NCBI GenBank assembly: GCA_963666485.2
Contig: CAXXUO010000009.1
Location: 433,517 to 497,516 of the forward strand
From: Syntrophorhabdaceae bacterium
GTDB lineage: Bacteria > Desulfobacterota > Syntrophorhabdia > Syntrophorhabdales > Syntrophorhabdaceae
Length of the DNA stretch: 64,000 nucleotides
Direction: 5' to 3'
The translations under genes were made by a program, and so were the position numbers. The notes beneath the pieces are model-generated. The model did not search any database. It was not told where the DNA came from and saw nothing but the letters and a program-made list of their open reading frames with translations. Below are positions 1-64,000 of this stretch, in pieces (the first letter of the stretch is position 1; each line of letters begins with the position of its first letter).

Positions 1-2544
<2,544 letters not shown>

Positions 2545-2779
2545 CACGATGACCCTGTTTCACTCATTTAAGTAATGAAGTATTGCCATCAGGACCTCCC
2601 CCGGGTCCCGCTCTAAGGCCAATAATAGCAATAAGTAAAACAAATACTGACAATACATTTTGTATCCCGTTGACACCGAAAGCGCAAGCAAAAAGACTGT
2701 ACGCGGACTCCCTCCCCAAGCATCATCCCCAATCCAACCCATGCGAACCTGCTTTTCACGTGGAACGTGGAACGTTCTT

Positions 2780-3247
2780 TTACGACACCTGCGCCGTCGG
2801 CATCACCTCGACAATGCCGTCTTCCGCGTAAAAATCGAACTCGGAAGACTTCCTCATTTCGTCATGGTCTCTGTGTATGTCGTCCATGAAGATACCGAAG
2901 GCCCTTTTTTCGTAGGAGGCCGCAAATACCGCGCACATGTTCAGGTTCGGCCTTTCCCCGTCGACATTCGTGTAGAAGGCGCTGACAAGGGACCTTCTGC
3001 TGAAATCGTTGATTATTTTCAGATAATCAGAAGCATAGTTCACAGCATTTTGCCCCATGCAATATGCGATCGAAACGCCGACCCCGACGAACCTTTTGAA
3101 GACCCAGAGTGACGGCCTGTGGTGGTGAGTTGCATAGAGGCCATGTTCGTCATCCTCACTGCCCGTATACCTGACCTCATAGCCCAGGTATTCGAGGTGC
3201 GCCAAAAAATACTGAAATTCGTTCCCCTTCTCGTCCTTTTTCGCCAT
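2780..3247 (-). CDS. Hypothetical protein (possible YbjN-like fold)
   Basis: 155 aa ORF with G-rich RBS upstream. Confidence 0.6.
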   Translation of the reverse strand: MAKKDEKGNEFQYFLAHLEYLGYEVRYTGSEDDEHGLYATHHHRPSLWVFKRFVGVGVSIAYCMGQNAVNYASDYLKIINDFSRRSLVSAFYTNVDGERPNLNMCAVFAASYEKRAFGIFMDDIHRDHDEMRKSSEFDFYAEDGIVEVMPTAQVS

Positions 3248-3519
3248 CTTCCCCCCCCTTTTTTCTGAGATACCAATATACTATCACCGGCCGATGACAA
3301 CACCATGTCACCCCGCAAACCCCTGTATTTTCAGGCGCGGAAGCCGGCCTTTCCCCATCGTTGTCCCGGCGCCGGACCTTCAATTCCGCGAAGATAAAAA
3401 CGCGTCACCGCCGTACAGTAGCCAACCCCGAAAGCCGGGTAGAGATTAGCGGAAGCAAAAAACCGGGAATGTGGTATTCTTTTTAGAGTAGCTTGTTTAA
3501 AAAAGGGGGAGGATGAACA

Positions 3520-4777
3520 ATGAGGAGAAGAATCGTTAGTGTGCTTTTAGTCGTATTCCTTGTCGTCCTGACGGTTGTACTGCTCAAGGTCCTTCCGCTC
3601 GCGGCGCCTGCCGCCCAGGGCGGCAATTATGACCCTGCCGTATGGGGAAAGGAATTCCCCCTCGAGTACAAGAGCTACCTCAAGAATTTTGAAATGGCAC
3701 CCTCGCCCACAGGCTTTGGGGGCAATGAGCAAATCCAGAAATCCGTCAAGGAACCGGAGCTGCTCGCCAACTTCAAGGGGATGCCGTTCAGCATTGACTA
3801 TGCTTACCGCCGCGGGCACCCGTATGCCCTTACGGACCTCAAGGAATCGAAACGGGTCAATAAACAGACGCTCGGCGGCTGCATGACCTGCAAATCGGCA
3901 GACCTTATCGATATCTACAAGGACATGGGGGACGGTTACGCAAAGACGCCGCTCACCGAGCTTATGCCGAGGATGAGCCATTCCATCACGTGCGCCAACT
4001 GCCATGAGGAGAAGACCATGAAGCTGCGCGTGGTCGTTCCCGCGTTCCTGCAGGCGTTGGAAAGGAGAAAGATAGACATCAAGAAGGCCTCCCGCCAGGA
4101 CATGCGGGCTTATGTCTGCGGCCAGTGCCATTCAACATACTTTATCGAGCCCCAGGGAAAACGGGTGGTATTCCCGTGGGACAAAGGGTTATCGCCCGAG
4201 GAGATGTATTCCTTTTACCAGACAAAGCCCTTCGGGTTCGAGCAGGATTGGGTGCACCCGGTTTCCAAGGTCAAGGCACTCAAGGCGCGGCACCCCGATT
4301 ACGAGACATGGAGCACCGGGGACCCACGGGCTTTCCGGGGTCACCTGCGTCGATTGCCACATGCCCCGTATGAAGGAAGGGGATAAGACATACACGTCCC
4401 ACTGGGTGACGAGCCCCATGAAAAGGATCGAGGATTCGTGCGGCCCCTGCCACAATCAGAGCAGCAAGTGGCTCCTCACCCGGGTCAAAACGATCCAGGG
4501 AAATACTTTCCAGCTTCAGCGGATCGCAGGGCAGACCATCGCGAGGGCGCATGACGTTATAGGAAAGGTCTCCCAGGTCAAAAATGTGGATCCGGCGCAA
4601 CTCGACCAGTCGAGGGAAATGCTCCGGAAGGCCCAGATCTTCTGGGACCTTGTAGCAGCGGAAAACGGGGTCGGCTTTCACAATTCGTCCCAGTGCGAGA
4701 ATACGTTAGGCCAGGCAATCGATCTCGCCCACAGGTCCATCGCCACCGCGAACAGGGCTGCAGGGACAAACTTCTGA
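3520..4777 (+). CDS. nrfA: Pentaheme cytochrome c nitrite reductase catalytic subunit (c552), frameshifted at ~4320
   Basis: Signal/anchor peptide; CMTCK (Lys-ligated heme 1), CANCH, CGQCH, then CVDCH, CGPCH and AENGVGFHN in the next frame; one extra G in the GGGG run at 4318-4321 separates the ORFs. Confidence 0.85.
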
Positions 4778-5045
4778 GCATGTTTTCCGTGAGGCCGAAA
4801 AGGAACCCGTCCAGCTGCCTGCGCATCTGCCGGGTGGTTTCCCTGATCGGCGAATATTCCCGGCCCTGAGGAAGTGACGCGAACCCGTACTCCTGAGATC
4901 ATAGCCTGTCACAGGCACGCCGGCCTACCTCCTGCAAGCCGTCCGCTGTTCCCCATCTTTCCTGTGGCGGATTACCGCAAAAAGTGTTAGTACATACGAA
5001 CAGGATGCACATCACTACACTATCCAACAGAAAAGGAGATGCGCT

Positions 5046-5534
5046 ATGAAACTCGTCACGATCCTTGTTTTACTCATCGCCGTGTTCCTCGTCACACCGG
5101 CCTTCGCACAGAATGCCCCCGCCGCGGACAAACCGGCGGACAATATGGAGCTTCTCAAGGCCAAGATCAAAGCAGACAAAAAATTTATCGTAGGTCAGAA
5201 CATGGAGCTCACCGAGGCCGAGGCGAAGAATTTCTGGCCGGTTTACGAAGCATACCAGAAAGACCTGGACGCCCTTGATAAGAGGGTCGGGGCCATGATC
5301 AAATCCTATGCCGACGCCTGGAACGCGAAGACCATGGACAACGTAAAGGCAAAAAAGATGATTGATGAGATGCTGGCCATCAAGGCAGACGACGTGAAGC
5401 TGATGAAATCCTACGTGCCGAAACTCAGCAAGGTATTGCCGGCCCTGAAGGTTGCCCGCTACCTGCAGATCGAGAACAAGATCCGCGCGATCAGCAATTA
5501 TGAACTGGCCGGAGCAGTGCCTCTTATCCCCTGA
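5046..5534 (+). CDS. Exported helical protein of unknown function
   Basis: Signal peptide ending AFA; AGGAG RBS; LTEAEAKNFWPVY motif. Confidence 0.75.
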   Translation: MKLVTILVLLIAVFLVTPAFAQNAPAADKPADNMELLKAKIKADKKFIVGQNMELTEAEAKNFWPVYEAYQKDLDALDKRVGAMIKSYADAWNAKTMDNVKAKKMIDEMLAIKADDVKLMKSYVPKLSKVLPALKVARYLQIENKIRAISNYELAGAVPLIP

Positions 5535-5557
5535 TCACCCGAACGTATAGATAAAAC

Positions 5558-5582
5558 GGGCCCTCACATCACATGAGGGCCC
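5558..5582. terminator. Stem-loop after CDS 5046-5534, putative terminator
   Basis: GGGCCCTCA-N7-TGAGGGCCC perfect 9 bp stem; weak T tract. Confidence 0.5.
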
Positions 5583-5735
5583 ATCTACGCTTTTCACTCG
5601 CTAGCAGACCCATCCCGCGGGCCCGAACACAATGCTATCGTTCCCATAATACTTCATTTGACAGGTTTATGTATCTAATATAACATTGATAATGATCTTA
5701 TATATCTCTGGCTGAATGGCGCCTTTGGGGGAGAG

Positions 5736-8700
5736 ATGAAAGATCCATCCAACAGATCACACCAGGAACTGATCGAAGAAGTCCTCGCATTGGAGCGGAG
5801 GATTGACGAGCTCGAGCAGGCAGGATCGGGGCTCAGGGCCGCAGAAACAGCATTGCGGGAAAGCGAGGAAAAATACCGCCGCCTCGTTGAAAACGCCTCC
5901 GAAGCCATTTTCGTCGCCCAGGGGGACAGACTGGTTTTTGCGAACAAGGCCACAACACAATTCACGGGATACGCGGCGCCCGAACTTATGTCGCGGCCTT
6001 TCATTGAATTTATCCACCATGATGACCGCAATATGGTCATGGAACGTTACATTCGCAGGCAAAAAGGTGAAGAAGTTCCCGCGACGTACACTTTTCGGGT
6101 GGTTCATAAAGACGGTCAGATCGTGTGGGGAGAATTAACCGGCATAGTTATCGACTGGGAAGGCAAGCCGGCGACGCTTAATTTCATGATGCCGATCAAT
6201 GAGCGCATGCGCGCCGAAGAGGCGTTGCGGGAAAGCGAGGATGCGCAGCGAACTTTATTGGCCAATCTTCCCGCCGGTGTTGTAATTATCGATCCCCTTA
6301 CCAGAACGATCGAGGAAGTGAACAACGCCGGGGCTGAGATGTTTGGAGCTGAAGCCGGGTTTATCATTGGGCATCGCTGCCACGCATTCCTTTGCCCGGC
6401 AAGCGAGGGCGCTTGCCCGGTCTGTGATCTCGGACAGGAAGTGGACCATTCGGAACGACAGATGATCTGCACCAATGGTGACAGGCGCCCGGTCCTGAAA
6501 TCTGTTAAACGGATTATCATAAAGGGGCAGGAAAAACTTCTTGAATGCTTTATAGATATCACGGATCGCGCTAAAGCAGACAGGGAGCTGAAAAGCGCCC
6601 ACGCACATCTCGGCCGTATCCTTAAATTCAACGAGGCCCTTCTTTCGGCAATCCCCACCCCGGTATTCTACAAAGACAAGGAGGGGAAATACCTCGGCTG
6701 CAACAGGGCATTTACAGAGATAATGGGGGTCACGTCAGAGCAAATAGCGGGAAAGACGGTCATGGAGCTCTGGCCGAGTGAGCATGCGGAGATGTACCAC
6801 AATAAGGACCTGGAATTGATGGAGAAACCCACGCGCCAGGTCTATGAGTTCAAGGTGCACGATAAAGACGGCAAGGAACGTATGGTCGTTTTTGCGAAGG
6901 ATGTTTTTCTCAACGAAGCCGGACAGGCAGCAGGAATTGTCGGCGCTTTTCTTGATATCACCAGCCAGAAACTTGCCGAAAAAACCGTACGGCTGAACGA
7001 ATCCCGCCTGGAGGCCCTGCTCAACCTGAACCAGATGGCAGAAGCAACTCTTGCCGAAATTACCTCTTTCGCGCTCGAAGAAGCTGTTCGGCTCACGAGG
7101 AGCAGCATCGGGTACCTCGCCTTTCTCAATGAGGATGAAAGCATTCTGACAATGCATTCGTGGTCCAAAACCGCCATGAGTGATTGCGCAATGGAAGAGA
7201 AACCGATCCATTACCCTGTCGCAAAAACAGGCTTATGGGGAGAGGCGGTGCGTCAGCGTAAGCCGGTCATTACGAATGATTATAATGCCCCCGGCCCATG
7301 GAAAAAGGGGTATCCTGACGGCCACGTTCGGGTTACCCGTCACATGAACGTTCCCATATTCATGGAATCAAGGATCGTACTGGTTGCAGGGGTGGGCAAC
7401 AAGGAAGACGAGTACAACACGGCTGACGTGCAGCAGTTGACATTATTGATGGAAGGAATGTGGCGGCTCATCGAACGCAAGCGTTCCGGTGAGGAAATAT
7501 TTGCAGAACGGGAAAAACTGAAGACGCTCTCCAATAACGCGCCGTTTGGAATGATCCTTGTCGACAAAGAGGGCCGCTTCACCTACATGAACGAAAAATT
7601 TACCACTCTTTTCGGCTACACGATATCCGATACCCCGGACGGCAGGGCGTGGTTCAGAAAAGCGTATCCGGATACCGCGTACCGGCATGCTGCGATCGCC
7701 ACCTGGCTGGAGGATACGGGAGACGCGAATCCGGGCCAGCAGAAACCGAGGATCTTTACCGTCACCTGTAAGGATGGCGCGCAGAAAATCATCAATTTCA
7801 TCCCGTCCACCCTTGTTTCCGGCGATTATCTCATAACCTGCGAAGATATTACCGAACTAAAACATCTCGAGAATCAGCTCAGACAGGCACAGAAGATAGA
7901 AGCTATCGGCACCCTCGCCGGCGGTATTGCCCATGACTTCAACAACATTCTCACCATAATGACAGGATACACCTCGCTTATACAAAAGGAACTGGACCCC
8001 TCACACCCCTTGCGGCCATATGTGGACCATGTAATCTCTGCTTGCAAGAAGGCAGCCGATCTGACCGGGAGCCTCCTGGCGTTCAGCAGGAAGCAGCCTA
8101 TAACCCTCGCCCCCCTTAACCTTAACCGCACGATCAAGGAAACGGAGAAGCTCTTGAGACGGCTTCTTACCGATGACATCGAACTGCATACATCCTTTAC
8201 GCAGGACGATACCTTTGTCATGGCCGACAAATCCCAGATCGACCAGATCCTTTTTAATCTTGCCACTAATGCACGGGATGCCATGCCAAAAGGCGGAACG
8301 CTCTCCATAAAAACCTCTCTCGCCGTTATAGATGACAGATTCATAGCAACGCACGGATTGGGAGAACGGGGAAGGTACATAGAGATAAGCGTCTCCGATA
8401 CGGGAACGGGTATGGATGCGACAACACGGGAAAATATCTTCGACCCCTTCTTTACCACGAAAGAAGTCGGGAAAGGCACCGGGCTCGGCCTCGCGACGGT
8501 CTATGGCATCGTCAAGCAGCATAACGGGTTTATCACGGTGGACAGCGCGCCGGGTCGAGGCGCCACTTTTAACGTCTATCTCCCCGTGGTACAGATGGCT
8601 GTCGATGACACGCAGGATATGGGACCTCCCCTCCAGAGAGGAAAAGAGACGATCCTTATCGCTGAAGACAATGAAGATGTACGGAGCTTAATGCGGGATG

Positions 8701-8997
8701 TGCTTCAACAATACGGTTACGAAACCCTTGAAGCGGCGGACGGTGAAACTGCCATAGAGACATTCCGGCAGCACCGGGATGTGGACCTTATAATCATTGA
8801 CTCGGTGATGCCCAAAAAGAACGGGCGCGAGGTTTACGAGACGATATGCGGCACAAACCCTCAGATTAAAGTGCTTTTTACAAGCGGATATAATCCTCGA
8901 CAAGGGGATCGAAGAAAAAGAATTAGACTTTATTGCTAAACCGCTGTTGCTGGATGTTTTTCTCCGGAAGGTCCGCGAAGTGCTCGACAGAACATAA
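5736..8997 (+). CDS. Multi-PAS/GAF hybrid sensor histidine kinase with receiver domain (frameshift near C-terminus)
   Basis: PAS repeats, GAF, H-box GGIAHDFNNIL, DTGTGM, FFTTKEVGKGTGLGL, REC domain; the natural end ILDKGIEEKELDFIAKP..REVLDRT* lies in another frame (8892-8997). Confidence 0.9.
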
Positions 8998-9058
8998 ACA
9001 AGTTTCCCATTCCCCTTTTACATTCGCACGGCGTCGATGACAGGTGCGAGGTTTCATA

Positions 9059-9388
9059 CTAAGCTTCCAACAGCCTTCTTTGAAGCAAAGTCTGCATATC
9101 ACGTCTGCCGTCAATTACCAAGAGAACATACACTCTCTTTCCCGCAATGCGATAGATCATGCGATATGGTTTAAAAAATATTTCCCTGTAGTCGCGAATG
9201 CCTAAATTCCGCAACTCGTTCGGATAAGAACCACGTTCGGGGGCAGTCGACAGGCTGCCCAGCGCCTTTTCGATCTTACTCAGCACATATGCCGCTTTTT
9301 CCGGGGAATCATGCTCGCTTATAAAGCCGATGAGCTCTTCGAGATCGGAGACCGCGGAATTGGTCAGGAACACCTCAAATGATCTCAT
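9059..9388 (-). CDS. RelE/ParE-family type II toxin
   Basis: 109 aa; AVSDLEEL..YREIFFKPYRMIY..DGRRD; overlaps antitoxin stop. Confidence 0.85.
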   Translation of the reverse strand: MRSFEVFLTNSAVSDLEELIGFISEHDSPEKAAYVLSKIEKALGSLSTAPERGSYPNELRNLGIRDYREIFFKPYRMIYRIAGKRVYVLLVIDGRRDMQTLLQRRLLEA

Positions 9389-9660
9389 GTATTCTTTTGT
9401 TTGCCGCGCAGGCGCCTGATAACGTCATCGGCGGCCTCGATCTTCCCGTCGTCAGCCTGTTTATTGCCGAGCGCCAGTATCTTCAAAAGGGCCATTGTCT
9501 CCATTGTCTGCTCATAGCTCTCTATATCTTGTATAATAGCCTTCGCTGTCCCATTTTGAGTGATGATAAGCGGTTCCTTTTGTCCCCCTATATCCCTGAC
9601 TATCTCGGATGCATGGGCCTTTAAATAACTGATGGGTTTTATGCGGCTGGACAATTTCAT
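9385..9660 (-). CDS. Phd/YefM-family antitoxin
   Basis: Start at 9660 (GAGG RBS); IKPISYLKAHASEI..PLIITQNG. Confidence 0.9.
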   Translation of the reverse strand: MKLSSRIKPISYLKAHASEIVRDIGGQKEPLIITQNGTAKAIIQDIESYEQTMETMALLKILALGNKQADDGKIEAADDVIRRLRGKQKNT

Positions 9661-9687
9661 AATCACCTCGATGCACGAATATGACCG

Positions 9688-9716
9688 ATTATAGTCCAAA
9701 TACAGGTCAATGTCAA
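9688..9716 (-). promoter_or_regulatory. Consensus sigma70 promoter of the phd-relE operon
   Basis: TTGACA-N17-TATAAT on minus strand, flanked by TGACC...GGTCA inverted half-sites. Confidence 0.8.
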
Positions 9717-9750
9717 TCCAGGCTGCACGGAGAGAGTAAGATAGTGAAAG

Positions 9751-9883
9751 AAAAAGACTTCTCTCGCCCGCTTCGCTTGAGGACACAGAGAACGCGGGGA
9801 ACAGCGGAGAAGAAAAGACTTGTCGACTGATCGCGGAGCCGACCACGATCAGTCGACACTTCCGTCGGCTTCGCCGAGAAAAG
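9751..9883 (+). repeat. Structured ~130 bp dispersed repeat, copy A
   Basis: CTCTCGCCCGCTTCGCT..GATCGCGGAGCCGACCACGATC..GTCGGCTTCGCCGA shared with copies at 59.7-61.3 kb. Confidence 0.9.
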
Positions 9884-10363
9884 ATGAGCGAACTTGGGCC
9901 GGTCTTTTGTTGCACTGCATATGCTTATGTCGATACAAAAGGGAACCTGGTATTTTTACCTCAGTAAGATAGCCGGAGAGTGGAAGGATGAAAAATAGTC
10001 CGCTTCTTTATTACAAAACACGGGAGGATATCAATTCCTACCGGAAAAAACCGGTCAAGGCAAAACTCTGTTGGCTTGAAGCACAAATGGAATTCTTCCA
10101 CAAGGCAATGCCGGAAAAAGCAAAAAAGATACGTAAAAAACTGAATGGTTAGTCCCCTCATCATTCCGGAATATGACATTTTGGGCTCATGTTCTTATCT
10201 TTGAATATGAGATGCATCTTCCCGTTCCCGGAAACGTCTTGTTGAAATTTGCGTCAAACTATCCCGCGCCAAGATGACAAGCATATGTCACCTCGCACTG
10301 CTAAAATTATATAACGGTACAATTTACGGTGCAGAATAATAAAATAAACTGGGAGAATTGTGT

Positions 10364-11131
10364 ATGATCGGTGCAATTGCAGGTGATATCATCGGCTCGG
10401 TGTACGAGTGGCATAACCTCAAAACGATCGATTTCCCTCTCTTTGATCCACTCTGCACTTTCACCGACGACACCGTCCTCACCATTGCCATCGCCGACGC
10501 GATCCTGTCCGGCACTGATTACGGCCCCAGGCTCAAGGAATGGTATCGTCTGTACCCGGACCGGGGTTACGGTTCCGGCTTTCGCCGCTGGGCCAGAAGT
10601 CACAGTCGTCAGGGCGACAGCATGGGCAACGGCTCTGCCATGCGCGTGAGCCCCGTCGGCTTCGCCTTCAACACGCTGGAAGACGTGCTGGAAGAAGCTC
10701 GAAAAAGCGCCCTCCCGAGCCACAACCACCCCGAGGGCATCAAGGGCGCGCAATCCGTCGCCTCCGCCATCTTCCTCGCCCGCACGGGAACCGGCAAGGA
10801 AGATATCAAGAAATACATTCAGGAGACATTCGGCTACAACCTTAACCGTACCCTCGAAGACATCCGCCCCCGCTACCGCTTCGACGCCACCTGCCCCGGT
10901 TCCGTCCCCGAGGCAATAACCGCATTCCTCGAATCAAACGATTTCGAAGACGCTATTCGCAAAGCGATCTCCCTCGGCGGCGATTCCGACACGATCGCAT
11001 GCATTGCCGGCGGCATCGCCGAGGCGTTTTACGGCATTCCCGACTACATTCGTATCCGGACGCTGGAGGAACTTGACGATACGTTGCTGAGTACCGTGGA
11101 CTCCTTCACCAAAGAATACTGTTCTGCATAA
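10364..11131 (+). CDS. ADP-ribosylglycohydrolase family protein
   Basis: GAIAGDIIGS, FTDDT, GNGSAMRVSP, GGDSDT motifs. Confidence 0.92.
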   Translation: MIGAIAGDIIGSVYEWHNLKTIDFPLFDPLCTFTDDTVLTIAIADAILSGTDYGPRLKEWYRLYPDRGYGSGFRRWARSHSRQGDSMGNGSAMRVSPVGFAFNTLEDVLEEARKSALPSHNHPEGIKGAQSVASAIFLARTGTGKEDIKKYIQETFGYNLNRTLEDIRPRYRFDATCPGSVPEAITAFLESNDFEDAIRKAISLGGDSDTIACIAGGIAEAFYGIPDYIRIRTLEELDDTLLSTVDSFTKEYCSA

Positions 11132-11240
11132 AAAAAATCTTTTGCGGTGATGAAAACGTGTCATCATGGGTCCGGTGGCAAACCCTGCCTCCAAAGAACT
11201 CTTTGATAATGATATCATTTGGTGATACCATGTTCCCATT

Positions 11241-11573
11241 ATGATGACATATAAAGGATATACCGCAAAAGTCGAATTTGACGACGAGGACATGATATTT
11301 CACGGCGAGGTGATCGGGATCCGGGATGTTGTCACATTTGAAGGCGACAGCGTGAAGGAGATCGAAAAAGCTTTCCGCGACTCCGTCGACGACTACCTGA
11401 ACATGTGCAAAGAAAGGAACGAGGCCCCGGACAAGCCCTTTTCCGGTAAATTCGTTGTGAGACTCTCCCCCGAGATCCACCGGAAAATACATGCATCAGC
11501 CAAAAAAGCAGGCCTCAGCGTCAACGCGTGGCTCAATGTGAAATTACGAAATCTGTTGAACGATCGTTGTTAA
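11241..11573 (+). CDS. hicB: HicB-family antitoxin (no hicA adjacent)
   Basis: YKGYTAKVEFD..FHGEV..F..SVDDYL..PDKPFSGKF.VR. Confidence 0.88.
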   Translation: MMTYKGYTAKVEFDDEDMIFHGEVIGIRDVVTFEGDSVKEIEKAFRDSVDDYLNMCKERNEAPDKPFSGKFVVRLSPEIHRKIHASAKKAGLSVNAWLNVKLRNLLNDRC

Positions 11574-11642
11574 TTTCGGCTGACCCTCTATCCCCGGAAT
11601 GCACCATGCGGATCGCTGTCGACTTCTCCTGGATCGTATAGA

Positions 11643-11849
11643 TCAGCATTTTGCTATGAATCTCCGAATGGTCTTTTCTATATACTCCGTCGGCAGCTGC
11701 GCGTCTTCGATCCCCCTGTTGATCTCCTCCGCATAGCCCGTGCGGGGCACACCCTCACCCTCGACCGGGTCCACATACAAGAGACATCTCGCAAGAGAGC
11801 CGTTCACCTCCACATCCAAGTGTTTCCTATCGTAGGCACCGGCCTTCAC
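11643..11849 (-). pseudogene. 3' remnant of gamma-glutamylcyclotransferase gene (duplicate of 20961-21389)
   Basis: Near-identical C-terminal peptide YVDPVEGEGVPR.GYAEEINRGIEDAQLPTEYIEKTIRRFI; no 5' half. Confidence 0.85.
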
Positions 11850-12082
11850 CGAGAATTAGGTGTTTAGCTTTCTTCATAACACTGCCTCCTGAGAATTGGA
11901 TTGTCATCATCTATGACAGAATTATACCACTTCAGCCGTCAGGAGGATCACCTGATATTTTTTGGACGAGATTTCGGCGGGTGAATCGATGGTCTGATGC
12001 TGAAGAATCATTCTTTATTTTCTTTCTTACTGGTGATACATTCGTTTTACAAGAAGGACAGTACAGGCAAGGAGAAGAAGTT

Positions 12083-13144
12083 ATGGTGCACAGGATTGCG
12101 GTCATTCCCGGCGATGGTATTGGAAAGGAAGTTGTTCCCGAGGGAATTCGGGTTCTCGACGCCGCGGGAGAACGATTTAATATAAGGTTTCAATGGGAAT
12201 TCTTTCCCTGGGGATGCGAATATTATTCATTACACGGGAATATGATGCCGTCCGACGGGCTGGCCACACTGAAAAAATTCGAGGCGATCTATCTTGGCGC
12301 CGTCGGTGCACCCGGGGTGCCGGACCATATCTCGCTGTGGGGTTTACTGATCCCCATACGCACAAACTTCCGGCAGTACGTCAATTTAAGGCCGGTGAGG
12401 CTGCTTGAGGGTCTGCAAAGTCCTCTCAAAAACAAGAGGCCTGGTGATATCGATCTGTGCATCGTGCGTGAAAATAATGAGGGCGAATATTCCCGGGTCG
12501 GCGGGAGGATGTATGAAGGGGCCGACCGGGAAATGGCTATACAAATTTCGATCTTCACGAGGGAAGGTGTTGAAAGGGTGATACGGTTCGCTTTTGAACT
12601 CGCGAAGAGAAGACCAAAAAAACATCTCACATCTGCCACGAAATCAAACGGGCTCATTCACACCATGCCTTTCTGGGACGAGATATTCCGGGAAATTTCA
12701 CAGGATTACCCGGAAGTAAGAGCTGACCAGTTCCACATAGATGCGCTGGCCGCCGCCCTCGTCCTCCGCCCTGAGAATTTCGACGTCCTCGTGGGAAGCA
12801 ACCTTTTCGGAGATATCCTCTCAGACCTTGCTCCGGCCCTTGCAGGGGGCCTCGGTATCGCCCCGTCGGCGAATCTCAATCCCGAGCATGAATTTCCCTC
12901 CATGTTTGAGCCCGTTCATGGCTCCGCACCTGATATCGCCGGAAAAGGCACTGCGAATCCCATTGGGCAGATATGGTCCGGTGCAATGATGCTCGACCAT
13001 CTCGGTCATAGCGATGCCGCTCAGGCAATAGAAGAAGCCATAGAAAGAGCACTGTTGGAAGAGAAGACCCGGACACCCGATCTTAACGGAAGCGCATCCA
13101 CTCAGGAAGTAGGCATAGCAATCAGGGATTATGTCATGAGATAG
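12083..13144 (+). CDS. Tartrate dehydrogenase / D-malate dehydrogenase (decarboxylating)
   Basis: IAVIPGDGIGKEV, VPDHISLWGLL, RENNEGEYS, SATKSNG, NLFGDILSDL, FEPVHGSAPDIAG. Confidence 0.9.
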   Translation: MVHRIAVIPGDGIGKEVVPEGIRVLDAAGERFNIRFQWEFFPWGCEYYSLHGNMMPSDGLATLKKFEAIYLGAVGAPGVPDHISLWGLLIPIRTNFRQYVNLRPVRLLEGLQSPLKNKRPGDIDLCIVRENNEGEYSRVGGRMYEGADREMAIQISIFTREGVERVIRFAFELAKRRPKKHLTSATKSNGLIHTMPFWDEIFREISQDYPEVRADQFHIDALAAALVLRPENFDVLVGSNLFGDILSDLAPALAGGLGIAPSANLNPEHEFPSMFEPVHGSAPDIAGKGTANPIGQIWSGAMMLDHLGHSDAAQAIEEAIERALLEEKTRTPDLNGSASTQEVGIAIRDYVMR

Positions 13145-13218
13145 ACTGGCTTCTCCCGAAAAAAAACGGGACACATCCGGGCCAAATTCGATTGGAAGAA
13201 CGACTGGTTCCCGAGGGA

Positions 13219-14214
13219 TCATTCACCAGTTTTATGGCTGGCGACAACCTTCTTATAAAATCTTTCCGCCTTTGCCGGGTTTATTCGTTTTAATTCATGA
13301 TAGGCATTCATGACTTTTTCTTCCCGGCCGGCTATTTTATATACAACTCCCAGGTCGAACCAGGCATCCGCATAATCCGGATCGAGTTCGACACATTTTT
13401 CGTAGCTTGCGGCGGCTTTATTCGTTTCCTGCAAGGTCATATACGCAAACCCCAGGTTAAACCAGGCCTTTTTATCACCCGGGTAAAGGTCCAATGATTT
13501 CCTCAAATACACGATGCCTTTGCCCGTTTCGCCCGCAATTGCATATATCGTTCCCAGGGAATGCCAGGCAGCGGCATTTTTCGGTTCCACCATCGTCCAA
13601 ACCTGGCAATACGCTATTATTCCCTGGATATCATTCTGCGCTTCGAGATTAGCCAATTCTGCCCGCCGATCTTCTGAAATGAAGGAACCACCCTGTTGTC
13701 CTTTCTCCACGGCCCGCTTCCCGCCATCGGATGACGTTCCCTTGGGAATTTCCAGGTCTGCAGGTAAACATACCTCGCTTGCCAGCCGTTCAATAAATGT
13801 GTTCGGAGGAATCGGCCTGAATCCAAATCCACCGCGTTTTTTGTTTTTATCCCCGGTACTAACATCATTAAAATTGGCATCCCGGAAAACAATTTCGACC
13901 TGGTTGTATTCCCATTTCCTGCAGTCGATTTTCTCACGGGATTGATAATGCGTGGCCCGCGGTGATCCGGGAAGGCTTTCGGCCATAACTACCATCATTT
14001 CCGTGGACAAAATATGGCGGGTTTTAACCGAAATTATTCCCTTCCCTTCGTGCACGACGGAAAGCCTGTCATATACCAGCGTTCCGGTCCTATTTTCTCC
14101 CACCTCGACCCATTCCGGGTTCGGAGCTTCCCGGCAGAAACCGAATACAGCCACACATATGCACAGCACAATAGTTCCCACAATGATCGCAATTCCTGGA
14201 TTGAAGCGACTCAT
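13219..14214 (-). CDS. Exported/membrane-anchored TPR protein
   Basis: Hydrophobic N-terminus; C-terminal TPRs (AWHSLG, AWFNLG, AWFDLG). Confidence 0.8.
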   Translation of the reverse strand: MSRFNPGIAIIVGTIVLCICVAVFGFCREAPNPEWVEVGENRTGTLVYDRLSVVHEGKGIISVKTRHILSTEMMVVMAESLPGSPRATHYQSREKIDCRKWEYNQVEIVFRDANFNDVSTGDKNKKRGGFGFRPIPPNTFIERLASEVCLPADLEIPKGTSSDGGKRAVEKGQQGGSFISEDRRAELANLEAQNDIQGIIAYCQVWTMVEPKNAAAWHSLGTIYAIAGETGKGIVYLRKSLDLYPGDKKAWFNLGFAYMTLQETNKAAASYEKCVELDPDYADAWFDLGVVYKIAGREEKVMNAYHELKRINPAKAERFYKKVVASHKTGE

Positions 14215-14519
14215 ATCGGTGTCTCCTTTGCTTTTATATACACCCAGTGCACTGACGAATAGAGATTGGCGGCGGTGATGAAGCGTAATCGCCGGAGGAA
14301 CCCCGCAATAACGAAAAATTATATCGCACTAAGGTGACATCATCATGGCACTCCCTTGCTTCCGGCACCGGCGAATCAGGACAGAAACGTGGTCTTGAGC
14401 CGGGCCATCCGCCTGGGCCGTTTACAAAACTCTATAGGTGTCATAGGTTTGCATTGAATGCCCGATATGGCTTAGCGGACCATCAACAACCACAGGCTTA
14501 ACTTCAAGGAAGGTGGAAA

Positions 14520-16991
14520 ATGAACGCAATACGGGTAAGGTTTCTCATCTGTTTGTTTCTCGCATCAATCATGATCGCCACCTACTCATCCGCCGCGAAT
14601 GCACCGGCCATCGAGGTAGGCCATGTGTATTATTTGGATGGAGAAGTCCTCCGCTATGTTCCCCAGGAACAGGACTGGGTCGCGGTGGTCAGGGACGCGC
14701 CCGTTACCACCGAAGACGCGCTTTATTCAGCAGACACCGGAAGGGCGGAAATCATCATCCCCAACGGAAGCCTGATCAGGATCGGGAATATCACTCAATT
14801 GCAGTTCACAGGTCTCAGTGCAGACCTGTCCGAAGCGGACATCGCCTCCGGCGTGGCACGGTTCTACAGTAGAGGCGCCCGTACGGTTATTAAGGCGACA
14901 AGTCCTTTCGGATATGTCCTGGCGAATCCCGGCACGGTCTTTGACTTTTACGTCGGCGAAAATTCTGTCGAAGTGGTCGCCATAAAGGGAACGGTCAGTT
15001 TCATCCACCTGGCGACAAATGCGCGGTACGATGTGGTGGCCGGGTCCCCATCGATCCTTGCGGACGCAAATCAGGTCTCGTCGGGTGAAGGAACAGTCGA
15101 TGCTGATTGGGACAAGTGGAATGCTGCCCGGGATAGTTTCTGGGCGGCGAGGTTGAAGGCAAGAGGCCGGTCTGCGGGATATCTTCCTCCCAATCTTGAG
15201 CCGGAGGCGTATGCCCTCGACGAGAATGGGACGTGGGAAATGGTCCCGTACCAGGGGAGGCAATGCTGGTTCTGGCGGCCTACTGACGTGCCTTCAGGGT
15301 GGTCACCCTTTACCAGGGGCCGTTGGACGGATTGGTACGGAGACCAGACATGGATACCGGACGAACCTTTCGGATATGTGACCCACCATTACGGCAACTG
15401 GGTCTATGCCAGGGACAGATGGTATTGGGCCCCGCCGGTAGCCGGTTTCAGGGTCGGCCTTTCCTTTCTCAACATAGCTTTCTTCTTCAGTCCCGGAAGA
15501 GTTTCATGGATTCATAGCGAAAGATATGTAGGCTGGGTGCCCCTGGCGCCAGATGAGCGGTACTATTCCAGGCGCAACTGGGGAGACCCTCACGAAGTGG
15601 TCGTGAACAACGTAAACATCACCCGGATTACCATCAATGTACGCAATTACGCCTATGCGGACCATGCCGTCGTGGTCCCCCAGGGCGACTTCTATAATGT
15701 GAAGGACTACAGGAACGTGCGCGTGGCCAACGTAAACAGGGCGACCATCAATACCTACCGTGCAGCCCCGGTTGTCGATAACACGGTGGTCCCCAACTAC
15801 ACCACAAACCGGCAACGGTACCAGTACGCCAACGTGCCCGTGAAGGAGAAGCCGCACAGCACTGTTATCAAACGGATCCAGCACAACGAAACGACCATTC
15901 GTGGTGCCAGGAAAGCGAATGCCGCCGTGGTGGAGCGGCAGGTAAAGTCGGTCAAACAGGGAAAGATCAATCGTGAGGCCAAGATAGGGCCACCGAAGAC
16001 CACAGATTATCTTGTTCCTGTTAATGAGGTTAACCGGCCGAAATCGGAAGTGAAACTGCAGCAGAAGGATCTCAAGCGCGCCGGAGGCACCGTCCGGCCG
16101 GCCCAGCCAGCTCAGGTTGTCGTGCCCCGATATGTTGCACCGGCAAAACCGGGCGGAAAAAAACAGGTGGTGGTACCTGAACACGTGGCGCCGGCACAGC
16201 CTGAACATCCGGGCCAGGCCGTTGTACCTGAACATGCAATACCGGCGAAACCGGGCCAGAAAAGCCAGGTGGTCGTACCCGAACATGCAACGCCGGTGAA
16301 ACCGGGCCAGAAGGAGCGCCCCGGCCAGGTCGTTGTGCCGCAGCATACGGCACCGGCAAAGCCGGGTCAACCCGGCCAGGTGGTCGTACCCGAGCATGTA
16401 TTGCCTGCACGGCCGACGCAGCCTGCGCCTCCCGGTCAAGTCGTTGTCCCTCAGCACGTGGCGCCGGCAAGGCCGGATCAGTCAAAAAAGGTCGTGGTCC
16501 CTCAGCACGTGGCACCGGCACAGCCTGAACATCCGAGCCATGCGGTGGTACCCGAGCACGTAGCACCCGCAGGGCGAGGTCAATCAGGCCAGGTGGTCGT
16601 ACCCGAGCACGCGACGCCGGCAAAACCGCCTCAGAAGGAGCGCCCGGGTCAGGTCGTTGTCCCTCAGCACACGGCACCGGCAAGTCCGGCCCAAGCACAA
16701 AAGGTCGTTGTCCCTCAACACGTGGCACCGGTGAAGCCTTCTTCACCGCCGCCGCCCGCTCAACCTCCGCGTCCGCCGCAGGCGCAGCAGCCCCCGGCTC
16801 CGCAACCGCCTCCACACGCGGCGCCGCCAAAACCTGCTCCACCGCCCCCTCAGGTACAGCCGCCGGCAAAGCCCCCTACTCCACCACCACCTGCTCAACC
16901 TCCTCATCCGCCGCAGGTCCAGCCTCCGGCAAAGCCCCAACCGCCCCAGCCCCCTAAAAAACCTGAAGGAGAGGGTGAACCAAAAAAATAA
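14520..16991 (+). CDS. Secreted FecR/DUF6600-like protein with Pro-rich repeat tail
   Basis: Signal peptide; GRAEI FecR-like region; Trp-rich GWSPFTRGRW..PFGYVTHHYGNW..GWVPLAP; VVVPxH repeats. Confidence 0.8.
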   Translation: MNAIRVRFLICLFLASIMIATYSSAANAPAIEVGHVYYLDGEVLRYVPQEQDWVAVVRDAPVTTEDALYSADTGRAEIIIPNGSLIRIGNITQLQFTGLSADLSEADIASGVARFYSRGARTVIKATSPFGYVLANPGTVFDFYVGENSVEVVAIKGTVSFIHLATNARYDVVAGSPSILADANQVSSGEGTVDADWDKWNAARDSFWAARLKARGRSAGYLPPNLEPEAYALDENGTWEMVPYQGRQCWFWRPTDVPSGWSPFTRGRWTDWYGDQTWIPDEPFGYVTHHYGNWVYARDRWYWAPPVAGFRVGLSFLNIAFFFSPGRVSWIHSERYVGWVPLAPDERYYSRRNWGDPHEVVVNNVNITRITINVRNYAYADHAVVVPQGDFYNVKDYRNVRVANVNRATINTYRAAPVVDNTVVPNYTTNRQRYQYANVPVKEKPHSTVIKRIQHNETTIRGARKANAAVVERQVKSVKQGKINREAKIGPPKTTDYLVPVNEVNRPKSEVKLQQKDLKRAGGTVRPAQPAQVVVPRYVAPAKPGGKKQVVVPEHVAPAQPEHPGQAVVPEHAIPAKPGQKSQVVVPEHATPVKPGQKERPGQVVVPQHTAPAKPGQPGQVVVPEHVLPARPTQPAPPGQVVVPQHVAPARPDQSKKVVVPQHVAPAQPEHPSHAVVPEHVAPAGRGQSGQVVVPEHATPAKPPQKERPGQVVVPQHTAPASPAQAQKVVVPQHVAPVKPSSPPPPAQPPRPPQAQQPPAPQPPPHAAPPKPAPPPPQVQPPAKPPTPPPPAQPPHPPQVQPPAKPQPPQPPKKPEGEGEPKK
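16112..16740 (+). repeat. 12 imperfect coding tandem repeats (17-20 aa, xVVVP[EQ]HxxP)
   Basis: Read from the translation. Confidence 0.9.
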
Positions 16992-17043
16992 AATTATATT
17001 GCTGGTTTTTCTGCGAGCTTTTGCCCGGTATGGGCCGATTTAA

Positions 17044-17337
17044 TTAAGACCCAATAATCACTTCATAAAACGCCGGGGTTGGATTACCTTCGAATAAGGG
17101 CTGCACACGTTTTCCGGCTTCATCGTGGGCTGGACTATTGTGCATATTCATGAAGGTATCCCGGCTCTCATGTTCGACGACGGCCGCATAATTACCGCCC
17201 TGCACCGGCTTGAGAAGCTTGCGGCTGATAAAGCCCGGCATTCTTGAGAACTCCTCGTTGGACCAGGAGAACCATTTTCGGAATTCATCATCCTTTCCTT
17301 CCTTGATCGGTGGAAAATTAATAATAGCGACAAACAT
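17044..17337 (-). CDS. Antibiotic biosynthesis monooxygenase (ABM) family protein
   Basis: 97 aa; GKDDEF..MPGFISRKL..H. Confidence 0.75.
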   Translation of the reverse strand: MFVAIINFPPIKEGKDDEFRKWFSWSNEEFSRMPGFISRKLLKPVQGGNYAAVVEHESRDTFMNMHNSPAHDEAGKRVQPLFEGNPTPAFYEVIIGS

Positions 17338-17416
17338 AACCGAATCCCTCCTTATAGATTGATTACGTCCAAACTATAGTATAATACGTCGATAAAAACC
17401 CGACAGGAAGTGACCG

Positions 17417-17761
17417 TTATTTTCGACCAACGAGGATCTTGTGAGCCCAGTGCCGAAGGGCAAGGATGGGGTGGCGCGTCAGCATGCGCGGTCCGGCGTA
17501 TCGCATGACGTCACGCACCTTTTCCCGCATGGCAGGTTTGTAGCAGTGTATGGAACATAGGGAACATACCGGTTTCCGTGGACGGACGGCACACTTATGG
17601 ATGCGCTCCGCGGCATAGTCAAGCAGTTCCCGGCAATCGGGGCAGAGTTCAGAGGCTGCATGGCGGTCCCTGCAGTAAATTGTGATCATGGCCCGGATAG
17701 TCCTGATCTCCCTTTCCAGACGAATTTTCGCCCGGGGTTTATTTCGCGCTTTATCCGACAT
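17417..17761 (-). CDS. Nitrous oxide-stimulated promoter (YgbA) family protein
   Basis: MITIYC..LCPDC..YA..R..C..KP.C..C..HCYKP.MR..MRYAGPRM..HP. Confidence 0.88.
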   Translation of the reverse strand: MSDKARNKPRAKIRLEREIRTIRAMITIYCRDRHAASELCPDCRELLDYAAERIHKCAVRPRKPVCSLCSIHCYKPAMREKVRDVMRYAGPRMLTRHPILALRHWAHKILVGRK

Positions 17762-17793
17762 TATTTTTCCCGGACACCCGCAATTGACATATT

Positions 17794-19245
17794 TTAATTA
17801 TATCCGCCCTGCTTCTTTTTTGTCGCCATCGAGAGGATTATGACGGCCGCGCTGAGACAGGACACGATGAGGACCACGTCATGAAGCGCCGGTATAGTCG
17901 AATGCCTGAGCAGTTCAACCGCATCAGGTTCTTTTGAATGCAGGATATCGCTATAGATCCCCTGCCTGATAGAAAAGACCGACCCGGTCATGGCCATGCC
18001 GATCGATATGGAGACCTGGCGCGTGGTGCCCATCAGCGCCGAGACAGACCCGAGGCGGGAAGGTTCGACGGCGCCCATGACGGCGCTATTGTTGGGCGGC
18101 TGGAATACGCCGACGCCGAACCCGAGAAGTGCAAGGACGGCGACGATCTCGGACAGGCCCGTAAAGAGGCCGAACCGCAACATCAAAAGAAAGCTTGCCG
18201 TGATCATGCCTGCTCCAACCACGGATGGCCATCTCGGGCCCAGCCGGTCAGAAACGAAACCGCTCAGCGGGCTTGCTATTAAAGTAGCGACCGGAATCGC
18301 GGCAAGAACAAGGCCAGCCCTCGATGCGCTAAGCCCGACCGCGTCCATGAGAAAGAACGGCATGATGACGGCATAGAGCGGCACGGTGAGAAAAAAAGCA
18401 AAAAACGCCGACATCGCGCAGGAAAAGGCCCGTTCCCTGAAGAGCCCGAGATCAACGATCGGCTCCTCGGCGCGGCCCTCCCATACCAGGAAAAAAATGA
18501 AGAAAATTACTGCAGCGCAAATGAGGACAATGTTCATGCCGGATGCCAAACCGTACGTCTTGACCTGTCCCATCCCGAGAAGGAGACATAAAACGCTGGC
18601 AAAACTCAGGACGGTGCCCGGTATGTCAAGCGTGATCTTTTTCTGCCGCACCTCGTCCTTTTTGAGAAGCAGGAAGGCCAGCGCGACGGCGAGGACGCCG
18701 AACGGTATCCGCGTGTAGAAGATGGCTCGCCACCCCAGCCAATCAAGGAGAAATCCTCCCGCGACCGGTCCGACAATAAATCCCAGCGAGACGGCTATGC
18801 CGAGCATCCCAAGGCCCCTCCCCATTTCCCCGGGAGGAAAAGCCTCCGTTACTATCGCCGTGCTGCACCCGATAGACATTGCCGCCCCGACCGCCTGGAT
18901 GATCCTGAAAATAACGATCTCCGGCACATCCCGCGCCACACTGCATAGCGCCATCCCGACGGTGAATATCACAAGTCCCGTGGCATAGATCTTCTTCCTG
19001 CCGATGGTGTCGCTCAGCTTCCCGAAGGCAAGCATGGACCCGCTGCTCACGATGATGTACACGAGGGTCACCCAGATGACAGTTGTGAGATCAACCCCGA
19101 ACACCCGGGTCAAATGGGGATACGCAATATTAATAATGCTCGCATCGAGGGTGGCCAACATCGTCCCGAGCGCCACCGTGATAAGCGCCTTCCATTTATA
19201 CTGAAAACGTTCCGCCGCCGCAGCCCCTTCGACCATTAGCCGCAA
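17794..19245 (-). CDS. MFS drug efflux transporter, DHA2 (EmrB/QacA-like)
   Basis: LDASIINIA.P, GKLSDTIGRK, GP..GG, WRAIF; many TM segments; start uncertain (ATG 19236 possible). Confidence 0.9.
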   Translation of the reverse strand: MRLMVEGAAAAERFQYKWKALITVALGTMLATLDASIINIAYPHLTRVFGVDLTTVIWVTLVYIIVSSGSMLAFGKLSDTIGRKKIYATGLVIFTVGMALCSVARDVPEIVIFRIIQAVGAAMSIGCSTAIVTEAFPPGEMGRGLGMLGIAVSLGFIVGPVAGGFLLDWLGWRAIFYTRIPFGVLAVALAFLLLKKDEVRQKKITLDIPGTVLSFASVLCLLLGMGQVKTYGLASGMNIVLICAAVIFFIFFLVWEGRAEEPIVDLGLFRERAFSCAMSAFFAFFLTVPLYAVIMPFFLMDAVGLSASRAGLVLAAIPVATLIASPLSGFVSDRLGPRWPSVVGAGMITASFLLMLRFGLFTGLSEIVAVLALLGFGVGVFQPPNNSAVMGAVEPSRLGSVSALMGTTRQVSISIGMAMTGSVFSIRQGIYSDILHSKEPDAVELLRHSTIPALHDVVLIVSCLSAAVIILSMATKKKQGGYN

Positions 19246-19506
19246 CGCCTCGATGCTCCGGCCCTCGGTTCCTTCCTGTTCCCGACGGCCCTGAATCGAC
19301 CCCGTTTCCGTATTCCGAGGATCACGTGGTGGAGAATGGCTGCTTCAATAAGGGGTTGGCACGGCATGGCGCAATCGTAGGGTTTTAGTAATGACACGAC
19401 ACTTCCTTAGGATGGTCAGATACCTATGGCTAGGTTATCGTTCGTCAAGCTATATGTCAAGTTTGGCCTGAAAGAGCGGGGGAAAGCCCTGAACCTGTCA
19501 CACGCG

Positions 19507-19803
19507 TTATCGGCTTTCTTCTGAAACAGGGTAACCGTGTGACCTGAGATCGTCTGCAACCGGTTGAGGGGAGAATGACCAGAATTCTATCTCTTTTTTT
19601 ATGGCAGGGTCATTATGGATAAAAATGAAACGATGATTGAGAAACGATCTGCGGATAATGATCGCTTCGATGTATGGACGCTTTATCTCAACATCCTGCA
19701 GCATTGTTCTCATCGCGACCCTGTCATCGCTTATCGTCAATTTCACGAACGGCCACGAATTCTGAATTTTCCCAAATCTGCTTCCACCCCTGTGCTCACC
19801 CAT
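19507..19803 (-). CDS. Hypothetical protein
   Basis: 98 aa ORF with RBS-like sequence. Confidence 0.5.
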   Translation of the reverse strand: MGEHRGGSRFGKIQNSWPFVKLTISDDRVAMRTMLQDVEIKRPYIEAIIIRRSFLNHRFIFIHNDPAIKKEIEFWSFSPQPVADDLRSHGYPVSEESR

Positions 19804-19928
19804 AACGTGCCCTTCCTTTCCCCGCTGCTTCCATTTCTCCTATACTTCCGCCTTTATGGGATCATTCTCAGGTTATCATAAACTAATCGCTAATCGTAGA
19901 AAAGATCTCCTGATATTTATGGAATTCG

Positions 19929-20037
19929 ATTCCCGACCACATTCGTATCCGGCGCTTGAGGAACTTGACGATACGTTAGGGAGTATCGTGGACACCTTCA
20001 CCAGAAAATACTGTTCTGCATAAAAAAGATCTTTTGC
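19929..20037 (+). pseudogene. 3' remnant of ADP-ribosylglycohydrolase gene (duplicate of ~11036-11146)
   Basis: ATTCCCGAC.ACATTCGTATCCGG..GAGGAACTTGACGATACGTT..TACTGTTCTGCATAAAAAA shared between both loci. Confidence 0.85.
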
Positions 20038-20105
20038 CGTCATTTAAGAGCTGCACCATCAAGGCCCGAGGCCCGGTGACAAACCTGGCCTTCGGGTGCT
20101 GCATC

Positions 20106-20133
20106 TTGACATTCATGTTATATCAGTTATACT
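20106..20133 (+). promoter_or_regulatory. Sigma70 promoter of the phd-PIN operon
   Basis: TTGACA-N16-TATACT. Confidence 0.65.
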
Positions 20134-20171
20134 AATCGATGTAATTGTGTCAACTATATGAGGTGAGTCAG

Positions 20172-20450
20172 ATGATCAAGAAACTCCCCGCCTTAAAGGC
20201 CAGACAGAATCTCGGCCAGATTATGAACGAGGTATCCATAAAAGGTGATGATTACATCATCGAGAGGGCGGGCAAACCACTGGTTGCCATCATCTCTATC
20301 GACAAGTATCAAACGATACAACAGGATAGAAAAGAGGCGCTGGAAGCGCTCACCGATGTCTGGGGAAAAATGGCGGAAGTAGATCCGGACGTGATCGAAG
20401 ACGCCATCACAAAGGCGGTCCGGGCGGTAAGAAGTAAACACCGCGCATGA
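20172..20450 (+). CDS. Phd/YefM-family antitoxin
   Basis: KARQNLGQIMNEV..YIIERAGKPLVA; GAGG RBS. Confidence 0.88.
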   Translation: MIKKLPALKARQNLGQIMNEVSIKGDDYIIERAGKPLVAIISIDKYQTIQQDRKEALEALTDVWGKMAEVDPDVIEDAITKAVRAVRSKHRA

Positions 20451-20878
20451 CAAGGATTGTCCTCGATACAAACCTGTTTATAAGCGCCTTTCTTTCACCC
20501 CGGGGCAAACCGGCGAGCATCCTTGCAATGTGCGTCAGCGGAGAAATGGACCTGCTGATCTCCCCCGCCATCTTGAAAGAGATCACACTTGTTCTGGGCT
20601 ATGCGAAGATCCTGAGGCTCCTGAAGAAACAGGGCATTACCCGGATCTATATTGCAGAAAAACTGCAAAAGGTCATCAAGACCGCCATCATGGTGCCCGG
20701 TGATCTTACCGTGCACCACATCGAGTCAGACCCCTCGGACAACGACATTCTGGCTTGTGCCCTCGAAGGCCGGGCGGATTACATCATCTCCGGCGATCAT
20801 CATCTTACCGACCTGGGATCTTTTCAGGGCATCCCGATCCTCACCCCGGATGTGTTTTTGAACATACTTCATAGGTAG
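20447..20878 (+). CDS. PIN-domain (VapC-like) toxin
   Basis: IVLDTN..E..DPSDNDILACA..ADYIISGD.HL; ATGA overlap with antitoxin. Confidence 0.9.
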   Translation: MTRIVLDTNLFISAFLSPRGKPASILAMCVSGEMDLLISPAILKEITLVLGYAKILRLLKKQGITRIYIAEKLQKVIKTAIMVPGDLTVHHIESDPSDNDILACALEGRADYIISGDHHLTDLGSFQGIPILTPDVFLNILHR

Positions 20879-20960
20879 GACCCTCTCAGACAAAAAAACA
20901 ACTCCAGAGTATCCACGAAGGCAACCAGGTCCCTTTGTGTCAATCTCCTGCTGTCATATA

Positions 20961-21389
20961 TCAATGCCCGGTTATGAATCTCCGAATGGTCTTTTCTATA
21001 TACTCCGTCGGCAGCTGCGCGTCTTCGATCCCCCTGTTGATCTCTTCCGCATAGCCCTTGCGGGGCACACCTTCGCCCTCGACCGGATCCACATAGACGA
21101 GACATCTCACGGGGGAACCATGAATCTCCACATCCGGGTATTCCTTCACGTACGCGCCGCCCTTCACCCCTTCGTAACGGTCCAAGAATCTCTCATCCGA
21201 ATCCGATATTTCATAAACGAGACCATACACGGCATCTAACGGTGACTTAATTATATTGGCGTACCCCCGGGCGGAGATGATCCACCGATATCCCGACAGG
21301 GTCCCCTTGCCGATCACACGGTGGTCAGGGCACCTCCTGTCCATTTGCCGCCGGCACATGTTTGAACCATACGCAAAATAGAGGGTCAT
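20961..21389 (-). CDS. Gamma-glutamylcyclotransferase family protein
   Basis: LYFAYGSNM..LDRYEG. Confidence 0.88.
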   Translation of the reverse strand: MTLYFAYGSNMCRRQMDRRCPDHRVIGKGTLSGYRWIISARGYANIIKSPLDAVYGLVYEISDSDERFLDRYEGVKGGAYVKEYPDVEIHGSPVRCLVYVDPVEGEGVPRKGYAEEINRGIEDAQLPTEYIEKTIRRFITGH

Positions 21390-21841
21390 GTCGCTTGTTC
21401 TCCCTTTAAATTACTCAACCACTCGAGCGTCCTATGGTCCGGCTCCCCGTCGAAGTACTTAGCGAGGGCCCCGGCGAAAACGGATTCCGGACCGGTCACG
21501 CTCGCAAACAGCGTCATGCAGGACCTGAATTTCAAATCGTCAGGATAGTCGAAGATCTCGGATATTCCGCGTCCTTCGATGGCCAGGACCGCTTCCGTGC
21601 ACTCCGTGAGCCTCGTTTCGAGGATGGGGTGGTCGAGGTAGCGTTTCGCTTCCACGATGCTCTTAATGGCGTAAAACTCGCTCGTCCGCGTATACCCTAA
21701 CCCGTCGATCTGGGGGAAGATAAACCACATCCAGTGGGTCCTCTTTCTGCCGCCTTTCAGTTCTGCGAGGATTCTGTTGTAATTACCGGCCTGGGCGTCC
21801 ATGAAGCGGTCTATAAAGAACGGGTCGCTGTATGTCGTCAT
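21386..21841 (-). CDS. DUF1810 family protein
   Basis: RF..AQ..EL..GRKRTHWMWFIFPQ..DDLKFRSCMTLF. Confidence 0.9.
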   Translation of the reverse strand: MTTYSDPFFIDRFMDAQAGNYNRILAELKGGRKRTHWMWFIFPQIDGLGYTRTSEFYAIKSIVEAKRYLDHPILETRLTECTEAVLAIEGRGISEIFDYPDDLKFRSCMTLFASVTGPESVFAGALAKYFDGEPDHRTLEWLSNLKGEQAT

Positions 21842-21946
21842 AGAGGTTCGGTCACCGTCTGCTTCGGCCCATCGTTCATATCAGGTTCACCTTTTTAAGC
21901 CCCATCCGAGCTTGCCCAATTACGCTTCCTTCCCGGTTGGTGCGAA

Positions 21947-22393
21947 TTATCCCTCTCGCAACCTAAAGAGCTGAACCGCTTCTTTCGTACTCAACCTGGT
22001 CGGGTCAACTTTAATCCCGACCCTCGGAAGGTCTAACCTGTCCGCATCCCAACATGTCTGAATTGAAACGTCATCGCTTCTCGAACATGGTTTGTCATGG
22101 AAACGACAGGCGAAGATCAATTGGCCCAATTGTTTCCCGGAAACGTCCAGCATCCGTTTAGCGAATAGTTCCTGCACGAATACTGCCGCCCTTTCGCCGT
22201 GGCCATCATCGTCGGACTCGTCAACCCTTTTTGAGTCGTGCAGATAGGAAAACAAATACACCACTGTCAGGTCGGCCCCGTTATTTTTCCCGATGGCTTG
22301 TCCAAATTCCCAGACATGGTCCCAATGCCTTTTTCCATGAATAGAATCAGAACCCAGCCTGAATTCTTTTTCTACGAGACTTAAAATATCCAC
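21947..22393 (-). CDS. HD-domain phosphohydrolase
   Basis: HG..HW..LHD..HG..CWDADRLDL.RVG. Confidence 0.85.
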   Translation of the reverse strand: MDILSLVEKEFRLGSDSIHGKRHWDHVWEFGQAIGKNNGADLTVVYLFSYLHDSKRVDESDDDGHGERAAVFVQELFAKRMLDVSGKQLGQLIFACRFHDKPCSRSDDVSIQTCWDADRLDLPRVGIKVDPTRLSTKEAVQLFRLREG

Positions 22394-22428
22394 AGGCTAT
22401 TGTAACTTATCCCTTCTATGTTTCCGGT

Positions 22429-22677
22429 CTATACCTCTATTATTTCTATTGATTGCGGGCTGATCAGGCTTGGCGTTCGGTGGCTTCGTTGGTTGCTCAT
22501 GCGTATGCTATAGCCCTTTTTAAGATACGGTAAGAGTTCCTCAATGGTATTAACCCATATATAGTCTCTTTCAAAGCGGGTCATGCTTGCAACATATTTC
22601 CCGTCGCTATGTTGATGAGGATATAGTACTGCCCCACGGCTTTCCCCGCGTGTCACTGTATAGCGCAGCGTTATCAT
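22429..22677 (-). CDS. Small hypothetical protein
   Basis: 82 aa ORF with RBS, co-oriented with neighbours. Confidence 0.55.
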   Translation of the reverse strand: MITLRYTVTRGESRGAVLYPHQHSDGKYVASMTRFERDYIWVNTIEELLPYLKKGYSIRMSNQRSHRTPSLISPQSIEIIEV

Positions 22678-23000
22678 AGTGCGATCCCCAATGTATCGTA
22701 TTTATTTTGTAAATTTGATGTTTAGCACGATAACCAATATCCCAGTTTGGACGGTTCCCCGACCCGGGTATATCGCCTTTCGACGGGTTTCGTTTTTGCT
22801 GCACTCCATGTTAGCGATGAATCCGGAATGTCTCTTATATTTCTGCCTTTTAGTGGATCATGCTTAGCTTATCATAAACCAATCGGTCGCCTATCAGAAA
22901 AGACATTCACGAATTCAGGGGCGTCCCTGAACCCTCCAATTGTACCTCTTGAAATCATATCCCGATGGTTGCCTATTTGGTTACAGTTAAGTTCCCACTA

Positions 23001-23867
23001 TTATTCGTGGTACTCCCACGCTGTTTTAAATAATTCTTTTAGACCATCTGATGTCTTCGGATTATCTAATCTAAGCTGAATCGCAAAGGAATCGGCGCGT
23101 TTTTTCTTGTTAAATGCGATTTCGGCATTGTCCAAAAGTTCTTTTATCTTTTCAACGTTTTCATCCCCAACGCGAATTTCGAAGTGACAGTACGTTTCCT
23201 TCTTCTTGGGATGAAACCATGCGAAATTCTTTCTTGGTGTTCCGACCGCTATATGGCCCTTATTGTATGTGATTTTCGGGTTATATCCAAGCCCTTCGAT
23301 GTTCTTTACGGCCTGGTCAAAAATGGATATCGATTTGTTATTGGCTCGTTTCACCCAGTAAGACCGGTCGGCTTTTTCGGCAGCTTCCGTATCTTCTTCC
23401 TCGGGCTCTTCGTATACATCGAGGACTTTTGTAAAATTGAGGATAATCTTATCTTCATATTTGATTGCAGCGAGTTGAATGGCTATTATTGGAATTGATC
23501 TATTTAGCAACGAAATCACGTTGAAAAAACGATTGGTAATGTCTTCCGCTACAATGACAGCGACATGGTCCTTTGACAAGAAACGACGTCTTTCGATGTC
23601 CCAATATTCTATTGTTCGTATAATATGACTCTCATCGAGTGTGCCGAGCATAATCTCGGTTTCATACATGGTCTGAGCATCGGGATCTACCAACAAAAGA
23701 TCAATTTTGCCTCCAGAAGATTGTTTTTTTTCCTTCTGATATAATGTTAAATCGCCTAATCCTAAGATTGATGGATCTTCTGCAATTCTATCTTGCAGCC
23801 ATTTTTCATTAAGGTCAGGATGTTTCTTCAGGCTAATTATATCTGGTTTTATGTATTCAAGATTCAT
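23001..23867 (-). CDS. NucS/DUF91-like PD-(D/E)xK nuclease with C-terminal DUF5655-like domain
   Basis: EKWLQD..GKIDLL..YETEIMLG.LDESHIIRTIEYW. Confidence 0.7.
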   Translation of the reverse strand: MNLEYIKPDIISLKKHPDLNEKWLQDRIAEDPSILGLGDLTLYQKEKKQSSGGKIDLLLVDPDAQTMYETEIMLGTLDESHIIRTIEYWDIERRRFLSKDHVAVIVAEDITNRFFNVISLLNRSIPIIAIQLAAIKYEDKIILNFTKVLDVYEEPEEEDTEAAEKADRSYWVKRANNKSISIFDQAVKNIEGLGYNPKITYNKGHIAVGTPRKNFAWFHPKKKETYCHFEIRVGDENVEKIKELLDNAEIAFNKKKRADSFAIQLRLDNPKTSDGLKELFKTAWEYHE

Positions 23868-23997
23868 CTTCCTCTCCTCTCTGTTGATGAAATGCTCTCT
23901 GAAATAGTTTGAATAACGCCTATTATTCTAACCTTTTACCCTTTAAATAAAAGTATTTCAAGGCCAATGGATCGAGAAAGGGTGAGGAATGTGGTAT

Positions 23998-24345
23998 TTA
24001 TCTGGATGATCGTTGTACGAATTTATGAATCCCTCGGGCTTTTTTGTGGTCAAGGCCAAGGCGATATAGGTCATCTGGATGTATGTTTGCCAAGTGTTCG
24101 ATGCTTTTTATTCCGTTGTCTACTAATTTCATTACGGTCACTTTGCCGATTCTATCTATAGCCAGAAGCTTTCCGAGCGTGGCGCCGAGGCTAATGTTGT
24201 TGATTAACTCGAGTGTTTTCATTTTAAGGGAATCGAGTTTTGTAGCATTTGCGGGAATCGCAGATCTGTGAGATGACGTTCAAGGCCCAGACGCAGGTGA
24301 ATTTGAGATCGTCCTCCAGCTTGCCTACCTCGGTGTTGTATTCGC
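23998..24345 (-). pseudogene. C-terminal fragment resembling the HhH end of a Ski2-like helicase
   Basis: ISLGA..LLAIDRIGKVTVMKLVDNGIKS; frame extends upstream across an AAAA run; no helicase core present. Confidence 0.4.
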
Positions 24346-24589
24346 GGGTTAGTTGGTCGAGTTTTGTGCCTTTCGCGTGGCGGTGAGGTAGGTTGGACAC
24401 CCATAAGGCTCCTCCGCCTGTTGCTTCGGTAATAGATCCTTAGCCCAGCTTTTATCCCCTGGGTGATCAAATTTCAAGGAAAAAGGAATGCTATCAGAAT
24501 CTATTTAAAAACCTAAGAGGCCAGCCGATGATTAGTTATGTCTCGCGGTTCCGCGGATTAGTAACAACGCTTAGTAGCAATTACTTAAT

Positions 24590-25138
24590 CTATCCTTGTC
24601 CGCAAGCCCTGAGAAGGCTGAACAGTTCCTCCTCGGTCGCGTTTCCCCATTGGACGGCTTCCCTGGGATTTCTGTTGACTGCATCGAGCGCCTCTTCTAC
24701 GGGCAGGCCATACCGATATACGACCCACGCCGCCAGGACATGCCCTGTCCTTCCCAACCCGCCCGAGCAGTGGACAAGGACCGGCAATTCCTTCTCTTCA
24801 GACTCTGCAAGAAACGGAAGGATTTCATCTCTCAGCGCAGAAATCTCTGCAAGATGGAAATCTTTAACCGGAACAGCTAGAACGTTCAAATCACCGAATT
24901 CCTTCGAATACGTTTCGACAAGATTATTTTCATAGTAGGTTTGCAATTCCCGCTCCTGCAAAAGACAGCAAATACGCCTTATCCCCTTTTCTTTTATAAA
25001 AGACAACCAAACGTGTACCGCTGATAAGGACACTTTTCCGGGTCCATAACCCGGTCTTTGAGATCCGAATACAAACCTCTCTTCCGAACACGCTGGCCCA
25101 AACGCAAATTTGTCGTGGCTCACCAACTCCTCCTTCAC
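24590..25138 (-). CDS. Dual-specificity protein phosphatase family protein
   Basis: HCSGGLGRTG (CX5R) motif. Confidence 0.9.
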   Translation of the reverse strand: MKEELVSHDKFAFGPACSEERFVFGSQRPGYGPGKVSLSAVHVWLSFIKEKGIRRICCLLQERELQTYYENNLVETYSKEFGDLNVLAVPVKDFHLAEISALRDEILPFLAESEEKELPVLVHCSGGLGRTGHVLAAWVVYRYGLPVEEALDAVNRNPREAVQWGNATEEELFSLLRACGQG

Positions 25139-25504
25139 ACTTTTGATACTTTCTTATACCACATAACGGCGACAGCGTTATGGCACTTTGCTTCTTAAAA
25201 GACTTACTGCAAGATCGATCACATTTTCTTCATCGTGCGGAGAACATTCTACGATATCGTTGGCCGCCATCATCATATTGGTAACGGTCTGGATTGCACT
25301 ACGCAGGCACAATGGGAAGGCCGGGCATTGACTAGTTCGACAGGTGGCACCTCTGTTTTCCCCAATACTGTGTCTTGGCTGTCTTTGTGCGTCAGATAGA
25401 GCACTAGTATAAAACAAGATTTATACGATATCTTCATGATAGGCGAAGTCGAAAGATAGGATTCGGCAATGCGGACAAGCTCGTATTGAATACATGGGGG
25501 AGTT

Positions 25505-28500
25505 ATGATTGAAGAAATAGTAGCTTTAAAAGATAATCATGTTCCAACTATTTTGTTTTATGATTCGGAGCAACAACATTACATAATCGGGCAGGAAGCA
25601 CGCCAATTTGGACTGCAGGGCAAGACTAATGCATTCAATTTCAAGGTTGATCTCGGTGCTAATGATAAGACGTTTTCTCTAGACAAGAAGTACTGGATCG
25701 TTCCTAAGCATGGATACCTTGAGTCAAAAAAGACGTCCGTTACAATAGATGCACGAAGCCTTACAGCAAAGGAGGTAACCGTATTCTTTCTGAAAGAATT
25801 TCTCAAAGATCTACAAATGCCCAAGGAGATCATAATTGGTGAACCGGCTGAAAGAGATACCGTGTGGCGAGAAAACTTCAGACGACATATGCGAGATGTT
25901 TTCGAGGAGCTCTATCACATAACCCCCCAGTTTTTTCCTGAACCTTTTGCGGTGTTTCAGTATTATAGACATTACGAAAGCACGTTCAGAACCGAGAGTG
26001 TGTCTGAGACTGTCCTAATAATTGACGTCGGAGGAGGTACGTTTAACAGTTGCATTATTAGCACTACAGAAGAAGGTTATCTGTCAAGGGGCGGGGCCAA
26101 ATCAGTGCCTCAAGGATTTCAGGCGGAATTCTGCGGCGGTACCCAAATAGACAAGAAATTGCTCGAGACAGTAATAGCAAAAGCAAAACGACAGGGCATA
26201 AAATGGAAGGACGATCCAATTGCTCGAGCCGAAAAATCGCAGATCCCAGTGTTATTGACCATAGAGGATGTCAAAATAAAACTGTCAGATAGAATTGGCC
26301 CGTCAGGAAAGCTCTCAGACGATTTTTCTAACATAAAGGAAGTTGTCTGTTTAGAGCAGGGTACTTTGCATCCCGATTCAGATATCCGAGTGGAAATCAG
26401 TGGAGAGGATCTGAAGCTAGTCATAAGATATATGTGGCGCCATCACTGGGCTAACATTATTACGAAAACCGTCACAGAGGCTAAGAAAAAAATACAATTT
26501 GATAATCTTGATAAAATTCTTGTTGCTGGCGGTTCATCTAGGCTGCCATTCTCGAAAGAAGAAATACACCTTGTTATGAGATCTCTTGTCGATTTCCAGG
26601 ACATACACTTTAGTTCCGATACAGGAAAAGCGGTCGCATTTGGAATAGCATGTGAGTGTATGGAACAGATCAAAAGGAACCCTCAGCTCTCAGTCGGAAA
26701 AATAGCTCCATGCATTCTCAACGACCTATATCTAGGATTTCGAAAGACAAGGAGAGATCCGGTGATAATTCCCAAGAAGATTCATGGACCAGATGGATCG
26801 ATCTCTAAGGAAGGTCAACTTCTTTCGGCTCCCTTTGAGACTGAGGAACTATCTCTTAGATACAAAGTTGATTTGCCGTTTGACTGTGAAGGACGGCTCT
26901 TCTATTGTTTTAGCGACGTACCCTTCGAAGACGGGCCTGATAGAACGTATCTGAATCTCAACCAGGACGTTTTGTCGGTGACAAATAGAGGGAGCAAATA
27001 CCGAAGAAAATGCGAGCTTCAAATTGATTTTAAAACGAATGGCACAATTAAACCCATTTTTTATTTTACAAGGGAAGGTAAAGATGCGGGAGAGGAAATA
27101 GTACCATGTGGCGAGTTCTATATGGAAAATCTTCGCATACAGGAAGGTGAGAGTTTCCTTGGAATCGATTTCGGATCTTCAAATTCATATTTGGCTAAAT
27201 TACTTAGGGCTGAAGAGAAGGTTCAATCATTTGAATTCCCGGATTATAAAATAAAATCCGAAGTGATGGACCTGCTCAGGAAACTTGAAGGAGAAATTGA
27301 TGAACTGCGCACAGGAAAGGCCCTTAGCAAGCAAGCCATGATGGAGTACGCAAAGGACCAAATACTGCTGTTAGTCTTTCATTCAAATAAGATCGAGGGT
27401 AGTCCCTTGACCAAAGGGGAAACCGAAACGGCATTTGGAAAACAGGAGTCTGTTGAGATTACGAAACAAGAGCTTGAAGCAAGAAATCTCCGAAATGCGT
27501 ATGGTTGGATGATTGATAATGCTGATTATGTTTACACCGACCCAGAAGGATTTATCAGACAGGTCAATAGCATGATTCTCGATGGTATCATTCATGGGGG
27601 AGGTGCATACCGAAAGAAAAGTGTGAGTTTGGCTGGAATGGATTACACGCCACCTCCGAGTATATCGATTCCTTCCTATATGGAGAGACTAAGGGAGGAC
27701 CTGGTCACCGGACCAACGGGACGTTCTTTGTTGGAGTTCGCCATCACAATGCATACAAAACTTGTTGCAATACATCCCTTTATTGACGCAAACGGCCGAA
27801 CGGCGCGGCTGTTGATGAACGCTATCCTATTGGCTGGCGGGCTTCCTGTCGTCATAATAAATTTTGACGACAAACAGAGATACTTAGACGCCCTGTCCGA
27901 ATCTAACCATGGCGATATTTCAGCATTAGTAGTCTTTGTGTCGGAATGCTTTCGTGCCCAACTGGATGAGCTTAGAACACAGCCAGTGATGACTGAAGAA
28001 ATAATCCCGACAACGACTTTGCCGGAAGGTGCTGATCCCATTGCAGAGGCACTCAAAGAGATAGGGGTGGAATTTGTAGATGACCCACTTCAACTAATAA
28101 TGAATCAGAGGCTTAAGGAATTAGCTGAAATGAAAGAGGCTCAATATGGTTCCTGGAAACAGGCATTTTCAACCTTGCTATCGGAAATGAGATCCATATG
28201 TGAGGGGTTTAACTGTAATTCGAAGTTTAGAAATGAAGGATTCCGCATTGATCTTATGGAATATGATATGCTCTCTTCGGACAAGTATTTGGATATTTTA
28301 GCCAACAAAAAAGTATCAAGAACTTGGTTTTTTGGTTTAGCAGTTCTTGGTCCTTCATCCTATGTCAAGGCGTTATTCTTTTTCGAACACCTCCCCGTAC
28401 ACTTTGGGGATATGCCCGAGATAAACAAGGTGATGTTGACATTGGTTCGTTTCAATGGTGCAACCTACGATAGACTAACATCAGAACCCATAACTTTGAG

Positions 28501-28630
28501 AGGAGTTGCATATAGCAACGGTCAACTCGTTTTTCTGGGACGCAATAGCATAATAGAAAAGGATACTCCAAGGCATGCGCTTACTGTCTTATTGGCCGAT
28601 TTGATTACCGCCTATGTTACGGTTAAGTAA
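25505..28630 (+). CDS. Hsp70-like ATPase fused to Fic domain
   Basis: EPFAV, IIDVGGGTFN, GGTQID, AGGSSRLP, AVAFG; GIDFGSSNS at aa ~553; SNKIEG at aa ~627; HPFIDANGRTAR at aa ~757. Confidence 0.9.
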   Translation: MIEEIVALKDNHVPTILFYDSEQQHYIIGQEARQFGLQGKTNAFNFKVDLGANDKTFSLDKKYWIVPKHGYLESKKTSVTIDARSLTAKEVTVFFLKEFLKDLQMPKEIIIGEPAERDTVWRENFRRHMRDVFEELYHITPQFFPEPFAVFQYYRHYESTFRTESVSETVLIIDVGGGTFNSCIISTTEEGYLSRGGAKSVPQGFQAEFCGGTQIDKKLLETVIAKAKRQGIKWKDDPIARAEKSQIPVLLTIEDVKIKLSDRIGPSGKLSDDFSNIKEVVCLEQGTLHPDSDIRVEISGEDLKLVIRYMWRHHWANIITKTVTEAKKKIQFDNLDKILVAGGSSRLPFSKEEIHLVMRSLVDFQDIHFSSDTGKAVAFGIACECMEQIKRNPQLSVGKIAPCILNDLYLGFRKTRRDPVIIPKKIHGPDGSISKEGQLLSAPFETEELSLRYKVDLPFDCEGRLFYCFSDVPFEDGPDRTYLNLNQDVLSVTNRGSKYRRKCELQIDFKTNGTIKPIFYFTREGKDAGEEIVPCGEFYMENLRIQEGESFLGIDFGSSNSYLAKLLRAEEKVQSFEFPDYKIKSEVMDLLRKLEGEIDELRTGKALSKQAMMEYAKDQILLLVFHSNKIEGSPLTKGETETAFGKQESVEITKQELEARNLRNAYGWMIDNADYVYTDPEGFIRQVNSMILDGIIHGGGAYRKKSVSLAGMDYTPPPSISIPSYMERLREDLVTGPTGRSLLEFAITMHTKLVAIHPFIDANGRTARLLMNAILLAGGLPVVIINFDDKQRYLDALSESNHGDISALVVFVSECFRAQLDELRTQPVMTEEIIPTTTLPEGADPIAEALKEIGVEFVDDPLQLIMNQRLKELAEMKEAQYGSWKQAFSTLLSEMRSICEGFNCNSKFRNEGFRIDLMEYDMLSSDKYLDILANKKVSRTWFFGLAVLGPSSYVKALFFFEHLPVHFGDMPEINKVMLTLVRFNGATYDRLTSEPITLRGVAYSNGQLVFLGRNSIIEKDTPRHALTVLLADLITAYVTVK

Positions 28631-29048
28631 GTTTTTCCTAGCTAGTCAAGGGGCCAAGGGGACGTTGATGAATACTACATAAGAATTACTTCATCTTTAA
28701 AATCGCCTCGGTGGGTCATTTTTCGGTGATTACTTGCCCTTTAGATGACTAAGTTGTTAGGTTATCGCAACCAGTTGTCGTACGGAGAGAGAGGATTGCC
28801 GTTGGAAAAAGGTTATGTCTTCTGAGTTCTTTAGTTATTTACGGTCGTCCCTCTAGTTTCCTCATTTTTTTGCCAGATATCTTTATGCGACTGGAGAACT
28901 AGCGAATAACGATTTGCCTGTCAATCAAAAGTCTTCCCAAATCGGCTTCGGAGAGCCAACCTAAACACATTCTGCATTTCTGAAAAACTGGCTCTGGCCA
29001 ACTTGTCTCCGGAAAGCAGCCATCTGTTTTTTTGATCCGGATGTTTTA

Positions 29049-29342
29049 TCAGCAGGCCGCGAATGTTTGTGGGAATATCATTTGCGTCCAGGTAGAGATC
29101 AAGATGAATGGCTTTCTTGTCGCGTGGCGATAGGAGTCAGTGGTGAACGCGACGTTTTCCTCTTCCCGTAAATACGTTATTAAGAAATCACCTTGTTTTT
29201 CATTGTTTTTTCCGACCCAATCTATAAGCTTCAGTACGTTATCGCGGGACTGCGCATTGATTGCCTGAGTCTTCCTTTCCAAGTGATCGTAAACATCGCT
29301 AAGTGATATAACATTGGACATATCTTCCCCCTTGATTTTCAA
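29049..29342 (-). CDS. Hypothetical protein or gene fragment
   Basis: Short ORF with RBS before MSNVISL; no recognised motif. Confidence 0.35.
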   Translation of the reverse strand: MKIKGEDMSNVISLSDVYDHLERKTQAINAQSRDNVLKLIDWVGKNNEKQGDFLITYLREEENVAFTTDSYRHATRKPFILISTWTQMIFPQTFAAC

Positions 29343-29617
29343 ATTGTGTCGTCAATCCGTGATGCACGGTTGCATCCCCCCTTGCTCAAAAAATAATCAA
29401 GTCCGTAAAGGAGTTAGAGTCTGGCAGGACCTCTTTTTCTCGTTAAGTTTTGCTACCATCATTGCTAATCTCAGTGCAATTAACAAAGGATCTTCAATAG
29501 CTGTATCCAATCAAAAGAACGGCTGAAGCGGGCAATGACGCCCCAGCATTCAACGTTAGGCAGCACGACATCTCTGCCTGTTATATTTGTGTTTGCTATC
29601 TCGTCCATTCACATCTA

Positions 29618-31333
29618 CTAATTATCGCTTGCATTGTCTTTGAAATTGTTAACCTCAAAAAACTTTTTTATTTCTGTCGGACAACTACTTACCTGCCATT
29701 GATAAGGGAATCTGAAAGTTGCGAATGATACTGATTCCTCCATAATCTTCTCAATACATGATGTTTCGCGTGCGTTGGTTATCTTGCAATGCTCATAAAT
29801 CATGAAAGGATCGAGTTGTAAAAATAATTCGCTTCCCGGAGCTTTGAGATATAGTCGTCCTTTTCTTAAACGAGAACGCCATTCAACAATTTCCCCCCGT
29901 GGTACAAAAAATTCTCCCATTAGCCAGCGAACTTGGTATATGTTAGTAGATAAATCCTTTTCGCTGAAATCGATCAGATCTTCTAAGAAAAAAAGCTCAT
30001 AATCGAAGAGAGGCTTCGCGTCACTGATAGCACTTTTCCACATTGGTTCAACTTTTTCAAGCCACTTTTTACAGGTGGTCTCGTCGACAATAAAGGAATC
30101 ATGTATCTTATTACGCATCTCAAGAAGACCTCTCAAAAGTCCACCGAGATGCGACTTGTTGTTATTCTTGATAAACAAGCCAGGATATTCTTTTATCACG
30201 GTTGCCTCTGGACCATTGGAAAAAGCTTGGGAGATTTCCTCAATTATTTTGAGCCATGCACCATCAGTTAGTGGTTTCTTGAAAATATCTATTATTTTCG
30301 CATTAAGTTCTTTTGAAAAAGCTCCGGCTGCATAATATTCGGCGATACCGAGGATGGCCAAATAACGCAAAAAGATGGAAAATGCTTTCCTCATGTTTTC
30401 CGCTCTAAGTGCTCGTCCATGCTCTGCTTCGGCCATACTTACAGCAAATGCTATTGGCAATGGTAGATGAACTGTAGCTGATTCGCTTGAATGCACTCGA
30501 CTTCTCTCTTCTCTAAGTATTCTTACCTGCTCTCGTAAATTGAAAATGTCTTCTTCAAGAGTTTTCAGGGTGATCGCAGGAATTGTAACGTAATCTCCTG
30601 GAGACCCTTCATCTGTCGCGTAGCTATGTTTTCGTACAAGACTCGGTCTCACAAAGAAGAAATTGTATTTACTGTCAGATTGTTTATGAAGGCTACGACC
30701 AAGAGTCGAAGACCATGCTTCTGCTGTGGTGATATCACTCGAAGGCAGCGCGTTCTTCGCAGGCTCAATTAATTTATACCGCACCGCATTAGCAAGACGG
30801 TCGAAGGTGTCTTTATCTTTATGGACGACTATCCGAACCTCTCTGAGAGTTGAATTCTTATCCAGATTATTTTCCAGGCTGTTCAGGATGGCTTCGGCGA
30901 TAATCATCTTGGGGTAACCCAGTGAGCCAGTAGCAAAAATTGGCATAGCTAGGGACTCGACTCCGAGTTCATTAGCCTTTTTGATTATTTTCTCAATCCC
31001 CTTAGCTATGACATAAAGCCGAACCACCATATCATCCTGAGAAATGGCCCTCTCCTCTTCTTGCGTTCCGTGCGTAGCAAGATGAAAAATATATTTGCAG
31101 GGAAGGCCATACCCTTTGGTTATAGCAATGCCACCTATATCAACAGGTACTTTGCTACCGTTGAGTTCATCTTGTATTTTTCCATGTGTTTTGATTAAGA
31201 TTGTACCGGCAACAGATCTTCGCCCACCGAGCGACATCCAAGTGTTTGCGGAGTTTACCATTACATCTACTTTCTGGGTTGTAATGTCCCCATCGACGAC
31301 AACGATGTTTGTTTTGTCAATGGCTGCCTGCAT
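29618..31333 (-). CDS. Macro-domain protein with coiled coil and C-terminal helical domain
   Basis: GDIT..DVMVNSAN..GG..VA..G.GLPCKYIFH..SLAMPIFATG. Confidence 0.82.
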   Translation of the reverse strand: MQAAIDKTNIVVVDGDITTQKVDVMVNSANTWMSLGGRRSVAGTILIKTHGKIQDELNGSKVPVDIGGIAITKGYGLPCKYIFHLATHGTQEEERAISQDDMVVRLYVIAKGIEKIIKKANELGVESLAMPIFATGSLGYPKMIIAEAILNSLENNLDKNSTLREVRIVVHKDKDTFDRLANAVRYKLIEPAKNALPSSDITTAEAWSSTLGRSLHKQSDSKYNFFFVRPSLVRKHSYATDEGSPGDYVTIPAITLKTLEEDIFNLREQVRILREERSRVHSSESATVHLPLPIAFAVSMAEAEHGRALRAENMRKAFSIFLRYLAILGIAEYYAAGAFSKELNAKIIDIFKKPLTDGAWLKIIEEISQAFSNGPEATVIKEYPGLFIKNNNKSHLGGLLRGLLEMRNKIHDSFIVDETTCKKWLEKVEPMWKSAISDAKPLFDYELFFLEDLIDFSEKDLSTNIYQVRWLMGEFFVPRGEIVEWRSRLRKGRLYLKAPGSELFLQLDPFMIYEHCKITNARETSCIEKIMEESVSFATFRFPYQWQVSSCPTEIKKFFEVNNFKDNASDN

Positions 31334-31375
31334 CTGTCCCTCCTGCTTCTTGTTCCTATCGCTTCACATGTCGTA

Positions 31376-31439
31376 CAATAACGTCGAGGTCACTGCGAAG
31401 CCGGATCTATCGGCAATCCGGTAGAGCTCCTCGTTGGTC
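31376..31439 (-). other. Integron attC-like site
   Basis: Minus strand GACCAACGAGGAGCTCTAC...GTGACCTCGACGTTATTG, 64 bp, imperfect inverted repeat with an extra base, starting at the stop codon of the upstream gene. Confidence 0.6.
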
Positions 31440-32122
31440 TATTTCTTAAAGAATCTTTCAATCACCGCCGGATCACAGCCCTGCGTTATGGTAATCCAGA
31501 AATACTCGTCTATCACTTTGGGATAGGCTTTATGCTTCTTCTGCAGAATCCTAGGCAAGTCGTCCCACTCTGTCCCAGAATTTAGCAATTCAGCTCTGAC
31601 TTCTTTCAATTCTTCCTGAATTCTTAAGAGATAGTCTACATAGCCAGAGCCATTGCCTTCCAGACCTAGCGTCTTGTAAATAGGGGTATCCCAAGGAGAA
31701 AAGATATTTGGCCGAAGAGCAAATAGCGTTTTCGCAGTTCCCACTGGACCAATGCGGACGTTGATGCCCTGACCATCACGTTCTTTTTTTGCCGCTCGTT
31801 GACGCGATAGAACATCAAAAAGGCTAACAATTGTTCTTTTGTTTGTCGACAAATCATAGTCTATCAAGCAGTCGTCTGGGAGTGGGAGTTGCGATTGATG
31901 AATTTCGTACCACGTCATGAAGCCGTTGATCGATATTTGCTCATCAGTCTTCTTAAACTGACGGCAACCCCAGGAACGAAGCCATTCAATTAGTGCAATG
32001 ACTTGATCCTTGCTCTCCAATTGGAGATTTGGATATTTTGTCGATAAGGACAGATACGTCGCATCATAATCAGAAAACTGATTATATAAATAGCATGCCG
32101 TTCGCAAGTGTGCCAATTTCAT
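31439..32122 (-). CDS. Hypothetical protein, DUF6308/HhH-glycosylase-like
   Basis: GPVGTAKTLFALRP..PWDT..KVIDEYFW. Confidence 0.55.
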   Translation of the reverse strand: MKLAHLRTACYLYNQFSDYDATYLSLSTKYPNLQLESKDQVIALIEWLRSWGCRQFKKTDEQISINGFMTWYEIHQSQLPLPDDCLIDYDLSTNKRTIVSLFDVLSRQRAAKKERDGQGINVRIGPVGTAKTLFALRPNIFSPWDTPIYKTLGLEGNGSGYVDYLLRIQEELKEVRAELLNSGTEWDDLPRILQKKHKAYPKVIDEYFWITITQGCDPAVIERFFKK

Positions 32123-32301
32123 CTTATTCTATGCCCAACCTCATAATCGCGCGCGCGGCGCACAGAGAGTGAAATCCGGAGAAACCCTCCCTGATTCCGC
32201 TTGACATTTCCCCTCATCGGGTGCCACGTCGGGTCATCTTTCTTGAACACCAATTCGAAATAAGCACCCTTTTCCCTCATGTGCTGCGCTTTTCATCTCG
32301 T

Positions 32302-33369
32302 TTAGTTTTTTTGAAAAGACTCGGTCACGTCAATTACGCCCGTGCTTGGTGGAGCATCATCAAGATAGACGGTCCAACTCAGAATCACTCCCTGTTTCTC
32401 TAGGGGTGTTCCTGCGGGAACATGAATGATCAAGCTTTCATCCGGGAAAATAACCCGATCTTCAGGAAAGATTTTTATTTCGGCCGAACGATATTCATTC
32501 ATGGGTAGTGTAGTACTTTGTGAACCAGTAGCAAATCGAAATCCGAATTTTGTATCGGACGGTACTTCCGAAAGGAAAGTGGTGCCGCGTAATTTTACCT
32601 TAAAGAGTTCCGAGCTCATCGAAAAAGCCAGGCACAGTACCAAGTCACGAATTGTCACTTCACCGGTATTGACAAGAGAAAGTTGAAAAGAAAATTGATC
32701 ATAGTCTCGCTTTGGGGCCACAAGATCTTTATGCTCTGGTACTCCACGACCGTATAAAACAACTTCTCCTTCCTTCCTGCGACGTTCAATTTCCGCCAGT
32801 TTGGCTTGTCGGGTTGCCCATTCCTGCTCGGCAGTCAGGATACGGCAATTGGAAATCTCGACACGGATCTGCGGAACGCGACCACGAGACATAAGGAGGC
32901 GAATGACATTGTCGGGCAGGGGCTTTGACTCAAACTCCGATCGTCCGTAGTATCGATATGAGTGCCTTGCCTGATAGGCAGTACTGCCCTTAGGGACTGT
33001 CACGATATATGCAACTCGTCCCTCCTTATCGCCGGACAGAAGGATGGGTCGGACTCTCAGACCGGGAATAGGGGGGCTGATGTTAGATGTGATGATTTGT
33101 TCAAGTGTTTCTGGCGGCATTACTAAGGGATCACAGCCTTCATCAATCTCTTTTGCAACGCTTTTCCTCCCGTGCCTACCCTCACGTAGACCTATAACAA
33201 TAACTCCTCCCTCCGTGTTCGCAAATGCAGAAACATCCTCGGTAAGCTGTTTTTCTATTCGCTCTTTGGGTTGGTCGAGAAGGGCAGACGCCTTGAAATC
33301 CAATCGTATGGACTCATACTGTCCGATGAGTTGTTTCAGGTCTTCTTCTGTCTCTATGCTTTTTTCCAT
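32302..33369 (-). CDS. Schlafen/AlbA_2 domain protein with unknown C-terminal domain
   Basis: ESIRLDFK..DVSAFANTEGGVIVIG..YYGRS. Confidence 0.88.
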   Translation of the reverse strand: MEKSIETEEDLKQLIGQYESIRLDFKASALLDQPKERIEKQLTEDVSAFANTEGGVIVIGLREGRHGRKSVAKEIDEGCDPLVMPPETLEQIITSNISPPIPGLRVRPILLSGDKEGRVAYIVTVPKGSTAYQARHSYRYYGRSEFESKPLPDNVIRLLMSRGRVPQIRVEISNCRILTAEQEWATRQAKLAEIERRRKEGEVVLYGRGVPEHKDLVAPKRDYDQFSFQLSLVNTGEVTIRDLVLCLAFSMSSELFKVKLRGTTFLSEVPSDTKFGFRFATGSQSTTLPMNEYRSAEIKIFPEDRVIFPDESLIIHVPAGTPLEKQGVILSWTVYLDDAPPSTGVIDVTESFQKN

Positions 33370-33399
33370 TGGCCCCCTCCTAGAAGTGCAACGCGTTGT

Positions 33400-36300
33400 T
33401 TATAGCATTTTCTTTATTCTTTCCAGGAAAATTGTTTTAGCTGTATCGGATAATCCCTGAAATTTGGCTACGAGACCGTCCACTTCAAGCTCGTCAAGTC
33501 GTTTATCACACGAAGCTGCAGCCGCATGCACTTTCTTGAGATCTTCTTCGCTGAGGAAAGCAGGGGGGTTTTGCAATTTTACACGGATTTGGTTCACGCT
33601 TACCGCGTCAAGAGTGGAAATGGCCGAGGCTCCCGGCACTGAAGTGTCAATCCACCTGATAGATTGTTCTTTCCGCTGTATTTTGCACGAATCTAAAAGT
33701 TTTTCATAAGTCTCTTCTATATCCCACGGTGGTTCTTCTTCATCGAAAGCATCCTTGGCTTTGGATAAACAATTCGTGAATATATCTAGCTGTTGTTCGT
33801 CGGTAATTTGGAGAGAACCGAATTCATGGAAATGATCTATCATCATTCGCAAATAGCTATCAATGGTCTTAAAGTCCTCAAGATCTTTGTCTTGACCCTC
33901 ATAAAGATCTCGTAATATTCCAACCTCTCGCAAAATATCACTTATATCATCAATTTTCGAAATATCGCTATTCCATAATTGTTCTCCGCGTTCTTTGTCT
34001 GCATCTAATTGTTTTTGGCATTTATCTCTCAAATCGCGAATTTTTCCTGCAGCGGAATCCAATTGTGGTATCGCGCTAGATGATTTATTTGATCTTGCCG
34101 ATAGAATAGTATCCGATATACGTTTTGCGGTACTCATAATATTATGAAGATCTTTCACTTTAGTAAATTCAGATATTATTTGCGAATTGACAAAGGCATT
34201 GGCTTCATCAACAACGTATTTTATTCGCTGATTTTCATCAATATCGGACCTTATTCGATCAACATGATCTTCTAATTTTTTTCGTTCTTCCGGCAATCCA
34301 AGGGTCGTTAAATTCTGCTGAATGCGTCGCATTTTCTGTTCAAAATCACCCCAAGCTTTGAGATCTATAATAACTTCACCCTTGACCCAACTCGGAAAAA
34401 ATTGCTTGGTTGCATTTTTTGCTTTTTGAAGAAGGTTCTCAACTCGAGAGAAATCTTCGTCCAGCCAAGCATCCTCTTTGTTATTCATTCGGTCCAAAAT
34501 CCTGGCCAACTCTGCCCCGCATCTCGATATATTGCCAGCGTTTTGTTTTTGATAGGCTCTTTCCAGAAACTCATCCTGTTTTTCAATTTCGTTATCCCAA
34601 CGTTCGAGCTCATCTTGTGCGTCTTTGGAGCGATTCGCAAGCAACTCGTAGTGATGCAATCTATCGGGAGGGAGAGGTATTCGTTTTTTAAGCTCATAGG
34701 CCTTAAAAATCCAATCAAGTTGTGCGCGATATTTTTTTTCAGAATCCCACGAACTGAGGAGATCATTCCATTCATCCGTAGCCCCAGTGTCTACGGCCTT
34801 TATGGCGGTTGACTCCAAGTAATTCAGTGAAAGATAGTTGCCGGTAAAAGCTCCACTCAACCACTTATCGATAGGTATGATTTCACTACCGATCAAAAAC
34901 CATAATTTATCATGGCGAGGACAAATGAATAGACCAATGAGCATACCGGCTGAAGCTATGTTACAGCCATACGGGGGTAGGCAAAGCTCACGTGCAAAAG
35001 AACCCAGATTTACCGATATTCCCGCCTTCAACTGAGAATCAAGCGTGGCGCATATCTTAGCTACCGAACTGTTGCGAGGCTTCGTTGTTATCAAGCCATC
35101 GGAACCCAATGCTTTCCAACTATTATTTAGAACAGAAACAAGGCGATTCCTCTGCTGGGCATTGCGTGTTGCGATGTAACTTTGAGTGAGGCTACCCCTA
35201 AAAAGTTCCGTTGTGAATACTTGACAATCCTTCGCTGCGCCTCCTTTGGTTTTATGAAAGCCATCAAACGGGAAAGGGATGCAGGAAGTATATATTCCAT
35301 TAAAAAGATCGTATAGAGCGTCTCTGATTTTGATTCCGCGCTTCAGTTGCTTATTGCCGGCGAAAAATAAGCCTTCATTCTCCTGTTTCCTAAAAGTTCC
35401 CTGCAATTCTTCTAATGCATTAGGTTGCCTATCCATGATGAAATTTGTAAATCGTTTCATATCTTCATCATTGCCTTTATTGGCAAGAATCCAATGTTCT
35501 GCGATTAATTTACCGAGATTGCCATCTTTATCGTGAAGAAATGCCACTAGCAAAGGGATTTTAGTATCTTCATTGACGCCAAGCTTTTCGAGGGTTGAGT
35601 TCCATAACAGAGTGCTGTTTTCGACAACCCGAGCATAATCGCTATCAGGTCCAACATAACAATAGATGAGTTGTCCTCGGGGATCATCCGGTGTGACCGC
35701 CTCTCTCCAATTACGGATAGCATATGCAATATGGCCACCAAGCATTTGTATTGTCGAGATTGTAACTGTATATTTCCATTCGGGTGTTGTAATCTGATTC
35801 TTCATCCCGAAATCTGTTTCTACGTGATCAATGGACAGCCAATCCTTAATGTGAGTTGCGAAAAGTTCTCCTCGCTTATCAAGTGATATTTCACTGATCT
35901 TGGCTTCGAGGACATCCAGGAAAGCACGCCTAGGAAGAGCATCGCCGATGATCTCGAACTGATGAATGGAATCATTCCATTCGATCACATTATGTTCAGA
36001 TGTAAGTCTTTTTATCGTTTCTTTTATTTCTTTTGTTTGTCTTGCACTGAGCGAGCCTAGGATTGTTTCCCATTCCTGTTGTGTTTCGCCACGGCAACTT
36101 ACTTTGGACGCGAGCAATATTGCTTTAAGAACATCAACATCCTTGCTTTTGAATTCATGAGAATATTTATTTATGACGGTGCCGTAAGCATGGGCCATCG
36201 CGCCCTGCTGCCCGAATCTTTCTGAAGCTATGAATTCATTTATCATATCATCGGTGCATAACGCAGTCGCAGGAAGTGTCCAATATCCATTCGCAACTTC

Positions 36301-37653
36301 CTTGGCGCGATATTGATCTATCGCTAATGCCAATAAGTACAGCGCTGAACGGTTTTGAAGAGATTTACCTGCAGCGGACAACTTATAGAGAAACCAGGTT
36401 GCCATAGGATGCAGAGGCCAACATCCTTCCACTATTATTTTGGAAAAATGCGCTGGTTCTATCCAGAGAGGATATTTTGATGAATCCGGGAACCATTGCT
36501 TTAAATTATGCATAGTTTGATACTTCTCGGATTCGCTCACGTTTTTCTCTATATATGTTTTCAATAACTTTTCATCTTTCTTCTGTATTAAGCTTGCAAT
36601 AAGGGTTTCAAGATTTGTTGAAAGATGAACTCTTGTTGCTGAATCATAGCGTGTGACGTATCTATTGAGACCGTCACGGAACTCCGGCGCTACCCTCGAC
36701 ATATATGCTTTCAATTCATACTGGATGAAACATAATAGTGAGACTACATCGCTTTCGGCTTGTACGGCCTCGAAAAGTTGCTGCAATACTCCACTGCCCG
36801 CTACATAAGGTTTCTGGACCGCAAACTCCAAGTAGCGCCCAAATTCGTCGAATATGATGAAGATCCCTTTAAATGCCTTATCGGGGCCGCAGTAGGTCTT
36901 ACGTAAAACCGACATGAATTCTTGCAATGATTCCTGCCCGACCGATATGATTGGTGTTCCCATTTTGTCTTCAAAAATACGACTTATTTTCTCAAATACT
37001 TCTTCGTCTTGATCTAAAAGCCGTTGAAGCAAAGCTTCTTTGTTAACATCCCGACCAAAGATTTCGGAAAATTCTTTTTCTAACGATTCATAAAATGATT
37101 CAACGAAGCTCTTAGCCGACTTAAACCGCGGCCGAAGATCTTCCAAGGGTTTGACGTCGAGGTTATGCAATTTCAGGCGTAAGAAAACCTGCCGAATTAT
37201 TTCCCGTGACAAGTTAAAATCCTGCATTCCGTTAATGGCGAGAACCAGATAAGGTTGTTCGAGATTCGTCAGTATATGGGAGACAAGAGATCCGATTGAA
37301 CCATCGGCTTGTTTAATATTATCGATAATACACTTAGCCGTATCTCCGTCGGGTTCGCTCAAAAGTTCAGCAATTGTTACCCCTAAATGAGACTTGCCCG
37401 TGCCCCAACCCGAGATCGCGAGCGTAAAGGGGTCGGACGAATTATCCTCTCCCGTTATTCTTGTGAGGATGTCTCTGACAAAAGTAGCTGTATCTATGTC
37501 GGATTCGCCTGCACCATGATAGTCAGGCCCGTGGAAAACAAAATGTTCGGCTGCCTTTTTGCTTTGGGAAGGATCAGTTTCAAACCAACTTATCTGGACC
37601 GCTCCTTGAAAAAGACGGTCTTTACGGAAAGTAATTAAATCGGCAAGTTTCAT
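33400..37653 (-). CDS. Large SspC/BrxC-like P-loop ATPase (second copy) with helical C-terminal extension
   Basis: SGWGTGKS, IIFDEFGRYLE, WPLHP, LQNRS, PPYG parallel the motifs of CDS 50797-54213. Confidence 0.7.
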   Translation of the reverse strand: MKLADLITFRKDRLFQGAVQISWFETDPSQSKKAAEHFVFHGPDYHGAGESDIDTATFVRDILTRITGEDNSSDPFTLAISGWGTGKSHLGVTIAELLSEPDGDTAKCIIDNIKQADGSIGSLVSHILTNLEQPYLVLAINGMQDFNLSREIIRQVFLRLKLHNLDVKPLEDLRPRFKSAKSFVESFYESLEKEFSEIFGRDVNKEALLQRLLDQDEEVFEKISRIFEDKMGTPIISVGQESLQEFMSVLRKTYCGPDKAFKGIFIIFDEFGRYLEFAVQKPYVAGSGVLQQLFEAVQAESDVVSLLCFIQYELKAYMSRVAPEFRDGLNRYVTRYDSATRVHLSTNLETLIASLIQKKDEKLLKTYIEKNVSESEKYQTMHNLKQWFPDSSKYPLWIEPAHFSKIIVEGCWPLHPMATWFLYKLSAAGKSLQNRSALYLLALAIDQYRAKEVANGYWTLPATALCTDDMINEFIASERFGQQGAMAHAYGTVINKYSHEFKSKDVDVLKAILLASKVSCRGETQQEWETILGSLSARQTKEIKETIKRLTSEHNVIEWNDSIHQFEIIGDALPRRAFLDVLEAKISEISLDKRGELFATHIKDWLSIDHVETDFGMKNQITTPEWKYTVTISTIQMLGGHIAYAIRNWREAVTPDDPRGQLIYCYVGPDSDYARVVENSTLLWNSTLEKLGVNEDTKIPLLVAFLHDKDGNLGKLIAEHWILANKGNDEDMKRFTNFIMDRQPNALEELQGTFRKQENEGLFFAGNKQLKRGIKIRDALYDLFNGIYTSCIPFPFDGFHKTKGGAAKDCQVFTTELFRGSLTQSYIATRNAQQRNRLVSVLNNSWKALGSDGLITTKPRNSSVAKICATLDSQLKAGISVNLGSFARELCLPPYGCNIASAGMLIGLFICPRHDKLWFLIGSEIIPIDKWLSGAFTGNYLSLNYLESTAIKAVDTGATDEWNDLLSSWDSEKKYRAQLDWIFKAYELKKRIPLPPDRLHHYELLANRSKDAQDELERWDNEIEKQDEFLERAYQKQNAGNISRCGAELARILDRMNNKEDAWLDEDFSRVENLLQKAKNATKQFFPSWVKGEVIIDLKAWGDFEQKMRRIQQNLTTLGLPEERKKLEDHVDRIRSDIDENQRIKYVVDEANAFVNSQIISEFTKVKDLHNIMSTAKRISDTILSARSNKSSSAIPQLDSAAGKIRDLRDKCQKQLDADKERGEQLWNSDISKIDDISDILREVGILRDLYEGQDKDLEDFKTIDSYLRMMIDHFHEFGSLQITDEQQLDIFTNCLSKAKDAFDEEEPPWDIEETYEKLLDSCKIQRKEQSIRWIDTSVPGASAISTLDAVSVNQIRVKLQNPPAFLSEEDLKKVHAAAASCDKRLDELEVDGLVAKFQGLSDTAKTIFLERIKKML

Positions 37654-37672
37654 TGAATCCTCTTATTAATAC

Positions 37673-38488
37673 CTATTTGTAAATTTGAGACCAAACTTCT
37701 GAAGATGGTTGTAATTTGTGAATGATCCATGGACGCATCTGCCTGTCTATCCTGACCGAGTTGGTCTCTTCAATGAGATTGAGAATGGCGTCTGTATCCG
37801 ATTGAACCCAGGAAGCGGCGTCGAACATTCCGCTAACTGAATTAAGGTCGTATGCAGTAACCTGTATTTGACCGGGAAATTCATCTTCGATGATCTGTAA
37901 AATATAAGCTGCGTAAACTCTTGCGTAATTCCTGGCAATTGGCGCCTTACCGCTAACAACCTGCTTTTCCAGTTTTTTCAAAGGATCTATTTTGCCTAAT
38001 GCAACATCGTCATGATAAGTTCTTATTAAAGGACCAATCCGATTCCTACCGGGTCCAAAAATGTTCTTGAGATAGTCCTCAAGCTTGGTCACCGTGAAGG
38101 AAGCACCCAATATATCTCTGCCCCTGACAAATGTCTCATACCATGCCGCTGCACCATGCGAAGGATGACATAAACTGAGGTGCGCGATCCACTGGGTTAC
38201 CGGTTGACTCAGCAAAGCATCTTCAAGCAACACAATTCGACCAAAATTCGTTAGAACAGGATGTCTGATACCGTTCTTGGATTTCAAATCATACTGGATT
38301 AAGCCCATTCCCCTAGCATAATCTATGATTGCCGGCACCTTGCCATTTGATTTTCCCATCGGGATCCCGGTGGCACCGGCTATGTCATGGTAGCTTCCTG
38401 ACAAACCGTTTCCCGCATACTGAAGCAAGCTATTAAGCAGTCGTCTTTCCGGAATAAAAGTTCTATGAAAGTTAATTGGCAATGACAT
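37673..38488 (-). CDS. DUF4007/SspB-like winged-helix protein (second copy)
   Basis: FHRTF..GIPMGK..YARGMGL..LTNFG..D.LL....TQWIAH.L parallels the DUF4007 motifs of CDS 54221-55171. Confidence 0.6.
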   Translation of the reverse strand: MSLPINFHRTFIPERRLLNSLLQYAGNGLSGSYHDIAGATGIPMGKSNGKVPAIIDYARGMGLIQYDLKSKNGIRHPVLTNFGRIVLLEDALLSQPVTQWIAHLSLCHPSHGAAAWYETFVRGRDILGASFTVTKLEDYLKNIFGPGRNRIGPLIRTYHDDVALGKIDPLKKLEKQVVSGKAPIARNYARVYAAYILQIIEDEFPGQIQVTAYDLNSVSGMFDAASWVQSDTDAILNLIEETNSVRIDRQMRPWIIHKLQPSSEVWSQIYK

Positions 38489-41400
38489 TTAGGTCGCACT
38501 CTCCTTACCAATATCTTTGAAACGTGATCTTAAAGATTCGATCTTGATGTGAAATGCTTTCGTCTCGAGCCCCTGCTGAGTGTTCAGCGAAGGTCCTAGG
38601 GAATAACATTCTCCTTTTTTAAGCCTGGAAAGACGTTGTATCCATATTTCAGCTTTTTCATTCGTGGTGTTTTCCAATATTTGGGCATAACTTCGCAATT
38701 CGGTATCCGCGGGCTTAAAGAATAATTTATGACTCGCTTGAAATAATCTGTCTTGTTCATCTTTTTTAAGATTGCTTAGAGTCTGCGTTGCCACAATGAG
38801 GGAGATCCCGAATTTTCTTCCCTCCGTTAGAAATTTACCGAGAGGACTTTCAAGGTCATGATCCAGGTTTTGAATTTCATCGAGTATTATGATCCTGGGT
38901 CTGTCTTTATTGCCCTTACCACGATAATACCAGTATAGATCGATAAGGGTGAATTCCGTGATCAACTTCGATGCATCCTTTAGAAAACCTGCCAGTTGAA
39001 GGATATGACAGCGGGAATTTTGATCCATAAACAAGGTCTCCCAATTATCGCCTTCCTCAGCGCCAAACGGATTCATATCGACAAAAGGCTGGATCTTGCT
39101 TACGACCGTCAAAGAAGATGGATTTTCGTCAACCATTTCTTTGAGTTCTTCGATCAATAAAGGCAAGGTCATTTCATTTCCGTGCGTTTCTATTCCTCTC
39201 TTTATGGCCGTGTAGAGGGCCGATTTTTGCTGGTCGCCAAATTCGTAAACTTCGGAAAAAACCCCGCTAACCCTCTGTGCCGTATTAGACGGGTCTTCCG
39301 GAAGAAGCATTTCGCCGATCATGTCTTCCTGCCGCCTGAAAGGATTTATGGGTAATGGATCCTTTCGTACAATATGTTGAACAGGTTTCAACATCTTTCT
39401 TGTCTCAGTTTCCAGCTGATTGTCATAAAATCCGTTGGTATAGTCCACTATTAAAGAATTTTGGCCGGCCCGACCGAGTTCACATAATAAGGCTTGGATC
39501 GCATACGTCTTTCCCATCCCGGACGTGCCAAATATGAGTATATGCCTGTTCGCTAAGTCCTGGTGACCGAATTCCCAGAACACTTGTCTATTGCCTTGAG
39601 CGCCTTGGCCCAGAAAGATCCTCTGGGGCAATTTCGGCTCAATTGTGCCGCGATACTCGGGTTCGCTAACGTCCGGTTTCTTGTCTGAGATTGATGTCTG
39701 TGAATCGTTGTCCGAAGCACTGCCCGTCTCACCTCCCGGTGCTTGTTGTTTCTCTTCGTTGATTTCTATCGAAGGTTTTATTTCTTTTTCTAGCGTAATA
39801 CTTGAATAATCAAGGCTTTGTTCACCCAAAGGCAAATAGGTATCAAGGTTGTTCAGGCATAGAGATTTTACGAATTGACGGCCGGCGGATATCACCCCTG
39901 CCATCAGAGTGTTTTCGCCTACTTGAAACTCCCAATCGGCGACCCTGGCTATGTTCGATTGATCGGAGTCAGTCCAAAAGGTAACCGCCGCCGCCTTCCA
40001 TTGAATCGTAAAAAAACCATCGCTCAGCCTCTCAAGGGCATTAATAGCATCTTTAAACTGCGGATACTTCACTCGTCCCTTGCTCGCTATCAGGCGTTGG
40101 AGCTGCAGCCACCAATATCGCTGATCGGGCCTGTCATCAATTCCCTCATTCTTACCTTGACGAGGTTTGAAGCAATCTACCAAATGGCTCAGACCACTCT
40201 GAAGCTGTTCTCGGGCCTTTTCAAGATGCGTCTCAGATTCCTGGGCGAGTTTGCACTCGAACAGTTGCGATTCGATCCGGAACTGCCCATCTATTATTGT
40301 GGCCTTCAAACGCAATAGATCTGGTCTGTTATTATTTGGTGACGAATCAAACCAATGCCGAAAGGCATCGAGAGAGACAATCTCGTCACAGAAAGCATCG
40401 GCATCCCTTGGAAGCAATTTTCGCAACAAAGCGTACGAGATATAATCTCTGACGTATTGCGACGGCCCCGTGGCCTTAACGAGGGACAAACCCGCCATAT
40501 GCAGAGATTCGCTGATGATGCTTGATGCCATATTGTTGCTTGCCTCGTGATCCAAAGGCCCCAGTTTCGACGCTATGTGCGACGCAATCTTAGACCGGAC
40601 TTGTGCGATCCTGAAGAAATCCGTCGATATGGTATAGTTATGCTCGCCATGGCTACCGACGCCAGACCCAAATCCGATAATTTCTCTTTGCCGGATACCA
40701 TTATGATCTTCTTTTCCTATTAGCCTTTCATCTACGGATGGGTCGATACACACTACCCAGGTGCTTCTTTCGTGCAGTTTGTCGACCAGTCTTTTCCAAG
40801 GTGCAAAATCGCCTTTTCCCATTACTATGTAATCCTTCTCTGCAACATGCGTCGGCAGCTTCAAGCGTGCCATTACTTGAGAATGCAGGGTGCCTAAGAC
40901 AAATTGGCGATTGCTGATAATCCTTTCGCGTACCCAATCCATACCGCCGCCTACCACTGAGCAACAGGCTTTTTCTAAGACGGGGAACATTCGGAATTTT
41001 CCGCTTGCGTCATACGGCTCAATCTCTTCAAACTTATTTCCCCCCGCCCCTGCACGGACAAAATGGACCAAGAAGGATAGATCAACATTAATTTGGGAGA
41101 TCAGGTTTTCGAACAATGTATGGTCTTTCTGCTGGGTAATGAGGCGGTGAGCAACTGAGATCTTACACCAACTGTAGTAGTCATACTTTGCCGAATACTC
41201 TGCACCAATCCACCTTTCACGCCAAGCACTAACCCATTTTGTCATTGCGGTGTCATCCTGAGTTTCGGCAAAGAGGATGAGCGAAAGAGTGTAAGGTCTA
41301 TCGCCGCTCCTAATTTTTGCCAGTTCGCGCAAATAGGCATCTATACCTGCTATAACAGGTTGGACAGGCCCCCCGCAGTAGGCACTTATGGATAGGCCAT

Positions 41401-43774
41401 CGTCAGCGTGGGCATACAGTGACCGATAGTCTTCCAATACCCTTTGAATAAGTCGAGACTCTCGGGTTTCTTCGAACAAGTCCTCATCCGATATATCATC
41501 CTCGTCGCCCGTATCATAACGAAGAAGAAGTTTCGTCGACAGGCTGGTATCACCGGAGCTATCTTCACCGACTATATGGAAAATTCCGAAACTCTTTACG
41601 TTTGTGTCCAAGATCTGGTCTTCGTTGCGGAGCGTACCGTATATTGGCCATTGTATTTTGGCGAGGTCCATGACATCCGTCCACCGCCTCTCATTAAATC
41701 CTTTTTGGCTAGATACCCATAGCGCTTGTCGTGCCGCAGTTTCGAAACTTTCAGAAAGAAAGGAATGTTGGTGTACGATCATCTCAAGGAGTGCCGGGTG
41801 CAAAGGAGTGATAATTGCTGAAGGCTCGAAGCCCTTCCATATCCACAGGCTTGTCGGGTGATCCTCACGTTCACCCACCATAAAAAATGCCTTGAACAGC
41901 AGGGCGCCCAATCGGCTCGTTTTACACTCGGGATCCACCAGAAATGCTTTGTACGTCTTCCGATAGGCTGCATCCAGTGGACCGAACTTATTATTTAGCG
42001 CCGAAAAGAGGCCTTCTTCATGGGCTTCCTTAATGAAGTGTCCGTAGGCATAAGCAAGTTCCATCAAATGAGAGTATGTCTTGTCGTGCGTGTCTATGCC
42101 GTCGGCGCCAAGAAGATGCACGATATTTTTCGATTCGCTCTCCAAAGCCTGCACCAATATTCGATTTACTTCATCATCATCTTTTGCCAATGAGAGCTCT
42201 TCGCTGTAAGGAATGCAGAAGACGGGCAAGGCATTAATGCGCTTTGAAAGCGCATGTTCATATGCCCAAGAAAACATGGAAGCCATATTACGGTATGGAT
42301 GGTTCTTGGGAATAGGCCAAACGAATTTTCTTGTGACGCCCTTGTTGGGTCCTAAAATAGACACCGTAAATTCCAAAAGGGGTTCGGCTCTAATAGACCG
42401 ATTATAAGCCAGATCACCATCCTCCATAGAAGGGCACAGGGAGCAACTGATTCCTATGGTATCCTCAGGTGTTTCTCTGGGATTAGGTGCGAACGCAAGG
42501 TGTTCTTCAATATAATTATCGAGACCTCCGATCAGCTGTCTTAAAAGTTGGTGTGCGATATCCGGGTCATTTTCTTCGCAGTCATGCCGAAACAAGTTCC
42601 CTTGGATCCTGATCTCTTTGATTGCTTCGCCTGCAATTATCCCCTGTTCTTGCGTCCACCTTTTATATTCAGCCAAAGTTATCCAGACCGATCGCAGAAC
42701 AACTTCAAGGGGCATCCCTGTTAACTTTCTTGTCTTTATTTCCCTGCTTTTTTCCTTTCTTTTCCTAAACCCAAGAATCTCGTCCAAAATGTAGGGAAAA
42801 TCTGAATACATCAAATTTGCTTGTGCATTCGAATCCTTTTTCTCGATGTAACGCTTCAGATCTTCAATCAATTCTTGAATCGTCTTATAGTGACCACCTA
42901 AATCATCGAGATCTACCTCTTCCGCCTTCCCGGTCTCTATTAAGTGCTGCAAATATTGATCAATTTTTTGAATCGCTTTCTTTCGGCCTTGTTTATCAAG
43001 AAAACTTCCATAGTTAAAAAATTCCACGGCGGACTTAATATAGTGGCGAATTCGAACTTTTCTTTTAGCCGACATCAATCCCTTCATAGAGGGAAGTCTA
43101 AAGTACCCCAAACTTTCTACGATAACCCTCATGGCATCCCTGCCATCCTGGGCATGCGAAAGGTCGATGCTTTCCAAAAAAATGCTTATCCGGATAATAT
43201 CGGCAAGACTCGTGTCGACGAGTGACTTGAGTATCTCGTCTATAAAAGCAATGTGATCACTTTCCGCTTCGACAGAAGCCTCCTTGAGCCTTCGTCTTAT
43301 CCAGGGTGAGAACGTGCCTTGAAGCCACTGCTCCCATAATGTTTGGTAATCAAGCCGATAGAAGTCATAGAGACTTGCTTGGTCGGGTACCTGATCGGAT
43401 CCGATCAATACGGTAACCAGGACATCTTCCGTTTGGGGATTTCTTTTTTCGTTTCTCGAAGCTGTAAGATGATTTTCTGCATCATACCACCCGCGCTGCT
43501 CAATCTCCTTGAACAGGGCCGACTCTTCCGGATCGTTGCTTGCTCTCCATAGTTGGCCCAACCTGTATGCCGTTTTTATGATTAACTTGATCCGACAATC
43601 CGGCTTTTTGGTATCGCGGTATTCCTCCAATGCCTCACCAATTGCGAGGACGATCCTTGCTGGGGCAGAAGGCAATACGACTCTGAGCTCCCTTGCGTCA
43701 GTTGACGGGGTCTTCAACATATTCTTGATTTGTTCTAGGATTGCATCTATTACCGAAGAGGAGTAGAAGATCAT
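38489..43774 (-). CDS. SspH/DndH(DptH)-like protein with C-terminal HerA/FtsK ATPase
   Basis: 1761 aa; PLHP motif; PD..ECK nuclease-like motif; NRHILIFGTSGMGKT, LDEIQNL, EGRKFG..ATQ. Confidence 0.75.
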   Translation of the reverse strand: MIFYSSSVIDAILEQIKNMLKTPSTDARELRVVLPSAPARIVLAIGEALEEYRDTKKPDCRIKLIIKTAYRLGQLWRASNDPEESALFKEIEQRGWYDAENHLTASRNEKRNPQTEDVLVTVLIGSDQVPDQASLYDFYRLDYQTLWEQWLQGTFSPWIRRRLKEASVEAESDHIAFIDEILKSLVDTSLADIIRISIFLESIDLSHAQDGRDAMRVIVESLGYFRLPSMKGLMSAKRKVRIRHYIKSAVEFFNYGSFLDKQGRKKAIQKIDQYLQHLIETGKAEEVDLDDLGGHYKTIQELIEDLKRYIEKKDSNAQANLMYSDFPYILDEILGFRKRKEKSREIKTRKLTGMPLEVVLRSVWITLAEYKRWTQEQGIIAGEAIKEIRIQGNLFRHDCEENDPDIAHQLLRQLIGGLDNYIEEHLAFAPNPRETPEDTIGISCSLCPSMEDGDLAYNRSIRAEPLLEFTVSILGPNKGVTRKFVWPIPKNHPYRNMASMFSWAYEHALSKRINALPVFCIPYSEELSLAKDDDEVNRILVQALESESKNIVHLLGADGIDTHDKTYSHLMELAYAYGHFIKEAHEEGLFSALNNKFGPLDAAYRKTYKAFLVDPECKTSRLGALLFKAFFMVGEREDHPTSLWIWKGFEPSAIITPLHPALLEMIVHQHSFLSESFETAARQALWVSSQKGFNERRWTDVMDLAKIQWPIYGTLRNEDQILDTNVKSFGIFHIVGEDSSGDTSLSTKLLLRYDTGDEDDISDEDLFEETRESRLIQRVLEDYRSLYAHADDGLSISAYCGGPVQPVIAGIDAYLRELAKIRSGDRPYTLSLILFAETQDDTAMTKWVSAWRERWIGAEYSAKYDYYSWCKISVAHRLITQQKDHTLFENLISQINVDLSFLVHFVRAGAGGNKFEEIEPYDASGKFRMFPVLEKACCSVVGGGMDWVRERIISNRQFVLGTLHSQVMARLKLPTHVAEKDYIVMGKGDFAPWKRLVDKLHERSTWVVCIDPSVDERLIGKEDHNGIRQREIIGFGSGVGSHGEHNYTISTDFFRIAQVRSKIASHIASKLGPLDHEASNNMASSIISESLHMAGLSLVKATGPSQYVRDYISYALLRKLLPRDADAFCDEIVSLDAFRHWFDSSPNNNRPDLLRLKATIIDGQFRIESQLFECKLAQESETHLEKAREQLQSGLSHLVDCFKPRQGKNEGIDDRPDQRYWWLQLQRLIASKGRVKYPQFKDAINALERLSDGFFTIQWKAAAVTFWTDSDQSNIARVADWEFQVGENTLMAGVISAGRQFVKSLCLNNLDTYLPLGEQSLDYSSITLEKEIKPSIEINEEKQQAPGGETGSASDNDSQTSISDKKPDVSEPEYRGTIEPKLPQRIFLGQGAQGNRQVFWEFGHQDLANRHILIFGTSGMGKTYAIQALLCELGRAGQNSLIVDYTNGFYDNQLETETRKMLKPVQHIVRKDPLPINPFRRQEDMIGEMLLPEDPSNTAQRVSGVFSEVYEFGDQQKSALYTAIKRGIETHGNEMTLPLLIEELKEMVDENPSSLTVVSKIQPFVDMNPFGAEEGDNWETLFMDQNSRCHILQLAGFLKDASKLITEFTLIDLYWYYRGKGNKDRPRIIILDEIQNLDHDLESPLGKFLTEGRKFGISLIVATQTLSNLKKDEQDRLFQASHKLFFKPADTELRSYAQILENTTNEKAEIWIQRLSRLKKGECYSLGPSLNTQQGLETKAFHIKIESLRSRFKDIGKESAT

Positions 43775-43775
43775 A

Positions 43776-45413
43776 TCAACCTCCCTTCCGGCCGCTCAAG
43801 CTTTGGTCCAACGAGAACGGATTTTGAACAAGCGAACATGCATCGGAAAGATGGACTAAGAAACCGGAAGCCTGCAGCATGGCCATAAGCCAGCTGCTCC
43901 CCATCGTCCCACCGGTATCGATCCGTGGAAAATCGCACCATGACAAGGCATTGGCCAACTGCTCCCCTTCTATGGCAATTCCATAATGGGTATAGAGGCT
44001 CCTCTTGAAGTCCTCATACGTCCTGCGCGAGCCGGGAGGTATCATTGTCAGGACAAGGTATCGAAGGATCCTTTCGTTGAAGACAAAACGCGCTCCCGGC
44101 CCTCTCTTTGGCACTATAAACCCCAATCTTTTTCCGATGGAGAGGAAGAGTTTATGGCCGTAGCTAGTGTCCGCTTCATCATAAAGTTTATCTAATTTGG
44201 TCTTCCGGCTTTTTTGGGCATTTTCATAAATTTCTTTTGTCCGCAGGGCCTGCTGAATAAATGTCAACAGTATGTTCATATTCCGCTGGGAGAGTTGCTT
44301 AATGGCACGCTCCGTTCCCTCCGGATCGGAAATTATCCAGGCAAAATTGAGTGGTACAACATTCTCGTTCTTCTGGATATTTGGACTGCAATGCCTCATT
44401 GACTGTGCGCAGAGGCTTCTCAATATTTGAAGCCCGCAACCCACCATAAGCAGCTCAATGCGTTCAATCGGGTCAATAATGGCACTGCATAATCTATTAA
44501 GCTCTACGGCAAAAAGATATCCCTCCCGCCAACTCTCTTCCGGACACCAACCGCACTCGACAAAACGTTCGCTTCGATTTGTGACACCCCAAGTGCTACC
44601 ATCAATTGTGTCAATCAAATCAACAATGGCGTCCAATACGTCTGGAACCTTAGCGGTAATAGCGCGTAACTCCCCATTTAAAGATGCCAAAAGTTTTTGC
44701 GGGTTTTTTTCATCTTCTGTAAGATCATAAGAAGTCACGAAATTATCTAATTGAGGATCCCGTTTACGAAATGCATTACAGAGTTGTAAATATAGCAGCT
44801 CGCCACCGCGTGCCATAAAAATTCGTTTATCATATGCAAAATATTGAATGGCTTGATCCCATGATTTAACACCATCCCGCGTCGCTACCGTTTGCTCCCA
44901 TATAGCTTCAGAGCATAGGAAAGACTTACTTAAAGGATAAAGAGTCTGCGCACACCAAGTACGGTCAACGCCAACACCCTGGAAACCTAGATATAAATTC
45001 TCGAGACTCTTTAGGACATCTCTTTTGTCAACCCCTTCTGTCCTAATCACATTTTCTAGCTTACGAAGGAGATCCTTGTAGTGTTGTTTATGACTTTCAT
45101 GCCTACTGTCAATCCTCGAAGCTCCTAAGAATGCAAACAGTTTTAGGTTGAGACGTATTGGCACTCTATACTCCAAGCTTTTCCCAATGGGCCAACCCTG
45201 AATTTGCTCCCAAGAAGGTAACGAATTATCAAAGATTGAAATGTTATCAAGCCTTTTAGGAGAATTAAATATGAGAAGCAATTCTGCAAGATGCTCCAAT
45301 ATAGTCTGATCTGTAAAAAAACGTTTTCCGAAAAGTTGAATCCCTGGATTTGCATCACTTCCTTTTACTTCATAATCAAGCTTTACTTTGGGAAAAGCTT
45401 CCGGTAATGGCAT
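43776..45413 (-). CDS. SspG/DndG(DptG)-like protein
   Basis: Lies between F and H; C-terminal wHTH-like YGI..L..SGFL.HLSDACSLVQNPF. Confidence 0.65.
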   Translation of the reverse strand: MPLPEAFPKVKLDYEVKGSDANPGIQLFGKRFFTDQTILEHLAELLLIFNSPKRLDNISIFDNSLPSWEQIQGWPIGKSLEYRVPIRLNLKLFAFLGASRIDSRHESHKQHYKDLLRKLENVIRTEGVDKRDVLKSLENLYLGFQGVGVDRTWCAQTLYPLSKSFLCSEAIWEQTVATRDGVKSWDQAIQYFAYDKRIFMARGGELLYLQLCNAFRKRDPQLDNFVTSYDLTEDEKNPQKLLASLNGELRAITAKVPDVLDAIVDLIDTIDGSTWGVTNRSERFVECGWCPEESWREGYLFAVELNRLCSAIIDPIERIELLMVGCGLQILRSLCAQSMRHCSPNIQKNENVVPLNFAWIISDPEGTERAIKQLSQRNMNILLTFIQQALRTKEIYENAQKSRKTKLDKLYDEADTSYGHKLFLSIGKRLGFIVPKRGPGARFVFNERILRYLVLTMIPPGSRRTYEDFKRSLYTHYGIAIEGEQLANALSWCDFPRIDTGGTMGSSWLMAMLQASGFLVHLSDACSLVQNPFSLDQSLSGRKGG

Positions 45414-48400
45414 TAGTTGGTTACCTCCAAAATGCCTTCATTTATATTGAAACTCTGGCTCTTGAACTGATGGTTTAATTGCAACCGAACGAGCATCATG
45501 TCGCCCCTGTTTTTATCCGTCGTACTCTCCAAGAGCGCTAATTTGAACTTTTCCAATCGATCAATATAGAACGTTTTTAATTGTTGGGCTATTTCTCCCT
45601 GATGCCTGCTATGAACGTAGTCGAGAAACGGTAGATCGAGATCAATACTGCAGTCCTTTCTGGAGAAAAGGGGTCGATATTGTATTATTCCGATCCGCAA
45701 ATCGACCGGTTCTAAGTATAGTTGAAATTCATCAGCGGAAATTTTGGTGAGCACGATCTGGGCAGTCTGTCTGATATCGTAATTCCTACGATTCAGTGTA
45801 ATAAACAGCGTTTCCTGGTCTCCCGCTGTTTCCGGGAGCCGCAAACCGGTAAAATGCTCTTGAAGGATATGGATTATGCCCCTTCGTAATCGCCGCAGTT
45901 CTAATTGCGATCGTATTTTACCGGTTTTCTGCCATTCCACATATGTTTCCAGTAAGGGCGAATCGAGAAATGTTGATAAGAAATGCTTTCCCAACTCAGC
46001 GTCTTGAAAGGCCCCATGAAAGTAAATCAAGCGCCGGACCTGCAACCGTGCCAAGGATGGCTGCAATTTATCATTCTTCGTCCCCCTGCCCGCATTCCGG
46101 AGGTACAGATAGATCTCCTCCAATGTCGTATTGGCAAAGGATACCGGTTGGGAAGATTCTTCGATCCAGAGCATTCGATCTAAACCTGGATTGGGCCTCG
46201 ATCCCGATTCCAACGTACGCGCAAACCTTACGGCATTTATTTGGTTCGAGGTGATATCCTCTTCATCGCCGGAGTCTCCAAAAAACCTGTTAAAGAAGAG
46301 GTAATGCCGCAACGGGGGCCGTAGCGCAAGGGAAGATATCTCTTGTATGGAATAATAATCCAGGCCGGCCGTGATCGCATACGCCAGGTGTTCCGTCATC
46401 TGTCGGATCGTTAAACGATAACCGTATTCATAGAGCCTTCGGTAAAATAACTCAATTCCCTTGAGCGCGGCTGATTTGCTTGCGCACAACATTCTTACGT
46501 TCGCATAAATAGGGCATTTATCCCTGCATTCCAGGTTATCGCACTTCTGCCAGCGTTCTTCGGCGAGCATCTTTTCGAACACCTTGATCGTCGTATCAAT
46601 ACTGTCAACCCGGCCAATATTGATTATGTGAAAACTTTTTTCGCGGCATGTTATGTCTTTCGGCTCCACGCTGTCGAGGGCGCCGAGTAGATCGCTCTGT
46701 AGCGTAAACCACTCAGTCCTGTCTCTGGCAAGACCTTCGAATGCATTGAGCAGACTACCCGTATTGGAAACTATTAAATAGCGTTGATCGTCTGAACAGG
46801 CTTTTTCAAGGAGATCGTGGCGGTCTTGTTCGGTGAGTTCGCTCATATCCTTAATCAGGGTGACGCTAACGCCTTTGTATCGAACCATCTCCTTAGCCTT
46901 CATGTCAGAAGCAAGTGGTTGATCAAAGGGTATTCCGTTGAATCGTTTAAAGATCTCAAGGCAGATAGTCGATTTTCCATCACCCGCGTTTCCTGTAAGG
47001 ATCACGTGAGAACCATTCTGATCGGTAAGGCGATCAAATATGTAATCGGTAACTGGCAAGGGGACATGGATATGACAGAAGTTTGGATTTCTGGCTTGAG
47101 ATTCAGCGAGGGCATTTTCATTGGCTCCTGAAGCATTATGAAGCGAATTGAGATACGCCACGAATGGATTGCCAAGTTCGTCAGGCCGAGGTAGCGATAC
47201 TACAGGCTCCGGCGGTGGAACTTTTTCGGGCTCAATAAACACCAGGTTAAGGTCAGTAGAAGCTTCCTGCTCGTCCGTCGCCGATGATTCCTGGACCGCT
47301 TCCATGAGCTCTCTCTGCATCCACTCGACATTTTGAAAGCGTTCTTCCGCAGTCGTCGATATCGCCTTAAGCATCCAACTCCTTAAGGCATCCGGAACAT
47401 CATCGCGGATATCCTCAATATTTTGAAAACCCTCGGTTAGTATTTCGGAGGGATGGATACCATAGAGCCATTCAAAAAGAGTCACTCCTAAGGCATATAG
47501 GTCGCCATTTTCCGAAAACTTGATATCTCCACCCCGTAACAGATCGGGAGCAATATATTGTGCAGTTCCCTGAAACTGGTCAATACGAGGCGGTCCGGCT
47601 ATTCCAAAATCGATGAGCACGGCACTCCCGTCTTGTGTAACGATAATATTGTCCGGTTTGATGTCACAATGAAGGAGCGGGCTTGCTTTGCCGTCGATCT
47701 TTCGTTCGTGGAGGGCATATAGGCCCTGCAGCAATGATGAAGCTACCTGTTTGAATTCATTAATGTCAGGTCTTTCCTGACATTTGATAAAGTCTCTCAT
47801 GACCCGCCCGTCTATGTAATTGAGTTCGAGAAAAAAACGTTCTTTCTTCCAATGACCTATTCTTTTTGCATGGACAAGGTAGGGCGAATAGACTGCGCTA
47901 GTGACAGTTTCTTCATTTTGGATTCTCACGAGGGGAATATCATTGTTAAAAACTTTTAGGGCAACAAGGATCATTACCAACGGTCCTTGCCAAATACACC
48001 TGAGATACGGGCCCCTCTGCAAGCAGCCCGCTCGATGGTAAAAACATCGTATTCCTCTCCCAGGTCAAACTTCCGGTTTGGATCTCTTTCTTCAAGCCCA
48101 ACCTGATTTTTCGGCTTCAAACCAAGCGCTTCTCGTGTCTTTTCGGCATTTTGGATCCGCTCGTTTCGATCAAGGATGACTAGGCTTTCTAAGACTTCAA
48201 GAATCTCTGTTGAAATATCCCTTTCCTTAAGCTTTTGCAGGGCGGCTTCCGTCATTCGGCCGTTTGTTATTTCAAGCTCCGTCGAAATCTTGAATGGCAA
48301 GCTATGGGTAAGTAGTTCAAAAAGGACTACTCCTACGCTGAACAGGTCGGTACGTTCGTCTATATCGCTGCCGTGGTATACCTCGGGCGCAGTATAAGCA

Positions 48401-49990
48401 TCCCGTTTAAGTTTCATTAGATCCGGTATAACGGTTACATGTTCGCCAATTTCTAATTGATAGGCTAGGTCGAAATTCATGAGTTTTGGCCTTCCGTTGG
48501 CCATGAGTATATTTTCTGGCTTGATCGCCCTGTGAATAATGTCCGCCTTGTGGACAACTGTTAAGGCATCAAGTAATTCCTGGCAAATTCCGAGGGCATC
48601 TTCAATGGGAAGAGGGCCCTCAAGGTCATTGAGCAGGTCCCTTAACGTTCCCTGCTCCGACCAATCGGAGCCTTCTATGATAAGACCGGTCTCGTCCGGT
48701 ACGGGCCAGACCTTGAGTATATTGGGGTAATCACCAATCTTGGCAATTGCGTCCAAGGTATTTCTGGCGCGTGCTTAAAAAGCGTTCTTTCTCATGGACA
48801 TTGCTTCCTTGAGGAGGAAGAAAGACCCGAAATCTTTGCGACCTGCGAATCTTGCCTTCCTTGGGTCGTACCACATACTCGACGAGATCCGGGCGTTCAG
48901 TCAGCCGCTCGATTATTTCAAATCCTGGGAATACATGCCCTTTTTCTCTTTTACTGTGCTGCAGGGACTCAAGGTAATGGCCGACCCGCTCTATTTTTAG
49001 ATGATCTAACTTTTCTTCTTTTGCCCTTCGTTGGTGCTTTAAAAAATCGATAAAAGTATCAATCGAACCGAACGAAGGGCAATGCTTTTCCGTTTTCGAA
49101 GGCGAAGCACCTTCAACTTCTGCTTCAGGATTGGTTAAGACAACAACCGATTCAACCCATATATCAGGGAAAGTTCGGAACTGATGCTGGTAAATTCCCT
49201 TGAGGATTTTTGCCTTAAAGAGATTTGCGCGATGGGGATCCTGTCGATAGACAACATCATCTTTAATCCAGTTGTAAGGGGCAATCCGAATTTTCCCTGA
49301 CCAATGCTTTAGCTCAACAAGATAAATACCCTGCGGGGAAATTATTATGAGATCACATTCGTAATAATCGTTCGTTTGGTTATCGTAAATCAGAAGGTTT
49401 GAAATAATATGACCAAGAGCATAACGTTTTACCTCAGACCCAATTGCTTCGAGAGCGATATTTTCATGCCAGAATATGCTTTTGCTTTCAGTGTCTTTCT
49501 CTGCTTTTTCTAAGGATTTAAGCTGTATCTGTATCTGTGTTGCGAAGAGTGTTCTAATTTCAGCATTTCTCAGCAATTCATACAACTCGTCGTCTAGGTA
49601 CGCGTATTCAATTGTTTCGAGTATTCTGTTTTTAGTAAACCGATAATGAACAACCTTCGAATCTCGATATTTTTGATAAAGCGTCTCCGCTTCACTCTTA
49701 ACTTTATGATGCCAAAAACCATCAGAGGTGAGATGATAATAGGGATATTCCAGCAGACCTAGATCGCTATCAATGATGTCTTTGTACTTATTCCAAGTAA
49801 AATCGAATAATGGCTCAATTTCTACAAATGAAAAGTTATTCTTATGATCGACGTCTTTTTCCAAGAGCTCAATTATGGATAAAATTAAAACTAACTTATG
49901 TGGTCTAGCGACGTCTCCTTTTTTCCAGGTTCTCAAAGAATGAAGTTTTTCTAAGTATTTCTGCGCGACAATTTTCTGCTGATCATTCAT
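45413..49990 (-). CDS. SspF/DndF-like multidomain protein: SBD-NERD-pseudokinase-kinase-P-loop (three +1 frameshifts)
   Basis: Joins ORFs 48731-50062, 47974-48756 and 45413-48022; PHKLVL/YPYYHL, ECDL..VELKHWSG, HRAIKPEN, HCDIKPDN..DFG, TGNAGDGKST. Confidence 0.78.
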
Positions 49991-50810
49991 TTGCTTTGGC
50001 CTCTTTACTCTTGGTTCTACATTGATATGTGCCATGTAAATTGTTAGAACACAAAATATCAATCAACTTCTTTTTTTCGTGGAAATCGCGGGGCATATCA
50101 TCTTGAGACTTATCCGTGTCCTTTAAGTCTCTTAAAAATTTGGGCTTACCTTTCTCTCCCGTCCTCCATGTATATACTCGACAATCTGAATGTTTTTCCT
50201 CATACTGGCAAGCCTTTTCAAACAAATCAGGATGATGTCTTCGAAGCCCAATCCAATCCTTTTCGCTTTGATAAAAGCAAAAAAAACAGCCGGATCTTTT
50301 TCTCCACGAATAATACCCGGGCATTCCCAATCCTGCTGTTCGTAAAATATTTTCGACGTCGGAGAGAATTATCCCGTCATCAACAAACGGATGGCGCGGG
50401 ATAATATTGGGAATGGTCGGTTTATAACCTTCACGTTTTTCGTCTGCACGCAATGCTACATAACTGTAGACTTTTTTGTCGCCAACATAGGCTTCGAAGG
50501 GCTCTAATTTCAATAATCTAGTGCACCATCTATTTTGTGGTGAAGGAAGTACGCCTTTAAAATATTTAAGCCAGTAATCGAAGTTTCTACGCGGCTTTAG
50601 TACATTGATATCTACATTTAGAACCGCTCGAATCCTATTTAAATACTTATAGGTCTCAGGAAGCTCACAACCACTATCCGTGAATACATATTCCATTTGT
50701 AGTTTCGGATATTTTTCCTTCATATAAATTGCAAGAGCAGCGCTATCTTTGCCCCCTGAAAGCGCTAGAATATGATGCTCGTGTTGGTTGGAACAGTTAT
50801 TTATGTTCAT
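49983..50810 (-). CDS. PAPS-reductase family protein (SspD/BrxP-like)
   Basis: LSGGKDS, DSGCELPETY, RWCTRLLK, RSGCFFCFYQ. Confidence 0.88.
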   Translation of the reverse strand: MNINNCSNQHEHHILALSGGKDSAALAIYMKEKYPKLQMEYVFTDSGCELPETYKYLNRIRAVLNVDINVLKPRRNFDYWLKYFKGVLPSPQNRWCTRLLKLEPFEAYVGDKKVYSYVALRADEKREGYKPTIPNIIPRHPFVDDGIILSDVENILRTAGLGMPGYYSWRKRSGCFFCFYQSEKDWIGLRRHHPDLFEKACQYEEKHSDCRVYTWRTGEKGKPKFLRDLKDTDKSQDDMPRDFHEKKKLIDILCSNNLHGTYQCRTKSKEAKANE

Positions 50811-53800
50811 CCCGACCCCTCACTATCCTCTCTGCAAGAACCACAAATAACGCCTCCAATTCCCGTTTCGATAGATCGTTCAATCGATGGGCTGTTTTCG
50901 TTGCAGTCCCCTGGTCCGCAGGCTTCATAACGATTTTAAGTATGTGACCGTCAGGTGCCATGACACCTACCACCTTTGAGCCGGGGTCAGCTACAATGCC
51001 GCGTGAAATCATTCCTTCCAGGTAATGTATCTTGTCCGCATAATCGTGCATGGCTACTTCAAAATAACCGATATCATTGTCCCCCCAGCTATCCAGAGGA
51101 TTCTTCATTACGATCCCGGCGATACCCTCAAGCCATTGATCTGCCTTTTTGTATTCTCTAAGCATTGCCGACAAAACTTGTTTGAGGTCCACGTCTCGGC
51201 AGGCAGAAAGTAAAGGCTTCGCGCGCTTCCGCAGGGCATGCCGCAGGCCTTCGATGTCTCCATCGAAAGAGAACGCTTTCTTGACTATCTGTTCGACATT
51301 ATCGGATAATTTCTGGTAAGCTTCATTGAGTTCGAGAAGAGAATTTCCCAATTTTTTTTGAAGATCGGATTTCCAGTTCACGGGAACATGTTCAGCGTGT
51401 GGTTCATCGTTGTCAATACCGATCGCGCGCGGTATATCGGCAAAAAGCAGCTGCAAGGGATCCGTAGCATTTGCAATGGCAGTCCGGACTAATTGAGCTT
51501 CCTTGGATACAGTGCGCGTAAAAAGAGAATATTTCGGCAAACCATCAATGAATCTTACCAATGGCGTAACAATGCTCAGTAATGTAGCGTTCCTCGCGTC
51601 ATTTGCCGTATCGTCATTCTCCGTTTTCAAGACGGCATTATATGCGTCGAAAAGCTCTCGATGTATGCCTTGATTCTTAAATCGTTTGACCGTGAAAATA
51701 TCGGGCCTTTTAAGCAGCAGGGCTATTTCTGTTTCGTCGATAAAAGGGATATAGGTTCCGTCACGGAAAAGTGCTATTTCATCCGCATTTACTAATAGAA
51801 AAAAAACAATGTAGAGCGGGACCGGGCCCTCGCGTAATCCAAACGGAGGACCTTTCAATACCGCAAGTATCTCTTCGATTTTAATGCCATCAAGGCTATC
51901 AGCTGTTATCATAGACGAGATCTTTTCCCAGAGGGGGAAAAGATCGGAGGTCTTATCAGGTGCTCTGAACTGCCATACTCCGCGTTTAACTTCTTTATGA
52001 AATCCATTAGCTAAGAACAGCGACCTATATATGGCCACTTCCGGTCCAAAACCCTCCATTGCAAGGGCTGGCTTTTGTTGGCCCGCCAGCATCGCTTCTG
52101 CAAGTTCTCTTCGCGCCATTGCGGCAGACCCGGAAAGCCGGTCCTGGTTAATCATCTCCATTTTAATATTTGGACATTGCGAATACCAAATATCGCACAG
52201 GTCCGACATAATACCCGAGAGCTCCCGGTAAGATCCTAGAGATCTTTTTGCTCCATTAACGAACCATTGAATTTTGGTAGAACCCGGATGAAATAAGCGA
52301 CTTACAAAAAGCCTGAGCTGCGTTTCCGAAGCGTGTACTCTATAGCGGGCTTCTTTTCTCGCAACACCGTCCCGTTGAAGCTCTGCTGCTTCGTTCAGGA
52401 CGGCTAGAGCGGCAGCGTGCTCAATGGCCAGCTCTTTGATCTGGTTTTCGTAGGGTACATAAGCAACGATCAAGGGTCTATTATCGGAACAAGAAGGTGG
52501 GATCTCCAATCTCCCCTTATCATGACCATAGCTATAGATCAAGAGCCCATCATATCCTTCTTTGGCACTAAGTTGTTGTTTATGGATGTCCGGGAGCGCC
52601 GTCCATCGAGCTTCGAATTTTCGCACCGTTCCCGTCACATAGGAATGACGGGAAGCTATTACGGGGTCAAGGGGAGCTATCCACTGCAATATGTCTTCAA
52701 GCGGTCTTGCAGCCAGAGCAGCTTTCTTTTCCCGAACGGCTCCGAGAATATCAAAATCCGATCCTTCCCAAAGCCTATATTCCTTCGCATATTCCCGATA
52801 AAGTAATTTCCCCCTGTCAGCCAGGTGATTCAATTCAGCCTCAAATTCACCGTGTCGCCCGCGGGTCTCGCCTAACGCTATACTGAGTACCTGCTTTCTA
52901 GCGGCCAACCCTAAAGGTTGACCAATAAGGTTAAGGATGCCTACCGTTTTTAAGATCTTTTGGCTTAACGGGGAATCGAGGTTAGAACCTTCGATGATTT
53001 CGTGAATCTCTATCCATCTTTGAGATTCCGCCCTTTCGATAAAGGATGTAGTAACGGCTGAAAAAAAGTAATGGTACAGAAAGTCAAGTCCTAGCTCTGG
53101 GAGGCGTTGAGAGTTGCTCACCCAATTGGTCTCAAGAAAAGATGATAGAGAATACGGATCCTTTCCATATATGAACGAAAAAAGCGTCCTGTCATTTTGG
53201 GCAAATTTTCGGCACAATTCAGGCAAAGCAATAACAACGAAAGGGTGGAGGGGATAAAGATCAGCTATAATTTCTTCGTTAATTGCTTGACCCGCCGGAA
53301 GCTGAAGCTTGCTAAGGGCCACATGGTAACGTCTCGCCCAGGACTTTATAGCATTGCTCAGCGCGGGGTTAGTCTTCTGCGAAAGACAAGATCTCAGTAG
53401 AGATATCATCTCAGGTGCGGATTCGAGAAATAGAACATCCTCGAAACGACCTTGTATCTTGCTCCATTCGAGGCGCTGCTGAGTGGTAAGCCCTGAAGCG
53501 TATTCCTGAAAAGCCTGGTGAAGGCAGACGCAAAGGTAAGTCCCCTTCATCTCTGAGAGGACCTGCAACATATATATGTCGCCTTGGTCGGGATACTGTG
53601 CTAGATATTCCAGGTTTTTACCAAATTCGTCCAACACAACCAAAAGCGGCAATTGGAGCCGATCGCGAACCGAAGCGAACAACCTGGCTACGGCAGTTGT
53701 CTCTGGGACCGCCTTTTTTTCAAGTAATTTTACTTCTTTTATGATCTGTGACAAAAGCTTGGAATTGTCCTCGTCCACCACTCGGCTGATCACAGCTCGA

Positions 53801-54213
53801 TGTAAACCCCGGACCAAGGAACGGTTCAAGGGTTCGTATGAAGCTGTCACTGGAACACGGAAAAATCCGTTTCCATTTTTTAACGACCCAATTCCTTCCA
53901 AAAAAGAAGCGCTTAAAGCAGGGTCTTTCTGGGCAAGTTTCTTCCGTGCCAATGCTGTAGCAGGTTCCTTTTCATTGCCGCACAATGCCAGAAGGAAATT
54001 AGCAAAAGACGATTTACCCATCCCATAAGGGCCGGTGAGAGACCAAGACGAAATCCTGCGGCCCCCGAGGGCAGACACAAAGCGAGCTATAGTTTCTGTA
54101 GCCTTTGTAGTCAACCGATACTGCTCTAAACTGGAAATATGATTTTGATCCCTTTCTAAATTAACCGATCGGGCAAGATTTACGTTTGGGAAAACAAAGT
54201 CTGAAAGCAACAT
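50797..54213 (-). CDS. SspC/BrxC-like P-loop ATPase
   Basis: RSVNLERD, TGPYGMGKSS, DEFGKNLE, EWSKIQGRF, YPLHP, AQNDRTLFSF, PPFGL. Confidence 0.8.
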   Translation of the reverse strand: MLLSDFVFPNVNLARSVNLERDQNHISSLEQYRLTTKATETIARFVSALGGRRISSWSLTGPYGMGKSSFANFLLALCGNEKEPATALARKKLAQKDPALSASFLEGIGSLKNGNGFFRVPVTASYEPLNRSLVRGLHRAVISRVVDEDNSKLLSQIIKEVKLLEKKAVPETTAVARLFASVRDRLQLPLLVVLDEFGKNLEYLAQYPDQGDIYMLQVLSEMKGTYLCVCLHQAFQEYASGLTTQQRLEWSKIQGRFEDVLFLESAPEMISLLRSCLSQKTNPALSNAIKSWARRYHVALSKLQLPAGQAINEEIIADLYPLHPFVVIALPELCRKFAQNDRTLFSFIYGKDPYSLSSFLETNWVSNSQRLPELGLDFLYHYFFSAVTTSFIERAESQRWIEIHEIIEGSNLDSPLSQKILKTVGILNLIGQPLGLAARKQVLSIALGETRGRHGEFEAELNHLADRGKLLYREYAKEYRLWEGSDFDILGAVREKKAALAARPLEDILQWIAPLDPVIASRHSYVTGTVRKFEARWTALPDIHKQQLSAKEGYDGLLIYSYGHDKGRLEIPPSCSDNRPLIVAYVPYENQIKELAIEHAAALAVLNEAAELQRDGVARKEARYRVHASETQLRLFVSRLFHPGSTKIQWFVNGAKRSLGSYRELSGIMSDLCDIWYSQCPNIKMEMINQDRLSGSAAMARRELAEAMLAGQQKPALAMEGFGPEVAIYRSLFLANGFHKEVKRGVWQFRAPDKTSDLFPLWEKISSMITADSLDGIKIEEILAVLKGPPFGLREGPVPLYIVFFLLVNADEIALFRDGTYIPFIDETEIALLLKRPDIFTVKRFKNQGIHRELFDAYNAVLKTENDDTANDARNATLLSIVTPLVRFIDGLPKYSLFTRTVSKEAQLVRTAIANATDPLQLLFADIPRAIGIDNDEPHAEHVPVNWKSDLQKKLGNSLLELNEAYQKLSDNVEQIVKKAFSFDGDIEGLRHALRKRAKPLLSACRDVDLKQVLSAMLREYKKADQWLEGIAGIVMKNPLDSWGDNDIGYFEVAMHDYADKIHYLEGMISRGIVADPGSKVVGVMAPDGHILKIVMKPADQGTATKTAHRLNDLSKRELEALFVVLAERIVRGRDEHK

Positions 54214-54220
54214 GATTGCC

Positions 54221-55171
54221 TCACCTCGATGAAGAGCCATAATGAACTTCAAGTAACTGCCAGTATAATTCTCGCGCGTCTCGTGTAAACTGAAGTTGTT
54301 GGTAACCCATAGATTCCACGAAATCTATATCTTCATGTGATCGAGCTGCCTGATCGAGATACCTTCCAGCCTCCGTTTCGGAGACCTTAAATGCGACACC
54401 CGGCGAATTATAATCAAAACAGATGCGGTGAAGGGATAAGGTCCTCTGAGTCTCCGCTTGCGCATTCTGCGCATAAGACAAGCAGGCCGCTGCAAAAATA
54501 TCTTCGGGAAGAGTCTGCTTTTCCCCGATCTCGAATCGAAAACTATTAGCTTCTTCCGCTTTTCTCATAATTCCCAACATGCTAAACGGGCTCTCGATCC
54601 CGAAAGCAGTATTATCTGATGCAGGAACATACATCCTGATTATACACGAGCCATCTTTTTCAAAAGAGCTCTGAGACAGTTTACGGAGTTTCTCATAGTT
54701 CTGCGTGGCAGCAATCAGGGCGTTACTCAAGTGCTTCGGCTCAAAATACGGAAGAAGCACATGGTTAAAACACACCGGCCATGACGCCGCATGAAAAGGA
54801 GGAATGAAAAGCTGCCAATGAAGCAGCCAGAGGCTCGCGACGTCCTCAAGGAACGGATCCCAACCATCGTCATCCAGAAGCTTATCTCCCAATCGGGTAG
54901 GCCGCAAACCTCCCTGTTGCCCCTTTTGCTCTTGCCCGCTTAAGTATTCGAGTAAATGAAAAGCAAGGCACCAAAAGCGGATAGAACGGACCATATTCTT
55001 ACCAACCCCAAGCCGTTCAATTGCATCGGGTGCATTGAAAACAAAAGGGTCTTTCTTGGCCTCATCATAGCCCTTTTTAAGCCAGCCATACCTTGGGGTA
55101 AATGTCTCATGTCCCCCGACCCTGCCAATATCAACCTGTTCTCTTATGTTAGCATCCGTATTCATTAACAA
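54221..55171 (-). CDS. DUF4007 family protein (SspB-like)
   Basis: GHETFTPRYGWLKKG, LGVGKNMVRSIRFW, DPFLED..SLWLLHWQL. Confidence 0.88.
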   Translation of the reverse strand: MLMNTDANIREQVDIGRVGGHETFTPRYGWLKKGYDEAKKDPFVFNAPDAIERLGVGKNMVRSIRFWCLAFHLLEYLSGQEQKGQQGGLRPTRLGDKLLDDDGWDPFLEDVASLWLLHWQLFIPPFHAASWPVCFNHVLLPYFEPKHLSNALIAATQNYEKLRKLSQSSFEKDGSCIIRMYVPASDNTAFGIESPFSMLGIMRKAEEANSFRFEIGEKQTLPEDIFAAACLSYAQNAQAETQRTLSLHRICFDYNSPGVAFKVSETEAGRYLDQAARSHEDIDFVESMGYQQLQFTRDARELYWQLLEVHYGSSSR

Positions 55172-55191
55172 TATCCTTTGTGTTTCCGATT

Positions 55192-55530
55192 TTAGAGACG
55201 CCTTTCATCCCAATATCGAATTATTGCCGCTATAGCTGGTGCATCCCGGTGAGGACATGCCCCCCAGTGACTCAACCCATAGGACTTCGTCAAGTATCGC
55301 GCCGATTGCGGCAGGGTTTTCCACCTTTCAAAAATGATCCTGATATCAATGTATTTTAAAGTGTAGGATTTTTCTTTACTGTTGACGATAGTAATCGATT
55401 TCTCTCTCTTATTATAGAGGGCCCTAAAAGGTATTTTTTGAGCCAATGTACCAAACGTTTTGGGTTCGATAAGGTTTTCCGATACCCAATTTACGAAATC
55501 GTCAAAATTAATTTCCTCTAAATCAAGCAA
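55192..55530 (-). CDS. Hypothetical protein upstream of the PT operon
   Basis: 112 aa ORF, TTG start after G-rich RBS, 20 bp before the DUF4007 gene. Confidence 0.55.
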   Translation of the reverse strand: MLDLEEINFDDFVNWVSENLIEPKTFGTLAQKIPFRALYNKREKSITIVNSKEKSYTLKYIDIRIIFERWKTLPQSARYLTKSYGLSHWGACPHRDAPAIAAIIRYWDERRL

Positions 55531-55637
55531 TGCCAGCCCCCCCCAAAATAAATCTACATTTTACTCAACGGATAACACCCCAATCAATAATACCACAGCT
55601 ATATTGACAACATCACGTCACTATACCGAAATATGAA

Positions 55638-58346
55638 TTACGGCTTGATATATCGACTATCTAAAATATAAACTTTGCCCCAATCTGTCTCTGATCGTAT
55701 CAACCGACCAATCCCTTGTCGTAGCTTAATATCTTTTTCATATGAATATCTCTGCCAATATATATCCCGGTTCATCGTTCTCTTTCTCGACAATTGGATA
55801 GGATCATTGGGATTGGGAAACGGCAAACGCGTTATAATTAGCTGCGTAAGAGTATCGCCCTTAAAATCTACACCATACCAAAATGTATCTACGCCAAAGA
55901 GTACGCTTTCCTTTATAGTCCGAAACTCTTCTGAAATTCCAATTGTCGAAATGCCCGGCTCTTGTATGAAGAGAGGAAAGCCGGCTTCGATTATTTGTTC
56001 TGATACCTCTTTCGCCACCTTTTTCAAGTCCTCGTAACTGGAAAACAAAACCAACGTGCTTCCATTGTTCTTTGTGATTAAATCCGGAAGAATATCAATG
56101 ACCTTCTTGCACCAGACTTCCTTATTATTATATTCACCGCTTACCGCATCTTTATGACAAATGATTTCCATGGCACCCGGCGCAAATGGCGAAGGGATGC
56201 AACAAGATTTTACCACTTTTATGCTTGCGCCAGGTTTCATCACACCGATGATACCCCCAAATATATCAAACGATTCCTTTTGGCTCAATGTTGCAGATGT
56301 ATAAACAATGCTATCTTTTTCTTTATGGATCTTATTATTTATGATCTCTGAAACATCGACTGGTTGCAAACTCAAGATCCAGTTTTTTTCAAAAATCCGA
56401 TAAGACAGAACATTATTATCATCGATTATTTTTTCAATAATCTCTTTTACATTTTCAAGACATTCCTTAAGTTGATCTAAATACGTTCCAAGTCGGTTGA
56501 CTTTTCTTCGCGAGAGACCAGCCTCTTTGGGATTGTCCAAGTTGTCCAGCACATCAAACTGCTTTACAATGTCAGTAATATTCTCTTTAATTGGGTTCAA
56601 ATGATTTTCTAAGTGTCCGTTTTTAAATTTGTGGTCATTGGGTCTTAAATGATGCATTTCAGTCACATTTGAATTTGTATGATTGTTCATGCTTTTTAAA
56701 ATCAAAGAAATCGTATTAACTTCATTCTTTAAAGCATCGATAAATGCCAGTACTTGTTTCATCGCAGGTTGAAAGCTAGCAGACCCTTTTGCATTGATAG
56801 AATTTGCTACGTTCTTGATGTAATTAACAATCTCAAAAAGATCTTTGGAAACAAGATCAATACCAAAAGCATCTCTAACAGCATGTTCGAAATGGCTCGC
56901 TTCATCAATTATATAATTACTAAACAATCCTGATAGTAACGCCTCAGCCTGCAGTAAAGCCAGTTTGCTATGATTTGTGACAATCAAGCGAGAAGCAAGC
57001 GCTTCACCCATTACTACCTGGGCCGGGCATGTTTTGTGGCTCACGGAGCAACCGTTCTTTGCTGATATTTCGTTAAGGAACTGTCCAAAATCGAGGTTTT
57101 TTTCTAATACCTTTTTTACCTTGCTACCTACAACGTCCCCTTCTGCATCCCGAAAATGAAAAACAAGATTCAGCAAATACAGCCACGCCAGAATGTAATT
57201 TGGACCTTTTTCTTCGTCATAAAGATCATCAAGCTTTTCGACACATATATAATTACTCTTTCCCTTTAAAAGCGCGTATGAGATATCTTGGAACTTTTTA
57301 TGAGTGTCTGTCAGATGTTTTATTTCTCTGTTATAAATTTGATTCTGTAGATTCTTGGTATACGTAGAAATGGCTACTCTAGAATCAGGATTTAAATATA
57401 AATGTTCCATGACGGGAATTAAATATCCTTGAGTTTTTCCTGTTCCTGTCCCAGCCTCAATAATCAGAATTTGACCTTCATTTAGTGCATGAGCTATTTC
57501 TCTTGAATATTCTATTTGCGTAGGTCGATCATTGAAATTGCGATCATTTGCTCTAAATTCTGCATAAGCTTGGTCAATACTGGCGGGTATTATTTTTTTA
57601 TATGGAACTTTTTCTTTCTTTTTGACGTGCAAGTCCTGAGATTTTGGAAGAAATTGCCTCCAATCATTTGTGTCATCTTTGGTATATGGATTCAGTAAAC
57701 CACCCTCAATGTGACCAAAATAGGATTGATAGTTTTTTGTTATATGAGCGAAAATTTGCCCAAAAAGCGAATTGCTTTTTAGTAGGCAGTATCTTATCAC
57801 GGTGGCATTCGGGTTTTCTGTATCATTTAGTATTTTCCCGCAAATGTACCTTATCAGATCTAAACAAATATTGACCACTTCGCCCGCATCAAAAGAAATT
57901 TTGTTGCGTGGCTTACCATTGAAGAATTCCCATAGATTCTTGAAAGAATGGGACTCCAGAAATGGTAAAAAATACTCGGCAGCAAAATGAAGATCAACAA
58001 TACGTTTTGCACCGGTATAAAATTGTAAATCTTTGGAGATATCATTATTGTCAAACATGAAGATATATTTCTGATTTCGCAAAAAGAAAGTGACTTCCTC
58101 GGCCACCTGTTCCTTCGGAGGAGCTTTGACTAATTTGTCCTTAGAAACGTTCGAATAATGATATTCTTTTGCTGTTGTCTTTGTATAACGTACCAGAGAA
58201 CTATAGGAATTTTGCCGAGCGTTTTCCCCTATAATGATAGCCGCTATTTGATATATGCGATTATCATTGTCGTCTTTATCCTTAGCGCCGCTATGGGCAT
58301 AAACGAACGTCAGGTCATCCTGAATGTCGTCCAAAGGCCTTAACAT
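55638..58346 (-). CDS. DinG/YoaA-family helicase with degenerate exonuclease-like N-terminus
   Basis: EAGTGTGKT, KGKSNYIC, TNH, IIDEASH, SATL, FWYGVD, RLPF, QGIGRLIR. Confidence 0.9.
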   Translation of the reverse strand: MLRPLDDIQDDLTFVYAHSGAKDKDDNDNRIYQIAAIIIGENARQNSYSSLVRYTKTTAKEYHYSNVSKDKLVKAPPKEQVAEEVTFFLRNQKYIFMFDNNDISKDLQFYTGAKRIVDLHFAAEYFLPFLESHSFKNLWEFFNGKPRNKISFDAGEVVNICLDLIRYICGKILNDTENPNATVIRYCLLKSNSLFGQIFAHITKNYQSYFGHIEGGLLNPYTKDDTNDWRQFLPKSQDLHVKKKEKVPYKKIIPASIDQAYAEFRANDRNFNDRPTQIEYSREIAHALNEGQILIIEAGTGTGKTQGYLIPVMEHLYLNPDSRVAISTYTKNLQNQIYNREIKHLTDTHKKFQDISYALLKGKSNYICVEKLDDLYDEEKGPNYILAWLYLLNLVFHFRDAEGDVVGSKVKKVLEKNLDFGQFLNEISAKNGCSVSHKTCPAQVVMGEALASRLIVTNHSKLALLQAEALLSGLFSNYIIDEASHFEHAVRDAFGIDLVSKDLFEIVNYIKNVANSINAKGSASFQPAMKQVLAFIDALKNEVNTISLILKSMNNHTNSNVTEMHHLRPNDHKFKNGHLENHLNPIKENITDIVKQFDVLDNLDNPKEAGLSRRKVNRLGTYLDQLKECLENVKEIIEKIIDDNNVLSYRIFEKNWILSLQPVDVSEIINNKIHKEKDSIVYTSATLSQKESFDIFGGIIGVMKPGASIKVVKSCCIPSPFAPGAMEIICHKDAVSGEYNNKEVWCKKVIDILPDLITKNNGSTLVLFSSYEDLKKVAKEVSEQIIEAGFPLFIQEPGISTIGISEEFRTIKESVLFGVDTFWYGVDFKGDTLTQLIITRLPFPNPNDPIQLSRKRTMNRDIYWQRYSYEKDIKLRQGIGRLIRSETDWGKVYILDSRYIKP

Positions 58347-58365
58347 TCTTCTATATCATTTCCTT

Positions 58366-58950
58366 TCAATCAACCTGTACTGACCAACCGCTACCGTTTC
58401 TCGTTAAATCTGACCCAGGATTGGTCTTGGCAAATGTCATCGCGTCTTCGAATACACTAAAATATACGACAGTTGGTCTTGTGGTCATCCTTGCGTCCGG
58501 CGATACTAAAATGTGCGCCTTGTCCGCAAGAACGATTTTACTAGTATATTTTGGCCCGTATAGTGGGTGTCCACATCCGCAAGCACCGCAATGATAAAGA
58601 ATCCATCCACATATATTACATTCCGCATCAATGTTTGAATCAAGGTCTAACCCACAGTTATAGCAGTGCACTTCCCGCCTCCCCTTATTCGGGTCCCGCA
58701 TTCGCACACCACAATAGGGTATATTACGTTCTTCGAGAAATTCTTTGTGATATTGGATCAATGATTCTGGACCACGGTCCAGTTTGATAAGTTGCCACGA
58801 GGCATCCGTTAAATTAAGGGTTGTTTTGCTATGTTTCGAAAATACTATGTCTACATGCCCATCTTCCGCGACATGAAGAATTCTCCCCACACCCCATTCG
58901 AGGGCTTCCGGATGCCTCACTAAATCATTTATGTTAAGATTTAGTTTCAT
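58366..58950 (-). CDS. DUF3553-like SH3 domain plus Cys-rich (Zn-finger) protein
   Basis: VRHP..EWGVGRI; CYNC..CNICGW..CGACGC. Confidence 0.65.
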   Translation of the reverse strand: MKLNLNINDLVRHPEALEWGVGRILHVAEDGHVDIVFSKHSKTTLNLTDASWQLIKLDRGPESLIQYHKEFLEERNIPYCGVRMRDPNKGRREVHCYNCGLDLDSNIDAECNICGWILYHCGACGCGHPLYGPKYTSKIVLADKAHILVSPDARMTTRPTVVYFSVFEDAMTFAKTNPGSDLTRNGSGWSVQVD

Positions 58951-59265
58951 CTTATATGAAAAAATTATTTATTAACTGAACTGTATTAATATCTTACAAA
59001 ATATATATGAAAAAATCATTACATAATCATACAAAAATGTGCTTTTTGCCGAGAGAAGACGGGAACGTTCCTCCAGGAAATAACTAGCTATCAATTCCTG
59101 AAATGCCTGTTTAATGTCCTACGATTCGGCAGTAAACGGGGAAGCGAGAAAAGGCCACCGCAAAATAGCTTGGCTCCTGGTTTCTCAACGGCTTCGCCGT
59201 CAGGTGGCTGGCGGTAAATAATAGTCGTCACCGTTTATGGATATCTGTTACAATCATCTGATTGG

Positions 59266-59712
59266 ATGATACCTAACGTTTCAGGGGGCGATGTGGAGAA
59301 ACTTAAAGAAGAAAGACAAAGCGCTGAAGAAATATTGGGCCCCGATAGCCTGACCGTTTCCTTGAAATCGCTGACGCTCTACCGGGATTATCTCAGTAAG
59401 CACCTCGAAATGCCCTGCGTCATGACCGGGATCGAAAATTATCCCTGGGACGGCAACTATGTCTCCGGCTGCAACGATAAGGCTGAATATGAGGCCTTGA
59501 AGAATGACCAGCCTTCTCCCACTGATATTTACGAATTGAAGCGTTTTGAGGAGCTGATAGACGAGCATGGCGGAATACTGGTCAAGGTGAAACGGGTGAG
59601 AGACAACCGCCGTTTCATACTTGACCTTGCGTCTCTGAAAGCAGTGGATGAGTCATCCAGAAATTGCGGGCTCCTTGCTGAGTACTCTTCCTGGTTCGTC
59701 AATCATAGATGA
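59266..59712 (+). CDS. CcbP-like (calcium-binding protein family) protein
   Basis: Y..YL..HL..P..TGIE.Y.W..EYE..PS..R.F.L.L..L..Y..WFVN. Confidence 0.6.
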   Translation: MIPNVSGGDVEKLKEERQSAEEILGPDSLTVSLKSLTLYRDYLSKHLEMPCVMTGIENYPWDGNYVSGCNDKAEYEALKNDQPSPTDIYELKRFEELIDEHGGILVKVKRVRDNRRFILDLASLKAVDESSRNCGLLAEYSSWFVNHR

Positions 59713-60102
59713 AAAAGACTTCCTCTCTCGCTCGCTTCGCTAGAGGGCGCAGAGAACGCGGAGAAAGGCGGAGGGCCGGCTGATCGCGGAGCCGACCACG
59801 ATCAGCCGGCAACTTCGTCGGCTTCGCCGAGGAGAAGAGTGAGATTGGACCCGGGAATGGTAGCTCTGGCGCGACGCTTTGAGGGATTAAAATCCCCATA
59901 GTCCCCTACAAATTTAACGAAGCACGGTAGAAAACCGGCTCTTTTCCTTCGCCGAAGGCGACGGAAGTGCCCCTAACAGCCGGGTACCCGCCTCCGAGCT
60001 TGCTAATGGCGGGTGGCAATGGTCGGCTCCGCGATCCGGCCGCAAATCTTTTCTTCGCAGTTCTCTGTGTTCTCCGCGGTCTCTAGCGAAGCGGGCGAGA
60101 GG
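59712..60102. repeat. Inverted pair of the ~130 bp repeat (copy B +, copy C -)
   Basis: B 59712-59837; C 59944-60102 with one hairpin arm replaced. Confidence 0.9.
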
Positions 60103-60335
60103 ATGTCCTTTCTTGCCGTTGCCCGGGACCGCATCGGCTCTGGAAAAGTAATAGGAGACCATGGAGATGCGAAATGGGGGTGTTCTTTGATATCCGTTTT
60201 TCTCTTAAATGTCTGAAACAAATAAGACATAATGTTACCATATATGAACAAATGAGTACTATTTGTCTGGCAGAAGAACGCGATCTCTGGTGCGCGAATC
60301 ACAATATCGGACAGGATTTCTTGGGGGAAATAACC

Positions 60336-60923
60336 ATGGGTGCGGAAAACACATTCAGAAAGTATGGCGGTCAGCTTCGCATGAAGGAAGCTATAAATCA
60401 GGGTATCTCCCGCTATATGCTATACTCCCTCAGGGACAGGGGCGTCATCGAGCAGGTTAGCAGGGGGATTTATCGGCTTGTCGATATGCCCCCGATCAGC
60501 AATCCCGACCTGGTTACGGTCAGCCTCCGTTTTCCGAACGCTGTCATTTGTCTCATTTCTGCTCTTGCCTACCACGAGATCACAACCCAGATCTCGCATG
60601 CTGTCTCAGTGGCTGTCCCGAGAGATTCACGGATGCCGTCCCTCGACTATCCACCCGTACATGCCTATAGATTTTCACATGAAGCATACGGAGCCGGCAT
60701 CGAGGAACACCGTATCGACAATGTGACGGTCAAGGTCTACAGTCCTGAGAAAACCCTGGCTGATTGCTTCAAGTATCGCAACAAGATCGGAATGGATGTG
60801 GTGCTGGAAGCAATCCGTTTCTATCATAAACGCGGGAATATCAGGGTAGATGACCTTATGCGTTACGCTGACATCTGCAGGGTAACCAGGATCATTCGTC
60901 CGTACCTGGAGGCCCTCCTGTGA
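60336..60923 (+). CDS. AbiEi-family (type IV TA) antitoxin
   Basis: RGIYRL..AVICLISAL.YH.IT..YSPEKTLADCFKYRNKIG. Confidence 0.88.
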   Translation: MGAENTFRKYGGQLRMKEAINQGISRYMLYSLRDRGVIEQVSRGIYRLVDMPPISNPDLVTVSLRFPNAVICLISALAYHEITTQISHAVSVAVPRDSRMPSLDYPPVHAYRFSHEAYGAGIEEHRIDNVTVKVYSPEKTLADCFKYRNKIGMDVVLEAIRFYHKRGNIRVDDLMRYADICRVTRIIRPYLEALL

Positions 60924-60991
60924 TGTCCGCAAAGATACTAAACATGGCGGAGAAAATAGTGTCAGGTCTCAGCGGAGGGATAAAAACAGCG

Positions 60992-61298
60992 AAAGACTTG
61001 CCTCTCGCCCGCTTCGCTAGAGACCGCGGAGAACACAGAGAACTGCGGAGGGCCGGCTGATCGCGGAGCCGACCACGATCAGCCGGCAACTTCGTCGGCT
61101 TCGCCGAGGAGAAGAATCCGGTTTGACCAGGGAATGGGGGCTCTGGCAGGATGCGTTGAGGGATTATTATTGGTTCGTTTCCTTCGCCGAAGGCGACGGA
61201 AGTGCGGCCGGATCGTGGTCGGCTCCGCGATCCGGCCGCAAATCTTTTCTCCGCAGTTCTCTGTGTTCTCCGCGGTCTCTAGCGAAGCGGGCGAGAGA
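60992..61298. repeat. Inverted pair of the ~130 bp repeat (copy D +, copy E -)
   Basis: D 60992-61115; E 61180-61298; the unit is a direct repeat of 59712-60102. Confidence 0.9.
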
Positions 61299-61341
61299 AT
61301 TCTTTTTCGTTATTACCCACAGCCAGATCGAGTCGGGGCGT

Positions 61342-61374
61342 CTAAAACCGGTTCGTATACCTAATCTCTCGCAT
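61342..61374 (-). pseudogene. 10-codon remnant of a YafQ-like toxin
   Basis: MREIRYTNRF* overlapping the antitoxin stop. Confidence 0.55.
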
Positions 61375-61624
61375 TGAGTTTCTCAAGGAGCTGATCAGGA
61401 GTACCCGCTTTCTTGAGGTCGCCGCGCCGCGCGGCTTTCATTGCTTCAATGGTTTCATCGTTGGGGACCAGGGGCTCAAACGGCAGGGCCTTTTCCCGCG
61501 CTATCCGAACGATCATCATGCGGAAGGCATCAGAGATGGTCAGTCCGATGGAATCCAGCACGCTTTGGGCTTCATCCCTCAAATCCTTATCAATACGCGC
61601 CCGGACAACAGGTTTGGAAGCCAT
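61361..61624 (-). CDS. RelB/DinJ-family antitoxin
   Basis: VRARID..A..VL..IGLTISDAFR..LPFEPLVPN.ETIEAM. Confidence 0.9.
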   Translation of the reverse strand: MASKPVVRARIDKDLRDEAQSVLDSIGLTISDAFRMMIVRIAREKALPFEPLVPNDETIEAMKAARRGDLKKAGTPDQLLEKLNARD

Positions 61625-61640
61625 GATATCATTTCCTCCT

Positions 61641-61676
61641 GAGCTACATTGTAGCCCAAATATGGTATTACGTCAA
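61641..61676 (-). promoter_or_regulatory. Promoter and palindromic operator of the dinJ-like gene
   Basis: TTGACG-N17-TACAAT with GCTACA-N-TGTAGC palindrome over the -10 box. Confidence 0.7.
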
Positions 61677-61733
61677 GTTTGAATGAGTCGCTTACCGTAG
61701 CAGGCACTTTCAGCATACGAGGCCCGAGAGTTT

Positions 61734-62336
61734 CTACATTCCCATTCCCGGGGAAAAATAGTAGTCGTCGCTGTTGTCGGATTGGAGCGTGTCGGGAGAT
61801 GCGCCGGCAACGTGTAGCGGTTCCTTATCCGACTCGCTGAATGGACCGGGGACGTAGTTTGGCAGATATTCGCTCTTTGGCCGGAGGAATTTTGCTCCGC
61901 CTTTCTCCGAGTCAAGCTTCAGCCTGTCCCTGGGAATATTGATGACCCCGGGGCCGTTGGTGCTGTTGTTTGAACCGTAAAGTGTCCCTTTGTTCTTTTC
62001 GGGATCGTAGTCGACGACAAAACCGGTGTGACCGTATACGTGTCCCGGGGGCGGCGCCCAGACGACAATATCTCCCGGTTGGACCTCCTTCCTGTCAATT
62101 ACATCGAAGTATTTCTCGGCGGCCTTCGAACGCAGCCAGTTGGTATCGAACCTGTTCTTGAATGGGAATGGCATTCCGTAACCCTCTGCCCGAAGCACGG
62201 AAGAAACCAGCCCGGAACAGTCAATGTCCTTGACCTTATCCCCGGTGATATCGGTTGTGCCGTCTCCTCCGGCCGAGTAGCCATAGTCTTCCGGCTTATA
62301 GGTTTTCATCGCTCTTTCCAATAGGTTACCGGACAT
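61734..62336 (-). CDS. NlpC/P60 (CHAP-like) peptidoglycan hydrolase without signal peptide
   Basis: IDCSGLV..PGDIVVW..GHTG. Confidence 0.8.
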   Translation of the reverse strand: MSGNLLERAMKTYKPEDYGYSAGGDGTTDITGDKVKDIDCSGLVSSVLRAEGYGMPFPFKNRFDTNWLRSKAAEKYFDVIDRKEVQPGDIVVWAPPPGHVYGHTGFVVDYDPEKNKGTLYGSNNSTNGPGVINIPRDRLKLDSEKGGAKFLRPKSEYLPNYVPGPFSESDKEPLHVAGASPDTLQSDNSDDYYFSPGMGM

Positions 62337-62337
62337 T

Positions 62338-62898
62338 TTATTCCTCCGTTTCTTCTATCTCATTCAATTGCTTTAAGGTTTCGATTGCGTATTCGTTATG
62401 CTCCAGGTCGATAAATCGTTTCAGGTGATCAATCGCGATATCGAGCAAAACATGTGGCGTTGTTTGCGGCCCCGATATGCGCCATCTTTTTCCATCTTTC
62501 TTGAGAATAAAAGTGATCACCGTTTTTCTGTTATTAGGAATCCACTCAAACAGATTTGTATCGCCAAGTTCCCGGTAGGTAACCTCTATACAAGCTTTTT
62601 CGGATTCCACGCTCATTGTCTCAATGTCATATCCGGCAATTATAGTGAAACCGTCAGATCCCGCTTCCTCCCACATGAAAAGGTCCCTGATTTCGTCGAA
62701 CCTTTTGCCAAAAGCCCGTGCCCCCTCGGCGTCCTTCCGGACATATTCCTCGACGACCTCCTCCGGAGTCGCGGGGTACTCTGTGTCACTCCGAACAACG
62801 CATTCCGTCTGAACGGCAAAAGCCGGTGCGCATGAAATGAGCAGCAGAGAAAACACCATTATGATGATGAAGCATCTCTTTGGAAAACAAAGCTCCAT
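62338..62898 (-). CDS. Exported protein/lipoprotein (NTF2/DUF4878-like)
   Basis: Signal peptide with LISC/AFA; TPEEVVEEY..L.KDGKRWRI. Confidence 0.65.
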   Translation of the reverse strand: MELCFPKRCFIIIMVFSLLLISCAPAFAVQTECVVRSDTEYPATPEEVVEEYVRKDAEGARAFGKRFDEIRDLFMWEEAGSDGFTIIAGYDIETMSVESEKACIEVTYRELGDTNLFEWIPNNRKTVITFILKKDGKRWRISGPQTTPHVLLDIAIDHLKRFIDLEHNEYAIETLKQLNEIEETEE

Positions 62899-63190
62899 AT
62901 CGCCTCCTTTTTATCTGGTATTACTTTTCGTTTGTAAGAAAAGTCCCAAACGGAAGTTTATTAAACCTTTCTTGTGTTACGTTTGATAAGGGAGCAACGT
63001 ATGCAGGGAAGTTTAATAAGGAGCGACAGTCGGGGCGACAGCGACACTATATACCCTGTATATACCTAAAGGTGGAACAATACGGATGAACATCACAGCA
63101 ACAACTCGTTCCAATTCTTCGATAAGCCGAGTGGGGGGGTATATCGTTATGTAATGTGCGTGCGGCGTGCCCACTGTTCCCGGATGAACT

Positions 63191-63949
63191 TTATAATCCG
63201 TATATCATTCGCAAGTTCTCCAGCACCCCATTTAGAGGTGCACCTTTTAGACCAAGACCTTTCAGGTCTACGGGGCCATCATTCGCGATTCTCTCGATAA
63301 AACAATTCATGTCAGCCTTTATCTTGTCTGGAATGCCCGGAAGAGTCTTAACTGATAACAATTGATACAGTCGAAATATATCGTTCTTATGTTTGCGAAT
63401 ATCCTTGCTGTCAATTGTCTCACCTCTTGCGGCTCGTTCCAGCATATCCAGCCACGCGCGGGCCTTCAGTGGTACAAGGTGTTCGGCTCCAATCATCGAC
63501 AATCCCTCGATTTCACGCTTTCCGGAATGAATAAATCCGTAATAGATCTCATCCAGCAGTATGGCTGACAGGCTCGACAGTTCTTCGTCTACGGGAATTG
63601 GGGTCAGATGGCTATTTTTACCCACGTCCAGACTATCCGGAGTGCGGGAAAAGAGTTCCAGCATAGCCGGATAGGTGTCATCTTCGGGCGAATAAAAACG
63701 GTAGAAAAGCCTTCTTCCGGTACTTTGTTGTTTATTCTGATATCTGCCGATCTTGATGAAATCCCAAAACGCTTTTACAAAAGAGTCATCAAGCGCCTCG
63801 ACACATAACACTATGTCCAGATCCCTGGTTGCGCGAAATACAAGGCCCGCATTATCCATGGCCAAAGAACATGCGGCCCCTCCGATAAGCACGTACCGGT
63901 CGTTATAGACATTGAAGTGATCCCTGAAGCGGTCAAGGCCTTTTACCAC
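63191..63949 (-). CDS. AbiEii-like nucleotidyltransferase toxin
   Basis: YVLIGGAAC..RATRDLD..LKARAWLD..KHKND. Confidence 0.75.
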   Translation of the reverse strand: MVKGLDRFRDHFNVYNDRYVLIGGAACSLAMDNAGLVFRATRDLDIVLCVEALDDSFVKAFWDFIKIGRYQNKQQSTGRRLFYRFYSPEDDTYPAMLELFSRTPDSLDVGKNSHLTPIPVDEELSSLSAILLDEIYYGFIHSGKREIEGLSMIGAEHLVPLKARAWLDMLERAARGETIDSKDIRKHKNDIFRLYQLLSVKTLPGIPDKIKADMNCFIERIANDGPVDLKGLGLKGAPLNGVLENLRMIYGL

Positions 63950-64000
63950 GTTACGCTCTCCATCATTGTCGCGAGCGCCGATTCCACGCGCTCATCCTTA
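63943..64000 (-). CDS. 3' end of the probable cognate antitoxin (partial)
   Basis: ..KDERVESALATMMESVTW* overlapping the toxin start. Confidence 0.55.
   Translation of the reverse strand, partial: KDERVESALATMMESVTW

Follow-up and report, generated by a model that had tools for sequence, protein, structure and literature searches.

Among the described systems closest to the family analysed here, REP sequences are short palindromes of 20-40 nt, one end of which carries a conserved GTAG or CGTC tag (PMC3733652). PMC3116915, PMC3337134 and PMC3733652 portray REP, BIME and REPIN sequences as extragenic palindromes with inverted doublets and a mosaic structure, all of which our family shares, and name termination and mRNA stabilisation among the proposed roles. 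The family differed from REPINs in that its genome carried no RAYT gene, no GTAG or CGTC tag was present, the repeat units were far longer and the copy number was low. The parts of PMC2229807 devoted to ERIC/IRU sequences (127 bp) describe imperfect, non-coding palindromes in tens of copies, located in transcribed intergenic regions beside gene ends and with internal indel variants, which the present elements resemble; ERIC transcripts fold into long stem-loops, and their effect on mRNA depends on orientation. According to the same parts of PMC2229807, ERIC sequences possess 7-bp TIRs, TA ends and a target duplication, whereas the arms of our family were approximately 130 nt long, GC-rich and built from modular hairpins with conserved loops, without a clear TA duplication and without sequence similarity to ERIC. 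The 168-bp YPAL/RU-2 elements of Yersinia, as outlined in passages of PMC2229807, are similar to the family in that they are not A+T-rich, have no obligatory TA ends, insert in or beside dyad symmetry and show filled and empty sites between relatives; they differ in their target duplications of 3-26 bp, none of which were seen here, in sequence and in host group. MITEs such as RUP and Correia/NEMIS are likewise small, multicopy elements with TIRs, no ORF and presence/absence polymorphism, and RUP and Correia, in the account given in part of PMC2229807, are tied to or share TIRs with known transposases and duplicate TA. By contrast, no parent IS was found for our family, and the outermost 10-15 nt of its elements varied in length. 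Finally, attC sites (e.g., the Vibrio VCRs) are conserved in structure more than in sequence, fold better on one strand, often start directly behind the stop of the gene before them and form same-orientation arrays with accessory genes. The family resembled them in its conserved structure, strand-biased fold, start at stop codons and one same-orientation array of accessory genes, but there was no IntI in its genome, the doublets were three times longer and most copies lay beside core genes.

For the syntrophic and sulfate-reducing Desulfobacterota, hardly any repeat families of this kind have been described. The present family appears to be undescribed: it has no Rfam match, and a literature search on Syntrophorhabdus repeats returned nothing relevant; a full-text search with four 13-14-nt strings of the terminus returned one unrelated plant paper only. 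The earlier note had suggested an undescribed structured RNA as one option, which may apply; the Rfam search gave 0 matches at the gathering score in the whole window (the complete 64,000-nt stretch of DNA that was analysed) and, in 59600-61400, only matches with E = 0.56 and 0.96. We assign the elements, with a probability of about 0.6, to the non-coding palindromic mosaic repeats of the MITE/ERIC/BIME kind, which occur in a Syntrophorhabdus-like genome and, with a patchy distribution, elsewhere in the Desulfobacterota.

Repeat copies in the window and arm anatomy

The 22-nt core GATCGCGGAGCCGACCACGATC had four exact matches in the window, at 9829 (+), 59782 (+), 61059 (+) and 61211 (-), compared with none in 100 dinucleotide shuffles of the window, and a fifth copy, interrupted and with 4 mismatches, was found at 60015-60036; the invariant core reported in five copies was thereby recovered, with one copy interrupted. 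Arm A (9753-9882, +) is a singlet that contains the exact core, the terminus and the 9-nt subterminal repeats (nhmmer match C9:443269-443398), with hairpin 1 at 9821-9858 and hairpin 2 at 9865-9877 upon inspection of the sequence. The other four arms form two inverted doublets of 300-400 nt each, B+C and D+E, as the earlier note had proposed. In doublet 1, arm B (59713-59838, +; defined by nhmmer and checked in the sequence) is the left arm and begins directly 3' of the TGA stop codon (59710-59712) that closes ORF 59266-59712; it comprises the terminus (59726-59741), hairpin 1 (59774-59811) and hairpin 2 (59818-59830). A central spacer (59839-59936, no strand assigned), delimited by the alignment of all copies in the genome, separates it from the inverted right arm C (59937-60110, -; alignment and sequence check), in which hairpin 2 (59949-59961), the remaining half of hairpin 1 (60020-60044) and the terminus (60085-60100) were located. 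In doublet 2, the left arm D (60992-61115, +) and the inverted right arm E (61179-61305, -) each contain the exact core, and both were checked in the sequence. The terminus, hairpin 1 and hairpin 2 of arm D lie at 61003-61018, 61051-61088 and 61095-61107; those of arm E lie at 61281-61296, 61203-61240 and 61184-61196, respectively. The central spacer of doublet 2 (61116-61178, no strand assigned) contains a weak sigma-70-like match at 61143-61170.

The earlier note needs correcting on arm C, where half of hairpin 1 is missing. An inserted module of approximately 50 nt (59968-60022, boundaries approximate, no strand assigned) stands in for this half. The nested module is a hairpin in its own right, with the conserved loop TCCGAGCTTGCTA, and its stems are compensated among other copies (CCCGCC/GGCGGG versus CCCAAC/GTTGGG); when the genome was searched with the module by BLAST, nine further long copies were found inside arms classed as weak and three variants near termini. 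The two doublets enclose an AbiEi-type antitoxin-like gene (60337-60923, +; ORF list), which is no part of the repeat; its Pfam AbiEi_4 match (E 6e-12) was to ORF 60174-60920, and no AbiEii partner was found adjoining it.

The host genome (99% complete, 10 contigs) contained 23 family loci, 19 of them doublets and four singlets, with element lengths of 212-398 nt and inverted termini at both ends. Each arm of about 130 nt is ordered from outside to inside as an A-run, the terminus, 9-nt repeats, hairpin 1 and hairpin 2, and two facing arms make up the usual doublet of 300-350 nt. The conserved terminus is TCTCGCCCGCTTCGCTNGAG, within a terminal conserved part of approximately 50 nt, and the subterminal repeats (CRCAGAGAA) occur two or three times per arm. 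Hairpin 1 is GC-rich, comprises 15-16 bp and has the conserved loop GG-AGCCNN-CC, and a GGTC...GACC core variant is common to 16 arms of the genome. Copies within the genome are alike up to approximately 94%, although this similarity could stem from gene conversion instead of recent transposition. No ORF family was common to the elements across 80 loci. The view of the family as a dispersed, non-coding and apparently non-autonomous repeat was upheld.

Hairpins kept by compensatory change

The outer stems described for the window copies are present and paired, namely GTCGAC in arm A, GCCGGC in arms B and D and GCGGCCG in arm E. The second hairpin shows the compensated G/C swap that had been claimed, with TCGGC-TTC-GCCGA in arms A, B and D and TCGCC-GAA-GGCGA on the + strand of arms C and E. 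It had also been noted that the opposite strand has T(U)-G pairing in place of the C/A mismatch of the core, which proved true in 19 of 34 distinct family members. A lack of covariation in a larger alignment had been named as a refuting outcome; instead, strong covariation of hairpin 1 held in a multi-genome alignment of 35 sequences (34 distinct), in which 90.1% of the cells were paired and 13 of the 16 stem pairs were altered on both sides. The covariation score was 0.425 versus 0.119 in shuffles, a control that leaves the kinship among copies in place, and 0 of 500 shuffles scored as high; slid controls gave 0.04-0.08. Hairpin 2 was present in 32 of the 34 arms (shuffles: mean 11.4, maximum 20), and the folding z-scores of whole doublets were -14.8 (RNA) and -18.4 (DNA). 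Compensatory change maintains the hairpins. Selection on single-strand structure, as put forward in the earlier note, was supported insofar as the fold is kept, by selection or by some other force; palindromes can also persist by template-switch repair without selection.

Pairing was better on the strand read from the element inside outwards. On this opposite strand 95.2% of the hairpin-1 cells were paired, with 36 wobble cells versus 8, and the G-U wobbles favour the strand on which a U-rich tail follows the hairpin. As evident from the outward strand of most class-1 arms, the stem of 15-16 bp is followed by (A)AUCUUUUCU, and in most arms an (A)ATCTTTTCTCT-like tail stands outwards of hairpin 1; the 14 nt there contained 7.9 T on average, compared with 5.5 on the other strand. 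In arm E, hairpin 1 is followed on the + strand by the terminator-like AATCTTTTCT, and this was the one arm flagged by a simple terminator scan. Arms B and D of the window have no U-rich tail, 12 nt being absent there, and the tail is weak in most of the weak arms.

These features led us to weigh a family of small RNA genes, in which the arm would be transcribed from inside to outside into a product of approximately 70-90 nt that would comprise hairpin 2, hairpin 1 and the U-tail and would be functional in itself. The wobble bias (36 cells versus 8) favours exactly that strand, the hairpin with its U-rich tail resembles the 3' end of a small RNA, the sigma-70-like match in the doublet 2 spacer points into arm E and no Rfam family competes for the sequence. 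However, the match is weak, agrees with the consensus only and was present in one doublet only, some arms have no U-tail, and the terminus, which is the part most conserved across taxa, would lie outside such an RNA. The inverted symmetry, indels, fragments at orthologous sites and patchy spread are furthermore typical of mobile DNA, and we consider a small RNA family improbable.

Under the preferred reading as mobile palindromic repeats, the inserted elements would be co-transcribed with the flanking genes, and the arm hairpin with its U-rich tail would act as an outward-facing terminator or as a structure protecting the 3' end. The family is probably co-transcribed and terminator-like. If each arm were an outward terminator, as we propose, a doublet would form a bidirectional terminator between convergent genes. 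Of the seven doublets whose flanking genes are co-directional, six had the better terminator facing the upstream gene, an orientation in which it could not terminate this gene.

Placement beside genes and orthologous sites

The elements sit directly after stop codons. An ORF of at least 150 aa ended within 60 nt upstream of the terminus in 19 of 25 arms and within 20 nt in 15 of 25; the corresponding values were 5.9% and 2.5% for random positions and 12.5% and 4.4% for intergenic-like positions. In 9 of the 19 doublets, the element filled the whole spacer between convergent genes, and the flanking genes were ordinary chromosomal genes. Inspection by eye revealed TA directly outside the terminal A-run at approximately 21 of 38 ends, mostly as part of TAA or TAG stop codons, and TA outside both ends in 7 of 19 doublets, a count that is confounded with stop codons. 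A clean target-site duplication was not seen at the element ends. We propose that the copies insert at or beside the TA of a stop codon, whereby TAA would be regenerated. A mini-palindrome was tried as a common target motif and rejected, as it gave two chance-like matches in the genome and, among five genomes, one match each in G011 and G006.

Placement directly after stop codons is also frequent among attC sites, and the elements might be recombination sites of this kind, each gene moving with its following element as a cassette under the action of a site-specific recombinase. The end of the window and that of contig C1 are bridged by a 6204-nt public contig (the adjacency of C9 and C1), which puts five elements in the same orientation; the window copies accordingly lie in an array, with single genes between the last three elements, and the array genes are of accessory types (AbiEi, RelB, PD-(D/E)XK and ERCC4). 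A Desulfosarcina record similarly contains five same-orientation termini with apparent toxin-antitoxin genes, judged by their translations, between them. Nevertheless, no integron integrase (TIGR02249) exceeded the cut-off of 265 bits in the genome, the best match reaching 73 bits, and no recombinase was present among the 27 ORFs scanned in approximately 21 kb around the array. In form, the elements are doublets of 300-350 nt with inverted arms; core sites of the GTTRRRY type were not seen by eye, and the 16 arms with the GGTC core are dispersed beside alr, bioB, histidine kinase genes and corA. At orthologous housekeeping sites, moreover, only the element differed and the neighbouring gene was the same. 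Considering both sides, we regard cassette recombination as highly improbable.

The family is dispersed, and its presence differs between related genomes, which fits the reading as mobile non-coding repeats. Of the 19 other genomes in the genus, 8 gave family matches, as did two of the four genomes examined from a genus of another family. An exact match to the 20-nt terminus pattern occurred in 13 of 401 sampled Desulfobacterota genomes, whereas the reversed control pattern occurred in none; the named records with the terminus were mostly Syntrophorhabdus, Desulfosarcina and "Deltaproteobacteria" MAGs. Other lineages carried this terminus joined to a different hairpin with the loop TGAGAGG, which is not terminator-like and has T- and A-runs beside it.

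Comparison of orthologous sites revealed empty alleles in G011, G007 and G015, filled ones in G002 and G006 and remnants in G011, G007 and G014. The site between the flavodoxin and AMP-ligase genes was empty in G011, where the two stop codons are 1 nt apart, and at the bioB site G007 and G015 had no element, whereas G002 had one. Depending on the genome, the alr site was occupied by a full doublet, another doublet, fragments or a remnant of fused termini (30 nt). Several orthologous sites of the nearest relative keep remnants of the terminus, and some sites are therefore old. A metagenome scan with a degenerate pattern of the 3' end of the flavodoxin gene yielded 1 relevant locus out of 15, an empty allele like that of G011; neither a strain nor an empty site of the same species was found.

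Mobilising enzyme and meaning of the family

The copies may spread now, or may have spread in the recent past, by means of an enzyme supplied in trans. One candidate mechanism is that of REPINs, in which a REP-associated tyrosine (HUH/Y1) transposase recognises single-stranded DNA hairpins and excises and inserts doublets. The inverted doublets (19 of 23 loci), the conserved hairpin loops on freely covarying stems and the unclear target duplication are in line with it, as is the better fold of one strand, which strand-specific recognition of single strands would predict. Y1-domain proteins of 280-370 aa were furthermore found in 17 of the 19 other genomes of the genus. However, a search for RAYT/Y1 transposases (PF01797) gave 0 matches in the 99%-complete host genome, where 16 near-identical arms occur, although control genomes did match, and no family copy was present around the Y1 genes of relatives at the six loci fetched. 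The earlier note had suggested looking for a RAYT or HUH gene flanked by the repeat, and none was found at any of these places. The presence of Y1 did not track that of the element, with G012 and G018 containing Y1 and no element match. The GTAG/CGTC tag was absent beside hairpin 1 in the 35-sequence alignment, the arms are approximately 130 nt compared with 20-40 nt for REPs, and 23 loci contrast with hundreds for REPINs. A link to the replication strand was also considered: element orientation was unrelated to GC skew, although the genome shows weak skew only, and the elements in negative-skew regions were of mixed orientation (7 + and 11 -, our own tally). The proposed REP/REPIN membership was not sustained, there being no RAYT/Y1 gene in the genome, no tag and only 23 loci; REPIN status is not demonstrated for the family, and we judge mobilisation of this type to be quite unlikely.

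Returning to the reading as MITE/ERIC/BIME-like repeats, we compared the family with other potential partners. A DDE_3/IS630 transposase was found in none of the host contigs and in 1 of 19 genomes of the genus. The multicopy ISs of the genome belong to the IS256 and IS110 families only, and their ends are unlike the family termini. A match to known IS ends had been named as a refuting outcome; none was seen to IS256- or IS110-family ends, and the family had no matches in viral contigs or plasmids. No autonomous element with the same termini was revealed, as no terminus pair enclosed an ORF across the 80 loci with 2.5-kb flanks, and excision joints were not found in contig pieces from public runs, which break at repeats. 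Genome repeats of at least 400 bp were rejected as partners; these were the tuf and acyl-CoA dehydrogenase duplicates and the IS256- and IS110-family elements, with unrelated ends.

A more specific picture is a mobile bidirectional terminator that targets the TA in stop codons, often at convergent genes, restores both stops and takes the place of the native terminator, driven by a putative new enzyme shared by several Desulfobacterota orders that reads the single-stranded terminus and the loops. We offer this picture as rather unlikely. If true, it would represent transposition or recombination outside the RAYT, IS200/IS605, DDE-MITE and integron schemes; if no new enzyme lies behind the family, it would be one more ERIC/REP-like family. 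Contigs of assemblies end at family copies, and spurious ORFs arise inside the elements, as seen in the ORF list, so that knowing the family improves annotation and binning. The clean non-coding covariation, the 20-nt terminus common to several orders and the near-exact placement at stop codons make the family a workable system for studying target choice by small palindromic repeats and whether such repeats act as portable terminators.

Anatomy of the repeat family

The 22-nt core of the repeat was found in four exact copies in the window, at 9829, 59782 and 61059 (+) and at 61211 (-), while none of 100 dinucleotide-shuffled windows contained a match; a fifth, interrupted core was present at 60015-60036. 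The repeat reached far past this core, and its copies, or arms, had lengths of approximately 125-175 nt: A (9753-9882), B (59713-59838), C (59937-60110), D (60992-61115) and E (61179-61305). B with C and D with E formed inverted doublets (doublets 1 and 2), which were separated by an AbiEi-type gene (60337-60923). The earlier note had described five structured copies; four were of this intact type, whereas arm C contained an inserted module of ~50 nt (59968-60022) in place of half of the large hairpin. Two further features described in that note were confirmed, namely outer stems that differ but still pair and a compensated exchange of G and C in the second hairpin. On the outward strand, which runs from the inside to the outside of an arm, each arm contained two GCGAAGC motifs, one in the terminus and one in the small hairpin; the GCGAAGC mini-hairpin is very stable as DNA. 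We also observed ORFs of 65-84 aa through the arms, at 59699-59899 (-), 59914-60162 (-), 60892-61089 (-) and 61123-61377 (+), whose peptides were alike; they are most probably spurious and a potential source of misannotation.

Iterated nhmmer searches of the genome (3.77 Mb, 10 contigs, 55% G+C) revealed 45 arm matches, and those of at least 30 bits were built into 23 loci, comprising 19 inverted doublets of 212-398 nt and four singlets. The aligned doublets shared one fixed arm plan, in which an A-run with AAGAC, two to five variable bases and a conserved terminus are followed inwards by two or three 9-nt repeats, a 15-16-bp hairpin (hairpin 1) and a 5-8-bp hairpin (hairpin 2); the first arm is followed by a spacer and then by a diverged second arm in inverted orientation. 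In 16 arms, scattered over five contigs, the core was a GGTC...GACC variant with A-T changed to G-C on both sides of the stem, and the GATC variant was found only in the window and at the end of contig C1. The whole doublet folded as RNA into one long branched hairpin (-199 kcal/mol, z = -14.8), and the DNA fold gave -137 kcal/mol (z = -18.4). The module nested in arm C combined a conserved loop (TCCGAGCTTGCTA) with stems that showed compensation, CCCGCC/GGCGGG in one form and CCCAAC/GTTGGG in another, and was found at two alternative sites in the arms, within hairpin 1 or beside the terminus. It resembles a small insertion unit in its own right, with further copies at C1:15595-15640, C1:1161562-1161584, C2:648180-648202, C9:22583-22609 and elsewhere.

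The neighbours of the GATC copies were accessory genes (AbiEi, RelB, PD-(D/E)XK, ERCC4 and CHAP). A 6204-nt public contig spans window positions 61268-63000 and ends in an element copy matching C1:1411270; contig C9, which holds the window at 433517-497516, therefore continues into the reverse complement of the C1 end (window 64000, the C9 end, to approximately C1:1414653, reverse strand), which places five same-orientation elements in one accessory region. Both assembly breaks were at or close to repeats. The AbiEi-type gene lacked an adjacent AbiEii partner, at whose expected place doublet 2 was found. A RelB-type antitoxin gene (61361-61624, -) followed on the opposite strand, and a 252-aa ORF (63191-63949, -) had no Pfam match. 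Separately, a Desulfosarcina chromosome record (L027-L029, ~8.7 kb) contained five same-orientation termini, each after a further 60-nt repeat, with small genes between them that, judged from translations only, were toxin-antitoxin-like (MazEF-, VapBC- and HicAB-like); this arrangement resembles a cassette array.

Conservation of the paired structure

Hairpin 1 was aligned without gaps in 44-nt windows centred on the loop. After one mis-picked sequence and two redundant source-genome copies were dropped from the 38 first listed, the set comprised 35 arms (34 distinct) from this and many other genomes. Standard pairs made up 90.1% of the 544 cells on the strand read from outside to inside, and changes on both sides were present in 13 of 16 pairs (80 cells). 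The covariation score was 0.425, compared with 0.119 ± 0.014 for shuffles that leave relatedness among the sequences in place, none of which (0/500) scored as high; sliding the partners by 1-3 columns reduced it to 0.04-0.08. The outward strand was paired in 95.2% of cells and was the strand favoured by wobble pairs, with 36 wobble cells versus 8 on its complement. At the C/A mismatch position (20 of the 34 sequences), the outward strand had U-G in 19 sequences, as the earlier note had proposed, C-G in 10 and U-A in 4. Between genomes, the stems differed widely, whereas the loop, its two closing G-C pairs and the internal GATC were fixed. A second hairpin (at least 5 bp, within 35 nt) was present in 32/34 arms, whereas shuffles averaged 11.4 such arms and never exceeded 20; its sequence varied between genomes. 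The original observation is real, covariation holds in this larger alignment, and the hairpins of the family are conserved in structure. No Rfam family matched the repeat.

Placement at gene ends and at orthologous sites

Among the 25 arms with a strong-type terminus, 19 were preceded by a frame open for 150 codons or more that read into the element and ended within 60 nt upstream, and in 15 the stop codon was within 20 nt of the terminus anchor. The corresponding values were 5.9% and 2.5% for 20,000 random positions, and 12.5% and 4.4% for positions outside long open frames. The weak-type arms were similar; nine had an inward-reading ORF of at least 90 aa with its stop 9-44 nt before the anchor. 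At several sites, TAA overlapped the A-run, and in 9 of the 19 doublets the element filled the whole spacer between convergent genes. Dispersed copies had ordinary neighbours, including genes for histidine kinases, alanine racemase, biotin synthase, T2SS F protein, CorA and an AMP-dependent ligase. GC skew is weak in this genome, and element orientation did not follow it. The family is dispersed, non-coding, palindromic and set tightly at gene ends. Where the flanking genes had the same direction and the upstream stop lay within 60 nt (seven doublets), the better-conserved arm adjoined the upstream gene in 6/7, which is a trend only because half of these six belong to a single array.

Comparison with relatives revealed filled, empty and remnant sites. 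Between the HD-GYP-type gene and alr, the source genome had a doublet, G006 a different doublet of the family, G007 and G014 terminus fragments, and G011 a 30-nt palindrome consisting of the two outermost termini fused. At the same site, G009 (L162, G009:C116) contained an unrelated inverted repeat, which also began immediately beyond both stops and had a 9-nt subterminal repeat (GCTTGAATN) in three copies at either end; elements of such architecture seem to be drawn to the site. The bioB site was filled in G002 and had unrelated 23- and 38-nt spacers in G007 and G015, which we read as empty. The flavodoxin/AMP-ligase site was empty in G011 and in one metagenome contig, with stops 1 nt apart, and G011 kept only a solo terminus at the HD/AI-2E site. 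Species therefore vary in which sites hold an element, a site can be used more than once, and termini persist after internal deletion. Given its rarity, the fusion of two termini is a deletion product rather than a common target. If the alr element were removed together with one TA, two stop codons would remain and overlap. TA was directly outside the A-run at ~21/38 ends, a count made by eye and confounded with the stop-codon association. This fits insertion at TA regenerating TAA and is also explicable by the stop-codon association itself.

Distribution, classification and proposed role

Matches to a 129-nt arm were found in 11 of 41 relatives searched, the source genome counted, including 8/19 other genomes of the genus and 2/4 of one genus of another family in the order; beyond the genus, conservation was limited to the first ~50 nt (terminus and 9-nt repeats). 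The terminus, written as an exact 20-nt IUPAC pattern, matched at least 115 stretches in a species-representative collection. Among the matches listed, most were in MAGs labelled Syntrophorhabdus, Deltaproteobacteria or Thermodesulfobacteriota, Desulfosarcina or Desulfobacterales. A smaller number came from other phyla; these had no nhmmer match and were taken as chance. The pattern was present in 13 of 401 evenly sampled genomes of the phylum (source counted; up to 27 copies per genome), and the reversed control pattern in 0/401. No family matches were found in viral contigs or plasmids. In other lineages, the terminus was followed by a different hairpin with a conserved TGAGAGG-like loop and stems unrelated between genomes.

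The earlier note had suggested looking for a RAYT/HUH or other enzyme flanked by the repeat. The genome had no Y1/RAYT match, no DDE_3/IS630 match and no integron integrase over the cut-off. Y1_Tnp-domain proteins (~280-370 aa, starting MARPLRI...) were present in 17/19 further genomes of the genus (e.g. loci L166-L169), many of which had more than one copy. Their presence did not match that of the element, and six loci around Y1 genes of relatives contained no family copy. Among 80 loci with 2.5-kb flanks, no gene was enclosed by a terminus pair and no ORF family recurred beside termini, and none of 27 ORFs in ~21 kb around the array (~9 kb of window and 12.6 kb of C1 end) matched a recombinase or transposase family. 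The only multicopy ISs of the genome, of the IS256 family (four copies; C1:987716-989086 and three further places) and the IS110 family (~five copies; C3:257709-258958 and four further places), had ends unrelated to the repeat and were rejected as parents. The IS110 copies had a further short hairpin repeat (CATCCCGGTGCTTGACACCGGGATC-like) at their flanks. Mobility has no explanation among the enzymes found so far.

The REPIN part of the earlier note's assignment did not stand: by the definitions in PMC3116915, PMC3337134 and PMC3733652, the family differs from REPINs in RAYT, tag, unit size and copy number. It differs from integron attC sites in the lack of an integrase and in its dispersed copies beside core genes, and belongs only partly with MITEs, with no parent IS found and no clear target duplication. 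The closest analogues are the enterobacterial ERIC/IRU and YPAL/RU-2, which excerpts of PMC2229807 describe as imperfect palindromes in transcribed intergenic DNA with insertion/deletion variants, filled and empty sites, and orientation-dependent mRNA effects; YPAL also inserts beside dyad symmetries. The repeats form a new family within the small palindromic intergenic repeats, which are a known kind of element; no published description was found in full-text literature searches or in Rfam, and supplementary tables of genome papers could hold one. Among the family's less common features, the terminus is conserved across orders, the loops are conserved on stems that vary freely, modules are nested in the arms, the elements lie almost exactly against stop codons, and no mobilising enzyme could be identified.

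We favour, at a probability of roughly 60%, a mobile-type palindromic repeat at gene ends. Such an element would be mobilised in trans, now or recently, landing at stop-codon TAs, and would be transcribed as part of its neighbours' 3' regions. Within this reading, a terminator or 3'-end role is a tentative proposal, less probable than its absence. On the outward strand of most arms, hairpin 1 is followed by (A)AUCUUUUCU, the 14-nt tail has a mean of 7.9 T versus 5.5 on the other strand, and a simple terminator scan flagged arm E. However, the tail is absent in some arms, including B and D, and poor in most weak arms, the better hairpin faces the wrong way where flanking genes have the same direction, and the hairpin of other lineages is not terminator-like. 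If the mobile-type element does have this role, the transcripts of two convergent genes would each terminate at the more distant arm of the doublet lying between them, and would thereby have structured, overlapping 3' ends.
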